A stretch of 61,170 nt of DNA, counting the filler. It is 5 parts of 5 records of this genome, joined end to end, with 100 filler letters (N's around TTAATTAATTAA, not from the genome) between each part and the next. Parts side by side here need not be neighbours in the genome. Positions count along the whole stretch, not along the records: positions 44,363 to 50,023 come from SRR16203515_4789; 4 more parts are not named here. One strand, given 5' to 3'. Below the pieces are notes generated by a model. That model was not told the DNA's origin, made no database searches, and saw nothing but the letters and a program-made list of their open reading frames with translations. Below, piece after piece: positions 1 through 61,170 of this stretch. The number at the start of each line of letters is the position of its first letter. Within the stretch, counting starts at the first letter, position 1. A program made the position numbers and the translations under genes.

Positions 1-615
<615 letters not shown>

Positions 616-645
616 CTAATGAGTTAATATTCTTACGATTTGCGA

Positions 646-933
646 TTAGGACAAAATGCCCAAAATATCGCTCTCTTTCATCATCAACAGCTCTTCGCCG
701 TCGACTGTGACTTCTGTGCCTGACCATTTGCCGAATAACACTTTGTCACCGTCTTTTACGGCCATTGCGATCAACTCGCCGCTGTCTTTGCGCGCGCCTT
801 CGCCACATGCAACGATTACGCCTTCCGCTGGCTTTTCTTTTGCACTGTCAGGAATGATAAGACCACCAGAAGTTTTCTCGTCGCTCTCAACACGGCGAAC
901 AAGCACACGATCGTGAAGCGGTTTTAATGCCAT
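646..933 (-). CDS. groES: Co-chaperonin GroES
   Basis: [14 protein letters not shown]...[13 protein letters not shown]; directly upstream of groEL. Confidence 0.98.
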
Positions 934-979
934 TTTAGAGGCTCCCTAAAAAAAGTTACGTTACGCCCGTATTGGGCTA

Positions 980-1006
980 TTAGCACTCATACCCATCGAG
1001 TGCTAA
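980..1006. promoter_or_regulatory. CIRCE element (HrcA operator)
   Basis: Exact TTAGCACTC-N9-GAGTGCTAA in the groES leader. Confidence 0.97.
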
Positions 1007-1014
1007 CGACGCAT

Positions 1015-1043
1015 AGTTAGGGATCACGTAAACGAGTGTCAAC
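1015..1043 (-). promoter_or_regulatory. Probable groESL promoter (RpoH-like)
   Basis: Minus strand GTTGAC-N16-CCTAACT just upstream of CIRCE; resembles the alphaproteobacterial CTTGAA-N16-CCTATAT consensus. Confidence 0.6.
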
Positions 1044-1071
1044 ACTCACCTCTAAAAAATCTGACTCTTTT

Positions 1072-3084
1072 TTATGTCGCTAATCCGCGCCCCTGCAAAA
1101 GGGCGTTAATTCCCGGCATGCGCCCGCGGAATTGGGTGTATAGCACATCAGGTTCGACCGATCCGCCTTTGGATAACACGGTATTTTCCAGTTTTCGTGC
1201 CAAGTCCGCGTTAAACGGACTCTCGATTTCTTCAAATGCGGCGAATGCGTCTGCATCCATGACTTCGGACCACATATAACTGTAATAGCCGGCGGAATAC
1301 CCGTCCCCTGCAAAGACATGGGCAAAATGCGGCGTGGCGTGTCGCATCGTGATTTCGCTAGGCATTCCAATTTGATCTAACACACGTGACTGTGCTGCCA
1401 TAATGTCATCGTTCGGCACATTTGTGTGATATTCCAAATCGACAATCGCGGATGCCAAATATTCCACCGTCGAAAAACCCATGTCATAGGTTGCGGCCTG
1501 ACCAATCCGTTCAATCAACGCATCTGAAATAGGTTCATCCGTATCAACGTGACGCGCAAATTGTTTCAGAATTTCGGGCAACATCGCCCAGTGTTCATAA
1601 AGCTGGCTGGGCAATTCCACAAAGTCGCGCGCAACGCTTGTTCCTGACAGCGAACGATAGGTCACATTTGACAACATCTGATGCAGCGCATGTCCAAATT
1701 CATGGAACAGGGTACGCACATCATCGGTCGAAAGCAGACATGGATCGCCCTTGGCGAAATTACAGACATTCACAACGATCGGGATTTCGGGGCTGGGATA
1801 GTTGGTTTGTGATCGCATCGCCGAACACCATGCCCCAGAGCGTTTTGATCCACGTGCAAAATAATCCCCGATGAATACAGCAACATCAGCCCCAAAACGT
1901 GTCACACGCCATGATTTACAATCGGGATGATACAAGTCCAATTCAATTGGTTCGAATTGCAGTCCGAACAAACGCTCCGCGACATGAAAGGATGCGTTGA
2001 TCATATTGGACAGTTCGAAAAAGGGTTTGATTTCCGCTTCGTCCAAATCAAACTCTGCCTTGCGGCGCTGCTCGGCGTAATAACGCCAATCCCATGTTTG
2101 CAACGCATCGTTGATGCCATCCGTATGCAGCATCGCAGACAGAATTTTTGCGTCCCGTTCAGCCGCTGATTTCGCTGGCTCCCAAACATTCATCAGCAGG
2201 TCGCGCACATTGTCAGGCGTCTTTGCCATTTCTGTTTCTAGTTTAAATTCGGCAAAGTTTTTGTATCCCAACAATTCAGCACGCTCTTGGCGCAATATTA
2301 GGATTTCTTGGGCGATGGCCAGATTGTCATGTTCCCCACCATTTGCGCCCCGCGCATCCCATGCGCGTTTTGCCATTTCACGCAAATCACGGCGGGATGA
2401 AAATTGCAAAAATGGAGCGATCAGGGATCGGGACGTGGTGATGACAGGTCCGTTCACCCCCTTTTCCTTGCCTGCGTTGCGCGCGGCCTCGATCAAGAAA
2501 TCGGGCAGGCCCTCTAGATCATCTTCCGACAATTCCATGAACCAATCGCGTTCATCGGCCAAAACGTTCTGCGTGAACGTTGTACAAAGGACTGACAGCC
2601 GCGATTTGATTTCCGTCAGACGCGCTTCGGTCTCCCCCGTCAGCGCCGCGCCAGAACGCACAAATCCTAGGTATTGATCCTTTAACAGCATCATCTGTTC
2701 TTCGTTCAAACCCAAGGTATCCTTGGAATTCCACAGGGTTTCAATACGCTGAAACAGGGCTTTATTTCCGCTGATCTTGGCCCCATGCGCGGCCAGCTTT
2801 GGTGAAAACTCTCGCATTAAGGCGTCAAGCTCTGGATTGGTATTCGCACCTGCCATTGCGTAAAACGGCGACAGCACTTTGTGCATCAATTCACTCGTTG
2901 TTTCCAATGCTTCAATGGTATTGGCGAATGTTGCGGGTTCTGGGTTTTGGGCGATGGCATCAATTTTCGCCGAATCATCTTGCATGGCGATGTCCAATGC
3001 TGGTGAAAAATCCGCTGCTGTGATTTTTGCAAATGGAGGAACCTGAAACGATGTGTCCCAAACGTCCAACAATGGATTTGTCAT
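1072..3084 (-). CDS. dcp: M3 family metallopeptidase (peptidyl-dipeptidase Dcp-like)
   Basis: 670 aa; FHEFGHALH zinc motif, DFVELPSQ, GYSAGYYSYMWSEV. Confidence 0.9.
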   Translation of the reverse strand: MTNPLLDVWDTSFQVPPFAKITAADFSPALDIAMQDDSAKIDAIAQNPEPATFANTIEALETTSELMHKVLSPFYAMAGANTNPELDALMREFSPKLAAHGAKISGNKALFQRIETLWNSKDTLGLNEEQMMLLKDQYLGFVRSGAALTGETEARLTEIKSRLSVLCTTFTQNVLADERDWFMELSEDDLEGLPDFLIEAARNAGKEKGVNGPVITTSRSLIAPFLQFSSRRDLREMAKRAWDARGANGGEHDNLAIAQEILILRQERAELLGYKNFAEFKLETEMAKTPDNVRDLLMNVWEPAKSAAERDAKILSAMLHTDGINDALQTWDWRYYAEQRRKAEFDLDEAEIKPFFELSNMINASFHVAERLFGLQFEPIELDLYHPDCKSWRVTRFGADVAVFIGDYFARGSKRSGAWCSAMRSQTNYPSPEIPIVVNVCNFAKGDPCLLSTDDVRTLFHEFGHALHQMLSNVTYRSLSGTSVARDFVELPSQLYEHWAMLPEILKQFARHVDTDEPISDALIERIGQAATYDMGFSTVEYLASAIVDLEYHTNVPNDDIMAAQSRVLDQIGMPSEITMRHATPHFAHVFAGDGYSAGYYSYMWSEVMDADAFAAFEEIESPFNADLARKLENTVLSKGGSVEPDVLYTQFRGRMPGINALLQGRGLAT

Positions 3085-3104
3085 ACTGCGCGCCTTTCTA
3101 TGCG

Positions 3105-4088
3105 TTATGTTTGTCCTGAACAGATGGGACAGTCGGTTCGTTTATTCAATCTGATCTGGCGGGTTTCGCCGAAATGGGCATCATAAATCAACATCGACCC
3201 TGTCAAAGTTGCACCCGTTTTCAGGATCAATTTCATCGCTTCGCCCGCCATCATTGTGCCAATCACACCTGGTAACGGCGCAAAAACGCCTGCTTCGGCA
3301 CAACTTGGGGCCAAACCATCAGCGGGTTTTTCAGGAAAGATACACTGATAACAGGGCCCTTTTCGCGCGGGGTCGAACACAGAAATCTGGCCTTCCCATT
3401 GACTAAGCGCGCCTGACACCATCGGTTTTTGCTGCGTAACGGCAATTTTGTTCACCAAATATCTGGTTTCAAAATTGTCGCTGCCTTCCAGTATCAGGTC
3501 ATAGTCTGCGATCAATTCTTCTGCGATCTCTTCGTCTAGGCGTCGATTGTACGGCTTCACCTCAACGTGTGGGTTTTGTGCCAACATCTGCGCCTTGGCG
3601 GAAAAAACCTTGGGCGTTCCAATTCCCTCTTCGGTATGGATCACCTGTCGTTGCAGGTTTGCGTTTTCAACAGTGTCATCATCAATAACACCAATTATAC
3701 CAACCCCCGCCGCGGCAAGGTATTGCAGCGCTGGCGCACCCAATCCCCCTGCCCCAACAACCAACACCTTGGCGTCCTTTAGTCGTTTTTGCCCCGTCCC
3801 CCCGATTTCGCGCATCACGATGTGACGGGCGTAGCGTTCCAATTCGGTACTTGAAAAAGGCCCGGCTGATTTCGTTGGTTGTGACTCTTGCGGATGGGCA
3901 CGTGCGCGTAAAAATGTCAGAAATTGACGATACAGATAAATACCACCAACCACAGTTATCAAAACCGACCAGGCGGCCAATGATTGTCCCAAAATAACAA
4001 GGTCTGGCGCGATTGATCCTGCAACCATCATCCAAACGCAGAGGATCAGGATGATCACGACACCATTGATCAGCATTCTACGCGTCAT
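3105..4088 (-). CDS. moeB: HesA/MoeB/ThiF family adenylyltransferase with N-terminal membrane extension
   Basis: ERYARHI, VVGAGGLG, NLQRQ, CYQC and CPIC. Start moved to ATG 4088, just after the dut stop. Confidence 0.85.
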   Translation of the reverse strand: MTRRMLINGVVIILILCVWMMVAGSIAPDLVILGQSLAAWSVLITVVGGIYLYRQFLTFLRARAHPQESQPTKSAGPFSSTELERYARHIVMREIGGTGQKRLKDAKVLVVGAGGLGAPALQYLAAAGVGIIGVIDDDTVENANLQRQVIHTEEGIGTPKVFSAKAQMLAQNPHVEVKPYNRRLDEEIAEELIADYDLILEGSDNFETRYLVNKIAVTQQKPMVSGALSQWEGQISVFDPARKGPCYQCIFPEKPADGLAPSCAEAGVFAPLPGVIGTMMAGEAMKLILKTGATLTGSMLIYDAHFGETRQIRLNKRTDCPICSGQT

Positions 4089-4089
4089 C

Positions 4090-4554
4090 CTATGTTGCCC
4101 CTGTTGATCCAAAACCACCCGCGCCCCGATCCGTTTCATCAAGTGCATCTACAATCGCAAAGGTCGCCTGAACGACAGGTGCGACAACCATTTGTGCGAT
4201 CCGCATTCCATGGGTCACGCGGAACACATCTGCACCCCCATTCCAAAGGATCACGCCCAAATCACCACGGTAATCGCTGTCGATGGTCCCAATCGCGTTG
4301 GCCAAAGTAATCCCGTTTTTCAGTGCGAGACCAGAACGCGCCCGCACCTGCACCTCATACCCCATCGGGATTTCCAAACGCAGTCCTGTGGGGAGCAGGG
4401 CACGCCCTCCTGGGGATATTTCGATACCAGTGTCGCGATGAACATCGGGCAGATTGGCCCGCAAATCTGCGCCCGCCGCCCCAACTGTTTCATAAGTCGG
4501 AAGCCCAAGATCGCGATCCGCAGTATCAGACCAAGAAACCTTTATATTGACCAT
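4090..4554 (-). CDS. dut: dUTP diphosphatase
   Basis: [19 protein letters not shown] and [10 protein letters not shown] motifs. Confidence 0.97.
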
Positions 4555-5760
4555 TTATGATGTCCCCAAAATCTCATCCGCGATCCGGTCGGCCAATTTT
4601 GCAGCGACCTCTGCCTTGCTTAGGCGCGGCCACTGATCCGTCCCCTGTTCTGTTACCAAAATCACCTGATTTTCACTGCCACCCATAATGCCAGTTTCGG
4701 GGGACACATCGTTCGCAACGATCCAATCACACCCCTTACGCGCGCGTTTTGAGGTGGCGTTTTCAATCACGTCATCCGTTTCCGCCGCAAACCCAATCAC
4801 AAGGGATGGGCGGGCGGTTGCACCAAGCTGTGCAACATGCGCAAGGATGTCTGGATTTTCAGTCAGCGACAATTCCGGCAAAGACCCATTTAGTTTTTTG
4901 ATTTTCGATCCGGACGCATTCTCCACTCGCCAATCCGCAACAGCTGCCGCGAATATCGCGCAGGCCACATCTAGGTTCGCAGTTACGGCATCAAACATGT
5001 CCTGTGCGCTTTCTACTTCAATCACGTGGACGCCGTTGGGGGGTGGCACATCAGCGGGGCCCGTCACAAACCGCACATCTGCGCCCAAATCTCGTAATGC
5101 GATAGCAATTGCAGTTCCCTGAGCACCAGAGGATCGATTTGCGATATAGCGAACGGGATCAATCGGTTCATGCGTTGGACCAGATGTCACCAGAACCTTG
5201 CGACCAACAAGTGGACGCGGCGCAAACTGCGCGGCAATGGCGTCAATTATCTCCAATGGCTCTGACATGCGACCGGGTCCATAATCTCCACAAGCCATGT
5301 CACCAGGGTTCGGGCCAACAATATGGACCCCATCGACCGTTAATTGCGCCAAATTACGCTGTGTCGCTGGGTGATCCCACATCCGTACATTCATGGCAGG
5401 GGCGATCAAAACAGGCGTATCAGTCGCCAACAACAAAGTTGAGGCCAAATCATTCGCCAGCCCATTCGCCATCTTTGCCATCAAATCCGCACTGGCAGGG
5501 GCAACCACAATCAAATCCGCGCTACGCGACAGTTGAATGTGGCCCATGTCCGATTCAGCCGTTAAATCAAATAAATCCTGATACACTTGAACACCCGCAA
5601 AAGCAGACACCGACAGCGGGGTTACAAATTCAGACGCGGCCTGTGTCATAACAGGGGTCACCGACGCACCGCGTTCACGCATACGCCTGATCAGATCGAG
5701 CGATTTATACGCAGCAATTCCACCTGAAATGATCAAAAGGATGTTTTTACCCGCAAGCAT
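4555..5760 (-). CDS. coaBC: Phosphopantothenoylcysteine decarboxylase/synthetase
   Basis: GGIAAYKS, PAMNVRMW, TSGPTHEPIDPVRYIANRSSG, GFAAET. ATG 5760 has a GAGG upstream (alternative GTG 5769). Confidence 0.95.
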   Translation of the reverse strand: MLAGKNILLIISGGIAAYKSLDLIRRMRERGASVTPVMTQAASEFVTPLSVSAFAGVQVYQDLFDLTAESDMGHIQLSRSADLIVVAPASADLMAKMANGLANDLASTLLLATDTPVLIAPAMNVRMWDHPATQRNLAQLTVDGVHIVGPNPGDMACGDYGPGRMSEPLEIIDAIAAQFAPRPLVGRKVLVTSGPTHEPIDPVRYIANRSSGAQGTAIAIALRDLGADVRFVTGPADVPPPNGVHVIEVESAQDMFDAVTANLDVACAIFAAAVADWRVENASGSKIKKLNGSLPELSLTENPDILAHVAQLGATARPSLVIGFAAETDDVIENATSKRARKGCDWIVANDVSPETGIMGGSENQVILVTEQGTDQWPRLSKAEVAAKLADRIADEILGTS

Positions 5761-5838
5761 ATTCGCCACCTCGTGTTCCTATGCTTGCGACACTATTTTG
5801 TTTCGCCACCCTTCTGCAAGGGCAGATCGACCAATGCT

Positions 5839-6714
5839 TTATAGGTAGTGTGCAACCTCTGCCATGTTGTTTTGCAGATGCTTGCGCAGTTTTTGAAACG
5901 CCGCCGCTTCGATTTGGCGTATGCGCTCTTTTGAAAGGCTCAACTCTTTTCCAAGGCTTTCAAGCGTGCGCGTATCCTCGCGAATTGCACGTTCACGAAC
6001 GATTAGGCGTTCACGTTCATTCAGCGTGGACAGCGCGTCCAACAAACACTTACGCAAATGCGCATTGTCATGTGCTTGCTCAAACAGGCTGTCTGCGCCC
6101 TCACTTTCATCCTCGAGCGTTTCAATCCACTCGCGGCCTTCTTCGTCTGTCGATTGTGTTGCATTCAATGAATAGTCAGAGCCTGACAGGCGTCCGTCCA
6201 TCATCTTAACATCACCCAGTGGCACACCAATTTCCGTTGCGATTTTTCGGTGCAGTTGGTCGCTATCCAGGGCAATGCCCATCTGCATGGCTTCACGCTC
6301 TAACTGTGCTTGAATGCGGCGCATGTTGAAGAACAGCGCTTTTTGCGAACTTGTTGAGCCTGTGCGGACCAAGGACCAATTCCGCATGACATAGTCCTGA
6401 ACGCTTGCCTTAATCCACCAAACGGCATATGTCGAAAAACGCACGCCACGATCGGGATCAAATTTCTCGGCGGCCTTCATCAAACCCAATCCCGCCTCTT
6501 GGATAAGGTCATTCATAGGCACGCCATAGCGCTTGAATTTTGACGCCATCGAAATCGCCAGCCGCATATATGCAGTGATTAATCTGTGCAGCGCTTGTTC
6601 ATCTCTGTGATCGCGCCACAGATACGCAAGTTGTAGTTCAGTCTCCGCGTCCAATAACTCCGCCTTCATCGCACGGCGGGAAAGTGAAATCGCATTCGCT
6701 TGGTCCAAAGCCAT
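5839..6714 (-). CDS. rpoH2: RNA polymerase sigma-32 family factor RpoH2
   Basis: DLIQEAGLGLMKAAEKFDPDRGVRFSTYAVWWIKA; RpoH box variant QKALFFNMRR; region 4 SKERIRQIE. Confidence 0.9.
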   Translation of the reverse strand: MALDQANAISLSRRAMKAELLDAETELQLAYLWRDHRDEQALHRLITAYMRLAISMASKFKRYGVPMNDLIQEAGLGLMKAAEKFDPDRGVRFSTYAVWWIKASVQDYVMRNWSLVRTGSTSSQKALFFNMRRIQAQLEREAMQMGIALDSDQLHRKIATEIGVPLGDVKMMDGRLSGSDYSLNATQSTDEEGREWIETLEDESEGADSLFEQAHDNAHLRKCLLDALSTLNERERLIVRERAIREDTRTLESLGKELSLSKERIRQIEAAAFQKLRKHLQNNMAEVAHYL

Positions 6715-6769
6715 CTCAGTAGCTCCTTATGCTTGCAACCCTGTTTAATTTCTTGTTCTTTGTATTAGG

Positions 6770-6795
6770 TACGCGGCAACGCCGGGATCGGATCA
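6770..6795 (-). promoter_or_regulatory. RpoE (sigmaE/ChrR-type) promoter of rpoH2
   Basis: Minus strand TGATCC-N15-GCGTA, matching the Rhodobacter sigmaE consensus; rpoH2 is a known sigmaE target in Rhodobacter. Confidence 0.8.
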
Positions 6796-6808
6796 CTTTG
6801 AGGGGAAA

Positions 6809-7327
6809 ATGACGAAATTAGCGACATTGGTGTTGGGGGGTATCAACTCTGGAAAGTCCGCTTTTGCAGAAACCTTGATCACACATCATTCCGCCACACC
6901 CTATTACATCGCAACCTCCGTGGTGCTTGATCAAGAAACCAAGGAAAAAGTTGACGCCCATCAAACTATGCGCGGGCCGAATTGGCATACCATCGAAGAG
7001 CCTGTGGAAATTGGTGCGGCACTGGAACAGCTTCCCGCTGGATCGGTTGTTTTAGTTGATTGCCTGACCATGTGGTTGAATAACTTGATGTATCACGAGC
7101 TTGATGTTGACGATTACACGCAACACTTGCTTGAAACGCTTGCACAGTCTGAACTGAACATCACCTTTGTCAGTAATGAAGTTGGATTGGGCGGGATTTC
7201 CGAAAATGCGCTCACACGGAAATTTGCGCGTTTTCAAGGGACTTTGAACCAAAAAATTGCTGAAAAATCGGATCGAGTTGCTTTTGTTGCTGCAGGGTTG
7301 CCAATGTGGTTGAAGGGTTGGATTTAA
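6809..7327 (+). CDS. cobU: Adenosylcobinamide kinase/adenosylcobinamide-phosphate guanylyltransferase
   Basis: GGINSGKS P-loop, W.TIEEP, LVDCLTMWL, VSNEVGLG. Confidence 0.92.
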   Translation: MTKLATLVLGGINSGKSAFAETLITHHSATPYYIATSVVLDQETKEKVDAHQTMRGPNWHTIEEPVEIGAALEQLPAGSVVLVDCLTMWLNNLMYHELDVDDYTQHLLETLAQSELNITFVSNEVGLGGISENALTRKFARFQGTLNQKIAEKSDRVAFVAAGLPMWLKGWI

Positions 7328-7914
7328 TGGACCTGTACCTTATTCGGCACGCACCCACCCACCGTAAATCCATGGTCGGGTGGAGCGATGTTGACGCCGA
7401 TTTCAGCGACGCAGATCGCCTTGATGCGTTAAACGCCTTCCTTCCACAGCCCGCCGATTTGGTATCCTCCGATTTGCGTCGCACTGTTGGCACGGCGGAT
7501 CGTTTGGCCAAAGGTCGGCAGCGTTTAGAGCATTGTCCAGATCTGCGTGAAATCAACTTTGGCGATTGGGAATTGAAAACGTTTGCCGAAATTCAAGAAA
7601 CCCACGCCGAGGATATTCGTGCCTTTTACGAAACGCCCGGATCAATTACGGCCCCGAATGGCGAATGCTGGAACGGATTTTACGAACGCGTACATGCAGG
7701 GTTTGACGGATTGTTGCAGCGTACCCAAGGCCCGCTGATCGCGGCGGTGCATTTTGGGGTTGTGATTGCCGCTATCCAGCGTGCGTTAGATGTGTCCGCT
7801 TACGAGGCCTTTTCACATCGCATCGATAACCTTTCGCTGACACATATACGCATCATTGATGGCATATGGGATGCGGTGCGCATCAATGATACGGACCCAT
7901 TAACCAATTCGTAA
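7327..7914 (+). CDS. Histidine phosphatase family protein (CobC-like)
   Basis: LIRHAPT, SSDLRR, LREINFGDWE; coupled to cobU by a TAATG overlap. Confidence 0.8.
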   Translation: MDLYLIRHAPTHRKSMVGWSDVDADFSDADRLDALNAFLPQPADLVSSDLRRTVGTADRLAKGRQRLEHCPDLREINFGDWELKTFAEIQETHAEDIRAFYETPGSITAPNGECWNGFYERVHAGFDGLLQRTQGPLIAAVHFGVVIAAIQRALDVSAYEAFSHRIDNLSLTHIRIIDGIWDAVRINDTDPLTNS

Positions 7915-7951
7915 CCTCTCTTTGCGACCTCAGTTAAGAGGTTAACAATAG

Positions 7952-9461
7952 ATGATTACACGCGCATTTTCCGTTTGCTTTGAGGGCATTGAACCGCAGC
8001 TTGTTGAAATCGAATGCGCGATTTCACCGGGCCTGCCCGCATTTTCAGTCATTGGCCTACCAGATATAGCGGTCAGCGAGGCGCGTGATCGCATCAGATC
8101 TGCCTTGGGCGCGCTGTCAATCGCGCTGCCCTCGCGTCGGATCACAATCAACCTCTCTCCTGCCGATATGCCCAAAGAAGGATCGCATTTGGATTTGCCC
8201 ATTGCGCTGGCCCTTTTAGCGGCACTGAACATCATAACACATGAGGATAGCGAAGGCGCGCTTGCCATTGGTGAACTCTCGCTTGATGGGCGCTTGCAAC
8301 CTGTGGTCGGCGCTCTGCCCGCCGCGCTGAAAGCGGCCGAATTGGGCAAGGATTTATATTGCCCCGAAACATCAGGGGCCGAGGCCGCATGGGTGGATGC
8401 CACACGGGTTTTTGCGACAAAATCCATGATGGCAATCATTCAACACCTGACAGGTCAGGCACCGCGTGAACCCGTCGGCGGCACGACGAATCACCCCACA
8501 AAAATCTATGTTGGACATGGCAGAGGTGCGCGGACAAGAACGCGCAAAACGCGCCTTGGAAATCGCCGCGGCGGGCCGTCATCATGTGTTTTTGGTGGGG
8601 CCACCTGGGTCAGGTAAATCCATGATGGCCGCCCGTATGGCCGGCATTCTGCCCCCCCTAAACGCTATGGAGGCGTTGGAGACATCCATGATCCAATCCG
8701 TTGCGGGATTGTTGGGGTCAGACGGCATTCAATCCACACGCCCCTTTCGCGAACCCCATCACACCGCATCCATGGCCGCAATTGTCGGCGGGGGAAAAGG
8801 CGCAAAACCAGGGGAAATTTCACTGGCGCACAATGGCATATTATTTTTGGACGAACTGCCCGAATTTCCACGCCATGTTCTGGAAACCCTGCGCCAACCC
8901 TTGGAAACAGGCGAGGTTATGATTTCGCGGGCAAATGCGCATGTGAAATATCCCTGCAAGTTTTCTTTGATCGCAGCGGCAAATCCCTGCAAATGCGGAT
9001 TTATGACCGACCCTGATCAGGCCTGTGGCCGTGCGCCAAATTGCGGAAACGATTATTTGGGTCGCATATCAGGCCCGCTTATGGACCGCTTTGACTTGCG
9101 GATCGAGGTCCCCGTCGTACGTTTTCAGGACTTAAGTCTGCCTGCAAGCGGCGAACGCAGTCATGTGATTGCAAAACGAGTGTTAGAGGCACGCGCGCTG
9201 CAGGACACGCGTTTTTCGAAGACTGAAATTGCAACAAACTCTGATCTAAAGGGCGATGCAATGGACCGCCTGATAAAGATGGATGAGGATGCGAAAACCT
9301 ATCTTGAGCAGGCTGCGATAAAGCTAAATTTAACGGCTCGCGGATTTCATCGGGTCATTCGTGTCTCGCGCACCATTGCGGATCTGGAACAATCCGAAAA
9401 TGTTGCGCGCCATCACGTCGGCGAAGCGATCAGTTTCCGCAATAGCGCAAATGCGGCCTAG
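7952..9461 (+). pseudogene. comM: ComM/YifB Mg-chelatase-like AAA ATPase, split by a frameshift near 8470-8490
   Basis: The N-terminal part (GLPDIAVSEARDR, NLSPADMPKEGSHLDLPIA) is in ORF 7952-8617; the C-terminal part (GPPGSGKS, PGEISLAHNGILFLDELPEF) is in ORF 8466-9461, a different frame. Confidence 0.85.
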
Positions 9462-10396
9462 CCCGCGCGGAGCGCCTCAATCGCCTCCCAAATCTTTTCT
9501 GCAGCGTTGATACCATCAAAACGCTCAAGCTCTTGGATGCCCGTTGGGGAAGTTACGTTGATTTCAGTTAGATAATCCCCAATCACATCAATCCCGACAA
9601 AAATCTGTCCCTTTTCACGCAAGAGCGGACCAATCGCTGCGCAAATTTCACGATCACGCTCTGTCAGGCCCACTTTTTCAGGACGACCGCCCACATGCAT
9701 GTTGGATCGTGTTTCCCCCTTGGCAGGGACGCGGTTAATCGCACCAATCGGTTCGCCATCAACCAAGATGACGCGCTTATCGCCGTTGGAAACATCTGGC
9801 AGGAATTTCTGCACAATCAAAGGTTCGCGCGAAAATCCAGTGAACACCTCATGCAAAGAGGCAAGGTTTCGATCATTTTGATCCAAACGGAATACGCCCG
9901 CACCGCCATTCCCATAAAGAGGTTTCAGGATGACATCGCCATGCTTTTTCTTGAACGCTTTAATGGTCTCTAGATCACGTGCAATCGTTGTGGGGGGCGT
10001 CAAATCTGGGAAACGCAAAACCAATAGTTTCTCAGGATAATTGCGCACCCAGAACGGATCATTCACCACCAGTGTGTCTGGATGGATCAGGTCAAGCAAA
10101 TGCGTCGTCGTAATATAGTGCATGTCAAAGGGCGGATCTTGGCGCAACCATACAACATCGAAATCCGCTAAATCCACCTCTTGCATTTCGGATAGATCAG
10201 CATGCTGACCCTGCACGCGCTGCACCGTGAAATACTGACCACGGGCTGTGACCTTGCCCTCTTGGAACGCAAGGTGATCAGGCGTGTAAAAAAACAATTC
10301 ATGACCTCTCGCTTGTGCCTCTTCGGCGATGCGAAATGTACTATCTGCGTCGATATTTACGGTTTGGATCGGGTCCATCTGAAATGCAATTTTCAT
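9458..10396 (-). CDS. gshB: Glutathione synthetase
   Basis: [32 protein letters not shown]. Confidence 0.97.
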
Positions 10397-10465
10397 CAAT
10401 TCCTGCCTTCACTTGCGTTTCGCTATAGATGGCCTGTCCAAAGTGATTTGACAATCACCCTGCAG

Positions 10466-10834
10466 TTAAAAACCAGCCAGCGCGTTAGGAATGATCTGAA
10501 TTTCGCCTTTTTGATCCACTAACGCCGCATCCAGCCGCATCTCAAAATTCTGACCAGACAAATGTTCAGCAACAAAAATTTCGGCGGATTGATTGATCCT
10601 TGCGATCTGCTGCAGGCTGATCCGGGATGCAGCAATGTGGTGTGTGCGTGCGCGTTTCACCTCGACAAACAACACTGTATCATTGCGGCGCAAAACAAAA
10701 TCGATTTCACCAGCTGCGTTTTTGAACCGATGTTGTAGGACGTGCCATCCATCGCGTTCATAATGCCGCGCAACTTGAAATTCCGCAGCCTGCCCAGCGT
10801 GATATGAAACTTCACCCGTCGTCGTTTTTGTCAA
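10466..10834 (-). CDS. yraN: YraN family PD-(D/E)xK protein
   Basis: GQAAE, GEIDF, FVEVKR; sits between rsmI and gshB. Confidence 0.88.
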   Translation of the reverse strand: MTKTTTGEVSYHAGQAAEFQVARHYERDGWHVLQHRFKNAAGEIDFVLRRNDTVLFVEVKRARTHHIAASRISLQQIARINQSAEIFVAEHLSGQNFEMRLDAALVDQKGEIQIIPNALAGF

Positions 10835-11690
10835 TCGCCAAGGCTCTTTGATAAATCTTGCGCTTTGGTTGTCTTGTTGCCGCCGAAATCATATCAGCCG
10901 CATCTTTTACCGACATTTTATCCAACGCGTTTCTGATCTGATCATCTATGTCATCTTGGTTAACGGATGATGAACGAGCGCGGTCGACCAATAGAACAAT
11001 CTCCCCCTTTGGCGGATGCTCTGTCACACTGTCCAGCAATTCTTTCAGTGTCCCTCGCCGCACTTCTTCGAATTTTTTCGTCAGCTCGCGAGCAAGGGCA
11101 GCGCTACGCTCGCCACCTAACGTTGAGACCGCGTCCTTTAATGTGGCGGCAATGCGTTTTGGCGATTCATAGAATGCCAAAGTTGCTGGAATTTCGGACA
11201 ATTCGGACAGTTTTGAACACCGTTGCGATTTCGTGTTGGGCAAAAACCCTTCAAACAAAATCCGATCACTTGGCAATCCCGACAATGTCAGCGCCGTAAT
11301 AAAGGCAACTGGTCCTGGGGCCGATGTCACTAGGTAACCCGCATCCACAACCTGTTTGGCCAAATGATACCCAGGATCGGCAATCATTGGCGTACCCGCC
11401 TCTGAGCCATAGGCAACTGACTTGCCCTCTTCTAAATACTGCATCAACTTTGGACGCACCTTTTCACCGTTGTGATCGTGATACGCCAACAAAGGACGAC
11501 CATTTAATGGAACGCCGTGAAGGTCCATCAATTTGCGCATGCTGCGCGTATCCTCGGCCGCAATAACATCGGCGGATGCTAAAATATCCAATGCGCGCAG
11601 CGTAATATCACGCGCCGTCCCGATAGGTGTTGCAACAAAATATAAACCCGCGGCTAATTTCGATATTTTATGATTCACATCTAGACCCAT
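10812..11690 (-). CDS. rsmI: 16S rRNA C1402 2'-O-methyltransferase
   Basis: VATPIG, AAEDTR, YESPKR, ARELTKKFEE. Confidence 0.95.
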   Translation of the reverse strand: MGLDVNHKISKLAAGLYFVATPIGTARDITLRALDILASADVIAAEDTRSMRKLMDLHGVPLNGRPLLAYHDHNGEKVRPKLMQYLEEGKSVAYGSEAGTPMIADPGYHLAKQVVDAGYLVTSAPGPVAFITALTLSGLPSDRILFEGFLPNTKSQRCSKLSELSEIPATLAFYESPKRIAATLKDAVSTLGGERSAALARELTKKFEEVRRGTLKELLDSVTEHPPKGEIVLLVDRARSSSVNQDDIDDQIRNALDKMSVKDAADMISAATRQPKRKIYQRALAIDKNDDG

Positions 11691-11752
11691 ATATTCATGC
11701 GCATTATCGTCCCACCGAGTAACGAGACTGATCGGGTGCGGGAGATGATGGT

Positions 11753-12925
11753 ATGATGATGCCTATGACCAAAATTGGCAAGAAAGTCCAAAGCTTTGTC
11801 ACGATAAGTGCATTGGCCCTCATGACAGCCTGTGCGCCGACGATGCCAACAACGACAACAGGTCCAAAGGTTGATACATCAAAACCTGTTCCTGTCGCAT
11901 TATTGGTGCCGCAATCTTCTGATGGGACAGCGCAGATTGCAGCAGATCTGGAAAATGCTGCACGCCTTGCTGCCGCGCAATTGGACGATTTGGAGATTGA
12001 CCTGCGTGTCTATGACACTGCGGGCGATGCAACCGTCGCAGCCAGCGTTTCGCAACAGGCCGTTGATGACGGGGCGAAAATCATCATTGGACCGCTTTAT
12101 GCCGAGGCCGCAAATGCGGCGGGCACCGCTGTTGCGGACGACGGCATAAATGTTCTGAGCTTTTCAAACAACACAACCATCGCTGGTGGCAATGTGTTCG
12201 TGTTGGGCAAAACCTTTGACAACACAGCGCACCGCATAGTCTCGTTTGCAGCGGAGCAAGGCAAAGAACGCGCAATGGTCATTCACTCTGATAGGATCGA
12301 CGGACAAATGGGCCTGAACGCATTTCAGGGTGCCGCAGCGGATACAAGCCTGCGGATCGTTTCGGCGCAAAGTTTTGAGCTGACCCAAGAAAGTGTGGTG
12401 AATACTGTTCCCCTCATCCGCGCGTCCGCCGAAATCGAGGATGTCGATACTCTGTTCCTAACCTCTTCATCTGCGGGCGCATTGCCGCTGTTGGCGCAGT
12501 TGTTGCCCGAGGCCGGGTTGGACTCCGCGAACGTACAATACGCGGGACTAACGCGTTGGGATATCCCGCCGCAAACGCTTGAGCTAAGCGGTTTGCAAGG
12601 CGGTTGGTTTGCAGTTCCTGATCTGACGCGCACTGAAAATTTTTCGACACAATTCCAAGAGCAATTTGGAAATCGTCCCCACCAATTGGCCAGTTTGGCG
12701 TTCGATGGGATTGCCGCAATTGGCGCGTTGGCGCAGGCAGGATTTGACGATATTCTAACGCGCGAAGCGTTGACGCAGCCTTCTGGCTTTCAGGGGGTGG
12801 ACGGCATATTCCGTTTGAAGGATGATGGTACAAACGAACGCGGCTTGGCAATTGCCACAGTCCAAGACAAACAGGTACTAATCATTGACCCCGCTCCACG
12901 CTCCTTCGCAATCTCAGGATTCTAA
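11753..12925 (+). CDS. LppC-like lipoprotein (penicillin-binding protein activator)
   Basis: Lipobox LMTAC; VALLVP, IIGPL, FQGVDGIFRL; usual position divergent from rsmI. Confidence 0.8.
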   Translation: MMMPMTKIGKKVQSFVTISALALMTACAPTMPTTTTGPKVDTSKPVPVALLVPQSSDGTAQIAADLENAARLAAAQLDDLEIDLRVYDTAGDATVAASVSQQAVDDGAKIIIGPLYAEAANAAGTAVADDGINVLSFSNNTTIAGGNVFVLGKTFDNTAHRIVSFAAEQGKERAMVIHSDRIDGQMGLNAFQGAAADTSLRIVSAQSFELTQESVVNTVPLIRASAEIEDVDTLFLTSSSAGALPLLAQLLPEAGLDSANVQYAGLTRWDIPPQTLELSGLQGGWFAVPDLTRTENFSTQFQEQFGNRPHQLASLAFDGIAAIGALAQAGFDDILTREALTQPSGFQGVDGIFRLKDDGTNERGLAIATVQDKQVLIIDPAPRSFAISGF

Positions 12926-15650
12926 CGAATTAAACCTAATTTGTGACCCGAAATTAATTTTCGATCCAAACGCGCTAACCCCAATTTTTGAGGATAGTGC
13001 ACCTGATAAATTGCGTGGTGCACTGGTTGATGCGCTTAAACAGATGCGCAAATCGGGCATGAAACAAATCGCCAATGCGCTATCCGATACCCCGAACGCA
13101 GCCCGTCAGGCGGTGCAAAGTTATGCTTGGTTGACTGATGAACTTGTTAAGTGCGCGTGGCGCGCGGCAAATCAAATGCATCCAAACGCTACTCCGACCG
13201 AGGCTGAACGCCTAAGTGTGATGGCCGTTGGGGGCTACGGCCGTTTTGAAATGGCCCCTTTTTCAGATGTCGACTTGTTATTCCTGACACCTTACAAAAT
13301 AACGCCCTGGGCAGAGAGCGTTATTGAAAGCATGCTCTACATGCTGTGGGACTTGCGTCTAAAAGTTGGCCATTCATCGCGCACCATCCGCGATTGTTTG
13401 CGACTGGGTGGTGAGGATTTCACCATTCGCACAGCCATGTTGGAACAAAGATATGTCTGTGGTGACACAGAATTGGCCCAAGAGCTTGAAGAAAAACTTT
13501 GGTCAGAATTGTTTGAAGGCAGCGCACGCGAGTTTATTGACGCCAAATTGGGTGAACGCGACGCCCGACACGAAAAGCAAGGCCAACGGTACATGGTTGA
13601 GCCGAATGTCAAAGAGGGCAAAGGGGGTCTGCGCGATCTGCAATCACTCTTTTGGATCACGAAATATGTCTACCGCGTTCAGAATACGGCCAAATTGGTT
13701 GACCTTGGCGTGTTCCGCCCAGACGAATACGCGCTGTTTGAAGCGGCTGAAAACTTCCTATGGGCTGCGCGATGCCATTTGCATTTGGTTACAAATCGCG
13801 CGGCAGAACAGCTTTCGTTTGATTTGCAGGTCGAGGTGGCCGACCGCATGGGCTATCGTGATCAAAAGGGGCGGCGCGGTGTGGAACTGTTCATGCAGGA
13901 CTATTTCCGACATGCTACCAAGGTTGGGGATTTGACGCGCATCTTGCTGACCTCCCTTGAGGCGGATCACACCAAAGATGCGCCATTACTTGAACGTATC
14001 TTCCGCCGCAAACCCAAGGTGCGCAAGGAATACGAGGTGATCAACGGCCGTCTTGCCGTTAAAAATCCAGATACCTATTACGCAGACAAATTAAACCTTC
14101 TGCGTATTTTTGAAGAGGGATTGCGCACCGGCTTACTCATCCATCCCAATGAAATGCGTATGGTCTCTGCCTCGCTTGATCGCATCGACGATGACATGCG
14201 GGCAAACCCAGAGGCCCAGCGCATCTTTTTGGATTTACTGCTAAAACACGGCAATCCAGAACGTGCGCTACGGCGCATGAATGAATTGGGCGCACTGGCC
14301 GCATTTATCCCAGAATTTGAACCCATCGTCGCGATGATGCAGTTCAATATGTATCACAGCTATACGGTGGACGAACATACAATCCAAGTGATCAAAAGCC
14401 TTGCCCAGATCGAACGTGCTGAGTTGGAAGAAGAGCTGCCCATTGCCAGTTCGATCCTACAGGCAGGCATAAATCGCAAGGTAATCTATGTGGCCCTGCT
14501 CTTGCATGATATTGGCAAGGGGCGCAGCGAGGATCACTCGATTCTAGGGGCAAAAATCGCGCGTAGGGTTGCCCCACGGCTGGGCCTATCACAGGAAGAA
14601 GTGGACACCGTTGAATGGCTGGTCCGCTATCATCTGTTGATGTCCGATATGGCCCAAAAACGTGATATCGCCGATCCGCGCACGGTACGGGACTTTGCCA
14701 AGGCGGTTCAAACGACCGAACGTTTGGATCTGCTGACCATACTGACCGTGTGCGATATTCGTGGCGTTGGCCCAAACACTTGGAATAATTGGAAGGCCAC
14801 ATTGATCCGCGCACTTTATGCGGAAACACGACGCGCATTGGAAGATGGTCTTGAAGCCGTCAATCGCAAGAACCGCAGCAATGAGGCGAAGAAATCCCTA
14901 AAAGGTGCGCTGAAAGATTGGAAAAAGGGTGAAATTCAAGAAGAGCTTGAACGTCATTACGAACCCTATTGGCAGGGTTTGCCCGATAAAACGCACGTTG
15001 TTTTTGCAAATCTACTGCGCAATTTGGGGTCGGATGAAATCCGTTTGGATGTCCACCCTGACATCGATCGTGATGCAACACGCATTTGCTTTGCACTGCA
15101 TGATCACCCAGGTATTTTTTCGCGCCTTGCCGGTGCGCTGACATTGGTGGGTGCCAACGTTGTTGATGCGCGCACGTACACAACCAAGGATGGTTATGCC
15201 ACTGCCGCGTTTTGGGTACAGGACAGCGATGGAGAAGCCTATGATCTGTCCCGCCTGTCCCGTCTGCGCAATATGATTGAACGCACGTTGAAGGGCGAGG
15301 TTGTCACGCGTGACGCCGTGCATGAGAAGGACAAATTCAAAAAGCGCGAAAAGGCGTTCAAAGTGCCAACTTCGGTCACCTTCGACAATGATGGTTCGGA
15401 CATATACACAATCATCGAGGTGGATACACGCGACCGCCCGGGTCTTTTGTTTGATCTCACGCGCACGCTTGCGAACCTAAACGTTTATATTGCCTCTGCC
15501 GTGGTCGCGACCTACGGTGAGCAAGTCGTTGATAGTTTTTATGTAAAAGACATGTTTGGTCTGAAATTCTATAGCGATAGCAAACAACGCACCCTTGAAC
15601 GTCAACTAACCGAGGCGATCAGCAAAGGGGTAGAGCGGGCAGAGGGATAA
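12885..15650 (+). CDS. glnD: [Protein-PII] uridylyltransferase
   Basis: AVGGYGR..PFSDVDLL, EPNVKEGKGGLRD, HD motif LLHDIGKG, two C-terminal ACT domains. Confidence 0.97.
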   Translation: MTPLHAPSQSQDSNELNLICDPKLIFDPNALTPIFEDSAPDKLRGALVDALKQMRKSGMKQIANALSDTPNAARQAVQSYAWLTDELVKCAWRAANQMHPNATPTEAERLSVMAVGGYGRFEMAPFSDVDLLFLTPYKITPWAESVIESMLYMLWDLRLKVGHSSRTIRDCLRLGGEDFTIRTAMLEQRYVCGDTELAQELEEKLWSELFEGSAREFIDAKLGERDARHEKQGQRYMVEPNVKEGKGGLRDLQSLFWITKYVYRVQNTAKLVDLGVFRPDEYALFEAAENFLWAARCHLHLVTNRAAEQLSFDLQVEVADRMGYRDQKGRRGVELFMQDYFRHATKVGDLTRILLTSLEADHTKDAPLLERIFRRKPKVRKEYEVINGRLAVKNPDTYYADKLNLLRIFEEGLRTGLLIHPNEMRMVSASLDRIDDDMRANPEAQRIFLDLLLKHGNPERALRRMNELGALAAFIPEFEPIVAMMQFNMYHSYTVDEHTIQVIKSLAQIERAELEEELPIASSILQAGINRKVIYVALLLHDIGKGRSEDHSILGAKIARRVAPRLGLSQEEVDTVEWLVRYHLLMSDMAQKRDIADPRTVRDFAKAVQTTERLDLLTILTVCDIRGVGPNTWNNWKATLIRALYAETRRALEDGLEAVNRKNRSNEAKKSLKGALKDWKKGEIQEELERHYEPYWQGLPDKTHVVFANLLRNLGSDEIRLDVHPDIDRDATRICFALHDHPGIFSRLAGALTLVGANVVDARTYTTKDGYATAAFWVQDSDGEAYDLSRLSRLRNMIERTLKGEVVTRDAVHEKDKFKKREKAFKVPTSVTFDNDGSDIYTIIEVDTRDRPGLLFDLTRTLANLNVYIASAVVATYGEQVVDSFYVKDMFGLKFYSDSKQRTLERQLTEAISKGVERAEG

Positions 15651-15653
15651 GAC

Positions 15654-17180
15654 ATGCTGCGCAATGTGATGACCGTGGGGTTTTGGACCCTGATGAGCCG
15701 CGTCTTGGGTATGTTGCGAGAGGTCATGTTATATGCGTTGATCGGGGCGGGCCCCGTCTTGGACGCGTTTATCGCGGCGTTTCGCCTGCCCAATATGTTC
15801 CGCCGATTTACCGCCGAAGGGGCATTTAACGCAGCCTTTGTTCCGATGTTTTCCAAACGTGTCGAGGCAGACGATAATCCCATTGGATTTGCAAATCAGG
15901 CAATGGGCAGCCTGAGCTTTGTTTTGCTGATCCTCACTGCACTTGCCATGATTTTCATGCCCCTGTTCATTTGGGCCACGGCCAGTGGATTTTCGGATGA
16001 TCCACGCTTTGACCTTAGCGTTGATTATGCCCGTGTGATGTTTCCCTATATCTTGTTCATCAGCTTGGCCGCATTGATTTCAGGTGCATTGAACAGCATT
16101 GGCAAATTTGCCGTGGCTGCCGCAGCACCTGTTTTATTGAATATCATCATAATCACGGCGCTTGGCACATCTTGGGTGATTGGTGGATCTGCGATCACGT
16201 TTATGATCTGGTCCGTGCCCGCGGCAGGTATCCTGCAACTGGGTCTCGTTTGGTTTCACGCCCGACAAAACGGGTTGAACCTAACATTGGCGCGGCCGCG
16301 ATTTTCGCCCGAAATGAAACACCTGTTGATCGTTGCGACACCTGCGGCGCTAGCCAATGGGGTGGTGCAAATCAATCTGCTGGTCGGTCAGTTGGTATCC
16401 AGTCAACAGGTTGGCGCTATCAGTTGGCTTTATGGCGCAGATCGGTTGTATCAACTGCCGCTTGGTGCGGTCGGAATTGCAGTGGGCATCGTTTTGTTAC
16501 CCGAATTGTCGCGGCACCTGAAATCGGGGGATGAAGGTGCTGCAAAAGAGGCGCTGTCAAACGGTGCATTTTTCACAGCCGCGCTTAGTTTTCCTGCAAC
16601 GGTTGCCTTATTCATTATCCCACTGCCCTTGGCTGCGGCCCTTTATGGGTATGGACAAAATACTGTTGCCGATGTTCAGGCCATCGCGCTTGCCACAGCG
16701 ATCTATGCACTTGGGTTGCCCGCCTTCATGCTGCAAAAACTACAGCAGCCCCTGTTTTTTGCGCGTGAAGATACCAAAACACCGTTTCGTTGGGCCGTTG
16801 TTTCGATGGTGATAAATGCCATCGTTGCGATTGGGCTTTGGCCTGCTCTTGAGTGGTTATCCCCTGCGATTGCAACCGTAATCTCATCTTGGGCGATGGT
16901 TGGACTGCTTCATATGTCATCGCGCGCATTCGGCGATGTGGCGCGTGTCAAATCAGAGACGATGACAAAAATTGGACGTGTGGCGATTGCTTCAATCGCG
17001 ATGGGCGTTGTCCTGGGCGCTGCGCAATTTAGCGCAGGTGTTTATTTCACAAATGGGATCACGCAGTTTTTCTGGGCCCTTATCCTTGTTACACTTGGAG
17101 CCACAGCGTACATTATTTTTGCGCGGATCAGTGGCGCGTTTCGTTTAAGCGAATTACGCAGAGCGATGCAGCGAAAGTGA
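15654..17180 (+). CDS. murJ: Lipid II flippase MurJ
   Basis: SRVLG.LRE, AFRLPNMFRRFTAEGAF, ADRLYQLPLG. Confidence 0.95.
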   Translation: MLRNVMTVGFWTLMSRVLGMLREVMLYALIGAGPVLDAFIAAFRLPNMFRRFTAEGAFNAAFVPMFSKRVEADDNPIGFANQAMGSLSFVLLILTALAMIFMPLFIWATASGFSDDPRFDLSVDYARVMFPYILFISLAALISGALNSIGKFAVAAAAPVLLNIIIITALGTSWVIGGSAITFMIWSVPAAGILQLGLVWFHARQNGLNLTLARPRFSPEMKHLLIVATPAALANGVVQINLLVGQLVSSQQVGAISWLYGADRLYQLPLGAVGIAVGIVLLPELSRHLKSGDEGAAKEALSNGAFFTAALSFPATVALFIIPLPLAAALYGYGQNTVADVQAIALATAIYALGLPAFMLQKLQQPLFFAREDTKTPFRWAVVSMVINAIVAIGLWPALEWLSPAIATVISSWAMVGLLHMSSRAFGDVARVKSETMTKIGRVAIASIAMGVVLGAAQFSAGVYFTNGITQFFWALILVTLGATAYIIFARISGAFRLSELRRAMQRK

Positions 17181-17184
17181 GACG

Positions 17185-17871
17185 TCAATCACGTCTGAGA
17201 ACTTTTAAAATGCGCTGCAACCCGCCGGGTGCCACGAAAAAACAGATCAAAAATCCGATGATCGCGCCCGATAATTCGGCGACCCACACCCAAGTGTTCC
17301 CAAAGCTAAAGGCAAACACAATTTGAATACCAATCAGAAATCCAATTAGTGAAAACGCCTGTAGCGAAGGCTGCCCCGCAGCGCGAAAGGCCACCCAACG
17401 CAAAAATGCATGTGCACCCAACAATCCGTAAACACCCGTAAACATCCCAAACAGAACTGGCCCGTTAGGCACCAACAGTGAATAGATCAGTGCCCCACCG
17501 ATTGCGGACCCGATGAATACAATCAGCGTCGCCACATTGCTGAACACACTGCCCACAAATTTACCCATCGCCAGCAGTAGTGCGCAACTGATGGCGGTGC
17601 CAACTGAACTGCCGTGGATAAAGGTAAATGAAATATAGCGTTTTAATTCAAACCAACTGAAAACGCCCGTTTCGATTTGCGTGTTCAATGCCGCAGGGAA
17701 AAGGCCAAATTGGTTGATCAACCCATAGCGCATGCCCAAACCATACCGATTTCCCAACATCCCCTGTTCGCCCAAAACGATAAACCCCTCGATCCCGACA
17801 ACCAGCAGGAACAAGGCCATAATGACCGAGGGCATTTCGTTTAAGATCGGTTGGTTTTGTTGTTCTAACAT
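17185..17871 (-). CDS. Rhomboid-family membrane protein, apparently lacking catalytic residues
   Basis: Multi-TM protein with RYISFTFIHGS; no GxSG motif. Start taken at ATG 17871. Confidence 0.7.
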   Translation of the reverse strand: MLEQQNQPILNEMPSVIMALFLLVVGIEGFIVLGEQGMLGNRYGLGMRYGLINQFGLFPAALNTQIETGVFSWFELKRYISFTFIHGSSVGTAISCALLLAMGKFVGSVFSNVATLIVFIGSAIGGALIYSLLVPNGPVLFGMFTGVYGLLGAHAFLRWVAFRAAGQPSLQAFSLIGFLIGIQIVFAFSFGNTWVWVAELSGAIIGFLICFFVAPGGLQRILKVLRRD

Positions 17872-17953
17872 TCTGAGCCCTTGCTTTTGGTTGACGCTCT
17901 TACCCGCAATGGGTAAGCGGTTTTCAACATAAGTTCCAGACGGAGAATAAAAA

Positions 17954-18988
17954 ATGACGGATGCGGTCCAAACGCCATCCAATGGTGATTTCACAAAGCG
18001 TGTTTTTTCTGGTGTTCAGCCTACTGGAGCGTTGACGCTTGGGAATTATCTTGGTGCATTGAAACGTTTTGTTGATATGCAAAACGAAGATTACGAAACA
18101 ATCTACTGTATCGTTGATTTGCACGCCATCACCACCTGGCAAGATCCAAAAACCCTGCGCGATCAGGTCCGTGAAATTGCAGCGTCCTATTTGGCATCTG
18201 GATTGGACCCTGCGAAATCCATCATCTTTAATCAGGCTGCCGTGGAAGAACACGCACAACTTGCGTGGGTCTTTAACTGCGTGGCGCGTATGGGATGGAT
18301 GCAGCGCATGACCCAGTTCAAGGATAAGGCGGGCAAAAACGCGCAAAACGCCTCGGTCGGGTTGTTCACCTATCCTGCTTTGATGGCGGCGGACATCCTG
18401 CTGTATCACGCAACACATGTCCCTGTAGGGGATGATCAAAAACAGCATTTGGAATTAACCCGCGATATCGCGACCAAGTTCAACCATGATTTCGGTGAGG
18501 ACTTTTTCCCAATCACAGAACCTGTAATTGGCGGTCCAGCTGCACGTGTGATGAGCCTACGCGATGGAAGCAAAAAGATGTCCAAATCTGATCCCAGCGA
18601 TCTAAGCCGGATCAACATGGCGGATGATGCAGACACAATTGCGCAGAAAATCCGCAAGGCGAAAACAGATCCCGAAGCGCTGCCCTCAGAAGAGGCAGGG
18701 TTAGAAGGACGCGCAGAGGCACGTAATTTGGTTGCGATCTATGCAGCGCTGGCGGATGAAAGTATTGAAAAGGTGCTAACAGAGGTGGGCGGTAAACAGT
18801 TTTCGGAATTCAAACCTATGCTGGTTGAACGTGCTGTCGAAAAACTTTCTCCCATTTCTGCGGAAATGTGTCGATTATTGGATGACAAATCCGAAATTGA
18901 TCGTGTGTTAGAAAGCGGTGCGGATCGTGCGCGCGCCATTGCGGCACCTATTTTGAAACGCACACATGAAATCGTTGGCCTAAAGTAA
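17954..18988 (+). CDS. trpS: Tryptophan--tRNA ligase
   Basis: [29 protein letters not shown]. Confidence 0.98.
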
Positions 18989-19105
18989 CCGAGGCTACAG
19001 ACATGCGGGTCGGGGCATTTTGCAGAATGCCTTGACCCAAACACAGAGTTGAACCACACTCTGCCTGATCGGATTGGACCGATTAGCCAACATCAGGAGC
19101 GGATC

Positions 19106-19561
19106 TTGCGGAAATTTATGGTCGTCCTTGACGATAGCAAAGAATGTCTGAATGCGATGCGCTTCGCCGCGATGCGTGCGGCGAACTCTGGGGGTGGTGT
19201 CACAATATTGTCAGTGATCAGTCCTGATGAATTTAACCACTGGATCGGCGTAAGCGACATTATGCGTGAAGAAGCACGCGAGCGTATCGAAGTCCATTTT
19301 GAGGTCTTTGCAAAATGGATGCGCGATCGCAAAAATATTGAACCTGAATTGGTGATCCGAGAGGGCGAGGTCGTGTCGGAAATTTTGTCACAAATCCAGT
19401 CCGATCCTGAAATTGGGGTTCTTATTCTGGGTGCAGGTTTGGACAAAAAGGGCCCAGGCCCTCTGGTCACCCAAATGTCCAAAAATGCAGGGACGCTGCC
19501 AATACCTGTCACGATTGTGCCTGGGTCGCTTACCAAAGAACAGCTTGAGCTGATTACATAG
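19106..19561 (+). CDS. Universal stress protein
   Basis: RKFMVVLDDSKEC...GPGPLV...PIPVTIVPG; TTG start at 19106 after CAGGAG. Confidence 0.85.
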   Translation: MRKFMVVLDDSKECLNAMRFAAMRAANSGGGVTILSVISPDEFNHWIGVSDIMREEARERIEVHFEVFAKWMRDRKNIEPELVIREGEVVSEILSQIQSDPEIGVLILGAGLDKKGPGPLVTQMSKNAGTLPIPVTIVPGSLTKEQLELIT

Positions 19562-19597
19562 CCCCCACAAAAACTGAAATTTCAGGCACGCTCTAAT

Positions 19598-19626
19598 CTT
19601 GACTTATCTGGTCAGGAAAGCCATAT
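19598..19626 (+). promoter_or_regulatory. Promoter of nifU-tsaB-rimI (RpoH/RpoD-like)
   Basis: CTTGAC-N17-CCATAT. Confidence 0.55.
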
Positions 19627-19654
19627 TTACAACAATTCTAAATTGGAGCGCGTG

Positions 19655-20215
19655 ATGTTCATTCAAACCGAAACCACCCCGAACCCAGCCACATTAAAGT
19701 TCCTTCCTGGACTGAGCGTTATGGATGAAGGCACGGCGGATTATCAAAACGCAGATGATGCGGGAAACTCTCCTCTTGCGCAGCGTTTGTTCGCGGTTGC
19801 GGGTGTACGTGGTGTGTTCTTGGGGCGTGATTTCGTGACGATCACCAAGGACGAAGCAACAGATTGGGATCATGCGAAACCTGCCCTACTTGGCGCAATC
19901 ATGGAACATTTCCAGTCTGGCCAACCGGTCATTCAAGGGGATCAGGCGGCCGATCATGGCACACAGCACAGCGAGGAAGACGCTGGTATCGTATTGCAAA
20001 TCAAAGAATTGCTGGATTCTCGTGTTCGCCCCGCTGTTGCCCAAGATGGCGGTGACATCACGTTCCACGGGTTTGAACGCGGGGTGGTATACCTTCAGAT
20101 GAAGGGCGCTTGTGCAGGATGTCCATCCTCAACAATGACGCTGAAGATGGGCATTGAAAACCTACTGCGCCACTATATCCCAGAGGTGACCGAGGTCCGT
20201 CCTGTTGGCCTCTGA
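19655..20215 (+). CDS. NifU/Nfu family Fe-S cluster carrier
   Basis: MFIQTETTPNPATLKFLPG, VRPAVAQDGGDI, GACAGCPSS. Confidence 0.93.
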   Translation: MFIQTETTPNPATLKFLPGLSVMDEGTADYQNADDAGNSPLAQRLFAVAGVRGVFLGRDFVTITKDEATDWDHAKPALLGAIMEHFQSGQPVIQGDQAADHGTQHSEEDAGIVLQIKELLDSRVRPAVAQDGGDITFHGFERGVVYLQMKGACAGCPSSTMTLKMGIENLLRHYIPEVTEVRPVGL

Positions 20216-20798
20216 CACAGTTGTCCTTGCCTTTGACACATCTGGTCCGTTTTGTGCGGCGGCTGTTCTGATAAATGGTGAATTTAGGGCCTGTCGCGCT
20301 GATGATATGGCGCGTGGCCAAGCCGAAGCAATCATGGACATGATAGTAGATGTTTTAAACACCTCTGGCGTTACCTTGCAGGATGTGTCGCGCATTGGCG
20401 TGGGGACTGGCCCCGGGAATTTCACAGGCATTCGCATTTCAGTCTCCGCAGCGCGTGGTTTTGCGCTGTCTCTTGGAATTCCCGCGATTGGCGTGAATGG
20501 GTTTGATGCCACTCTGTATGGCCAGAGTGAAGACGCGGTTGCATGCCTGCCCGCAATCCGCGATCAGATATATTTTTCAGGTCACGGCCTGAACCCTCAA
20601 CTGGGTGATCATGATCAGGCGGCGCAACTGGGCCGCCCTCTAATTGACCGCCCCGATCCAACGCAACTGGTCAGAAATATCGCACGTATCACGGAAAGCA
20701 CGGATCAGTTTGATCGTCCCGTTCCAATGTATGTCAAGCCAGCAGATGCAGCGCCCGCACGCGATTTACCCCCAAAGGTGTTAAATGACGCCAGCTGA
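20205..20798 (+). CDS. tsaB: tRNA t6A biosynthesis protein TsaB
   Basis: LAFDTS, GTGPGNFTGIRI. Confidence 0.92.
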   Translation: MASDTVVLAFDTSGPFCAAAVLINGEFRACRADDMARGQAEAIMDMIVDVLNTSGVTLQDVSRIGVGTGPGNFTGIRISVSAARGFALSLGIPAIGVNGFDATLYGQSEDAVACLPAIRDQIYFSGHGLNPQLGDHDQAAQLGRPLIDRPDPTQLVRNIARITESTDQFDRPVPMYVKPADAAPARDLPPKVLNDAS

Positions 20799-21219
20799 GA
20801 TGGCACAGCTTCACCACGCTGAACCGACTGGGCAGCGCGCATGGAGCGAAGCTGAATTTTCCGCAATGCTGTCTGCAAGTAATTCTCTATCCGTCACTTG
20901 CGACAATGGGTTCGCAGTAGGTCAGGTCGTATTGGACGAAGCCGAACTCTTTCTGATCATGATAAAACCTGAGCATCGCAAGCAGGGGGTTGGGCACCGT
21001 ATTTTGACAACGTTTGAACAACAGGCGTTTCAAAACGCAGTTCGTCGTATCATTTTAGAGGTCGCGGATACGAATGAAGCGGCTCGGGCGCTGTATTCCG
21101 CAAACGGGTACCAACCGATTGCAGTGCGAAAAAACTACTACACCTTCCCTAACGGAAGCCATGCTGATGCAATAGTTATGGAAAAAGACCTGCAAAAAAC
21201 AGCTGAAAACACAGAATAA
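20785..21219 (+). CDS. rimI: GNAT acetyltransferase, RimI-like
   Basis: RKQGVG, LEVADTNEAARALY, RKNYY; follows tsaB. Confidence 0.8.
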   Translation: MTPAEMAQLHHAEPTGQRAWSEAEFSAMLSASNSLSVTCDNGFAVGQVVLDEAELFLIMIKPEHRKQGVGHRILTTFEQQAFQNAVRRIILEVADTNEAARALYSANGYQPIAVRKNYYTFPNGSHADAIVMEKDLQKTAENTE

Positions 21220-21337
21220 ATTTCCGGTTTTCCACAGAAATTCGTGAAAAACCAGTTGACGATTTGGCCATTCAACGGCCTTAATACTGCATGAAATAAC
21301 GCAGGGGGTGCCTGCGTACTCAACCGGGAGAAATATC

Positions 21338-22327
21338 ATGAGCATGATGAGTAAAATTTTAGGCGCAACAGCTGCATTTGCGCTAAGCGCAGGGGCCGCA
21401 TTGGCAGAACCTGCGCTAATCTTTGACCTAGGCGGTAAATTTGACAAATCATTCAACGAAGCTGCGTTTAACGGCGCAACACGTTGGGCAGAAGAAACAG
21501 GTGGATCATTCCGCGAAATCGAACTGCAATCCGAAGCACAGCGTGAACAAGCGCTACGTCGTTTTGCCGAAGCGGGCGCAAACCCAATCGTGATGGCAGG
21601 CTTTGCCTTTGCAACTGCGTTGGATTCTGTCGCTGCAGACTATCCTGACACGAAATTCACAATCATCGACATGGTTGTTGATAAACCAAACGTGCGTTCA
21701 GTGGTCTTTAACGAACACGAAGGATCATACCTTGTTGGTATGATGGCTGCAAAAGCCTCTAAATCGGGCACTGTCGGATTTATCGGCGGTATGGACATCC
21801 CATTGATCCGCAAATTCGCATGCGGATACGTCCAAGGTGTAAAAGCGGTCAACCCAAGCGCAACAGTCATTCAAAACATGACAGGCACAACACCAGCGGC
21901 ATGGAACGATCCACTAAAAGGGTCTGAGTTGACCAAGGCACAAATCGCACAAGGTGCGGATGTTGTTTACGCAGCAGCGGGTGGCACAGGCGTTGGCGTT
22001 CTGCAAACAGCCGCGGACGAAGGCATTTTGTCAATCGGTGTGGATAGCAACCAAAACTACATGCACTCAGGCAAGGTTTTGACATCTATGTTGAAGCGCG
22101 TTGATAATGCTGTTTACGACGCGTTCACACAAGGCGCAAACCTTGAAACAGGGTTCAACGTGATGGGGCTTGCTAACGGTGGCGTGGGTTACGCGATGGA
22201 TGAGCACAACGCATCATTGGTGAGCGCAGACATGCAAGCCTCTGTAGATGCAGCGGCAGGCCAAATTGCATCAGGCGCATTGTCAGTGCATGACTACATG
22301 TCAGACAACGCCTGCCCAGTCGAATAA
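21338..22327 (+). CDS. BMP family ABC transporter substrate-binding protein (nucleoside/purine type)
   Basis: Signal peptide; GGKFDKSFNE, EHEGSYLVG, IGVDSNQ, SMLKRVD. Confidence 0.9.
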   Translation: MSMMSKILGATAAFALSAGAALAEPALIFDLGGKFDKSFNEAAFNGATRWAEETGGSFREIELQSEAQREQALRRFAEAGANPIVMAGFAFATALDSVAADYPDTKFTIIDMVVDKPNVRSVVFNEHEGSYLVGMMAAKASKSGTVGFIGGMDIPLIRKFACGYVQGVKAVNPSATVIQNMTGTTPAAWNDPLKGSELTKAQIAQGADVVYAAAGGTGVGVLQTAADEGILSIGVDSNQNYMHSGKVLTSMLKRVDNAVYDAFTQGANLETGFNVMGLANGGVGYAMDEHNASLVSADMQASVDAAAGQIASGALSVHDYMSDNACPVE

Positions 22328-22332
22328 AAACG

Positions 22333-23895
22333 ATGAGCAATGCAAACACAGCGGGGCGGCAGGAAACTGCCGCCCCAGCCATTGAGCTTCGCGGCATTTC
22401 CAAAGCCTTTGGCCCTGTTCAAGCGAACAACGATATTTCAATCCGCGTGATGCCTGGCACTATCCACGGGATCATTGGCGAAAACGGCGCGGGCAAATCG
22501 ACGTTAATGTCGATCCTTTTTGGTTATTACAAAGCCGATGCTGGTGAAATTTTCATCAGCGGTCAAAAAACACAAATACCCGATAGTCAGGCAGCAATCG
22601 CCGCAGGCATCGGAATGGTATTTCAACACTTTAAATTGGTTCAGAATTTCACAGTTCTGGAAAACGTTATTTTAGGTGCCGAGGATGGCGCCCTACTGAA
22701 TATGTCCCTTCGCAATGCGCGCGCAACATTGCGCCAATTGGCCCAAGAATACGAGCTTGAGGTCGATCCAGATGCCATGATCGAGGACCTGTCTGTTGGG
22801 CACCAACAGCGTGTCGAAATCTTAAAGGCGTTGTACCGTCAGGCGGAAATTCTAATCCTGGACGAACCAACAGGCGTCTTAACCCCCTCTGAGGCCGATC
22901 AACTTTTCCGTATCCTGCGCCGCCTGCGGGAAGAGGGGAAAACAATCATCCTAATTACGCATAAATTGCGTGAAATTATGGACATCACCGATACCGTGTC
23001 AGTTATGCGACGTGGGGAAATGACAGCAACGGTGAAAACCAGCGAAACCAACCCCCAAGAATTGGCCGAGCTTATGGTCGGGCGCAAAGTTTTGTTACGC
23101 GTAGACAAAGCGCCAGCACAGCCAAAAAACGTTGTTCTAGAAATCGAAAATCTGCGCGTCATCGACGATGCAGGCGTCGAACGCGTCAAGGGGATCAACC
23201 TGAATTTGCGTGCGGGTGAAGTTCTGGGAATTGCGGGGGTCGCTGGTAATGGGCAATCAGAATTGCTTGAGGTGTTGGGCGGATACCAGACCGCAAGCGG
23301 TAAGATCACCGTAAACGGACAGGAAATCGACCTAACAGGTAAGAAATCAGACGGTCAATCCCGCCGCGCCCGTGGCATTGCCCACGTTCCAGAAGATCGC
23401 CAAAGCGAAGGTTTGATCATGGATTATACCGCGTGGGAAAACGTTGTTTTTGGCTATCATGGGGACCCACAATTCCAATCAGGCTTGTTCATGAACAACG
23501 CAGCAATCAAGGAAGATGCAGCGGGCAAGATGGAACGTTTTGACGTGCGTCCGCCTAATCCGCGATTGATGGCCAAAAATTTCTCTGGTGGAAACCAGCA
23601 AAAAATCGTTGTGGCCCGCGAAATTGAACGGGATCCAGATATCTTATTGGTGGGCCAACCTACACGCGGTGTTGATATTGGTGCCATCGAATTCATGCAC
23701 AAACAAATCATTGCGCTGCGCGATCGCGGCAAAGCGATCTTGCTTGTATCTGTCGAATTGGATGAGGTCCTGTCGCTGTCTGATCGGATCGCAGTGATGT
23801 TTGATGGCCAAATCATGGGCGAACGCCTGCCACAAAACACGGACGAGCGCGAATTGGGGCTGTGGATGGCCGGCGTAAAAGAGGAGGCAAACTGA
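22333..23895 (+). CDS. ABC transporter ATP-binding protein (two NBDs, CUT2/nucleoside type)
   Basis: GENGAGKST, ILDEPT, FSGGNQQK. Confidence 0.93.
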   Translation: MSNANTAGRQETAAPAIELRGISKAFGPVQANNDISIRVMPGTIHGIIGENGAGKSTLMSILFGYYKADAGEIFISGQKTQIPDSQAAIAAGIGMVFQHFKLVQNFTVLENVILGAEDGALLNMSLRNARATLRQLAQEYELEVDPDAMIEDLSVGHQQRVEILKALYRQAEILILDEPTGVLTPSEADQLFRILRRLREEGKTIILITHKLREIMDITDTVSVMRRGEMTATVKTSETNPQELAELMVGRKVLLRVDKAPAQPKNVVLEIENLRVIDDAGVERVKGINLNLRAGEVLGIAGVAGNGQSELLEVLGGYQTASGKITVNGQEIDLTGKKSDGQSRRARGIAHVPEDRQSEGLIMDYTAWENVVFGYHGDPQFQSGLFMNNAAIKEDAAGKMERFDVRPPNPRLMAKNFSGGNQQKIVVAREIERDPDILLVGQPTRGVDIGAIEFMHKQIIALRDRGKAILLVSVELDEVLSLSDRIAVMFDGQIMGERLPQNTDERELGLWMAGVKEEAN

Positions 23896-24989
23896 TGCAA
23901 AAAATGCCAGTTTGGGCCGATGTCATCTTAATTCCACTTGTGTCGCTATTGCTTGCGGCCTTGCTGTCAGCAGCTGTGATCGTGGGCATTGGCGAAGATC
24001 CCCAAGCCGCGTTAAAACTTATGATTTCTGGCGCGCTTGGATCAACCTATGGATGGGGTTACACGCTATATTATGCGACGAACTTTATCTTTACGGGGTT
24101 GGCGGTATCTGTCGCCTTTCATGCGAAATTGTTCAACATCGGCGGCGAAGGTCAGGCGATGTTGGGCGGCCTTGGTGTCGCGCTCGTCGCGCTTTATATC
24201 CCTTGGCCACATTGGAGTGTTGCGCTAATCGGTTGCACCATTGGGGCCGCATTGCTTGGGGCCGCATGGGCCTATGTCCCCGCGATTTTGCAGGCAAAAC
24301 GTGGATCACATATCGTGATCACCACGATTATGTTCAACTTTATCGCGTTTGCCTTGCTGAACTATTTGTTGGTAAACGTTATGCGTCCCGCTGGGTCTAT
24401 GGACCCAGCAACGGCAAGTTTCCCAGAGGCCACGCATCTGCCAACCTTGCACATGCTACTTGAACCTTTTGGCATCAAATTTTCCAAGGCCGCGCCCGCC
24501 AATGTCAGTTTAGTTGTGGCCCTATTGGCAGCTGTCTTTGTGTGGCTGCTTATTTGGCGCACGCGCTTGGGCTATGAAATTCGCGCCTTTGGGCATTCTG
24601 AATCCGCCGCAAGATATGCAGGGATTAATCCGGTTAGGATCACTGTAATCGCGATGATGGTGTCAGGTGCCCTTGCGGGTATGATGTCGCTGAACACAAC
24701 CATGGGCGAAGGTGAACGGTTGATCCTGAATTCGACCGAGGGCGCAGGATTTATTGGGATCGCTGTCGCACTGATGGGTCGTAGCCATCCTGTTGGTGTT
24801 GTTGTTGCCTCAATCCTCTTTGGCTTCCTCTATCAGGGTGGGGCTGAATTGGCACTTTGGACCAGTATCCCACGTGACTTGATCGTCGTCATTCAGGCCT
24901 TGGTCATTCTTTTTACAGGTGCGCTGGATAACATGGTGCGCATGCCGCTGGAACGCTTGTTCCTGATGTTTGGCCGCAAGGAGGGTTAA
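23895..24989 (+). CDS. ABC transporter permease
   Basis: FNIGGEGQ, GFIGIAVALMG; multi-TM; TGATG overlap with the ATPase. Confidence 0.9.
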   Translation: MQKMPVWADVILIPLVSLLLAALLSAAVIVGIGEDPQAALKLMISGALGSTYGWGYTLYYATNFIFTGLAVSVAFHAKLFNIGGEGQAMLGGLGVALVALYIPWPHWSVALIGCTIGAALLGAAWAYVPAILQAKRGSHIVITTIMFNFIAFALLNYLLVNVMRPAGSMDPATASFPEATHLPTLHMLLEPFGIKFSKAAPANVSLVVALLAAVFVWLLIWRTRLGYEIRAFGHSESAARYAGINPVRITVIAMMVSGALAGMMSLNTTMGEGERLILNSTEGAGFIGIAVALMGRSHPVGVVVASILFGFLYQGGAELALWTSIPRDLIVVIQALVILFTGALDNMVRMPLERLFLMFGRKEG

Positions 24990-24992
24990 CGG

Positions 24993-25652
24993 ATGTTTGA
25001 TGTTTTAACCGATCTTCTGACCGTCCTTGATTCAACCATGCGCCTCTCAACGCCATTGTTGTTGGCCTGTCTGGCGGGATTGTTTTCCGAACGGGCCGGA
25101 ATTTTCGATATCGGGCTTGAGGGCAAAATGCTGGCCGCGGCCTTCTTTTCTGCGGCATTTGCCTATGTGACGGGAAATGTTTGGTTGGGGTTGGCCGCTG
25201 GGATCGGGGCGTCGATGCTATTATCCCTGCTCCATGGTGTGGCGTCGATCACGTTTCGCGGCAATCAACTTATCTCGGGTGTTGCGATCAACTTTCTTGC
25301 GGCGGGTATGACCGTATTGATCGCCCAAAGTTGGTTTAAACAAGGGGGCCGTACGCCTGCGCTGCTAAGTGGCGGTCGATTTGAAAATATAACTCTGCCC
25401 TTCGCTGATACCTTGAGTGTCGTTCCAATCATCGGTCCGTTTTATAAAGAGGTGGTCTCGGGCCACACAATCTTGGTCTATGTCGCATTGTTGATGGTGC
25501 CGCTTACGTGGTGGGTTTTATTCAGAACGCGTTTCGGGCTACGTTTGCGTGCCGTAGGCGAAGCCCCAGAGGCGGTCGACACCGCAGGTGTGTCCGTCAT
25601 TGGCATGCGTTATAGCGCAGTGATTATTTGTGGTGTCTTATGCGGGATCGCT
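24993..25652 (+). CDS. ABC transporter permease (3' truncated at contig end)
   Basis: SERAGIFDIGLEG, GLRLRAVGE. Confidence 0.88.
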
Positions 25653-25752
25653 NNNNNNNNNNNNNNNNNNNNNNNNNNNNNNNNNNNNNNNNNNNNTTAA
25701 TTAATTAANNNNNNNNNNNNNNNNNNNNNNNNNNNNNNNNNNNNNNNNNNNN
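25653..25752. other. Artificial contig spacer
   Basis: 44 N + TTAATTAATTAA (stops in all six frames) + 44 N. Confidence 0.99.
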
Positions 25753-26443
25753 GGCGGAAGTGGGGGACGTGGTACCGGACGGGCCTGCGGATAACGCAGG
25801 CATTAAAAAAGGAGACAAGATTCTAGCGATTGATAATGAGTCAGTATTGGATTGGGGAGATTTTGTTCGTGTGATTTCAGGCTCACCCGGGAAATCACTT
25901 TCCTTGGCGATCCAAAGGCAAGGTGAAGGTGTCTTGGTTAATGTTGTTCCCGAATCGATGCAGGCTGAAGGGCAGTCGATTGGGCGTATTGGTGTGTTTG
26001 CACCGCCACCGCCAGCGCTTGATAAGTTTATGGTGACGGTTCGGTATGGATTATTCGAAAGCATATCTAGAGCGATTGATACCACTTGGCTAATGAGTGC
26101 CGTCACGGTGCAGTTATTTGGAAAAATGCTGACCGGAGGGGCATCAAGGGAACACTTGAGCGGCCCGATCTCGATTGCCCGGTACGCGGGTCAATCTGCA
26201 GATTTGGGGATCGCACAATTTTTGGCTTTTCTTGCCGTTTTAAGCGTCAGTCTTGGCATTCTTAATTTACTGCCAATACCGGTGCTTGATGGCGGCCATT
26301 TAGTCTATTTTCTCATCGAAGGGGTTACGCGGAGGCCGGTGCCTGAAGTCGTGATGTATTGGGGTCAGCAGATCGGTATCGGGATAATTGTCCTTCTGAT
26401 GGGACTTGCGTTTTATAATGACCTTATCAGCCTCTTCAGGTAA
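25753..26443 (+). CDS. rseP: RIP metalloprotease RseP (5' truncated)
   Basis: PDZ segment, LSGPISIA, NLLPIPVLDGGH; upstream of bamA. Confidence 0.93.
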
Positions 26444-26448
26444 TCGCT

Positions 26449-28752
26449 ATGCTTAAAAGTCCCCCATCAAAGTGGGCCACTCGCCTCTTTTTTCTTTGGC
26501 TGCTTTCGTCGATAAGTTTTATTGCGCGGGCGGACTTTGTGGTCAGCGATATTCGAGTCGAAGGCGCCCAAAATATAGAAGTCGGCACGATTTTCAATTA
26601 TCTCCCGATCAAGGTTGGAGATGTCGCTGATGACGCACTCGTTAACGATGCGATCAAAACGCTTTTTGCGACAGGATTCTTTAGAGACGTTGAAGTACGG
26701 CGCGACGGAGACACGCTAATAGTGGTTGTGGCTGAGCGACCTGCCATTGCGGGTATTGAATTTTCCGGAAACAAGGAAATAAAAGACGAGCAAATCCAAG
26801 AAGTCCTCGGGCAAGCCGGGGTCATTGAGGGCCGGGTGTTCAGAGAGGCATTGCTGGACCAATTGGTTAAGTCAATTGAAGAGAACTATTTCAGTAAGGG
26901 CCGCTACTCGGCTCAGGTCGACACCGTGGTGACACCGCTGGATCTAAATCGGGTTGCAGTTACCATTACGATTGACGAGGGCAGGGTTGCTCGAATCCGA
27001 GAGATCAACATCATTGGAAATGAGATTTTTTCTGATAAGGAATTAAAGTCGGAAATGACATTGGGCGTGGAGAGCTGGCATAGTTTCCTGTCGCAATCCG
27101 GTCAATACAGCAAGGAGGAATTGCTAGCCGATCTTGAAACTTTAAGAAGCTTCTATCTTGATCGGGGCTATATGGATTTTGATCTTTTGTCGTCGGACGT
27201 CTCGATTAGCCAAAATAAGCAAGATCTCTTCATCTCATTATCGATTTCGGAAGGAAGTCTATTTACCGTTCGTGATATCGAGGTTGAAAGCGGCGGTGGG
27301 TTTTCTGCGGACGACCTGAAAGCTAAAATTACAATGCCAGTTGGAGAGGCGTTTTCGCAGAGAGATCTTGTTGCCTCGCGAACGGCAATTGAAACGTTAC
27401 TGTCGGAAAAAGGCTACGCCTTCGCGAATGTTAACGCGATCACTGAGATTGACGAAGCCACTCGAGAAGTCGATTTTATCTTTGCGGTCGACCCTGGTCC
27501 TTTGGTTTATGTTCGAAAGATTAATATCGGCGGAAATCAGTCGACCCTCGATGAGACCATCCGGCGCGAGATGCGCCAGCTTGAATCATCGGTTTTTTCT
27601 GCCGAAAAGATCAGACGTTCTCGTGAGCGCATTAATCGACTTGGATTTTTTGATGATGTAAGAATCGATGTCGTCCCTGTGCCTGGCGCAACCGACCAGG
27701 TGGATCTTGCAGTGGTTGTGAAGGAGCGTTCGACCGGCAACTTTATGTTCGGAGCGGGTTATGCTGATTCGGACGGGCTTTTCATTGTCGCTCAAGTACA
27801 TCGGGGTAATCTGTTTGGTACGGGTCGAGAGATCAGGTTTGATGCAGAGGTGTCAAAAGTCGATCAAATTTTTGATATTGAATACCGAAACCCTTATGTC
27901 ACCGCCGAAGGTGTCAGTCGATCACTTTTTGTGAATCGCGCCAAAACGGATACCGACTCAGTCATTACTGCAGATTATCTATCTGAAACGACCGGGGGTG
28001 GACTTCGATACAGCATTCCAATGTCGGAATACAATTCACTGTCACTGAGTCTCGCAGCGGAAGATATTCAGCTTGAGGGCACATCCACCACGCCGCCCGA
28101 ATATCAATCATTCATCGACCGCTACCCGGACAGTTTAAATTTCAACCTATCTTCTGCTTTTTCAAAAGATACTCGCGACAGCATCTTTTTTCCCCAAAAA
28201 GGCTTCTATCGTCGGGCGTCGGTCGAAGCTGCTGTGCCCGGCAGTGATCTCGAGTATTACAAACTCTCGTTAAAAGGGAGCTTCTATCTAAATCTGGTTG
28301 GAAAGTTGATTTTAAACTTGAGGGGAGACCTCGGCTATGGCGCCGGATATGGCGATTTGAATGAGCTCCCATTTTTTAAGAACTACTACGCGGGTGGCGC
28401 TTCAACAGTGCGCGGATTTGAGTCAAGATCGCTGGGGCCGATTAGTTCGGGTGCGGATCAAGAGCCACTCGGTGGCGCCTTAAGGACGGTTGCGAACGCC
28501 GAGTTATTTTTCCCCGTACCGGGTTTTACGGATGGACAGGATAAAAGACTGAGTCTTTTCGCGGATTCGGGCCAGGTATTTGCAGCAACATCTGACTTTG
28601 ATGTCGGTGATGTCAGACTCAGCTTAGGCGGTGGATTCCATTGGTTTTCACCTGTTGGACCTATTTCACTCACCTATGCCTTTCCCATCAATGATGAAGC
28701 AGGCGACGATACGAAAAAGTTCCAGTTTACGCTTGGAAGTCTAGTTCGATAA
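26449..28752 (+). CDS. bamA: Outer membrane protein assembly factor BamA
   Basis: Signal peptide, POTRA repeats, VRGF motif, SPVGPI, terminal FQFTLG. Confidence 0.96.
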   Translation: MLKSPPSKWATRLFFLWLLSSISFIARADFVVSDIRVEGAQNIEVGTIFNYLPIKVGDVADDALVNDAIKTLFATGFFRDVEVRRDGDTLIVVVAERPAIAGIEFSGNKEIKDEQIQEVLGQAGVIEGRVFREALLDQLVKSIEENYFSKGRYSAQVDTVVTPLDLNRVAVTITIDEGRVARIREINIIGNEIFSDKELKSEMTLGVESWHSFLSQSGQYSKEELLADLETLRSFYLDRGYMDFDLLSSDVSISQNKQDLFISLSISEGSLFTVRDIEVESGGGFSADDLKAKITMPVGEAFSQRDLVASRTAIETLLSEKGYAFANVNAITEIDEATREVDFIFAVDPGPLVYVRKINIGGNQSTLDETIRREMRQLESSVFSAEKIRRSRERINRLGFFDDVRIDVVPVPGATDQVDLAVVVKERSTGNFMFGAGYADSDGLFIVAQVHRGNLFGTGREIRFDAEVSKVDQIFDIEYRNPYVTAEGVSRSLFVNRAKTDTDSVITADYLSETTGGGLRYSIPMSEYNSLSLSLAAEDIQLEGTSTTPPEYQSFIDRYPDSLNFNLSSAFSKDTRDSIFFPQKGFYRRASVEAAVPGSDLEYYKLSLKGSFYLNLVGKLILNLRGDLGYGAGYGDLNELPFFKNYYAGGASTVRGFESRSLGPISSGADQEPLGGALRTVANAELFFPVPGFTDGQDKRLSLFADSGQVFAATSDFDVGDVRLSLGGGFHWFSPVGPISLTYAFPINDEAGDDTKKFQFTLGSLVR

Positions 28753-28758
28753 TTGAGA

Positions 28759-29286
28759 ATGAATATGAAACTGATCTCTAGGTTTTTAAAAAGGATATCG
28801 ACCGCTGTTTTGATCACAGCAGTCGTCCTGCCTGCCGTTAGCGCGCAGAGCGTTACCCGAATAGGATTTGTGGACCCTGTTCGCTTGATTGAGCAAGCGC
28901 CCCAAGGCGCTAAGGCGCTTGAAAGTCTGGAAGATGAGTTCCGGACCCGGGAAGAAGAGCTCAAGAATCTTCATGATCGTGTTCAGACAATGGAGGCTGA
29001 TCTAGAGAAAAACATCCTTGTTATGGATGCGACTGACGCTCAAACGAGACAACGGGAGATTGAAAATCTTAAGCGTCGGCTTGCCCGTTCTCAGCAAGAA
29101 GCCAGAGAAGACTATAATCTCCGGCGGAACGAGGAGCTTGCAAAACTTCAGACGCTGGTTCGACAGGTCATCGTCGATCTCGCTCGAGATCAAGGCTTTG
29201 ACTTAGTGGTCGAGCAAGCCGTGTACGTTAGCGACACCGTAGACATTACAGAGCAGGTTTTGGAGGTTCTTCAAAAACTCCCTTAA
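28759..29286 (+). CDS. skp: OmpH/Skp periplasmic chaperone
   Basis: Signal peptide, RIGFVD, coiled coil, DITEQVL; follows bamA (exact start uncertain). Confidence 0.9.
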   Translation: MNMKLISRFLKRISTAVLITAVVLPAVSAQSVTRIGFVDPVRLIEQAPQGAKALESLEDEFRTREEELKNLHDRVQTMEADLEKNILVMDATDAQTRQREIENLKRRLARSQQEAREDYNLRRNEELAKLQTLVRQVIVDLARDQGFDLVVEQAVYVSDTVDITEQVLEVLQKLP

Positions 29287-29381
29287 CCGGGTTTATTGTT
29301 ATCTTGAAGAGTTGGGATGCTTTTCTTCCCAATACGCCGTTGAAAGCGTCGCGCTGATGCGACAGTGATTGAGGAAGACCA

Positions 29382-29831
29382 TTGGAAAAAGAGATAGATA
29401 TTCACCGAATTCGGGAAATCCTTCCGCATCGCTACCCTTTCTTATTAGTCGACCGTGTGGTCTCATTGACCCCGGGAGAACGACTCACTGCGGTTAAGAA
29501 CGTAACGGCGAACGAACCATTTTTTGACGGGCATTTTCCCTATCGTCCCGTATTTCCGGGCGTTTTGATGCTTGAGAGTATTGCCCAGGCATCTGCGATT
29601 CTGGTGAGCTTGATTATCGACGCAAAGGCCAGCCAAAAAAATGTTTACCTTTTTGCGGGTGTCGATAAAGCCCGCTTTAAGGCGCCCGTTGAGCCCGGAG
29701 ATCAGTTACTGATTGAAGTTGCTTTAGAGGCTCAGCGCAGGGCACTCTGGAAATGCTCTGGAAAAATCACCGTCGATGGCCATACGGTGTGCTCCGCGGA
29801 TGTGCTTTTCACCCATAGGCCAATTGAGTGA
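29382..29831 (+). CDS. fabZ: 3-hydroxyacyl-ACP dehydratase
   Basis: LPHRYPFLLVDR, EPFFDGHFP..PVFPGVL. Confidence 0.97.
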   Translation: MEKEIDIHRIREILPHRYPFLLVDRVVSLTPGERLTAVKNVTANEPFFDGHFPYRPVFPGVLMLESIAQASAILVSLIIDAKASQKNVYLFAGVDKARFKAPVEPGDQLLIEVALEAQRRALWKCSGKITVDGHTVCSADVLFTHRPIE

Positions 29832-30604
29832 TCGATTCGAAAGCGGTAATCGACCAAAACGCAGACCTGGCTGCCGACGTTACCGTAGGGCCGTTCTCGG
29901 TAATTGAATCCGACGTTGAGATCGGTGCTGGCACTGATATTGGATCCCATGTGATTATCCGGTCGGGTACGCGAATTGGGGCGGGGAACAAGATCTATTC
30001 GTTTGCCTCTATTGGTGAAGATCCGCAGTTCGTTGGCTATGCGGGAGAGCCGACTCGGCTTGAAATCGGCGATCATAATATTATTCGGGAGTATGTAACC
30101 TTAAACCGCGGATCAAGTTCTTCAAGGGGCACTGGCACGACGACGATAGGAGATCATAATTTTATTATGGCGTATAGTCATGTTGCCCACGACAGTACGC
30201 TGGGGAGCCATATTATATTCGCCAACGGGGCCAGCCTTGCAGGACACGTCGAGGTGGGGGATTACGCAATTCTGGGAGGATTCACCCTCGTGCACCAATT
30301 TTGCGTCGTTGGCGCTCACGCGTTAACCGGTATCGGAACGGTCTGTTTAAAGGATGTCCCGCCGTATCTGATTGTCGCCGGAAACCCTTCCAAGACCTAC
30401 GGGGTCAATGTAAGAGGATTAAGGCGCCGTAAATTTTCTGAGGAATCAATTTCAGATTTAAAAAGTGTATATAAAAGACTTTTCAGATCTCGCGCAGTGG
30501 ATCCGTCAATTAACTCTGAAGATATTGCATCGGGTCTTTCAGGGCATCATGGGGCGCTTCTTGAAACGTTTATCGCTCGTTCTGATCGCGGGGTTATTCG
30601 TTAA
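29828..30604 (+). CDS. lpxA: UDP-N-acetylglucosamine O-acyltransferase
   Basis: Hexapeptide repeats, IREYVTLNRG, HVAHD, LAGHV, VHQF. Confidence 0.95.
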   Translation: MIDSKAVIDQNADLAADVTVGPFSVIESDVEIGAGTDIGSHVIIRSGTRIGAGNKIYSFASIGEDPQFVGYAGEPTRLEIGDHNIIREYVTLNRGSSSSRGTGTTTIGDHNFIMAYSHVAHDSTLGSHIIFANGASLAGHVEVGDYAILGGFTLVHQFCVVGAHALTGIGTVCLKDVPPYLIVAGNPSKTYGVNVRGLRRRKFSEESISDLKSVYKRLFRSRAVDPSINSEDIASGLSGHHGALLETFIARSDRGVIR

Positions 30605-30616
30605 AAGGGAGGGGAA

Positions 30617-31768
30617 TTGGATTCAATGCTTCGTCTAGGTCTTGTTGCGGCCGAGCCCTCTGGAGACCGTCTTGGCGCGGGTGTCGTCGACGCCTTGCGT
30701 CGAAAAGGCGTTTCCCTGGATCTCGTTGGGATTGGCGGACCGGAGCTGGTTAATAGGGGTCTCAACAGTCGATGCGATATTCATGATCTGTCCATGATGG
30801 GTATCGACGATATCTTTAGAAAACTGCCAAAAGCGTTTAACGTAAGACGAAAATTATTGGGTGATTTAAAAGCCCACCCGCCTCATGTCTTTCTTGGCAT
30901 TGATGCGCCTGATTTTAATCTGTCACTCGAGCGAAAATTGAAAACTGCGGGGCACCCAGTGCTCCATCTGGTCAGCCCCACTGTTTGGGCATGGCGACAA
31001 TATCGAGTTCGAAAAATCCGGAAAGCCGTTGACCGAATGTTGGTTCTGTTTCCCTTCGAGGAGACGTTTTATTCCGCCCGTGGCATCCCTGCAACCTTTG
31101 TAGGGCATCCGGCCGCGGCTGAAATGAAATTGGTTGATAAACATTCTGCCCGCGCGCAATTGGGCTTTAAATCTACACAAAAGATAGTAGCTATTTTACC
31201 CGGCAGTCGGGAGTCGGAGATCCGAGGCTTAGGAAAAATTTTTATGGACACCATCCACATGCTGTCCATCGCCGACCCTGATTTAGAGTTTGTCCTGCCT
31301 TTCGCAAGCTCGCGGGTCCGGAAACAGTTTCTGGAATATGTGCCCGAAGATCAAATCCCTTCTAGCGTCAGGATGCTTGATGGTCAGGCCCGTGTGGCGC
31401 TGGCAGCAAGCGATGTCGCGCTTCTTGCATCCGGTACGGCAGCACTAGAAGCGGCACTTGCCGGTTGCCCGATGGTCGTGGCCTATCGAGTCTCTAATGT
31501 GTCTTATCGATTGGCGCGGCTTTTGGCCAAAACAAAAATTGTATCCATGCCAAACCACCTGATGGATCCACCAATCGTTGCGGAATTTCTTCAACATGAC
31601 GCCACGCCACGTAATTTGATGAATGCAGTGAGGGAGTTACTCGATCAACCGGGTCAGGCTGAAGCGATGAGATCCACGCTTCTAGAAATTCAAACCCAGC
31701 TGGACATGGACACCGATAATATAGTCGCAGATGAAGTCCTGGCTGCGGCAAGGGGATTTCAAACTTGA
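30617..31768 (+). CDS. lpxB: Lipid-A-disaccharide synthase
   Basis: EPSGD, IDAPDFN, SPTVWAWR, LPGSR, SGTAALE. Confidence 0.96.
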   Translation: MDSMLRLGLVAAEPSGDRLGAGVVDALRRKGVSLDLVGIGGPELVNRGLNSRCDIHDLSMMGIDDIFRKLPKAFNVRRKLLGDLKAHPPHVFLGIDAPDFNLSLERKLKTAGHPVLHLVSPTVWAWRQYRVRKIRKAVDRMLVLFPFEETFYSARGIPATFVGHPAAAEMKLVDKHSARAQLGFKSTQKIVAILPGSRESEIRGLGKIFMDTIHMLSIADPDLEFVLPFASSRVRKQFLEYVPEDQIPSSVRMLDGQARVALAASDVALLASGTAALEAALAGCPMVVAYRVSNVSYRLARLLAKTKIVSMPNHLMDPPIVAEFLQHDATPRNLMNAVRELLDQPGQAEAMRSTLLEIQTQLDMDTDNIVADEVLAAARGFQT

Positions 31769-32331
31769 TTATTGCGGGTGTCGACGAGGTCGGAAGGGGG
31801 CCTTTGGCCGGCCCGGTCGTTGCGGCGGCAGTCATACTTCCTGAGAAAAGCGAATTATCGGGTACTGTCTTAAGGGATTCGAAGCAGTTAACTGAAAAAC
31901 AACGATACAAGCTGTCAGCTAAAATTCGCCGGATGTCGATAGCCTGGTTTTTGGGTGCCGCAAGCCCCGTCGAAGTCGATTCATTGAATATCCATCATGC
32001 GACGTTACTGGCGATGCGTCGGGCCATTATCGGGTTAACTACGCTTCCTGATTTTATCCTAGTCGATGGTAAGTTTCTGCCCGATATAAAGATTCCGGGT
32101 CGTGCGGTTGTGGGGGGTGATGGGTTAGAAGAAGCAATTTCCGCAGCATCAATTGTGGCCAAGGTTTATAGAGATCAATACATGAAGTGGGTTGACCGTG
32201 TTTTCCCAGGCTATGCGTTTGCCCGACACAAAGGGTATCCTACCCGGGGGCACTTGGACGCACTTCGGTTGCTGGGACCCTGCGCTGTCCATCGACGTTC
32301 TTTCGCTCCTGTAAAAGCATTAATTAACTAG
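31765..32331 (+). CDS. rnhB: Ribonuclease HII
   Basis: GVDEVGRGPLAGPV, DSK, AASIVAKV, HRRSF. Confidence 0.97.
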   Translation: MIIAGVDEVGRGPLAGPVVAAAVILPEKSELSGTVLRDSKQLTEKQRYKLSAKIRRMSIAWFLGAASPVEVDSLNIHHATLLAMRRAIIGLTTLPDFILVDGKFLPDIKIPGRAVVGGDGLEEAISAASIVAKVYRDQYMKWVDRVFPGYAFARHKGYPTRGHLDALRLLGPCAVHRRSFAPVKALIN

Positions 32332-32351
32332 CTCAGACTGAACACCAAAAA

Positions 32352-35300
32352 ATGACTTCGTCGCCGAAATTTGTCCATTTGAACGTTCATACCGAATATT
32401 CATTAAGTGAGGGAATTGCGCGGATAAAAGAACTTGCAACTGAAGCCCATTCGGCCGGGATGCCGGCAGTCGCAATGACTGACATTAATAATCTTTACGC
32501 GGCGGTAAAGTTTTATCGGTCGTGCTTGAACGCTGGAGTGAAACCTTTATTCGGAGTCGAGTTGACACTCGGCGCTGTAACGCCCGTGGATCCGGGCGGA
32601 AAAATTATTCTGCTTTGTATGAACAATCGCGGATTTAAAGGAGTTAGTGAGTTACTGACGCAACTTTATACACAACCCAGAGAGGGTCGGGAATTGGTTG
32701 CCGGTTTGAATCAAATTGAATCAGTGGCTGATGATGTGATTGCCCTGACAGGATTCGACGGCGCTATTGGTGGTCTAATTCGATCGGGTCACGTCTCGGA
32801 AAGCATGCAGGCCGCAGAAAAACTGGTTCAGGTATTTGAAGATCGAATATTTTTTGAACTTACCCGAACAGGTAGACCAGGTGAAACCGTATTTGAAGAC
32901 GAGGCTTTGGTGATTTCGCGAAAGCTCAATATTCCGTTAGTCGCTACGAACGCGGTTCGTTTCCTTAAGACAGATGATTTTGAGGCCCATGAAATTCGAA
33001 CTTGCATTCACCAAGGTCGAATTCTTGATGATCCGCGGCGGCCCCGGCACTTCACCGCCGAGCAATATCTTCGCAGCGGCGAAGAGATGTCCATACTTTT
33101 CGATGATTTACCAAGCGCGATCATTAACACGGCCGAAATTGCAAAAAAGTGTAATGTTTTTCTAGATTTTCAAACGACGCACATGCCGAGATATCCCTTA
33201 GCGGATAATGTCAGCGCTGATGATGAACTAATTCGGCTGTCAAATGAGGGGCTTGATCGATACCGGGCGCTTTGGCCCGCGAGAGTTGACGACAGATACG
33301 CTCAGCGCCTGCAGATAGAAACTGACACGATAAATCGAATGGGGTTCGCAGGCTATTTTTTGATCGTGGCTGATTTCGTCCGTTGGGCAACAGAGAATGA
33401 TGTGCCGGTTGGACCGGGCAGGGGCTCGGGCGCCGGATCGCTAGTCGCTTTTGCGCTCGGGATTACTCGCCTTGATCCGATTGATCACGGGCTACTGTTT
33501 GAGCGCTTTTTGAATCCCGATCGCGTTTCATTGCCGGATTTTGATATTGACTTCTGCATGGTTGGCCGAGATCGGGTCATCGATTATGTTAGTCAGAAAT
33601 ATGGCGCAGACAAGGTAGCGCAGATTATTACCTACAACACATTGGCCGCCCGAGCGGTCGTGAGAGATGTTGGACGTGTGATGGGCATGCCCTACGGGTT
33701 CTGCGATACGCTCGCTAAACTGGTTCCGTTTGAAGTGGGGATGACGCTCGAAAAAGCGCTTGCACAAGATGATGAGTTACGGCGGCGTTTCAAAAACGAA
33801 GCGGAGGTCACCCAACTCATTGAGAACGGTCTAAGACTTGAAGGTATGCCGCGCAATGCAGGCAAGCATGCGGGCGGTCTTGTTATCGCGCCAGAGCCAA
33901 TTTCAGAGTTTTCACCGCTCTATTGGGAGCATGGCATGAGCCAGGCGGTTACCCAATTCGATAAAGATGATCTTGAATCCATCGGGCTTGTGAAGTTCGA
34001 TTTTCTAGGGTTGCGAACCCTAACCGTGATCGATTGGGCGTTGAAACTGATCAATCATGATCGTGTCGAGGCAGGGGAAACCGAGCTTGATCTTGAGCGA
34101 TTAGAGCCTAATGACCCTGACGTGTATAAGTTGATTTGCACGGGTCGGACGACCGCGTTATTCCAGTTGGAATCCAGAGGCATGCAGGAGTTAATTCAAC
34201 GATTGCGCCCGGATCGATTTGACGAGTTAGTGGCTTTGGTTGCGCTGTTTCGCCCGGGGCCGCTCCAGTCGGGGATGGTGGACGATTTTATTGACCGGAA
34301 GCATGGCCGGCAACCCGTGTCTTATCTTCACGACACATTAAAAACCGTTTTAGAGCCGACCTATGGCGTTATTCTTTATCAAGAACAGGTCATGGAAATC
34401 GCGCGGTCCCTCGCAGGTTTTTCGTTGGGATCAGCAGATTTACTGCGCCGTGCGATGGGGAAAAAGAAGCCTGAGGAGATGGAGCGGCAACGGCAAATAT
34501 TCATTGATGGCGCGACAGATCGAGGGGTTAAGGCTGAACAGGCTATCCACATTTTTGACCTAATCGAAAAGTTTGCAGGATATGGATTTAATAAATCTCA
34601 TTCAGCGGCCTACGCATTATTGAGTTATCAGACCGCATGGCTAAAGCAGCACTACCCCGCCCAGTTTATGTCAGCTGCGTTATCAGCCGACATGGAACAT
34701 ACCGATAAAGTCGTCATATTGATTAACGAAGCCAAATCGTTGGGGCTCTCTATTCAGCCCCCAGATATAAACCAGGGATCTTTAAAATTTGCTGTAGATT
34801 CAGATGGCAGCATTATTTACGGGCTCGGCGCAATCAAGGGGGTAGGCGAAAAGGCGCTCGAGAATATCCTCGATGAAAGAAGTTTAAATGGAGTCTTTAC
34901 CGATTTGATGTCTTTTTGCCGACGAGTTGACTCGCAAAAAGTTAACAAGAAAACATTTGAGGCGCTCATTTGTGCCGGCGCACTCGACAGTTTTGGTTCT
35001 GCCCGATCCCAGTTGTTTGGCCAACTTCCTCAGGCAATGGAGGCTGCGGGTCAGCACATTGCAAACCTCTCTTCAGGGCAAAATGACATGTTTGGACTTC
35101 CCTTAACCGAAGAGATTGTTTCACTTAAGTCCGGCTTTCAAACCTGGACTGCCCGGAAGGCGCTGGAAATGGAGCGGCATAGCCTGGGATTTTATTTAAC
35201 CGGCCATCCAATCGCGCATCACCAGTCTGAGATTTCGCAGCTGGTCTCGGAGTCGATTGGGAAAACTCGACCAACACCAGAGCGCGTGGTTACGCTTAGC

Positions 35301-35846
35301 GGATTGGTTCAGGGTTTGCGGACATTTCAGAATCGTCGTGGTGAGACCATGGCGTTTTTTCAATTGGATGATGGATCAGGCTTTGCAGACGTGAGCGTCT
35401 TTCCGGACATTTACGGACAATTTAGGTCAGCGCTTTCCAGTAACGGAATCGTGTTGACGAGGGGGCTCACCGGGCTTGACGATCGATCGGGCCTCTTATC
35501 GCTGAAAATAGAAGGGATCTGGACGTTAAAAGAGGCTCGGGAACGGGCGCTGACGAGTTTATCCGTTTCGCTTCCGCAGGGAGTCGCAGGCGCGAAAATT
35601 ATTCAGGATTTGCAAGGCATGCTTCGCCCGTACGTGCCTGGGCCAACGAATATCAATATTGAATATCTAAATCAGGAAGGGGACAGCCTTTCAATGTCGT
35701 TAGGAGATCAGTGGCGTGTTCAGCCTGACGAGGATCTAATTGAATCACTTCTTACTTTTGCGGGAGAGTCTGGGGTAAAGTTTCTGTATCGTTCAAGTCT
35801 TCTGACCGCCCCAACCCTGTCGAAGATGGATAATCTGGCGGCGTAG
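32352..35846 (+). CDS. dnaE: DNA polymerase III alpha subunit
   Basis: PHP domain, GPGRGSGAGSL, PDFDIDF, KFDFLGL, GFNKSH; no intein seen. Confidence 0.98.
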   Translation: MTSSPKFVHLNVHTEYSLSEGIARIKELATEAHSAGMPAVAMTDINNLYAAVKFYRSCLNAGVKPLFGVELTLGAVTPVDPGGKIILLCMNNRGFKGVSELLTQLYTQPREGRELVAGLNQIESVADDVIALTGFDGAIGGLIRSGHVSESMQAAEKLVQVFEDRIFFELTRTGRPGETVFEDEALVISRKLNIPLVATNAVRFLKTDDFEAHEIRTCIHQGRILDDPRRPRHFTAEQYLRSGEEMSILFDDLPSAIINTAEIAKKCNVFLDFQTTHMPRYPLADNVSADDELIRLSNEGLDRYRALWPARVDDRYAQRLQIETDTINRMGFAGYFLIVADFVRWATENDVPVGPGRGSGAGSLVAFALGITRLDPIDHGLLFERFLNPDRVSLPDFDIDFCMVGRDRVIDYVSQKYGADKVAQIITYNTLAARAVVRDVGRVMGMPYGFCDTLAKLVPFEVGMTLEKALAQDDELRRRFKNEAEVTQLIENGLRLEGMPRNAGKHAGGLVIAPEPISEFSPLYWEHGMSQAVTQFDKDDLESIGLVKFDFLGLRTLTVIDWALKLINHDRVEAGETELDLERLEPNDPDVYKLICTGRTTALFQLESRGMQELIQRLRPDRFDELVALVALFRPGPLQSGMVDDFIDRKHGRQPVSYLHDTLKTVLEPTYGVILYQEQVMEIARSLAGFSLGSADLLRRAMGKKKPEEMERQRQIFIDGATDRGVKAEQAIHIFDLIEKFAGYGFNKSHSAAYALLSYQTAWLKQHYPAQFMSAALSADMEHTDKVVILINEAKSLGLSIQPPDINQGSLKFAVDSDGSIIYGLGAIKGVGEKALENILDERSLNGVFTDLMSFCRRVDSQKVNKKTFEALICAGALDSFGSARSQLFGQLPQAMEAAGQHIANLSSGQNDMFGLPLTEEIVSLKSGFQTWTARKALEMERHSLGFYLTGHPIAHHQSEISQLVSESIGKTRPTPERVVTLSGLVQGLRTFQNRRGETMAFFQLDDGSGFADVSVFPDIYGQFRSALSSNGIVLTRGLTGLDDRSGLLSLKIEGIWTLKEARERALTSLSVSLPQGVAGAKIIQDLQGMLRPYVPGPTNINIEYLNQEGDSLSMSLGDQWRVQPDEDLIESLLTFAGESGVKFLYRSSLLTAPTLSKMDNLAA

Positions 35847-35888
35847 TGTTCAGCGCACTTTCCATAGTTACTGAAGGTAAAGTTAATC

Positions 35889-36845
35889 ATGAATAATTCT
35901 CTGGATTTCGAACAGCCGATCGTTGACCTTGAGGCTAAAATTGAAGAATTGAGGCGGGTGGATTCGGATGGCGAGTTGGATTTGCAACGAGAAATTTCTC
36001 GACTTCAGACCAAGAGTCAAAAACTCACTCGAGACGTATTTTCTTCGTTAACCCCATGGCAGGTGACTCAACTCGCGCGCCACCCACAGCGCCCCCACAC
36101 GCTTGATTACATTCCTCACTTGTTTACCCATTTTCAAGAATTATCGGGAGATCGGATGTATGCCGATGATCAGGCTATCGTGGGCGGGTTAGCGCGACTC
36201 GATGGTGTTGGCGTTGTCCTAATCGGTCATCAGAAAGGAAGAGACACCAAAAATAAAGTCAAACGAAATTTTGGAATGCCAAGTCCCGAAGGATATCGAA
36301 AGGCCCAGAGACTAATGAATCTTGCGGATCGATTTAAACTGCCGGTGATAACGCTGATTGATACCCCAGGGGCTTATCCTGGTATCGGGGCGGAGGAGCG
36401 GGGTCAAAGTGAGGCGATTGCGAGAACGATTGCGGTAATGGCGGGTCTTAAGGTGCCGATTATTTCCGCGGTAATTGGGGAAGGGGGGTCCGGAGGTGCA
36501 TTGGCAATAGGAGTGTGTGACCGTTTGATTATGCTCGAATTCTCGACCTACTCGGTAATTAGCCCTGAAGGTTGTGCGTCAATTTTATGGAAAAGCCCCG
36601 ACAAGGCGGAATCCGCAGCAGCAGCGATGAAAATTACATCGGATAGTCTTTTTCAAAATAAACTGGTCGATGAAGTTATTAAAGAGCCTCTCGGCGGCGC
36701 TCATCGGGATCTCGATCAGGCTGCATACAGCTTAAAGGAGAGTCTCGGTCGTCATTTGGAGGATCTGAGTCTACTTTCCCCAGAGACGTTATTGAGTCAA
36801 CGAGAAACCAAGTTGAGGTCGTTCGGGCGATTCAAGGGCGCCTGA
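35889..36845 (+). CDS. accA: Acetyl-CoA carboxylase carboxyltransferase alpha
   Basis: [32 protein letters not shown]. Confidence 0.98.
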
Positions 36846-36858
36846 AGTTAAAAACGTT

Positions 36859-37649
36859 TTGCCCCAAAATGTTATCGAAGAAAGAGTTTGGTCATCAGTT
36901 CATCATTATGGCGGGTCGGAAATCAATGTGGCATTTAGTGGCGGGGTTGATTCGAGCGTCCTTCTGGACGTCTGCGCCAAGCTTCAGGGACGGTTTTCGT
37001 GCCCGGTCCGTGCGCTTCATGTGAATCATGGTTGGTCGTCGGATTCGGACAGATGGGAACTGTCTTGTCGACATCAAGCAGAAGTGCTTAAGATTAAGTT
37101 CAAGAGTATTCGACTCGTTGCGCAGATCCGGTCCAAACCTTCTGAGTCGATTGCTCGTGAAAATCGGTATCGATGGTTTTCCGAAGTGTCCAGACCAAAC
37201 GCGATTCTATTGACGGCCCATCATGCTAATGATCAGTTAGAGACTTTTTTGTTTCGATTGTTCAGGGGCGCATCAGTCTTGGGTCTTGGGGGGATGCGTG
37301 AGATTCAATTATTGTACGGGATGAGGGTTATTCGACCGATGTTGAGTGTCACCCGCGACGAAATCTACGCTTATGCTGAAAATCATAATGTGAATTATCT
37401 GCAAGATTCATCAAATGACAATAATGCATACGACCGAAATTACATCAGGAATCAGGTTATTCCCAGTATCGAAAAAAGGTGGCCGCAGACCCAATCGGTT
37501 GTTTTGCGAACGAGTCAGGGATTTCGTGAAATTCAAAACATTTTGGACGAGACAGCAAGTCAAGATCTTGAATATTGCGGACATGTCGACGATTCCTGCC
37601 GACTTAAAATAGACGGATCGGTTGGCAAGGCGCGTTTTCTATGTCTCAG
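36859..37649 (+). CDS. tilS: tRNA(Ile)-lysidine synthetase (3' truncated)
   Basis: SGGVDS PP-loop, HVNHG, TAHHANDQLET, DSSN...RNYIR. Confidence 0.94.
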
Positions 37650-37749
37650 NNNNNNNNNNNNNNNNNNNNNNNNNNNNNNNNNNNNNNNNNNNNTTAATTA
37701 ATTAANNNNNNNNNNNNNNNNNNNNNNNNNNNNNNNNNNNNNNNNNNNN
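37650..37749. other. Artificial contig spacer
   Basis: N44-TTAATTAATTAA-N44. Confidence 0.99.
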
Positions 37750-38344
37750 TGGTGGTGGCGTCGTCGGCACACAGGCAGCCAAGGTGGCAGCAGGCATGGG
37801 TGCGGACGTGACCGTTTTGGATCGTTCAGTTAATCGTTTGCGTTATTTGGACGATGTGTTTGGCGGAACCTTCAAAAACGCATATGCAACCAAGGCGATC
37901 ACAGCCGAGCTCGCCACGCAGGCGGATTTGATCATTGGTGCTGTTTTGGTACCCGGTGCGGCAGCGCCAAAATTGATCACACGCGCACAGCTATCTGATT
38001 TGAAACCAGGTGCGGCCTTGGTGGATGTTGCGATTGACCAAGGTGGGTGTTTTGAAACATCGCGCGCGACAACACACCAAGATCCAATTTACGAGGTAGA
38101 CGGCGTCATGCACTACTGTGTGGCGAACATGCCAGGTGCCGTTGCGCGCACATCTACACAGGCACTGGGCAACGCGACGTTGCCATTCGTCATCGCATTG
38201 GCCGACAAAGGTTGGCGTCAGGCATGTGCAGATGATGCGCATCTGCTCAATGGTCTGAACGTGCATGCAGGCCAACTGACATATGCCGCCGTGGGTGAGG
38301 CATTGGGGATCGCATCAATCGATCCACAATCTGTCCTTAGCTAA
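37750..38344 (+). CDS. ald: Alanine dehydrogenase (5' truncated)
   Basis: GGGVVG, GAVLVPGAAAPKL, DVAIDQGGCFETS, YCVANMPGAV. Confidence 0.96.
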
Positions 38345-38375
38345 AAAAAGACCCCCTCGGTTACGGCCGAGGGGG
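38343..38375. terminator. Intrinsic terminator between convergent ald and mscL
   Basis: CCCCCTCGG-N6-CCGAGGGGG hairpin with an adjacent A-run (U-tract on the minus strand). Confidence 0.75.
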
Positions 38376-38402
38376 CAAGTTCTCGCTCAACTGAATCTTA
38401 TT

Positions 38403-38834
38403 TTATTTCTTGAGTGAGACCCGAATTTCCAAAAGCACCTCTAATTCTGTCGGCCCTTTGGGTTCTTCTGGCGCTGGCGCTGCTTCCTCTTCTTTAGCGG
38501 CGGCTTCCTTTACCTTATTCACTTAACGTACCAACATAAACACAACAAAGGCGATGATCAGGAAATTGATCACAGCCATAATAAAGGCGCCATATGCAAA
38601 AACGGCCGCGCCTGCATCCCGCGACTCGGTCAGTGAGGCATAGGTTCCCTCACCGCTTAGAACGAAGAACATGTTGGTGAAATCCACACCACCCATGAAC
38701 AGTCCAATAAAGGGGTTAATCAAATCCCCCACCATTGATTTCACAATCGCTGTAAAAGCCGCACCAATAATAATCCCAACGGCCATATCCATGACATTGC
38801 CTTAGGCTATGAAATCCTTGAATTCTTGTAGCAT
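38403..38834 (-). pseudogene. mscL: Large-conductance mechanosensitive channel MscL with two in-frame TAA codons
   Basis: [26 protein letters not shown]...FMLVR*VNKVK...LLEIRVSLKK; stops at 38802-38804 and 38523-38525. Confidence 0.85.
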
Positions 38835-39014
38835 TTGTTTGTCCCTACCTGTGCCCTGAGTTTTCCTCAGGGCTGCATCCACACCCGAGCTTTAGCGATA
38901 GATGACACAAACAGCATGGGAATTTTTCAAATTACATGTCACAATTGAGTGAATGACAAAAAAACTACGCGAAAAACACGACGCTTTTCAACCATTTGGC
39001 GAAAGTGCGAAAAT

Positions 39015-41414
39015 TTAACCGCGCAGGGTACCACCCGTTGCTTTCACAACCTTTTCAACAATCTTGGCACAGGTGGCTTCGATGTCTTTTTCGGTCAAGG
39101 TGGCATCCGTCGGTTGCAGGCGTACTGTAATCGCAAGTGATTTTTTACCCTCGCCCACTGATCCGCCGATGAATTCATCGAACACATGCACGTTTTCGAT
39201 CAATGCCTTATCCGCGCCCGCCGCTGCGTTTACTAGAGTCAGTGCCTCGACATTGGCATCAACGACAAAGGCAAAATCACGTTCAACCGCCTGCAAATCA
39301 TTCAGATGCAGCGCAGGGCGCGTGGCCGATGCATTGCGGGGCATTGGGATTTCTGCAGGCCAAATGGTAAAGGCGACAGTGGGTCCTTTGACATCCATTT
39401 CAGCCAATGTTTTCGGATGCACTTCACCAAAAACTGCCAGCATTTTCTTGGGCCCAAGGCATATACGGCCATGACGACCCGGATGCCACCAATTTGCCCC
39501 GTCGCGCAAAATTTGAACCTTGGCTGGTGCACCCAGTGCGGCCAATACTGCCTCAACATCTGCCTTGGCATCAAACAAATCTACACTGCGACTGGACCCA
39601 TGGACATCCTTCGGACCTGTGCGCCCAACCAAAAGCCCCGCAACCTGCAGGTTTTGTTCCTCTGGTTCGCCACCATGGAATGCGGGGCCAACCTCGAACA
39701 GGGCCATATCGGAAAATCCACGCGCCTGGTTGCGCTGTGCTGCCTGCAATAGGCCCGCCAGAAGATCGGGGCGCATATGGCTCATATCGCTGGAAATTGG
39801 GTTTTCCAGCATCGTTGCATCCTCTCCTCCGCCAAAGAGTTCGGCAGATTTGCGATCAATAAAGCTATAGGTCACACATTCGTTATACCCAAGCGACGCC
39901 ATCGTGCGGCGCGCAATTTGTTCGCGTTTCTGCATAGGCGTCAGGATCGCCTTGGGCACACCTGTTGTGGTGCGCGGCAATGGTTTCCCCTGCAGCTTGG
40001 TCAGCGATGCGACACGCGCAACCTCTTCTACCAAATCCGCCTCGCCCAACACATCGGGACGCCAGCTTGGAACATGGGCCATATCCCCATCCAATTCGAA
40101 ACCCAGTGCGATTAGTGTCTTGCGCTGCTCTTCAGCAGGAATTTCCATACCGACCAAGGATTGCACACGATCTGTATCCAAGCGATAGGCACGTGAATGA
40201 TCAGGTATCGCACCAGCGATCACCACATCCGATGCCTCGCCACCGCACAAATCCAAAACCATTTGCGTTGCATGATCCAAACCAGTTGGGGTCCATGCAG
40301 GATCAATTCCACGCTCAAAACGGTAGCGTGCATCTGAATGGATTTTTAATGCACGGCCCGTGTATGCCGTCCGCACGGGATCAAAAAACGCAGCCTCGAT
40401 AAACACATTTATTGTCTCATCGGTACATCCTGAATGTTCACCACCCATAATACCAGCCAGGCTTTCGACACCATTTTCATCCGAAATCGCGGTCATCCCT
40501 TCGATCAACGTATATTCTTTTTCATCCAGTGCCTTGAACGTTTCGCCCCCTGCCGCGCGGTGCACGCGCAAGGCATTTCCAGCAACCTTATCTGCGTCAA
40601 AGACGTGCAACGGACGATTGCGATCATAGGTAAAGAAGTTGGTGATATCGACCAATGTGGAAATCGGACGCAGACCAATCGCCTTTAGGCAGTCTTGTAA
40701 CCATGCGGGGCTGGGGCCGTTTTTGACGCCGCGCACCACACGCCCGTAAAAGACGGGCGCCTGTTCCAAAGTATCCTCATCAATCGACACGCTGATCGGG
40801 CATGGGAATGTCCCCTTGATCGGGTTAGTATCCCGCACTTTTAACGTGCCCAAGCCACGGGCCGCCAGATCCCGCGCGATCCCGCGGACACCCAAAGCAT
40901 CGGGGCGGTTTGGCGTGATCGCGATTTCGATGACTGTATCCACCTTGGCAGGATCGTTTTCGGCCAACCAATCGACAAAGCGATCGCCCACCTCACCCGA
41001 TGGCAATTCAATGATGCCATCATGTTCGTCCGAAAGCTCCATCTCGCGCTCGGAACACATCATGCCATAGCTTTCGATGCCGCGGATTTTGCCAACACCA
41101 ATGGTCGTATCAATACCGGGCACATAGACACCAGGTTTTGCAACAACAACTGTGATGCCTTCACGTGCATTTGGCGCACCACAAATGATCTGTGTTTTGC
41201 CCGCGTCGGTTTCCACCTGACAGACGCGCAGTTTATCCGCGTCCGGGTGTTTTTCTGCATGCAGAACTTTGCCGATGGTAAACTCTGCCAATCGCTCGGC
41301 AGGGTTTTCAACGCCTTCCACCTCAAGCCCCAAATCTGTCAAAGCATACAGAATATCATCAAGGGATGCGTTCGTTTCCAGATGGTCTTTCAGCCAAGAG
41401 AGTGTGAATTTCAT
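39015..41414 (-). CDS. pheT: Phenylalanine--tRNA ligase beta subunit
   Basis: MKFTLSWLK, HPDADKL, ITPNRPD, RFERG, DLVEEVAR. Confidence 0.98.
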   Translation of the reverse strand: MKFTLSWLKDHLETNASLDDILYALTDLGLEVEGVENPAERLAEFTIGKVLHAEKHPDADKLRVCQVETDAGKTQIICGAPNAREGITVVVAKPGVYVPGIDTTIGVGKIRGIESYGMMCSEREMELSDEHDGIIELPSGEVGDRFVDWLAENDPAKVDTVIEIAITPNRPDALGVRGIARDLAARGLGTLKVRDTNPIKGTFPCPISVSIDEDTLEQAPVFYGRVVRGVKNGPSPAWLQDCLKAIGLRPISTLVDITNFFTYDRNRPLHVFDADKVAGNALRVHRAAGGETFKALDEKEYTLIEGMTAISDENGVESLAGIMGGEHSGCTDETINVFIEAAFFDPVRTAYTGRALKIHSDARYRFERGIDPAWTPTGLDHATQMVLDLCGGEASDVVIAGAIPDHSRAYRLDTDRVQSLVGMEIPAEEQRKTLIALGFELDGDMAHVPSWRPDVLGEADLVEEVARVASLTKLQGKPLPRTTTGVPKAILTPMQKREQIARRTMASLGYNECVTYSFIDRKSAELFGGGEDATMLENPISSDMSHMRPDLLAGLLQAAQRNQARGFSDMALFEVGPAFHGGEPEEQNLQVAGLLVGRTGPKDVHGSSRSVDLFDAKADVEAVLAALGAPAKVQILRDGANWWHPGRHGRICLGPKKMLAVFGEVHPKTLAEMDVKGPTVAFTIWPAEIPMPRNASATRPALHLNDLQAVERDFAFVVDANVEALTLVNAAAGADKALIENVHVFDEFIGGSVGEGKKSLAITVRLQPTDATLTEKDIEATCAKIVEKVVKATGGTLRG

Positions 41415-41426
41415 CGTCTTATTCCA

Positions 41427-42224
41427 TCATTGTTGCCGCGTGCGATCCGCGTGCTGTTTTACATGTGCCAACCAATTGGCAAGTTCGATTGTGCGGTGGG
41501 ATACCGTCAACGCATCTGGTGATGTCCCCAACCGCGCAGCGGCCTGCGCATCAGTTTCCGCATCATTTAAATCCGCAATTAGGGCCGATTTACCCGCGAA
41601 AATGCTATCCCCATCTTCTAGGTAATAGGCCACATGCGTTGTGCGCAATTCAGGATGATATTGCGCACCCCAGAACGATACGCTCCCCTGATCATAAGAA
41701 AACGCTTGATTTTCGGAATGATCGTTTTCCGCCAATTTAACCGCCCCGGTCGGCAGGCGCGAAACCTCATCCCGATGTATGCATGGAACAGCGAAAACAG
41801 CGGTCCGTGATTTGAACTGCGGATGGGTTTGGCCCGCGGGCGTCAGGCGCGTTTCCCGCGCAACGCCAACCTCTAATCCGTTGGGCGACGCGGCCACCTG
41901 CCCACCCAAAACCACAGCTGCCAATTGCATACCATTGCAACTGCCCCAACTGGGCAACCCCGCGTCAAAGGCCAATTCCATGGCGGCACGCTGACACGCC
42001 GCCTCGGGCACATCGGTGGACCAAGAAACGCCAGACCCTGTAAAGACCACACCGTCAACACCCGCGAATTCATCCGCGTTCAACGCACCTGCATAGGGAT
42101 TGACCACACGCACATCCGCATCGGGCGCAAGGTGTTGAAAGGCCTGTTCAAACCCCTCAGCACCACGGCGTCCCCGTGCAACCATGTCAGGTGTATTGGC
42201 TTCTATGATCAAGAGTGAAGTCAA
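41427..42224 (-). CDS. Type 1 glutamine amidotransferase-like protein
   Basis: FTGSG, nucleophile elbow GSCNGMQL, QYHPE (Cys-His-Glu triad). Confidence 0.85.
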   Translation of the reverse strand: MTSLLIIEANTPDMVARGRRGAEGFEQAFQHLAPDADVRVVNPYAGALNADEFAGVDGVVFTGSGVSWSTDVPEAACQRAAMELAFDAGLPSWGSCNGMQLAAVVLGGQVAASPNGLEVGVARETRLTPAGQTHPQFKSRTAVFAVPCIHRDEVSRLPTGAVKLAENDHSENQAFSYDQGSVSFWGAQYHPELRTTHVAYYLEDGDSIFAGKSALIADLNDAETDAQAAARLGTSPDALTVSHRTIELANWLAHVKQHADRTRQQ

Positions 42225-42230
42225 AATGAG

Positions 42231-43304
42231 TTACCAACTAAGACCCGCGTGAATTGATGGCATATCAAGCGCGCTGAATCCATAGTGGCGCAACCAACGC
42301 AGATCACTGTCAAAGAAGGCGCGCAAATCTGGGATACCATATTTCAACATGGCGATACGGTCGATCCCCATGCCAAAGGCAAAGCCCTGCCATTCATTTG
42401 GATCAATTCCACCTGCCTGCAGCACCTTGGGATGAACCATACCAGAGCCAAGGATTTCCAGCCAATCATCGCCTTCGCCCACTTTCAACTGGCCACCCGC
42501 CCATGAACAACGAATGTCCACCTCGGCCGAAGGTTCGGTGAAGGGGAAGTGTGATGCACGAAAACGCAGTTCCACATCGTCCACCTCGAAATAGGCTTTG
42601 ACAAATTCTTCCAAAACCCATTTCAGGTTCGCCATTGAGATATCTTTATCAATCGCAAGGCCCTCGACCTGATGAAACATGGGAGTGTGAGTTTGGTCAT
42701 AATCCGCGCGATACACACCGCCGGGGCAAATGACGCGCACAGGCGCACCTGTTTTTTCCATCGTGCGGATTTGCACGGGGCTGGTGTGCGTGCGAAGCAC
42801 ATGCGGCGGGCGATCATCGCCCTCGGCACGGTGCATATAGAATGTGTCCATTTCCGCCCGCGCAGGGTGGTGGCCCGGAATATTCAGCGCATCAAAGTTA
42901 TACCAATCGGTATCAATACGCGGACCCTCGGCCACACCAAAACCCATGTCGGCGAAAATTGCGGTGACCTCCTCGGTTACTTGGGAAATCGGATGAATTG
43001 TGCCCTTTCCGCGTCCGCGGGATGGGAGGGTCACATCCAACCATTCGCTTTGCAAACGTTCATTTAGTGCCGCATCGGCAAGGGCCGCCTTTTTCGCGGC
43101 AAGGGCGCTGTTGATTTCATCCTTTAGGGCATTCAACGCGGGCCCTGCAACCTGACGTTCCTCTGGGGTCATTTTACCCAATTCACGCATTTTTAGGCTG
43201 ACCTCGCCCTTTTTGCCAACGGCGGCAAGGCGGGTTTCCTCAAGTGCTGCTTCGTTGGCTGCGTTCGAAATGGCGTCTAGGTATTTTTGGCGCAAATCGT
43301 CCAT
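42231..43304 (-). CDS. pheS: Phenylalanine--tRNA ligase alpha subunit
   Basis: [31 protein letters not shown]. Confidence 0.98.
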
Positions 43305-43394
43305 CGATATCCCCTATTTTGGATGCCCGACCCTGCTATCATATTCACAGATCAGTGCAAGGTATTTGCCCAGCGCATCAGGCACACGCGTTAG

Positions 43395-43427
43395 AAAAAG
43401 AAAAGGCCGCGCATCTGCGCGGCCTTT
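43395..43427 (-). terminator. Intrinsic terminator after rplT
   Basis: AAAGGCCGCGC-ATCT-GCGCGGCCTTT hairpin followed on the minus strand by a U-rich tract. Confidence 0.85.
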
Positions 43428-43450
43428 GGAATGTCTGTTATCGCCTTGGC

Positions 43451-43816
43451 TTATGCCGCGAGTGCTGCCTTGGCTTGATCCACGATCGCGCCAAATGCCT
43501 CAGGCTCGTGTACGGCAAGGTCTGCCAATACTTTGCGGTCAACTTCGATACCCGCAAGCGATAGACCGTTGATGAAACGGCTGTATGTCAATGCCTCATC
43601 ATGCGCGCGCACGGCTGCATTGATACGCTGAATCCATAGGCTGCGGAAATTACGCTTGCGATTATGACGGTCGCGTGTTGCGTATTGGTTCGCTTTGTCT
43701 ACGGCTTGTGCAGCAACTTTGAATGTGCTCTTGCGGCGGCCATAGTAACCTTTGGCTTGGTCAAGAATTTTTTTGTGACGACGATGGGTAACTGGACCTG
43801 TTTTTACGCGTGACAT
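43451..43816 (-). CDS. rplT: 50S ribosomal protein L20
   Basis: [37 protein letters not shown]. Confidence 0.98.
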
Positions 43817-43830
43817 GTCTTATTCCTTCC

Positions 43831-44031
43831 TTAGCGTGCGTATGGCATCATGCTCTTGACGATTTTCTCGTCAGGCGCTGACATCACTGTTGTACCGCGT
43901 GCATTGCGTAGGAATTTATTTGTACGCTTGATCATGCCGTGGCGCTTCCCTGCCTGTGCAGTTTTAACGCGACCTGTGGCCGTTACCTTGAACCGCTTTT
44001 TGCAGCTCGATTTAGTCTTCATCTTAGGCAT
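43831..44031 (-). CDS. rpmI: 50S ribosomal protein L35
   Basis: [23 protein letters not shown] 44031 with AAGGAG Shine-Dalgarno. Confidence 0.97.
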
Positions 44032-44194
44032 TTCCGTCTCCTTAATCTTAGATCGGTGACAACGCGACTCGGCATGCCCTCCGCCGGCCACGTAATGAGG
44101 GGAGCGTATAGCGTGGTTGTTAAGGGGGTGCAAGCCAGTTTTCGTGGCTGAATGTGGAAAGTCTTTTTCTAAAACAGATTAACAGAAAGCCAGA

Positions 44195-44262
44195 GCCAAT
44201 CGTTAGATTGGCAAGGCGCTGACCTCCCCCATGGGAGGCGCATTCGTCGCCCCCCGAGGTCA
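44195..44262. repeat. GC-rich multi-hairpin intergenic element at contig end (possible REP/MITE-like repeat)
   Basis: GCCAATC/GATTGGC, CCTCCC/GGGAGG and TGACCTC/GAGGTCA inverted repeats; single copy in this window. Confidence 0.4.
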
Positions 44263-44362
44263 NNNNNNNNNNNNNNNNNNNNNNNNNNNNNNNNNNNNNN
44301 NNNNNNTTAATTAATTAANNNNNNNNNNNNNNNNNNNNNNNNNNNNNNNNNNNNNNNNNNNN
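44263..44362. other. Artificial contig spacer
   Basis: N44-TTAATTAATTAA-N44. Confidence 0.99.
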
Positions 44363-45109
44363 TGAGCGAAGTGTGGTGAGTGTTTGGCTCATCACTTCTT
44401 TATCAAATGCGCTGCGCCCTTGCTCAGAATAGCTAATTTTAACGACCTGTAAGTTGCCATTAGTTGATGTGGTTGTAGTGAGGTTTTCAAAACGGCTTTT
44501 AAGCTCTTTTATGACAACTGTTAGCTTATCGCCAGCATTCTCAAGCGCACTTATTTCAAAGCCCTGATTAGTCTGCTTCGCTTTAACGCCATAGGCTTTT
44601 TGCTTAACAATAATGGCTTTTGTTTGTTGATATGCACTGAGCAATTGCTCATCAATGGCTTTATTTAAATCAACATCAAGTACAAACAATACCCCGCCGT
44701 TTAAATCAAGACCCAGCTTTATAGGCGATAAGCCAAACTCTTGTAACCAAATAGGGCTGGTTGCATGTTCAACAATTTTAACCTGTGTATTTGGAAAGTT
44801 TGATTTTAAAGCCGCCTGAGCTTGGGCACTTTGTGTAGGTGTATTTAAAAGTACATTAATATTTGCTTGGTCTTTTAAACTTTCACTCACTTCAAAACCT
44901 TGGCTATTTAAAAAGCTAACTAGGTTTTCAGTACTTGGCATTACTTGCGTTTTAACATCAGAAGCTGCACTAATATGCAACCATGACTTATTCGGATATA
45001 AATTAGGTAAGGCGCTTATTGCTAGTAAAACCAATACAATCAACATGGCTACATAGCTTAATTTAAATTTAGCCTTAAATTGCTTTTTATCTTTTTTTAG
45101 ACTTAACAT
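44363..45109 (-). CDS. secD: Protein translocase subunit SecD, likely second paralog (3' truncated)
   Basis: TM1 ending ALPNLY, then IKLGLDLNGGVLFVLDVD; no yajC upstream. Confidence 0.92.
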
Positions 45110-45112
45110 AGT

Positions 45113-45216
45113 TATTCCTTATTACTCGGCATAGCCCAGTAACGTACCTATTAGGCACAATTAATCTGCAGGTCAAAACGCGAAGCGTTAAAACCAATTA
45201 AATTAAATAAGAAACA
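45113..45216 (-). promoter_or_regulatory. SD-sequestering mRNA structure between the vemP-like ORF and secD
   Basis: UGUUUCUUAUU (45216-45206) pairs over 11 bp, with 2 G-U pairs, with AAUAAGGAAUA (45123-45113), which contains the secD Shine-Dalgarno. Confidence 0.7.
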
Positions 45217-45678
45217 TTAAGCGTGGTAGGTGGTTACAGCGGTGTATAACAGGTTAGCGTCTTTCCAGCCGCTCAAGCGCGACTTTTTACTTTTAAATAC
45301 CCAGGTATACCAAGGCTGACTTATGTTGACTGCTTGCGGTCGCAAAAAAATATGCCTACAGCCATTTAGGGCAAAAAACTCATGCACTACATCGTATTCA
45401 GGATCGCCCTGCGCACTGTGTAAAAATAAAAATGAGTTATTGGCTGTTAGCCTAGGTTGATGCGCATCAAAATCAGAATGCTTTGAGTTTTTATGCTGTA
45501 AATCGCCAAGCGATTTTGTAGGTACGGAAATGTTAGTTAAATGGTCAACATTAATAACATCGCTATAACTGCTTTGGTTACTGTTTAATTCGTGCTTTAC
45601 GCCCATAGCATGGCTTTGCACACTAAAGAGTGCAGCAAAAAACAAGCAAGTAGCTAAAAAAACGCGAAATTTAAACAT
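45217..45678 (-). CDS. VemP-like secretion-monitoring translation-arrest peptide
   Basis: Sec signal peptide ending SHA; C-terminal SRLSGWKDANLLYTAVTTYHA similar to Vibrio VemP HRISGWKETNAMYVALNSQFSA (recalled); directly upstream of secD. Confidence 0.8.
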   Translation of the reverse strand: MFKFRVFLATCLFFAALFSVQSHAMGVKHELNSNQSSYSDVINVDHLTNISVPTKSLGDLQHKNSKHSDFDAHQPRLTANNSFLFLHSAQGDPEYDVVHEFFALNGCRHIFLRPQAVNISQPWYTWVFKSKKSRLSGWKDANLLYTAVTTYHA

Positions 45679-45709
45679 TGGTCATTTAAAACTAAAATAA
45701 AGGATAGCT

Positions 45710-45739
45710 AGTATATAAGGGCAGCTAATTAAAATACAA
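45710..45739 (-). promoter_or_regulatory. Candidate sigma70 promoter of the vemP-like/secD unit
   Basis: Minus strand TTGTAT-N18-TATACT; the region is AT-rich, so chance matches are possible. Confidence 0.4.
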
Positions 45740-45791
45740 TAGCAGTTCTTAAGCTAATTAATTTATATAAAAACAAATACTGAGATCCTCG

Positions 45792-47582
45792 ATGCGCTCC
45801 AGACAAAGTTCAGTAAAACGCCCCGACGCCATGAATTTAAAACAAAGCATTCAAACTCTTTGGCCTTACATCACTAAATTTAAAGGCCGTGTGCTGATTG
45901 CCATATTAGCGCTAGTCGGTGCTAAAGGGGCGACATTACTCATGCCATGGGCTTTAAAGGAAATAATTGATTCGGTTGATAAATCAATTAACCCACTACT
46001 ACTCGTCCCTACTTTATTACTCGTTATGTACGGCGCATTGCGCTTTGCTAGCGTATTTTTGGGTGAAGTACGCGATGCAGTATTTTCGCGAGTCACCGAG
46101 CATGCCATGCGAGATATTGGCCTTAAAGTGTTTAAACATTTGCACTCGCTAGATTTAGCCTTTCATTTAGACAGACAAACTGGCGGTATAAGTCGAGACA
46201 TAGAGCGCGGCACCAGTGGCTTAAGCTTTTTAATGCGTTTTTTAATGTTTAATATTGTGCCCACGTTGTTTGAAATAATGACCGTAGCGATTATTTTTGG
46301 CACCTTGTTTTCTATTTGGTTCGCGTTAATCACCCTACTTGCTGTTGCTATTTATATCTTTTTTACGGTGACGGTTACCCAATGGCGAAACCGCTTTATT
46401 CGTGAGTCAAACGCTGCCGACAACCAAAGTAATACCCGCGCCATCGACAGCCTATTAAATTACGAAACCGTAAAGTACTTTAATAATGAACAGTATGAAG
46501 CCAAAACTTACGACACATTTTTAGCAACCTGGGAACAAGCTCGATTAAAAAATAGACTCTCGTTATTGGCGCTTAATTCAGGGCAAGCGCTCATCATTGC
46601 GTGTGCCATAACCGCATTAATGTGGCTTGGAGCCAATGAAGTGGTTACCGGCGAGTTAACGATTGGTGAGCTGGTAATGATCAATGCGTATATGATCCAA
46701 TTATTTTTACCGCTTAACTTCTTGGGATTTGTGTACCGTGAAATACGCCGTGCCCTTACCGACCTTGAAAACATGCTTGGGTTATTAAATACCTCACCCA
46801 AAGTAGCAGATAGCGAAACTGCGCAACCATTAGCACTCAAAAATGGGGCAATTAGCTTTGAAAATGTCAGCTTTAGCTACGATAGTAAACGCCCTATTCT
46901 TAAGAACGTCAGTTTTCATGTAAACCCTGGTGCTAAGGTAGCGGTTGTAGGTGCTAGTGGCGCAGGTAAAAGCTCGTTAGCCCGTTTGTTATATCGTTTT
47001 TATGAACTTTCATCGGGCGCGATTAAAATTGATAATCAAGCCATAAACACAGTCACCTTGGCAAGTTTGCGTAAAGCTATTGCCATAGTGCCGCAAGATA
47101 CTGTGTTATTTAATACCAGCATACGCGAAAATATTCACTACGGCAGACCCAGCGCCAGTGAAGATGAAGTAAACAAAGCCATAAACATGGCGCATCTAAC
47201 AGACTTTATTAATAGCCTAGATAAAGGCGATAAAACCTTAGTCGGTGAACGCGGACTAAAAGTCTCTGGCGGCGAAAAACAACGTATTGCTATTGCTCGC
47301 GCTATTTTAAAGCAATCGCCGATTTTAATTTTTGACGAAGCCACTTCCGCGCTCGACTCACAATCTGAGCAGGCCATATTAAACGCTATGCGAGAAGTAG
47401 CCTCTAACCACACCAGTATTGTTATTGCGCACCGCTTATCAACAATTACCGATGCCGATACTATTATCGTGCTTAAAGCGGGAGAAGTGGTAGAGCAAGG
47501 TAAACATGATAAATTACTCATGCAAAATGGTGAATATGCTCATATGTGGGCATTACAGCAAAAGCAGTCCAAAGCGCAATAA
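45792..47582 (+). CDS. Atm1/ABCB7-type ABC exporter (fused TMD-NBD)
   Basis: FHLDRQTGG, DSLLNYETVKYFNNE, PLNFLGFVYREI, GASGAGKS, SGGEKQR. Confidence 0.92.
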   Translation: MRSRQSSVKRPDAMNLKQSIQTLWPYITKFKGRVLIAILALVGAKGATLLMPWALKEIIDSVDKSINPLLLVPTLLLVMYGALRFASVFLGEVRDAVFSRVTEHAMRDIGLKVFKHLHSLDLAFHLDRQTGGISRDIERGTSGLSFLMRFLMFNIVPTLFEIMTVAIIFGTLFSIWFALITLLAVAIYIFFTVTVTQWRNRFIRESNAADNQSNTRAIDSLLNYETVKYFNNEQYEAKTYDTFLATWEQARLKNRLSLLALNSGQALIIACAITALMWLGANEVVTGELTIGELVMINAYMIQLFLPLNFLGFVYREIRRALTDLENMLGLLNTSPKVADSETAQPLALKNGAISFENVSFSYDSKRPILKNVSFHVNPGAKVAVVGASGAGKSSLARLLYRFYELSSGAIKIDNQAINTVTLASLRKAIAIVPQDTVLFNTSIRENIHYGRPSASEDEVNKAINMAHLTDFINSLDKGDKTLVGERGLKVSGGEKQRIAIARAILKQSPILIFDEATSALDSQSEQAILNAMREVASNHTSIVIAHRLSTITDADTIIVLKAGEVVEQGKHDKLLMQNGEYAHMWALQQKQSKAQ

Positions 47583-47769
47583 ACTAAGCCACTCGGGTAC
47601 AATTTAAGTATCTGAGTGCTATTTTGCTAGTATTTCATTCATCTTATCGACCGGTACGGTTATTCACCTCAAAAGGTTTGTTTGCAGTGAAGTTATCAAT
47701 ACAATCAAGTAGCTATTTTTATAACAAAAATATAACGAATTAAATAACGTGAATTCATAGGGGAAAATA

Positions 47770-49848
47770 ATGAAAAAGAGTTTAATTGCAGCGGCGCTCG
47801 CTGCCACATTTATTACTGGCTGTTCTGAGCCACAAACAACAAAAACTGAGCAAGTAGCAGCAGTTGCAGAAAAACCACAAGTAACAGAGCAAGCCGAATT
47901 AGGCACGTTTGGGGTTGATTTAACTGCGCGTAACGAAGCTGTAAAACCAGGCGACGATTTCTTCATGTACGCCAGTGGTTCATGGTACGACAACTATGAA
48001 ATGCCAGCAGATAAAACCCGCTACGGTGCATTCTCTGCGCTAGCTGAGCGCAGTGAAGATCGCGTTAAAGAAATTATTGAAGACATTGCAGCACGTGAAA
48101 ACTTAAACGCCGAAGAGCAACTGGTCGCTGACTTTTATAATTCGTACATGGATACCGAGACGCTTAATAAACTTGGTATAACGCCAATTAAGCCGTTGCT
48201 TAACGACATCAATTCGGTTGCCTCAACTGATGATTTGGCAAAAGTATTTGGCCAATCTTGGCTTACGGGTGTGAGTGCACCACTTGGCGGCGGTATGTGG
48301 TTTAACCGTTTAGATCCCAATAAATACGAAATGTCATTAGGCGCAGGTGGCTTAGGCTTACCCGATCGTTCTTACTACCTTGAAGATGCAGAACGTTTTG
48401 TAAAAACCCGTAAAGCGTATGTTGCACATATTGCCGATATGCTTAAATTTGCAGGGGTTGATAATACCACAGAGCGTGCACAAGCGATTTTAGCGCTTGA
48501 AACCAAAATTGCAGAAGGTCATTGGCCACGTGAAAAACGCCGTAATCGTGATTTAACCCTAAACCAAGTAAAACGCGATGAGTTAAGTGCGCAATACCCA
48601 GGATTTAACTGGGATTTATACTTTGCACAAACAGGTTATAAAGTACCACAATTAAATGTATCGCAGCCTGAACCTGTTAAAGCCATGATTGACTTAATCA
48701 ATAACGAAGATTTAAGCGTATGGAAAGACTACCTTACATATCATGCGATTAATGGTAACTCACGACTATTATCTGAAGAAATATTTAACACTAGCTTTGC
48801 CTTTTATGGAAAAGAGTTAAATGGTCAACAAGAACCACGTCCACGCTGGAAACGCGCTATCAGCCAAATGTCTGGCACTAGCTCATTGGGCTTTGCAATT
48901 GGTAAAATTTACGTAGATCGTTATTTCCCTGAGTCATCTAAGCAACAAATGTCTGAGCTTGTTGAAAACTTACGCACAGCACTTGGTGAGCGTATTGATA
49001 ACTTAGATTGGATGGGCGCAGAAACAAAAGTAAATGCGCGTGCAAAATTAGCGGCGTTTGTGCCAAAAATTGGTTACCCAGATGAATGGCAATCTTATGA
49101 AGGCTTAAGCATTAGCAAAAATGACTTAATGGCTAATGTAAAAAATATGCGTGAGTTTTTCCAAGCTGAAAGTGTAGAAAAAGAGCTGAAAAAGACCGAC
49201 CGTAATCGTTGGGGCATGACACCACAACGTGTTAATGCTTACTACAATAGTTCGTTTAACGAAATTGTATTCCCTGCCGCTATACTACAACCGCCGTTTT
49301 TCGATCCAAATGCAGATCCAGCAGTAAACTACGGTGGCATTGGCGCTGTAATTGGCCATGAGATGGGCCATGGCTTTGATGATCAAGGCTCAAAATCTGA
49401 CGCTAACGGCATTCAACGTAACTGGTGGACTGATGAAGATCGTGCTGCTTTTGATGCTAAAGCTGACAAACTGGCGGCTCAGTACAGCAAATATGAGCCA
49501 ATTCCAGGTAACTTTGTAAATGGCCGCAACAGTTTAGGTGAAAATATTGGTGATGTGGGTGGTTTAGCCATGGCTTATCATGCTTACAAACTAAGCTTAA
49601 ATGGTAAAGAAGCACCGGTAATTGACGGTGTAACCGGCGATCAACGTTTCTTCTTAGCATGGGCACAAGTATGGAAAGAAAAACGTACTGAGCAAAGTAT
49701 GTTAAACCAATTACGTGGTGGTACACACGCACCAGGTCGCTTTAGAGCACAAGCGCCTCGTAACCATGATGCTTGGTATAAAGCATTTGATGTAAAACCA
49801 GGCGATGAGTTATACCTACCAGAAGAAGAACGCGTTCGTATTTGGTAA
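47770..49848 (+). CDS. M13 family metallopeptidase lipoprotein (PepO/neprilysin-like)
   Basis: Lipobox FITGC; VNAYY, GHEMGHGFDDQG, GENIGD. Confidence 0.95.
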   Translation: MKKSLIAAALAATFITGCSEPQTTKTEQVAAVAEKPQVTEQAELGTFGVDLTARNEAVKPGDDFFMYASGSWYDNYEMPADKTRYGAFSALAERSEDRVKEIIEDIAARENLNAEEQLVADFYNSYMDTETLNKLGITPIKPLLNDINSVASTDDLAKVFGQSWLTGVSAPLGGGMWFNRLDPNKYEMSLGAGGLGLPDRSYYLEDAERFVKTRKAYVAHIADMLKFAGVDNTTERAQAILALETKIAEGHWPREKRRNRDLTLNQVKRDELSAQYPGFNWDLYFAQTGYKVPQLNVSQPEPVKAMIDLINNEDLSVWKDYLTYHAINGNSRLLSEEIFNTSFAFYGKELNGQQEPRPRWKRAISQMSGTSSLGFAIGKIYVDRYFPESSKQQMSELVENLRTALGERIDNLDWMGAETKVNARAKLAAFVPKIGYPDEWQSYEGLSISKNDLMANVKNMREFFQAESVEKELKKTDRNRWGMTPQRVNAYYNSSFNEIVFPAAILQPPFFDPNADPAVNYGGIGAVIGHEMGHGFDDQGSKSDANGIQRNWWTDEDRAAFDAKADKLAAQYSKYEPIPGNFVNGRNSLGENIGDVGGLAMAYHAYKLSLNGKEAPVIDGVTGDQRFFLAWAQVWKEKRTEQSMLNQLRGGTHAPGRFRAQAPRNHDAWYKAFDVKPGDELYLPEEERVRIW

Positions 49849-49880
49849 TACCTGACAAACGTTCATCGTTTGTAACGAAT

Positions 49881-49913
49881 AAACAGCCCGCTTATGCGGG
49901 TTGTTTTATTTTT
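49881..49913 (+). terminator. Intrinsic terminator after the M13 peptidase
   Basis: AAACAGCCCGC-TTAT-GCGGGTTGTTT followed by a T-rich tract. Confidence 0.85.
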
Positions 49914-50023
49914 GGCTACTAACAATACTTACTAGCCCTACCCCGTATTTACCTTTAGAATATGGGCTTGCAAATTTTTTCAATTATTTATACATATTAA
50001 GGCGAAACGCAGATGGGAAGAGC

Positions 50024-50123
50024 NNNNNNNNNNNNNNNNNNNNNNNNNNNNNNNNNNNNNNNNNNNNTTAATTAATTAANNNNNNNNNNNNNNNNNNNNN
50101 NNNNNNNNNNNNNNNNNNNNNNN
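50024..50123. other. Artificial contig spacer
   Basis: N44-TTAATTAATTAA-N44. Confidence 0.99.
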
Positions 50124-50794
50124 ACTTGTGGTACTGTGGTTCTTCCTGTCATTGCGCGCAACGACAATAACGTTGTATCAGATCCAATAACAATCTCTTC
50201 GAATGTCATTCCTTTACTCGCTAGTAATTCTTTAGCTCGGGCGCAATGTGGACAACCAACCTTACTAAATAATGCAACATCTGCTGGTGCTTTAGCATCA
50301 CTATTTATATAGTTAAGCATAGTATCTGCGTCAGAAACTTCAAACGGGTCACCTGGTTTGTTTGGCTCGATAAACATTTTTTCGATAACGCCATTTTTAA
50401 CTAGCATTGAATAACGCCAGCTACGCTTGCCAAAACCAAGGTCTTCTTTATCGACTAACATGCCCATACCATCAGAGAATTCACCATTACCATCAGGGAT
50501 GACCGTAATGTTTTCGGCATCTTGATCACTAAGCCATGCATTCATAACAAAGGTGTCATTAACAGACATACAAACGATTTCATCAACACCATTCGCTTTT
50601 AATACATCCGCTAATTCATTGTAACGAGGAAGATGAGTTGAAGAACATGTTGGTGTGAATGCGCCAGGTAACGAGAATACAACGACGGTTTTATTTTCAA
50701 AAAGAGATTGTGTAGTTACATCTAACCATTCGTCGTTGTGACGAGTTTTGAACGTTACATTAGGGACTGATTGGCCTTCTTTATTTTCTAACAT
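50124..50794 (-). CDS. Hybrid peroxiredoxin-glutaredoxin (Prx5-Grx), 3' truncated
   Basis: [31 protein letters not shown], Grx CPHC..TVPQ; ATG 50794 after GGAG. Confidence 0.93.
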
Positions 50795-50877
50795 TTTATT
50801 CTCCATACTGATTTCAAAAGGTGTCATGTGTTAACTGACTATGAAACCAGTATGAAGAAAAACTACCCAAAATGCCA

Positions 50878-50914
50878 AATGAAACAAACAATAATTACGA
50901 TAGTTAAAAACTAT
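50878..50914 (-). promoter_or_regulatory. OxyR-type binding site upstream of prx-grx
   Basis: Minus strand ATAG-N7-CTAT-N7-ATTG-N7-CATT, abutting a TTGGCA-N18-CATACT promoter candidate. Confidence 0.75.
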
Positions 50915-50935
50915 CATAATTATCGAAATGATAGT

Positions 50936-52246
50936 TTATTTGTAAATTGGTAATTCAATGCGTACGCAAAGCCCACCTTGGTCACGATTTTTTATCAATA
51001 CACGGCCACCGTGGTTGTTTACAAAGCGATGAACTATGGCAAGACCTAATCCGCTACCCTGCCCGCCACGCGCATTATCCCCTTGCACAAAAGGCTTAAA
51101 GAGTTGTTTGATATTCTCCATCGGAATACCCGGACCATTATCTTCTACTTTAAAATAAGCAACGCCTCGACCTGATATACCTGACTGAATTTCAATTTCA
51201 CCGCCGCCATATCGAATTGCATTGCTAATTAAGTTAGCAAGCACACGTTTAAGGGCATTAGCCCTAAGCATCATCAATGGGATTTTACCAAGCTTGGCAG
51301 TGATATTACGGCCACGGCTCGCTTCAGCTTTCACTTCTTGACTGATAATCTCATTCAAATCATTAAGTTCAGCTACCTCTTCACGATCTAACTTAATATA
51401 GGTAATAAATTGATCGATGATTTCATTCATGTCATCGATATCTTGCTCAATACCTTCTTTAAAAAATGACTCTTTATCATCTAGCATTTCTGTTGCTAAG
51501 CGAATTCGCGTGAGCGGCGTGCGCAAATCATGGGAGATACCCGCCATAAGCAAAGCACGATCGTCTTCTAGCTGCTTAATACCTGAAGCCATTGAGTTGA
51601 ACGCTCTTGTCAAATCAACGACTTCAGACGAGCCTTCAAATGCTAAGCGCTCAGGAAACTCACCTTTTGCGACTTGATTGGCAGCCAATTGCAAATTTCG
51701 AAGTGGTTTAGTTAAATGTCTTGCAAACAACCACCCACCGATTAACGACAGGCTACCAATGACAATGAGGTAAAATGTTAACGGTGAAAACTCACTATCA
51801 TCAAATTTTTCTAATGGGATTTTAATCCAAATATAAGGATCTTGTGGTGGTCGGATCCACACCATGAACAATTCTTCTTTTGCTACACGAACCTCTGTTT
51901 GACCACCAAGTTGTTCACTCATTTGTTCAGATATAAACCGGTAAGGTACTGCTTTATCTAAACCAAAACGGGACGCTAAATACGCAGGATAAACTCTAAG
52001 TCCAGTAACTTCTTTGAATTGTTCGGTAAGAATTTCATCAGTCGGTAGTTGTTCACGGCCTTGCTTTGGCATATTCATAAATACCAGTTTGACTTGCTTT
52101 GCGAGCAGAGTAGTTATCTGACGAAAACTTGGTTCTACATAATGTTTAGCGACCAGCGTATAAGATACAAGTTGATTGATCAGCAGTAAAAAACCTATTA
52201 AGAGTGCCGTTTGGCCAAAGGCACTCTTAGGAAACCAGCGTTTCAT
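50936..52246 (-). CDS. envZ: Sensor histidine kinase EnvZ
   Basis: Two TMs, [26 protein letters not shown] boxes; ATG overlaps the ompR stop (TAATG). Confidence 0.95.
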
Positions 52247-52968
52247 TAGTGGGCACGACCATCGGGAACAAATACATAACCTAAGCCCCAAACAGTTTGG
52301 ATGTAACGAGGGTTAGTTGGATCATCTTCAATCATACGACGTAAACGAGACACTTGCACATCAATACTACGCTCAAGCGCACTATAATCTCGGCCTCGCG
52401 CCATATTCATTAACTTATCTCGTGATAAGGGTTCACGCGGGTGGGTTACTAGCGATTTTAATACCGCAAATTCGCCCGATGTTAATGACGTCACTTCATC
52501 GCCATGATGCATCTCGCGAGTTGCAAGGTTTAACTTAAAGTCGCCAAATTCGATCTCTTCTTCATTTTGTGAAGGCGCGCCTGGTACATCGTTGCTACGA
52601 CGACGTAGTACAGCATTGACTCGCGCCAGCAATTCACGAGGATTAAATGGCTTAGGTAGATAATCATCAGCGCCTAATTCAAGGCCGATAATACGGTCTA
52701 CTTCATCGCCTTTAGCCGTTAACATTAAAATTGGAATATCGTTGTTTTTCTTACGCAAACGCTGACAAATAGTTAAGCCATCCTCGCCTGGTAACATTAG
52801 ATCCAGTACCATCATGTGAAAATTTTCACGCTCCATCAAACGATCCATTTGCTCGCCATCATTTGCAGTCCTGACTTGGAAGCCCTGCTCGACAAGATAG
52901 CGCTCCAACAAGCTACGTAAACGCGCGTCGTCATCGACAACTAGAATTTTTGTGGTTTCATGGCTCAT
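52246..52968 (-). CDS. ompR: Response regulator OmpR
   Basis: [46 protein letters not shown]. Confidence 0.97.
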
Positions 52969-53082
52969 GATTATTTCTCTACTAGATTCATTAACAATTA
53001 CTATAAAATCTAATGGCTTATAAAGCAAAATCTCAATTGTCTAATTTAGCGGTGCTTTGTTACAAAGTATGTTTATTGAGGA

Positions 53083-53559
53083 CTAAGTTTTGTAGTAGAT
53101 TTTATTGATATACCAAACAAGCTCACCTGAGGGTGTTTTGACAATGACCTCATCATCTACTTCTTTGCCAATTAAGGCTCTTGCCATTGGTGAATCAATA
53201 GTAATGTGATTATTCTCGACGTCAATTTCATCAGGACCGACAACGCGGTAGGTCGCTTGTTGCTCTTGATCGTTCTCAAGTTCAACGTAGGCACCAAAAT
53301 ACACTTTCCCTTCTTGAGACGGGGCATAATGAACAATTTCTAACTCTTCTAAGCGCTTCATTAAAAACTGTAATCTGCGATCGATAGAGCGCAATTCACG
53401 CTTACCTTCTTTATATTCAGCATTTTCACTGCGATCACCAAGAGCAGCGGCTTCAGACACAGCCCTAGTTACTTGAGGACGTTTTACTTTCCACAAATAC
53501 TTCAATTCTTGGTCAAGTTTATTCCAACCTGCTGGAGTCACTAAATTAGTCTTCTTCAT
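53083..53559 (-). CDS. greB: Transcription elongation factor GreB
   Basis: LW...RPQVT, GDRSENAEY, IDSPMARAL. Confidence 0.95.
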   Translation of the reverse strand: MKKTNLVTPAGWNKLDQELKYLWKVKRPQVTRAVSEAAALGDRSENAEYKEGKRELRSIDRRLQFLMKRLEELEIVHYAPSQEGKVYFGAYVELENDQEQQATYRVVGPDEIDVENNHITIDSPMARALIGKEVDDEVIVKTPSGELVWYINKIYYKT

Positions 53560-53570
53560 TGATGAAAAGC

Positions 53571-54188
53571 CTAATCCTTGATCTGATATTGATTCAAAAA
53601 CATTTCAACACTGCGGTCTACTAATTGCCTGCCTTCTTGCTCTGTTAGCACATCACATACGCGAATTAATTGCGGCCAAAAACAACTGCCTTTTAACAGG
53701 CTATGCAATTGTTCCATTGCAACTTCAACGTTATCAATCTTAAGCCTATGATCAGCAACCGCTGCTTTAAGCCATCGTTCGAGATCAGTTTCACGATTGT
53801 GAATTTTGCACATCTCTTCTTGCAATTCAGACGCTTCAAACAGGAAGTGCCCTAAAGCAACACGCACTAACGCAATATATTCTTCGCTAGCCATAGTTTT
53901 CATTTCTAACAATAAAATATCAGTGAGTTGCTGTTCAATTGGCACATCTGACTGATAAGTCATGCCGGTTTTCATCACGGCATCACCCCACAACTCAGAT
54001 AAGAGCTGAAGCACTAATGCCTCTTTGGTTGAAAAGTGATTGTAAACGGTACGTTTAGACACCTGTGCCAATTCCGCAATTTTATCCATACTAGTGGCTT
54101 TAACGCCATCCTGTCTGAATGCATTATTGGCAGCTACCAGGATAGCGCTGCGTTTTAATTCACTTCTTGTCTGTTTTGTTTCTGTCAT
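53571..54188 (-). CDS. TetR/AcrR family regulator
   Basis: N-terminal HTH SMDKIAELAQVSKRTVYNHF. Confidence 0.92.
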   Translation of the reverse strand: MTETKQTRSELKRSAILVAANNAFRQDGVKATSMDKIAELAQVSKRTVYNHFSTKEALVLQLLSELWGDAVMKTGMTYQSDVPIEQQLTDILLLEMKTMASEEYIALVRVALGHFLFEASELQEEMCKIHNRETDLERWLKAAVADHRLKIDNVEVAMEQLHSLLKGSCFWPQLIRVCDVLTEQEGRQLVDRSVEMFLNQYQIKD

Positions 54189-54258
54189 ACCAACACACTT
54201 ACATCACATAATTTCGATTATTTTAACTGATGACGTTTACTTATCAACAAACAATAAA

Positions 54259-54279
54259 TAAACTACACCGTATAGTTTA
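54259..54279. promoter_or_regulatory. Candidate TetR operator between the divergent tetR and MBL genes
   Basis: TAAACTACAC-C-GTATAGTTTA; 9 of 10 arm positions complementary. Confidence 0.65.
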
Positions 54280-54296
54280 CATTTTGAGTCATATAA

Positions 54297-55379
54297 ATGA
54301 AATCTGCCACTTTAATTTTTAGTGCAATCTTAACGTTGACAGGAGCCCTTATGAACAGCAATGCCATTAGCCAGCCATACGAATATGATACTTCGCGTAA
54401 GTCTGACGGTAAGTTTTTAAATCAACACATTACTTACTCAACAAGCATGGGAAACATTTGGGACATCACTAAAGCTTATGCCACAACAAAACGTATCGCT
54501 GCAACACCAACACATATTCCAATGAGAAAAATAACAGCTGATATTCTCAATGAAACCCAAGATGCCTTATTTCGACTTGGTCATTCATCTCAATTACTAC
54601 GAATAGATGGGCACTATGTTCTAACAGATCCCGTATTTAGCGAAAGAGCATCCATGGTTCAGTGGGCTGGCCCCAAACGGTTTCATCCTATGCCTATTAG
54701 CGTTGATGATTTACCCAAAATTGCTGTTGTTGTATTAAGTCATGATCATTACGACCATCTGGACCGTAGCACTTTAGAAGCGCTTGCAGCAAAAACACAA
54801 CACTTTGTTGTGCCACTTGGTTTGAGTAAACACCTTGATGATATTATCGATAACACTAAAATTATCGAGCTTGATTGGTGGCAATCTGTAACGCTAGAAG
54901 GCATTGAATTTGTTGCAACGCCTGCACAACACTTTTCAGGACGCGGCCTGTTTGACCGAGATGAGACACTCTGGGCGAGTTGGGTTATCAATAGCAGTCA
55001 ACGCAAAGTTTTCTTTAGTGGCGACTCTGGCTACTTTCCAGGCTTCAAACAAATTGGGGAGCGCTACGGTCCATTTGATGTCACCATGATTGAAACAGGT
55101 GCTTACAATGATCTATGGAGTGATATTCATATGAACCCAGAACAAAGTGTCCAAGCTCATGTTGATTTAAAAGGTAAATTTATGTTGCCTATTCATAATT
55201 CGACTTTTGATTTGGCGCTTCATGAATGGTTTGAACCTTTAGATCGCGCACTTAATGCAAGTATTCAACACAATACACAAATGCTTTCTCCCATATTTGG
55301 GCAGTCGGTTAATTTTGACGACTTAACGACGAATAATACCCGCCAGTACCAGCAATCTTGGTGGCTAAATAACCAGTGA
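54297..55379 (+). CDS. MBL-fold metallo-hydrolase (RomA/NAPE-PLD-like)
   Basis: LGHS, TDPVFSERAS, SHDHYDHLD, PAQHFSGR, GDSGY, GAY...HM.PE. Confidence 0.9.
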   Translation: MKSATLIFSAILTLTGALMNSNAISQPYEYDTSRKSDGKFLNQHITYSTSMGNIWDITKAYATTKRIAATPTHIPMRKITADILNETQDALFRLGHSSQLLRIDGHYVLTDPVFSERASMVQWAGPKRFHPMPISVDDLPKIAVVVLSHDHYDHLDRSTLEALAAKTQHFVVPLGLSKHLDDIIDNTKIIELDWWQSVTLEGIEFVATPAQHFSGRGLFDRDETLWASWVINSSQRKVFFSGDSGYFPGFKQIGERYGPFDVTMIETGAYNDLWSDIHMNPEQSVQAHVDLKGKFMLPIHNSTFDLALHEWFEPLDRALNASIQHNTQMLSPIFGQSVNFDDLTTNNTRQYQQSWWLNNQ

Positions 55380-55401
55380 TTATTGACAGTTATTGCGACA
55401 A

Positions 55402-55417
55402 TAAACCATTCGGTCTA
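55402..55417. promoter_or_regulatory. NemR-like operator 1, inside the tetR promoter
   Basis: TAAACCATTCGGTCTA, the exact reverse complement of 56059-56074; resembles TAGACC-N4-GGTCTA. Confidence 0.75.
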
Positions 55418-55427
55418 TTATCGTTTT

Positions 55428-56018
55428 ATGAATACACTATCTAAAGGTGAGCAGACCAAGCAGAAGATTATTGAATCTGCCGCACAGCTCATCTACCAAC
55501 AAGGCTTTAATCACACTGGCATTGCACAAATATTAAAAGCTGCCAATGTCTCTAAAGGCTCGTTCTATTTTCACTTTGACGACAAAGATCAACTAGGTTT
55601 TGCCATTATTGACCACTATCGTCAGCAGTTTAAAAATAGTCTTCCATTGCATTTGCATAATCGAGCACTCAGCAGTCGTGAAAAAATAACCGCTTTTCAC
55701 CAGTACTACTATGACGCTTTTTCACAATCTAATTTCTCCTATGGCTGTCCTATTGGTAATTTAACGCAAGAGCTTACCGACTTATGTCCCGTGTTCGCCC
55801 AGAAACTCAATGACACCTTGCAGCGTATGTCGCAGGTTTTCATACAGGTCATTACTCAAGGAATTGAGGACAATGAAATATCATCTGAGATTGACGCAGA
55901 ACAAACAGCTTACTTTATCGTCGACAGTTGGGAAGGCGCGACGTTAAGGATGAAAACAGTCAGCAGTGGTGAACCACTGAATAGATGGCATGCGTTCACC
56001 CTTAAATTACTGAGTTAA
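55428..56018 (+). CDS. TetR family regulator, NemR-like
   Basis: GFNHTGIAQILKAANVSKGSFYFHF, YGCPIGNL, WEGATLRMK; start taken at ATG 55428. Confidence 0.85.
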   Translation: MNTLSKGEQTKQKIIESAAQLIYQQGFNHTGIAQILKAANVSKGSFYFHFDDKDQLGFAIIDHYRQQFKNSLPLHLHNRALSSREKITAFHQYYYDAFSQSNFSYGCPIGNLTQELTDLCPVFAQKLNDTLQRMSQVFIQVITQGIEDNEISSEIDAEQTAYFIVDSWEGATLRMKTVSSGEPLNRWHAFTLKLLS

Positions 56019-56058
56019 ACAAAGAATACTGAATACACTTTATATTTTTAAACAAAAC

Positions 56059-56074
56059 TAGACCGAATGGTTTA
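56059..56074. promoter_or_regulatory. NemR-like operator 2, upstream of GST
   Basis: TAGACCGAATGGTTTA, 17 nt before the GST ATG. Confidence 0.75.
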
Positions 56075-56091
56075 TAAAGAGGAAATAAAAT

Positions 56092-56736
56092 ATGGCTATT
56101 ATCTATGGTGTTCCACCTTCACCGTACGTTCGAAAAACCTTACTAGCACATGCAATTAAAGGCATTAGTGCTGAATTAAAACCAACGATGCCTGGCAGTG
56201 ATGATCCTGAATTTCGTGCTGCCTCACCATTTGGAAAAATTCCAGCTTATCGACTCAATGACACCACTGCATTCTCAGATTCATCGGTGATAATCGCCTA
56301 TCTTGAACGTACGAATAACGCCAACTCACTATATCCCGAAGACGCTGCGGAGTACGCCATCGCCCTAGCATTAGAAGAATATAGTGATACTAAGTTTTCA
56401 GAAGTAGTTTCTGCACTCTATTATCAACGCATCATTGGGCCAATGTTTTTTCAACACGAAACAGATCAAACACGAGTGGAAGATCTATTAATTAACCTGA
56501 TCCCTGCACAATTAGATTACCTAGAGAAAACACTTGGTGAGAATTCTTATTTTGTCGGTAACTCATTTAGTATTGCTGACTTATCTATTGGCAGCCACAT
56601 GCTCAGTCTTTTTCATGCAAAATTTGATATCGACACTACACGCTGGCCTTCAATAGCGGCTTTCAACAACGCATTTTTAGCGCGAGCAGAAATTAAAGAG
56701 CAACTAGCTCAAGAGTTAGCTGTCTTTGGCAAATAA
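56092..56736 (+). CDS. Glutathione S-transferase family protein
   Basis: SPYVRK, SPFGKIP, DSSVIIAYL, FSIADL. Confidence 0.93.
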   Translation: MAIIYGVPPSPYVRKTLLAHAIKGISAELKPTMPGSDDPEFRAASPFGKIPAYRLNDTTAFSDSSVIIAYLERTNNANSLYPEDAAEYAIALALEEYSDTKFSEVVSALYYQRIIGPMFFQHETDQTRVEDLLINLIPAQLDYLEKTLGENSYFVGNSFSIADLSIGSHMLSLFHAKFDIDTTRWPSIAAFNNAFLARAEIKEQLAQELAVFGK

Positions 56737-56878
56737 CCCGAAGATATCATGTCGCAACGAACACGTTGCGACAGTAAGGTTTGTCATAAATTTTTGGTCA
56801 ATAAATAACTTTAAAACAATCTACAAAGATCAATAATCCCTAGGTATACTCGATTCTTTATTAGTGACTTTGTTATTT

Positions 56879-59143
56879 ATGACCGCAACTGCTATCCACA
56901 TTGCCAAACACCTTAATATCACACCTAAACAAGCAACGGCCGCTATCAATTTGCTAGACGAAGGGGCTACAGTTCCTTTTATTGCTCGTTATAGAAAAGA
57001 AGCAACTCAAGGACTTGATGACACGCAATTGAGACTGTTATCTAGAGAGTTAAACTACACAAGAGAGTTAGCGGATCGAAAAACGACAATTCTGGCAGCC
57101 TTAACAGAAAATCAAAAATTAACTTCCTCACTGCAACAATCTATCGAACAATGCCAGAGTAAGACAGCACTAGAAGAGATATATAAACCCTTTAAAAGTA
57201 GCCGTAAAACTAAAGGCCAGTTAGCCATTGAAGCAGGATTAGCGCCATTAGCAAAACAACTGCTGTCATCAAGCAATCAATCTCCACAAGACTTAGCAAA
57301 TGCATTCGTCACGTCTCAATCTAATATCAACGATCCAGAACAAGCTCTGGATGGCGCCGCTGCAATCATTAGCGAGGAATTACCGCAAGATATTGTCATG
57401 ATGAATAAAATTCGTCGTCAATTGTGGTCACAAGGCATTATTAGCGCCAAACAAGCACGTAAGAAAACACCAGCAATCGATCCAAATATACTCTCAAAAT
57501 TTAAAGACTATTTCGCACATCAAGAGCCTATCAATAAGATTCCATCTCACAGAATGATGGCGCTATTGCGAGGCAAAGCAGCAGGTGCACTCCAAATAAA
57601 TTTAGCACTCAACTTTGAACCTAAAATTCATCCTTGCCTTGAATTAATCAACCAATCGCTCAAACTCTCTCAACGAAACGTTAAAATATCAGTTTGGTTA
57701 GGCGATGTAGCGCAACAATGTTGGAAGTTAAAAATCTTACCCAGCGTCACTAATGAACTCATTAACAAAGCAAAAGAAAGTGCTGAAATCCAAGCGATAG
57801 ATGTTTTTGCGAATAATTTATCGGATTTACTAATGGCCGCGCCAGCTGGAAATCAAATAACGTTAGGGTTAGATCCTGGGATTCGTACTGGTGTAAAAGC
57901 CGCAATCGTTGATAAGCAAAGTAAACTACTGGCAACCGAAACTATTTATCCACACGCCCCTAGAAATCAATGGCAACAATCTATTTCAACGTTAGCAACG
58001 CTAATTAAACGCCATCATATTACATTAATCAGTATTGGTAACGGCACAGGCTCCCGTGAAACTGAAAAATTAGTATTAGATTGTAAGAAGCAGCATCAAT
58101 TCGATATAACCACGATCATTGTTAGCGAAGCAGGAGCCTCTGTTTATTCGGCCTCTGAACTCGCAGCAAATGAATTTCCATCGTTAGACGTATCGCTACG
58201 AGGGGCAGTCTCTATTGCTCGTCGCTTACAAGATCCACTTGCTGAACTCGTAAAAATAGAGCCTAAAGCAATAGGCGTAGGTCAATATCAACATGACGTT
58301 AATGAAAACCAACTCAACGCACGATTGAATGAAGTTATCGAAGATTGTGTTAATGGTGTGGGTGTTGAATTAAATACTGCTTCTGCGCCTCTCTTACAAA
58401 GAGTGAGTGGCCTGAATGCAACGTTAGCCAATAACATCGTTCATTTTCGTGAATCAATTGGCAAGTTTCAGAACCGAAAACAGTTACTGAAGGTACCGCG
58501 CTTAGGCCCTAAGGCTTATGAGCAGGCTGCTGGTTTTTTGCGTATTAGCAATGGAAATGAACCATTAGATGCTAGTGCTGTTCATCCTGAGTCATATCAG
58601 TTGGCGAGTAATATAGTGAAACGATGTGGGAAGAATATTAAAGAGTTAATTGGTAACGATAGTCTACTCAATAATCTAAAGGCTACTGAGTTCACCACGG
58701 CTAGTATTGGATTACCGACAGTAATAGATGTTATCAACGAACTAAAGCGTCCAGCACGTGATCCCCGCGGAGATTTTAAAGCGGCAGAACTCATGGAAGG
58801 TATTGAAACAATTAACGATTTAGAAATAGAAATGGAACTTGAAGGCACAGTGACCAATGTTGCTAATTTCGGGGCATTTGTCGATATTGGTGTACATCAA
58901 GACGGCCTAGTGCATATATCACAGCTAGCCGACGGTTTTGTGAGTGATCCTCGTAAAGTGGTGAAAGTTGGACAGATCGTTAACGTTAGAGTGACCGATA
59001 TTGACGTAGCCAGAAAAAGAATCGCACTTTCAATGAAACAACAAAGTGCATCCAATACTAAGCATCAATACACAGAAAATAAAAAGAAATTAGCGCCCCA
59101 AGGTACAATGGCTGCAGCATTTAATACGGCGAGAAAGAATTAG
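56879..59143 (+). CDS. tex: Tex family RNA-binding transcriptional accessory protein
   Basis: GATVPFIARYRKE, LGLDPGIRTG, IGVGQYQHD, C-terminal S1 domain (start uncertain; GTG 56864 possible). Confidence 0.95.
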   Translation: MTATAIHIAKHLNITPKQATAAINLLDEGATVPFIARYRKEATQGLDDTQLRLLSRELNYTRELADRKTTILAALTENQKLTSSLQQSIEQCQSKTALEEIYKPFKSSRKTKGQLAIEAGLAPLAKQLLSSSNQSPQDLANAFVTSQSNINDPEQALDGAAAIISEELPQDIVMMNKIRRQLWSQGIISAKQARKKTPAIDPNILSKFKDYFAHQEPINKIPSHRMMALLRGKAAGALQINLALNFEPKIHPCLELINQSLKLSQRNVKISVWLGDVAQQCWKLKILPSVTNELINKAKESAEIQAIDVFANNLSDLLMAAPAGNQITLGLDPGIRTGVKAAIVDKQSKLLATETIYPHAPRNQWQQSISTLATLIKRHHITLISIGNGTGSRETEKLVLDCKKQHQFDITTIIVSEAGASVYSASELAANEFPSLDVSLRGAVSIARRLQDPLAELVKIEPKAIGVGQYQHDVNENQLNARLNEVIEDCVNGVGVELNTASAPLLQRVSGLNATLANNIVHFRESIGKFQNRKQLLKVPRLGPKAYEQAAGFLRISNGNEPLDASAVHPESYQLASNIVKRCGKNIKELIGNDSLLNNLKATEFTTASIGLPTVIDVINELKRPARDPRGDFKAAELMEGIETINDLEIEMELEGTVTNVANFGAFVDIGVHQDGLVHISQLADGFVSDPRKVVKVGQIVNVRVTDIDVARKRIALSMKQQSASNTKHQYTENKKKLAPQGTMAAAFNTARKN

Positions 59144-59997
59144 GCTTGAGAATAAAACTGAGAATTTGAAGCTTGGCTTGATTGTTGATAGAAGGCATTA
59201 ATATGTTGGCTTCTATTAACAATAGTTTGTTGGAATTCTTCATCTTTAGCTAAGGTTGCTTTTTCATTAAAACGATCAGACTCAACCGCATTATCGATAC
59301 GAAAATTACCTTTACTTTCTTCGTCATCCTTAGAAACTGCGCTATTTTCAGCGAGTAATTCACTACGAGCTTCACCAGCCATCCGATCGGCTTGAGCGGC
59401 TACTTTACGGTCTTGTCCGGATGGCTCTGCTGGCGCTAATGCAGCTCGCTTAATTTGCGCAGCCTTTGCAATTGTCGCTTGAGGATCTCCAGCTATTTTT
59501 GATGTATCAATAGGAACTTCACCACCAACAGCATACTTAACACCATCAGGGCCAGTTTCATACGTATAACTTGGCGAGCCGGCATATTGCCCACCAGCAC
59601 TTGCATGCGCAAGTTCGTGGGCGACAACTTCACGATCTCTATCTTTTAGCTCATCTATCTTTGCTTGTTCTTGCTCGGTAAAACGCTCACTATCTTCATT
59701 AGATTGCTCACGTTCTTCATTTTGCTGTTGGCCAGACTGTTCTTGATTTTCGTTAAGCTCTTTGGGTGGAGTAGATGAGTGTTGTAATTGTTCATAAGTA
59801 GGATTAAGGCTAGGAGCAACGGGTAAATTAGGCTGAGATTTTTCTTTATCACCAGCTACAGCAGGTTCAGCGCCAGCGCTATTTGGTTGAGTCACCGGCG
59901 GTATCACAGGACGCACAGCGTTATCACGAGCAACTCTATCGGTTGCCGGATTAGTGGTAACTAGACTAACGTTAGGATAGTTAGTGGTGATGTTCAT
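59140..59997 (-). CDS. SprA-related/putative metalloprotease family protein
   Basis: RDREVVAHELAH (HExxH), GPDGVKYAVGGEV.ID, AALAPAEPSGQD; low-complexity flanks. Confidence 0.75.
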   Translation of the reverse strand: MNITTNYPNVSLVTTNPATDRVARDNAVRPVIPPVTQPNSAGAEPAVAGDKEKSQPNLPVAPSLNPTYEQLQHSSTPPKELNENQEQSGQQQNEEREQSNEDSERFTEQEQAKIDELKDRDREVVAHELAHASAGGQYAGSPSYTYETGPDGVKYAVGGEVPIDTSKIAGDPQATIAKAAQIKRAALAPAEPSGQDRKVAAQADRMAGEARSELLAENSAVSKDDEESKGNFRIDNAVESDRFNEKATLAKDEEFQQTIVNRSQHINAFYQQSSQASNSQFYSQA

Positions 59998-60006
59998 AGC
60001 AAGTGT

Positions 60007-60282
60007 TTAAACCTTGGTATCGATTAAACTACCTAACATATTGTCGGCAGTTTCAATAACCTTAGCAGAAGTTTGTGCTTGAGTTTCTGCTAAGCGTAAA
60101 TTGATAAGACTTTCAGTTACTGGCGTATTCTGTTGTGCTGATGCTTCAACCTCCACAACTTCTTCATTTGGCTGTGGCTGAGTAACTTGTTGTTGATTGA
60201 TTTCTCTTGCAGACTCCGCCGCTCGCTCGGTCGCTTGATTAAATCCAGCAACACCGGAATCAAATGCAGATTGAATATTCAT
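60007..60282 (-). CDS. Small protein resembling the termini of flagellar rod/hook proteins
   Basis: MNIQSAFDSGVAGF...; C-terminal SAKVIETADNMLGSLIDTKV; AAAGGGA Shine-Dalgarno. Confidence 0.6.
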   Translation of the reverse strand: MNIQSAFDSGVAGFNQATERAAESAREINQQQVTQPQPNEEVVEVEASAQQNTPVTESLINLRLAETQAQTSAKVIETADNMLGSLIDTKV

Positions 60283-60352
60283 TTTGTATCCCTTTTTTAA
60301 ATTGGCGGTTAGTCTAATTATTAATCAATTATGAATAAATTGAAAGTTAAAT

Positions 60353-61120
60353 TTAGTATTCGATGGTCGACATAAAGCCTTTCAAGGCGCTGATGAACTC
60401 ATCGGTATGAGAAATAAATGGCGCGTGAGATGCTTTTTTAAAAATGACCTTTTCACTTTTCGGAGATAATTCATCAACTAAGCCAATAACCTTATTTGGT
60501 ACTAAAGAATCTAAACGACCATAGATCCTCAAAAACGGTTGCTCAATATTTTTTATCTTTTCACGTAAATCAACGTCATTTAACAACAATAATCCGTCGT
60601 GCAACGATTGTTGTTGTGGAAGCGGGCGTTCATCAAGAACAGCTTTTAGCGCTTTTATATCGCGTTTCGCGCTATCGCTTCCCATCGCCTGAATCGCCAA
60701 AAATCGCTCTAACGTTAATGCGAAATCTGTCGCCAATTGCTTAGTAAACATTGTCATCACGTCAGATTTGATACCAGGCCATTGGTCATTTTCAGAGAAT
60801 CGTGGTGAACTAGCGACGGTAATGAGCCCTTTAACTTTCTGAGGGTAATCAAGTGCAACCTGTGTAGCAACCAACCCACCTAGTGACCATCCCAACCATA
60901 CGGCAGGCTCATCAATAACTTGAGCGACGGCATTAGCCCATGCTTTGATATCTGAATCAACACGCTGCTCACTATGACCAAAGCCCGGTAAATCTATACA
61001 ATATAAAGTAAAGTCTTTAGCTAAGGTCATCTGAACTTGCGCCCAAACACCGCTATTGAGCCCCCAACCGTGTAGTAAGACAAGCGCTGGCCCCTGACCT
61101 ATTTTTTCAACATGTACCAC
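60353..61120 (-). CDS. bioH: Pimeloyl-ACP methyl ester esterase
   Basis: LLHGWG, DLPGFG, GWSLGG, GRLDSLVP, SHAPFISH. Confidence 0.95.
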   Translation of the reverse strand: MVHVEKIGQGPALVLLHGWGLNSGVWAQVQMTLAKDFTLYCIDLPGFGHSEQRVDSDIKAWANAVAQVIDEPAVWLGWSLGGLVATQVALDYPQKVKGLITVASSPRFSENDQWPGIKSDVMTMFTKQLATDFALTLERFLAIQAMGSDSAKRDIKALKAVLDERPLPQQQSLHDGLLLLNDVDLREKIKNIEQPFLRIYGRLDSLVPNKVIGLVDELSPKSEKVIFKKASHAPFISHTDEFISALKGFMSTIEY

Positions 61121-61170
61121 GTGATATTACCTTTAATTAATCAGAATAAAACTCAAAAAAGTAACGGTTC

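Follow-up and report, generated by a model that had tools for sequence, protein, structure and literature searches.

Here, we describe an open reading frame (ORF) of a Pseudoalteromonas-like contig that in silico evidence supports as a genuine relative of the Vibrio secretion monitor VemP, and whose product is probably a Sec-pathway "monitoring substrate" of the VemP family that regulates the downstream secD-secF genes by translational arrest. In Vibrio, VemP is a secreted peptide that stalls its own ribosome at failing export, switching on the adjacent SecDF. The window, i.e., the whole stretch of 61,170 nucleotides analyzed, is composed of five contigs joined by N44-TTAATTAATTAA-N44 linkers, and the ORF is found on a contig of 5,661 nt (positions 44363 to 50023; GC content of 0.406). 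The preliminary description of this DNA had assigned the contig to a Pseudoalteromonas-like organism outside Vibrio, and over 5,316 nt we found it to share 95.35% identity with chromosome 1 of Pseudoalteromonas sp. RW-H-Ap-1. Genome G001, which is akin only to the contigs of the window with a GC content of ~50%, contained no match to the ORF. The segment from 44363 to 45678 contains the ORF, the spacer, and secD as initially described; position 44363, however, is the edge of the contig, at which secD is cut, and not the end of a gene. A divergent ABC transporter is encoded on the other side of the ORF, as seen in the ORF list and by a Pfam analysis of the collinear locus L001. The individual features are the following; A1 is an alignment of 28 Pseudoalteromonas sequences, with identities to the query down to 37%.

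45217 to 45678, minus strand: vemP-like ORF of 153 amino acids with an ATG start and the stop codon at 45217 to 45219.
45607 to 45678, minus strand: signal peptide, residues 1 to 24 (MFKFRVFLATCLFFAALFSVQSHA), by direct sequence reading.
45373 to 45459, minus strand: conserved mid-region block Q74 to F102, QPRL..NS..FL...Q..P.Y....EFF, from alignment A1.
45244 to 45279, minus strand: arrest-motif core R134-L-S-G-W138-K139-D-A-N142-L-L-Y145, from A1, the published consensus, and the VemP alignment.
45220 to 45243, minus strand: C-terminal tail T146 to A153, TAVTTYHA, from alignment A1.
45226 to 45228 and 45223 to 45225, minus strand: putative P-site codon (Y151) and putative A-site codon (H152), respectively, from the ungapped alignment with Q156/F157 of VemP.
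45110 to 45216, minus strand: spacer of 107 nt with a predicted multibranch RNA structure, from folding and consensus structure.
44363 to 45109, minus strand: secD (secD2-type paralogue), first 249 codons, cut by the contig end, from Pfam and NCBIfam.

The ORF was recovered with the length, N terminus (MFKFRVFLATCLFFAALFSVQSHA), and C terminus (...SRLSGWKDANLLYTAVTTYHA) initially quoted, as was the gap of 107 nt to the next minus-strand ORF, which starts at 45109. The Sec signal peptide attributed to it can be read from the sequence: it has the basic residues K3 and R5, an uncharged core (residues 6 to 20), and S-H-A preceding the likely cleavage site, and its N-terminal pattern is kept in all 28 rows of A1, in which M1, R5, A16, and F18 are invariant. 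The ORF has a spacer of approximately 127 residues. In the mid-region block, P93, Y95, E100, and F102 are invariant in A1, and Q74, R76, L77, N81, S82, F85, L86, Q90, and F101 are nearly invariant. In Vibrio VemP, the available text of one study describes arrest cancellation elements consisting of a short hydrophobic segment, an Arg-85 located three residues later, and an (Hphi)xP motif (PMC11470409). The hydrophobic segment followed by Arg-85 is not recognizable in the same order in the ORF, since the Arg of the block QPRL..NS.LFL...Q.EP.Y comes before the hydrophobic stretch, and the VemP profile alignment is of low confidence there; that the block plays a role resembling that of the two VemP elements is something we only infer. 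In the motif core, R134, S136, G137, W138, K139, D140, N142, L143, and Y145 are invariant in A1. In the tail, A1 shows no variation at Y151 and hardly any at T150 and H152; the position matching N154 of VemP is variable. AlphaFold2 predicted no globular fold for the ORF product (mean pLDDT of 54.2; pTM of 0.16), with helices restricted to a signal helix (residues 2 to 19), a four-residue helix (108 to 111), and a low-confidence C-terminal helix (141 to 151). No family model of Pfam or NCBIfam matched the ORF, and every named homologue is called hypothetical protein in public sources, as had been anticipated.

Among 76 candidates, we identified 68 relatives, and all named organisms were Pseudoalteromonas. 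The Pseudoalteromonas-only profile A1 retrieved 137 cluster representatives at E values of ≤1e-3, which included clusters of Vibrio mediterranei and V. renipiscarius/ichthyoenteri (E values for the Vibrio clusters of 1.8e-5 for P0164 and 1.3e-4 for P0180). When A2, a broader family profile, was compared with 177,635 PDB sequences, the top match was the "VemP nascent chain" 5nwy_s (E value of 0.0018; 89 aligned residues). This first rank indicates that the resemblance to VemP is more than chance. In this alignment, the VemP segment RISGWKETNAMY is paired with RLSGWKDsNlLY of the profile, so that R134, W138, K139, N142, and Y145 lie, without gaps, opposite R139, W143, K144, N147, and Y150 of 5nwy_s, in agreement with the alignment proposed initially. 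The Vibrio arrest segment used for that purpose also agrees with the PDB chain, which reads ...DHRISGWKETNAMYVALNS, and with the motif HRIXGWKETNAMYVXLNXX printed in the accessible part of PMC7897499. The family occurs in Pseudoalteromonas, Colwelliaceae, Paraglaciecola, Kangiellaceae, Psychromonas, and Vibrionaceae, and most of its members end in T-Y-H, as opposed to the N-S-Q-F of Vibrio. The tail comprises 7 or 8 residues in 93 of the 106 motif-bearing representatives and at least 7 residues in 105 of them. Taken together, the signal peptide, the consensus motif, the linkage to secD, and the profile match uphold the VemP-like identity first proposed for this ORF.

The gene that follows was confirmed as a secD without a preceding yajC: the truncated product matches SecD-TM1 of Pfam (2.3e-10), and its best NCBIfam match is the SecD model NF009545. 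At the collinear locus L001, secD (612 amino acids) and secF (311 amino acids) are complete. The nearest complete genome contains the ORF-secD-secF arrangement plus tgt-yajC-secD elsewhere, and its two SecD proteins share 41% identity; a second copy of secDF is seen only in this 95%-identical relative, the secD of the window being incomplete. The preliminary description had made its proposal dependent on the conservation of the motif and on its linkage to secD among homologues, and the data support both, since the core is invariant in A1 and a co-oriented secD is located downstream in 78 of 80 related loci. Of the two exceptions, one locus is cut 133 nt past the ORF and the other has an S41 peptidase. 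The next gene after secD is secF in 76 of the 80 loci. The loci are related to one another, and the 78 of 80 are not independent events. In a maximum-likelihood tree (IQ-TREE) of 21 SecD proteins, the 14 VemP-linked sequences were split from 6 housekeeping sequences with a branch support of 100/100; as judged by record titles, these sequences come from six families. The SecD proteins linked to VemP are thus a clade distinct from their yajC-linked housekeeping counterparts, as expected of the paralogue postulated at the outset. NCBIfam did not distinguish the two paralogues; NF009545 scored 710 for the linked and 642 for the housekeeping SecD, both below the cutoff of 728.

A comparison with known systems permits several statements. 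(i) VemP of V. alginolyticus (vemP-secD2-secF2; PDB 5NWY) is, like the ORF product, a secreted leader of ~155 amino acids; each contains a signal peptide and ~130 spacer residues. Both proteins share the tunnel-contacting R, G-W-K, N, and Y, have 7 to 9 residues that follow the motif Tyr before the stop codon, and are encoded directly upstream of a yajC-less secD-secF whose ribosome-binding site at secD is hidden in an RNA structure (a predicted one for the ORF). Furthermore, the SecD linked to the ORF groups in one paralogue clade with the Enterovibrio (Vibrionaceae) SecD. (ii) The overall identity of the ORF to VemP is low, such that only a profile finds the match (at the E value given above), and the host of the ORF is Pseudoalteromonas and not V. 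alginolyticus. At 6 of the 15 specified positions of the full Vibrio motif HRIxGWKETNAMYVxLNxx, the residues are identical (R, G, W, K, N, and Y). According to the consulted portion of the structural study, VemP stalls between Gln156 and Phe157, and its ribosomal contacts are R139-A752, W143-uL22 R92, K144-U747, and Y150-C2610 (PMC5449182). The part of the motif after these contacts differs: N154, which silences the peptidyl-transferase center, is replaced by T149, Q156 by Y151, and F157 by H152, and past the motif the ORF has one residue fewer. The divergence of this end, already pointed out in the preliminary description, holds for most of the family. The full Vibrio motif, including N154 and Q156/F157, which is absent from the ORF, defines a Vibrio subgroup and not the wider class delimited by Fujiwara et al. 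(iii) This wider class comprises 339 VemP-like sequences from 339 GTDB genomes with the consensus RxxxWKxxNxxY (Fujiwara et al. 2024; PMC10987492, as far as its text was available). The ORF contains all five consensus residues (R134, W138, K139, N142, and Y145) and agrees with each of the criteria in the available Methods, namely, a secDF uORF, a localization signal, and the consensus (PMC10987492); its spacer of 127 residues is near the median of 133 given there for the VemP-like class (PMC10987492). (iv) The same article, in the part available, reports uDF_RQH_Enterobacterales of Alteromonas naphthalenivorans, which is likewise a secreted uORF before secDF2 in a marine member of the Alteromonadales and for which experiments demonstrated both stalling and secDF2 induction, the latter through the opening of a stem-loop in which the Shine-Dalgarno sequence is otherwise concealed (Fujiwara et al. 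2024). Its proline-dependent arrest motif, R-G-P-P, is unrelated to that of the ORF, and there is no sequence homology to the ORF. (v) Escherichia coli SecM (secM-secA) follows the same logic of a secreted leader with C-terminal arrest, a Shine-Dalgarno stem-loop that is opened, and release by export; its target, however, is secA, its motif FxxxxWIxxxxGIRAGP is unrelated, and its nascent chain is extended and not helical.

The RNA between the ORF and secD is predicted to conceal the secD start. The strand GUUUCUUAU (45207 to 45215), which begins 2 nt past the stop codon, is predicted to pair with AUAAGGAAU (45114 to 45122), which holds the Shine-Dalgarno sequence of secD, and in a predicted outer helix GCUUAA (45217 to 45222), i.e., the last codon and the stop codon, pairs with UUAAGU (45101 to 45106) in secD codons 2 and 3. 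Folding of the single sequence gave -46 kcal/mol, with a modest z score of -2.41. When a consensus structure was derived from 10 Pseudoalteromonas sequences, 92.6% of the cells were paired, compared with 33.7 to 46.8% when the partners were slid, and compensatory changes were present at 12 of 33 pairs, a number reached by none of 500 shuffles. For each of 75 loci whose spacers differ, we located the 12-nt window with the highest complementarity to the start region of secD; in 47 loci, it began between -6 and +8 nt of the end of the stop codon, where uniform placement expects 5.7. These loci, too, are related to one another and are not independent events. The sequences that form the pairing differ from clade to clade. 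A shuffle control of duplex energies was weak (median z of -1.06; z below -2 in 17 of 77 loci), because any pyrimidine-rich shuffle pairs with the purine-rich start region. The predicted RNA structure would cover the Shine-Dalgarno sequence of secD and extend into the footprint that a stalled ribosome would have. The spacer contained no terminator-like site and matched no Rfam family, and a sigma-70 scan found no minus-strand promoter. In one metatranscriptome run, a contig of 2,459 nt spans positions 44363 to 45681 (secD, spacer, and ORF) unbroken, and the same run gave no cover over the divergent promoter region (45727 to 45788); this contig hints at cotranscription of the ORF and secD, although contigs cannot prove a single transcript. 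Two further RNA-labeled runs, X1 and X2, were dropped as transcription support, as both cover the divergent promoter region and may hold DNA. The X14 contig stops 3 nt ahead of the ATG of the ORF, in adapter letters, which hints at a very short 5' leader.

From these data, and by analogy to Vibrio, we infer arrest, a stall codon, release by pulling force, and a physiological trigger as follows. The mRNA would carry the ORF, the 107-nt spacer, and secD-secF, a second, yajC-less paralogue. At rest, the stretch from the last sense codon to ~12 nt past the stop codon would pair with the Shine-Dalgarno sequence and start region of secD, and SecDF2 would be translated poorly. During synthesis of the C terminus, R134, W138, K139, N142, and Y145 would touch the exit-tunnel constriction as their counterparts in Vibrio VemP do, and elongation would stall; at that moment, the P site would probably hold Tyr151 and the A site His152-tRNA. 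The stalled ribosome would occupy the 5' strand of the helix and free the secD start site. As the chain, with its signal peptide engaged, is drawn through the translocon, arrest would be released and the helix would re-form; for this reason, poor export would lead to more SecDF2. Low Na+, initially suggested as a trigger, found no support in these data, which do not bear on the ion specificity of either SecDF copy, and was dropped. With Tyr151 in the P site, the leading edge of the ribosome would reach only approximately the first nucleotides past the stop codon and would melt the outer helix directly and the anti-Shine-Dalgarno helix only at its base. The stalling chemistry of VemP at the catalytic center is not transferable to the ORF by homology, because N154 and the P/A-site pair Q156/F157 are not conserved.

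Alternatively, the ORF may be a VemP homologue that opens the same secD start but differs from Vibrio VemP in the point or the mechanism of its stall, for instance, with His152 in the P site, at termination, when the A site holds the stop codon, or through a T-Y-H-specific contact that replaces N154. We consider this rather unlikely. In its favor, T150, Y151, and H152 are conserved next to a variable N154-matching position. In addition, 28 of the 105 motif-bearing representatives that reach position +7 end in ..TYH-stop, right after the His; a ribosome one or two codons onward would cover more of the anti-Shine-Dalgarno strand; and an end-anchored register would set Tyr151 in the A site. Against it, the ungapped alignment from the tunnel-contact residues sets Tyr151 at Q156, the count from K139 to Y151 being equal to that from K144 to Q156, and 105 of 106 ORFs reach at least the His codon, as expected of an A-site codon. 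Ordinary translational coupling, in which ribosome passage or termination would open the secD start without export-sensitive arrest and the conserved C terminus would serve another purpose, such as binding to SecDF or a periplasmic partner after secretion, appears improbable. It would also need the anti-Shine-Dalgarno strand to lie where it does, right at the stop codon, and the literature accessible to us reported no arrest for any non-Vibrio member; yet the conserved residues are exactly those with which VemP contacts the ribosomal tunnel, conservation is concentrated in the last 20 residues with a tail fixed at 7 to 8 residues, the mature protein has no predicted folded domain, and the homologous motif is necessary for arrest and secD2 induction in Vibrio, according to the accessible part of PMC7793623. 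That the ORF is an ordinary small secreted or periplasmic protein beside secDF with a chance resemblance to VemP would suit its lack of a Pfam or NCBIfam model and the "hypothetical protein" label of all named homologues, but this is already very unlikely given the rank of VemP as the best PDB match, the secD adjacency at 78 of 80 loci in several families, the coinheritance with a distinct SecD clade, and the conserved RNA pairing. VemP-type arrest is our preferred explanation.

A VemP-like sister subfamily was observed upstream of genes for secreted S41 peptidases instead of secD; in motif, tail length, and post-stop pairing, it matches the secD-linked members. We tentatively advance the possibility that T-Y-H is the majority form of the VemP superfamily and the Vibrio N-S-Q-F a minority form, that T-Y-H may silence the peptidyl-transferase center differently (the P site being occupied by Tyr, the A site by His-tRNA, and Asn154 having no counterpart), and that the arrest module has been redeployed before S41 peptidases.

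As for earlier records of this gene, our literature searches found no experiment on the ORF or on any non-Vibrio VemP member, and no paper was found for VemP in combination with Alteromonadales. The literature on VemP-like proteins, homologs, orthologs, or the family named no taxa outside the Vibrionaceae in the text accessible to us, and Vibrio is the only taxon named for the VemP-like class in the available main text of Fujiwara et al. 2024 (PMC10987492). The VemP operon is still described as Vibrio specific in the accessible part of PMC11470409. Nevertheless, the ORF is probably already contained in the 2024 survey of VemP-like proteins, because Fujiwara et al. 2024 defined the 339 sequences by the same reduced motif.

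To our knowledge, a stalled-ribosome structure has been solved for only a small number of arrest peptides, VemP among them. In the family described here, the tunnel-contact half of the VemP motif is kept across several marine gammaproteobacterial families, and the catalytic-center half is replaced by a different, conserved T-Y-H. Comparing the T-Y-H and Vibrio forms could separate mid-tunnel force sensing from the block of peptide bond formation. For annotation, a name could be assigned to these genes, which are uniformly called hypothetical, and the secDF that follows them could be marked as a second copy under regulation. If the reading of the T-Y-H form and the S41-linked subfamily is true, the control exerted by VemP-type monitors would extend beyond the Sec motor.

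The five contigs that make up the window are separated by linkers of the form N44-TTAATTAATTAA-N44 (25653-25752, 37650-37749, 44263-44362, and 50024-50123). Contigs 1 to 3 had a GC content of 0.49 to 0.53, and the third was 98% identical to genome G001, in which we found no match to the VemP-like open reading frame (ORF). The fourth contig, which carries this ORF, was 95.35% identical across 5,316 nt to chromosome 1 of Pseudoalteromonas sp. RW-H-Ap-1 (collinear locus L001); contig 5 (GC 0.404) gave only patchy matches to the same genome (65 to 86% identity). Since contig 3 resembles a genome without the ORF and contig 4 resembles strain RW-H-Ap-1, the underlying assembly is a mixture of at least two organisms, with the ORF in the Pseudoalteromonas part. 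The features of the locus are as follows.

44363-50023: fourth contig, 5,661 nt, GC 0.406, carrying the VemP-like ORF
45217-45678, minus strand: VemP-like ORF, 153 amino acids (ORF listing)
Between this ORF and secD, minus strand: spacer of 107 nt
From 45109, minus strand: secD, 249 codons up to the contig end (Pfam SecD-TM1, 2.3e-10)

In the ORF listing, both termini of the 153-residue product were exactly as quoted in the preliminary description, and Pfam, NCBIfam, and the listing also bore out its placement of secD 107 nt downstream without yajC in front. The top NCBIfam match of secD was the SecD model NF009545. A divergent ABC transporter is located upstream of the leader ORF instead of yajC, and the operon is complete in L001, comprising the ORF (153 amino acids), 107 nt, secD (612 amino acids), and secF (311 amino acids). 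The ATG of the window ORF is not preceded by a Shine-Dalgarno-like sequence (45676-45681, minus strand). A metatranscriptome contig (run X14; 2,459 nt; 58 differences) covered 44363-45681 without a break and stopped 3 nt upstream of this ATG, ending in adapter letters; cover in this run was zero at 45727-45788. The contig is compatible with a single transcript of ORF and secD, and its end fits an mRNA that may be leaderless or nearly so, neither of which contigs can prove.

No family model in Pfam or NCBIfam matched the window ORF. A word-indexed search retrieved 76 candidates, 68 of which were relatives, and all named organisms among them were Pseudoalteromonas. Twenty-eight relatives, with identities to the window ORF as low as 37%, were aligned. 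Conservation was concentrated at the C terminus, where K132, R134, S136, G137, W138, K139, D140, N142, L143, Y145, and Y151 were invariant and T150 and H152 nearly so. The profile of this alignment was searched against 1.84 billion representatives and matched 137 clusters at E ≤ 1e-3, including 34 at ≤1e-10; five of the ten clusters looked up had members from named organisms, namely, Litorilituus lipolyticus, Aliiglaciecola, Alteromonas sediminis, Vibrio mediterranei/barjaei, and Vibrio renipiscarius/ichthyoenteri. Two results uphold the proposed kinship with VemP. (i) R134-x3-W138-K139-x2-N142-x2-Y145 corresponds exactly to RxxxWKxxNxxY, the consensus given by Fujiwara et al. 2024 (PMC10987492) as defining 339 VemP-like sequences. 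(ii) Among 177,635 distinct PDB sequences, the top match of a broader 68-sequence profile (A2) was the "VemP nascent chain" 5nwy_s (E 0.0018; 89 residues aligned), the alignment reading ...HRISGWKETNAMYVALNS against ...sRLSGWKDsNlLYtasit. Because A2 ranks 5nwy_s first in the PDB, homology of the family to the experimentally studied VemP is shown at the level of sequence profiles. The VemP-type reading is thus supported as far as sequence evidence reaches, and the window ORF is likely to be a functional monitor of this type.

To survey the gene neighborhood, loci were scanned in one genome per species, and 303 pattern matches yielded 116 confirmed loci, the best 80 of which were kept. According to the record titles, these 80 belong to Pseudoalteromonas, Colwellia, Litorilituus, Cognaticolwellia, Pseudocolwellia, Thalassotalea, Paraglaciecola, Algicola, Psychromonas, Kangiella, Aliikangiella, Pleionea, and Enterovibrio, with a few doubtfully labelled MAGs (one "Phenylobacterium," one Endozoicomonas). 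The adjacency to secD recurred among these homologues: a co-oriented secD lay downstream in 78 of the best 80 of 116 loci, at an extrapolated distance of 67 to 513 nt, and secF followed in 76. The two loci without secD were L022, which ends 133 nt past the ORF, and L043, with an S41 peptidase gene in its place. Within Pseudoalteromonas, 90 of 140 species genomes had a match at E ≤ 1e-3.

The genome of L001 contains a second locus, tgt-yajC-secD (619 amino acids)-secF, and the SecD proteins of the two loci are 41% identical. A maximum-likelihood tree was built from 21 SecD proteins, comprising 14 VemP-linked (two of them from Enterovibrio, Vibrionaceae), 6 housekeeping (yajC-linked), and one further Enterovibrio copy; the branch dividing the VemP-linked from the housekeeping proteins had a support of 100/100. 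This branch and the second locus, with yajC, argue that the gene downstream of the leader is a true secD2-type paralogue, co-inherited with it. A third SecD of Enterovibrio nigricans (L122; G435:C49:5666-7405) is long-branched and falls on the VemP-linked side, and it was counted in neither group. In Colwellia piezophila (L033; G432:C7:13200-14968), the VemP-linked secD is in two pieces, open frames of 397 and 228 amino acids, with one TAA within the second match; either a disrupted secD2 or a misassembly could explain this.

The ungapped alignment of VemP with the window ORF gave the correspondences listed below.

VemP residues, their roles in the VemP-ribosome structure (PMC5449182), and their counterparts in the window ORF
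R139, stacking on A752: R134
W143, stacking on uL22 R92: W138
K144, bonded to U747: K139
N147: N142
Y150, stacked on C2610: Y145
N154, keeping U2506 and U2585 inactive: T149
Q156, in the P site of the stalled complex: Y151
F157, in the A site of the stalled complex: H152

The mid-tunnel contact residues are thus all kept, whereas N154, the silencer of the catalytic center, is absent, and the conserved T150-Y151-H152 is found instead. The difference from Vibrio noted earlier near the peptidyl-transferase center is therefore real, with T149, Y151, and H152 replacing N154, Q156, and F157. We surveyed the tails of 135 of the 137 representatives, two fragments being excluded. The strict motif was present in 106 of the 135; Tyr occupied position +6 past the motif Tyr in 68 of these 106, and His occupied +7 in 54 of the 105 long enough. 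Tails of 7 and 8 residues occurred in 28 and 65 cases, respectively, and 105 of 106 tails had 7 or more. Absence of the N154 equivalent, with T-Y-H in its stead, holds family-wide. Because the tail length is fixed and almost all ORFs extend to +7, we infer that stalling would occur with Tyr151 (+6) in the P site and His152 (+7) in the A site. A rival, end-anchored register could instead place Tyr151 in the A site. The 99%-identical relative from the closest genome ends in ...TTYYA (L001:4451-4459) and the window ORF in ...TTYHA (45220-45228), so that Tyr occupies the inferred A-site position, where His is otherwise nearly invariant. AlphaFold2, run with the 28-row alignment, predicted no globular fold (mean pLDDT 54.2, pTM 0.16) and helices at 2-19 (signal), 108-111 (short), and 141-151 (low confidence), the last of which would roughly match the helical stretch of VemP in the tunnel.

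The RNA at 45095-45275 (minus strand) has a predicted fold of -46 kcal/mol (z -2.41; 2 of 200 shuffles equally stable). Its outer helix pairs GCUUAA (last codon and stop) with UUAAGU (secD codons 2-3); the next strand, GUUUCUUAU, pairs with AUAAGGAAU, which holds the secD Shine-Dalgarno (SD) sequence, and three hairpins lie between the paired strands. RNAalifold returned the same structure for the window and nine Pseudoalteromonas loci. In this consensus, 92.6% of cells were paired, compared with 33.7 to 46.8% with slid partners, and 12 of 33 pairs changed on both sides (0 of 500 shuffles did so), counts that concern ten related sequences only and a structure derived from that very alignment. 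The SD helix is nearly invariant within the Pseudoalteromonas clade, and both strands covary between clades, as in CUUCCUUC with GGAAGGAAG, UUCUUCC with GGAAGAA, AAUUCAUCA with UGAUGAAU (Colwelliaceae), and CGUUCUC with GAGAACG (Paraglaciecola). Among 75 loci that differ in their spacers, the 12-nt segment with the highest complementarity to the region around the secD start began at -6 to +8 nt of the stop codon end in 47, compared with a uniform expectation of 5.7, which is not a probability, as the loci are related. A duplex-energy shuffle test was weak (median z -1.06; z < -2 in 17 of 77 loci). Neither a terminator-like site nor an Rfam family was found in the spacer. If Tyr151 occupied the P site, the first post-stop nucleotide would be at the mRNA channel entrance, some 12 nt away from the codon in the P site; a ribosome stalled there would prevent the outer helix from closing, and the anti-SD helix would fray.

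Two sets of relatives depart from this pattern. (i) The secD-linked Pseudoalteromonas leaders L129 (G090), L130 (G055), and L132 (G050) have a homologous body and a drifted motif, GFIDxCKPANLxY/F, ending in ...NGFIDNCKPANLTFKGSLNFAS or ...HGFIDACKPANLVYKARLTYHA. The motif Arg and Trp are gone, N..Y is kept, and TYHA is kept in one; this may be a decayed or alternative arrest motif. The signal peptides of L129 and L130 contain a lipobox-like AAAC. (ii) In a Colwellia MAG (L043:3980-5506), a VemP-like ORF with the C terminus ...PPWFCFIGLSKKSRLSGWKESNLLYKAKLIYQS is followed 84 nt downstream by a secreted Peptidase_S41 gene (Pfam 3.7e-24), replacing secD. A profile of this S41-linked subfamily (A4) matched in 55 of the 301 genomes searched within that family-level group. 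The best 12 loci (L087-L098) all had an S41 peptidase downstream, at 24 to 84 nt, and the next 18 were ordinary secD-linked genes; a Pseudoalteromonas example (L131) has a 160-nt spacer. S41-linked leaders contain two hydrophobic segments, the first of them N-terminal, followed by PPPW[FY]...S[RK]xSGWKxSNL[LQ]YKAKLTY..., and in many of these loci the post-stop nucleotides are predicted to pair with the peptidase start region. Our literature search, which was uninformative, found no publication on S41-linked VemP-like leaders.

VemP conservation is described as specific to Vibrio species in a passage of PMC11470409, and the taxa in the main text of Fujiwara et al. 2024 (PMC10987492), as far as consulted, are Vibrio only for its 339-member VemP-like class. 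The window ORF fits the very reduced consensus chosen in that study and is probably already among the genes listed there. It is ordinary for Pseudoalteromonas and belongs to the known VemP kind rather than being a discovery; the remaining interest of the family resides in the T-Y-H ending and the S41-linked relatives.
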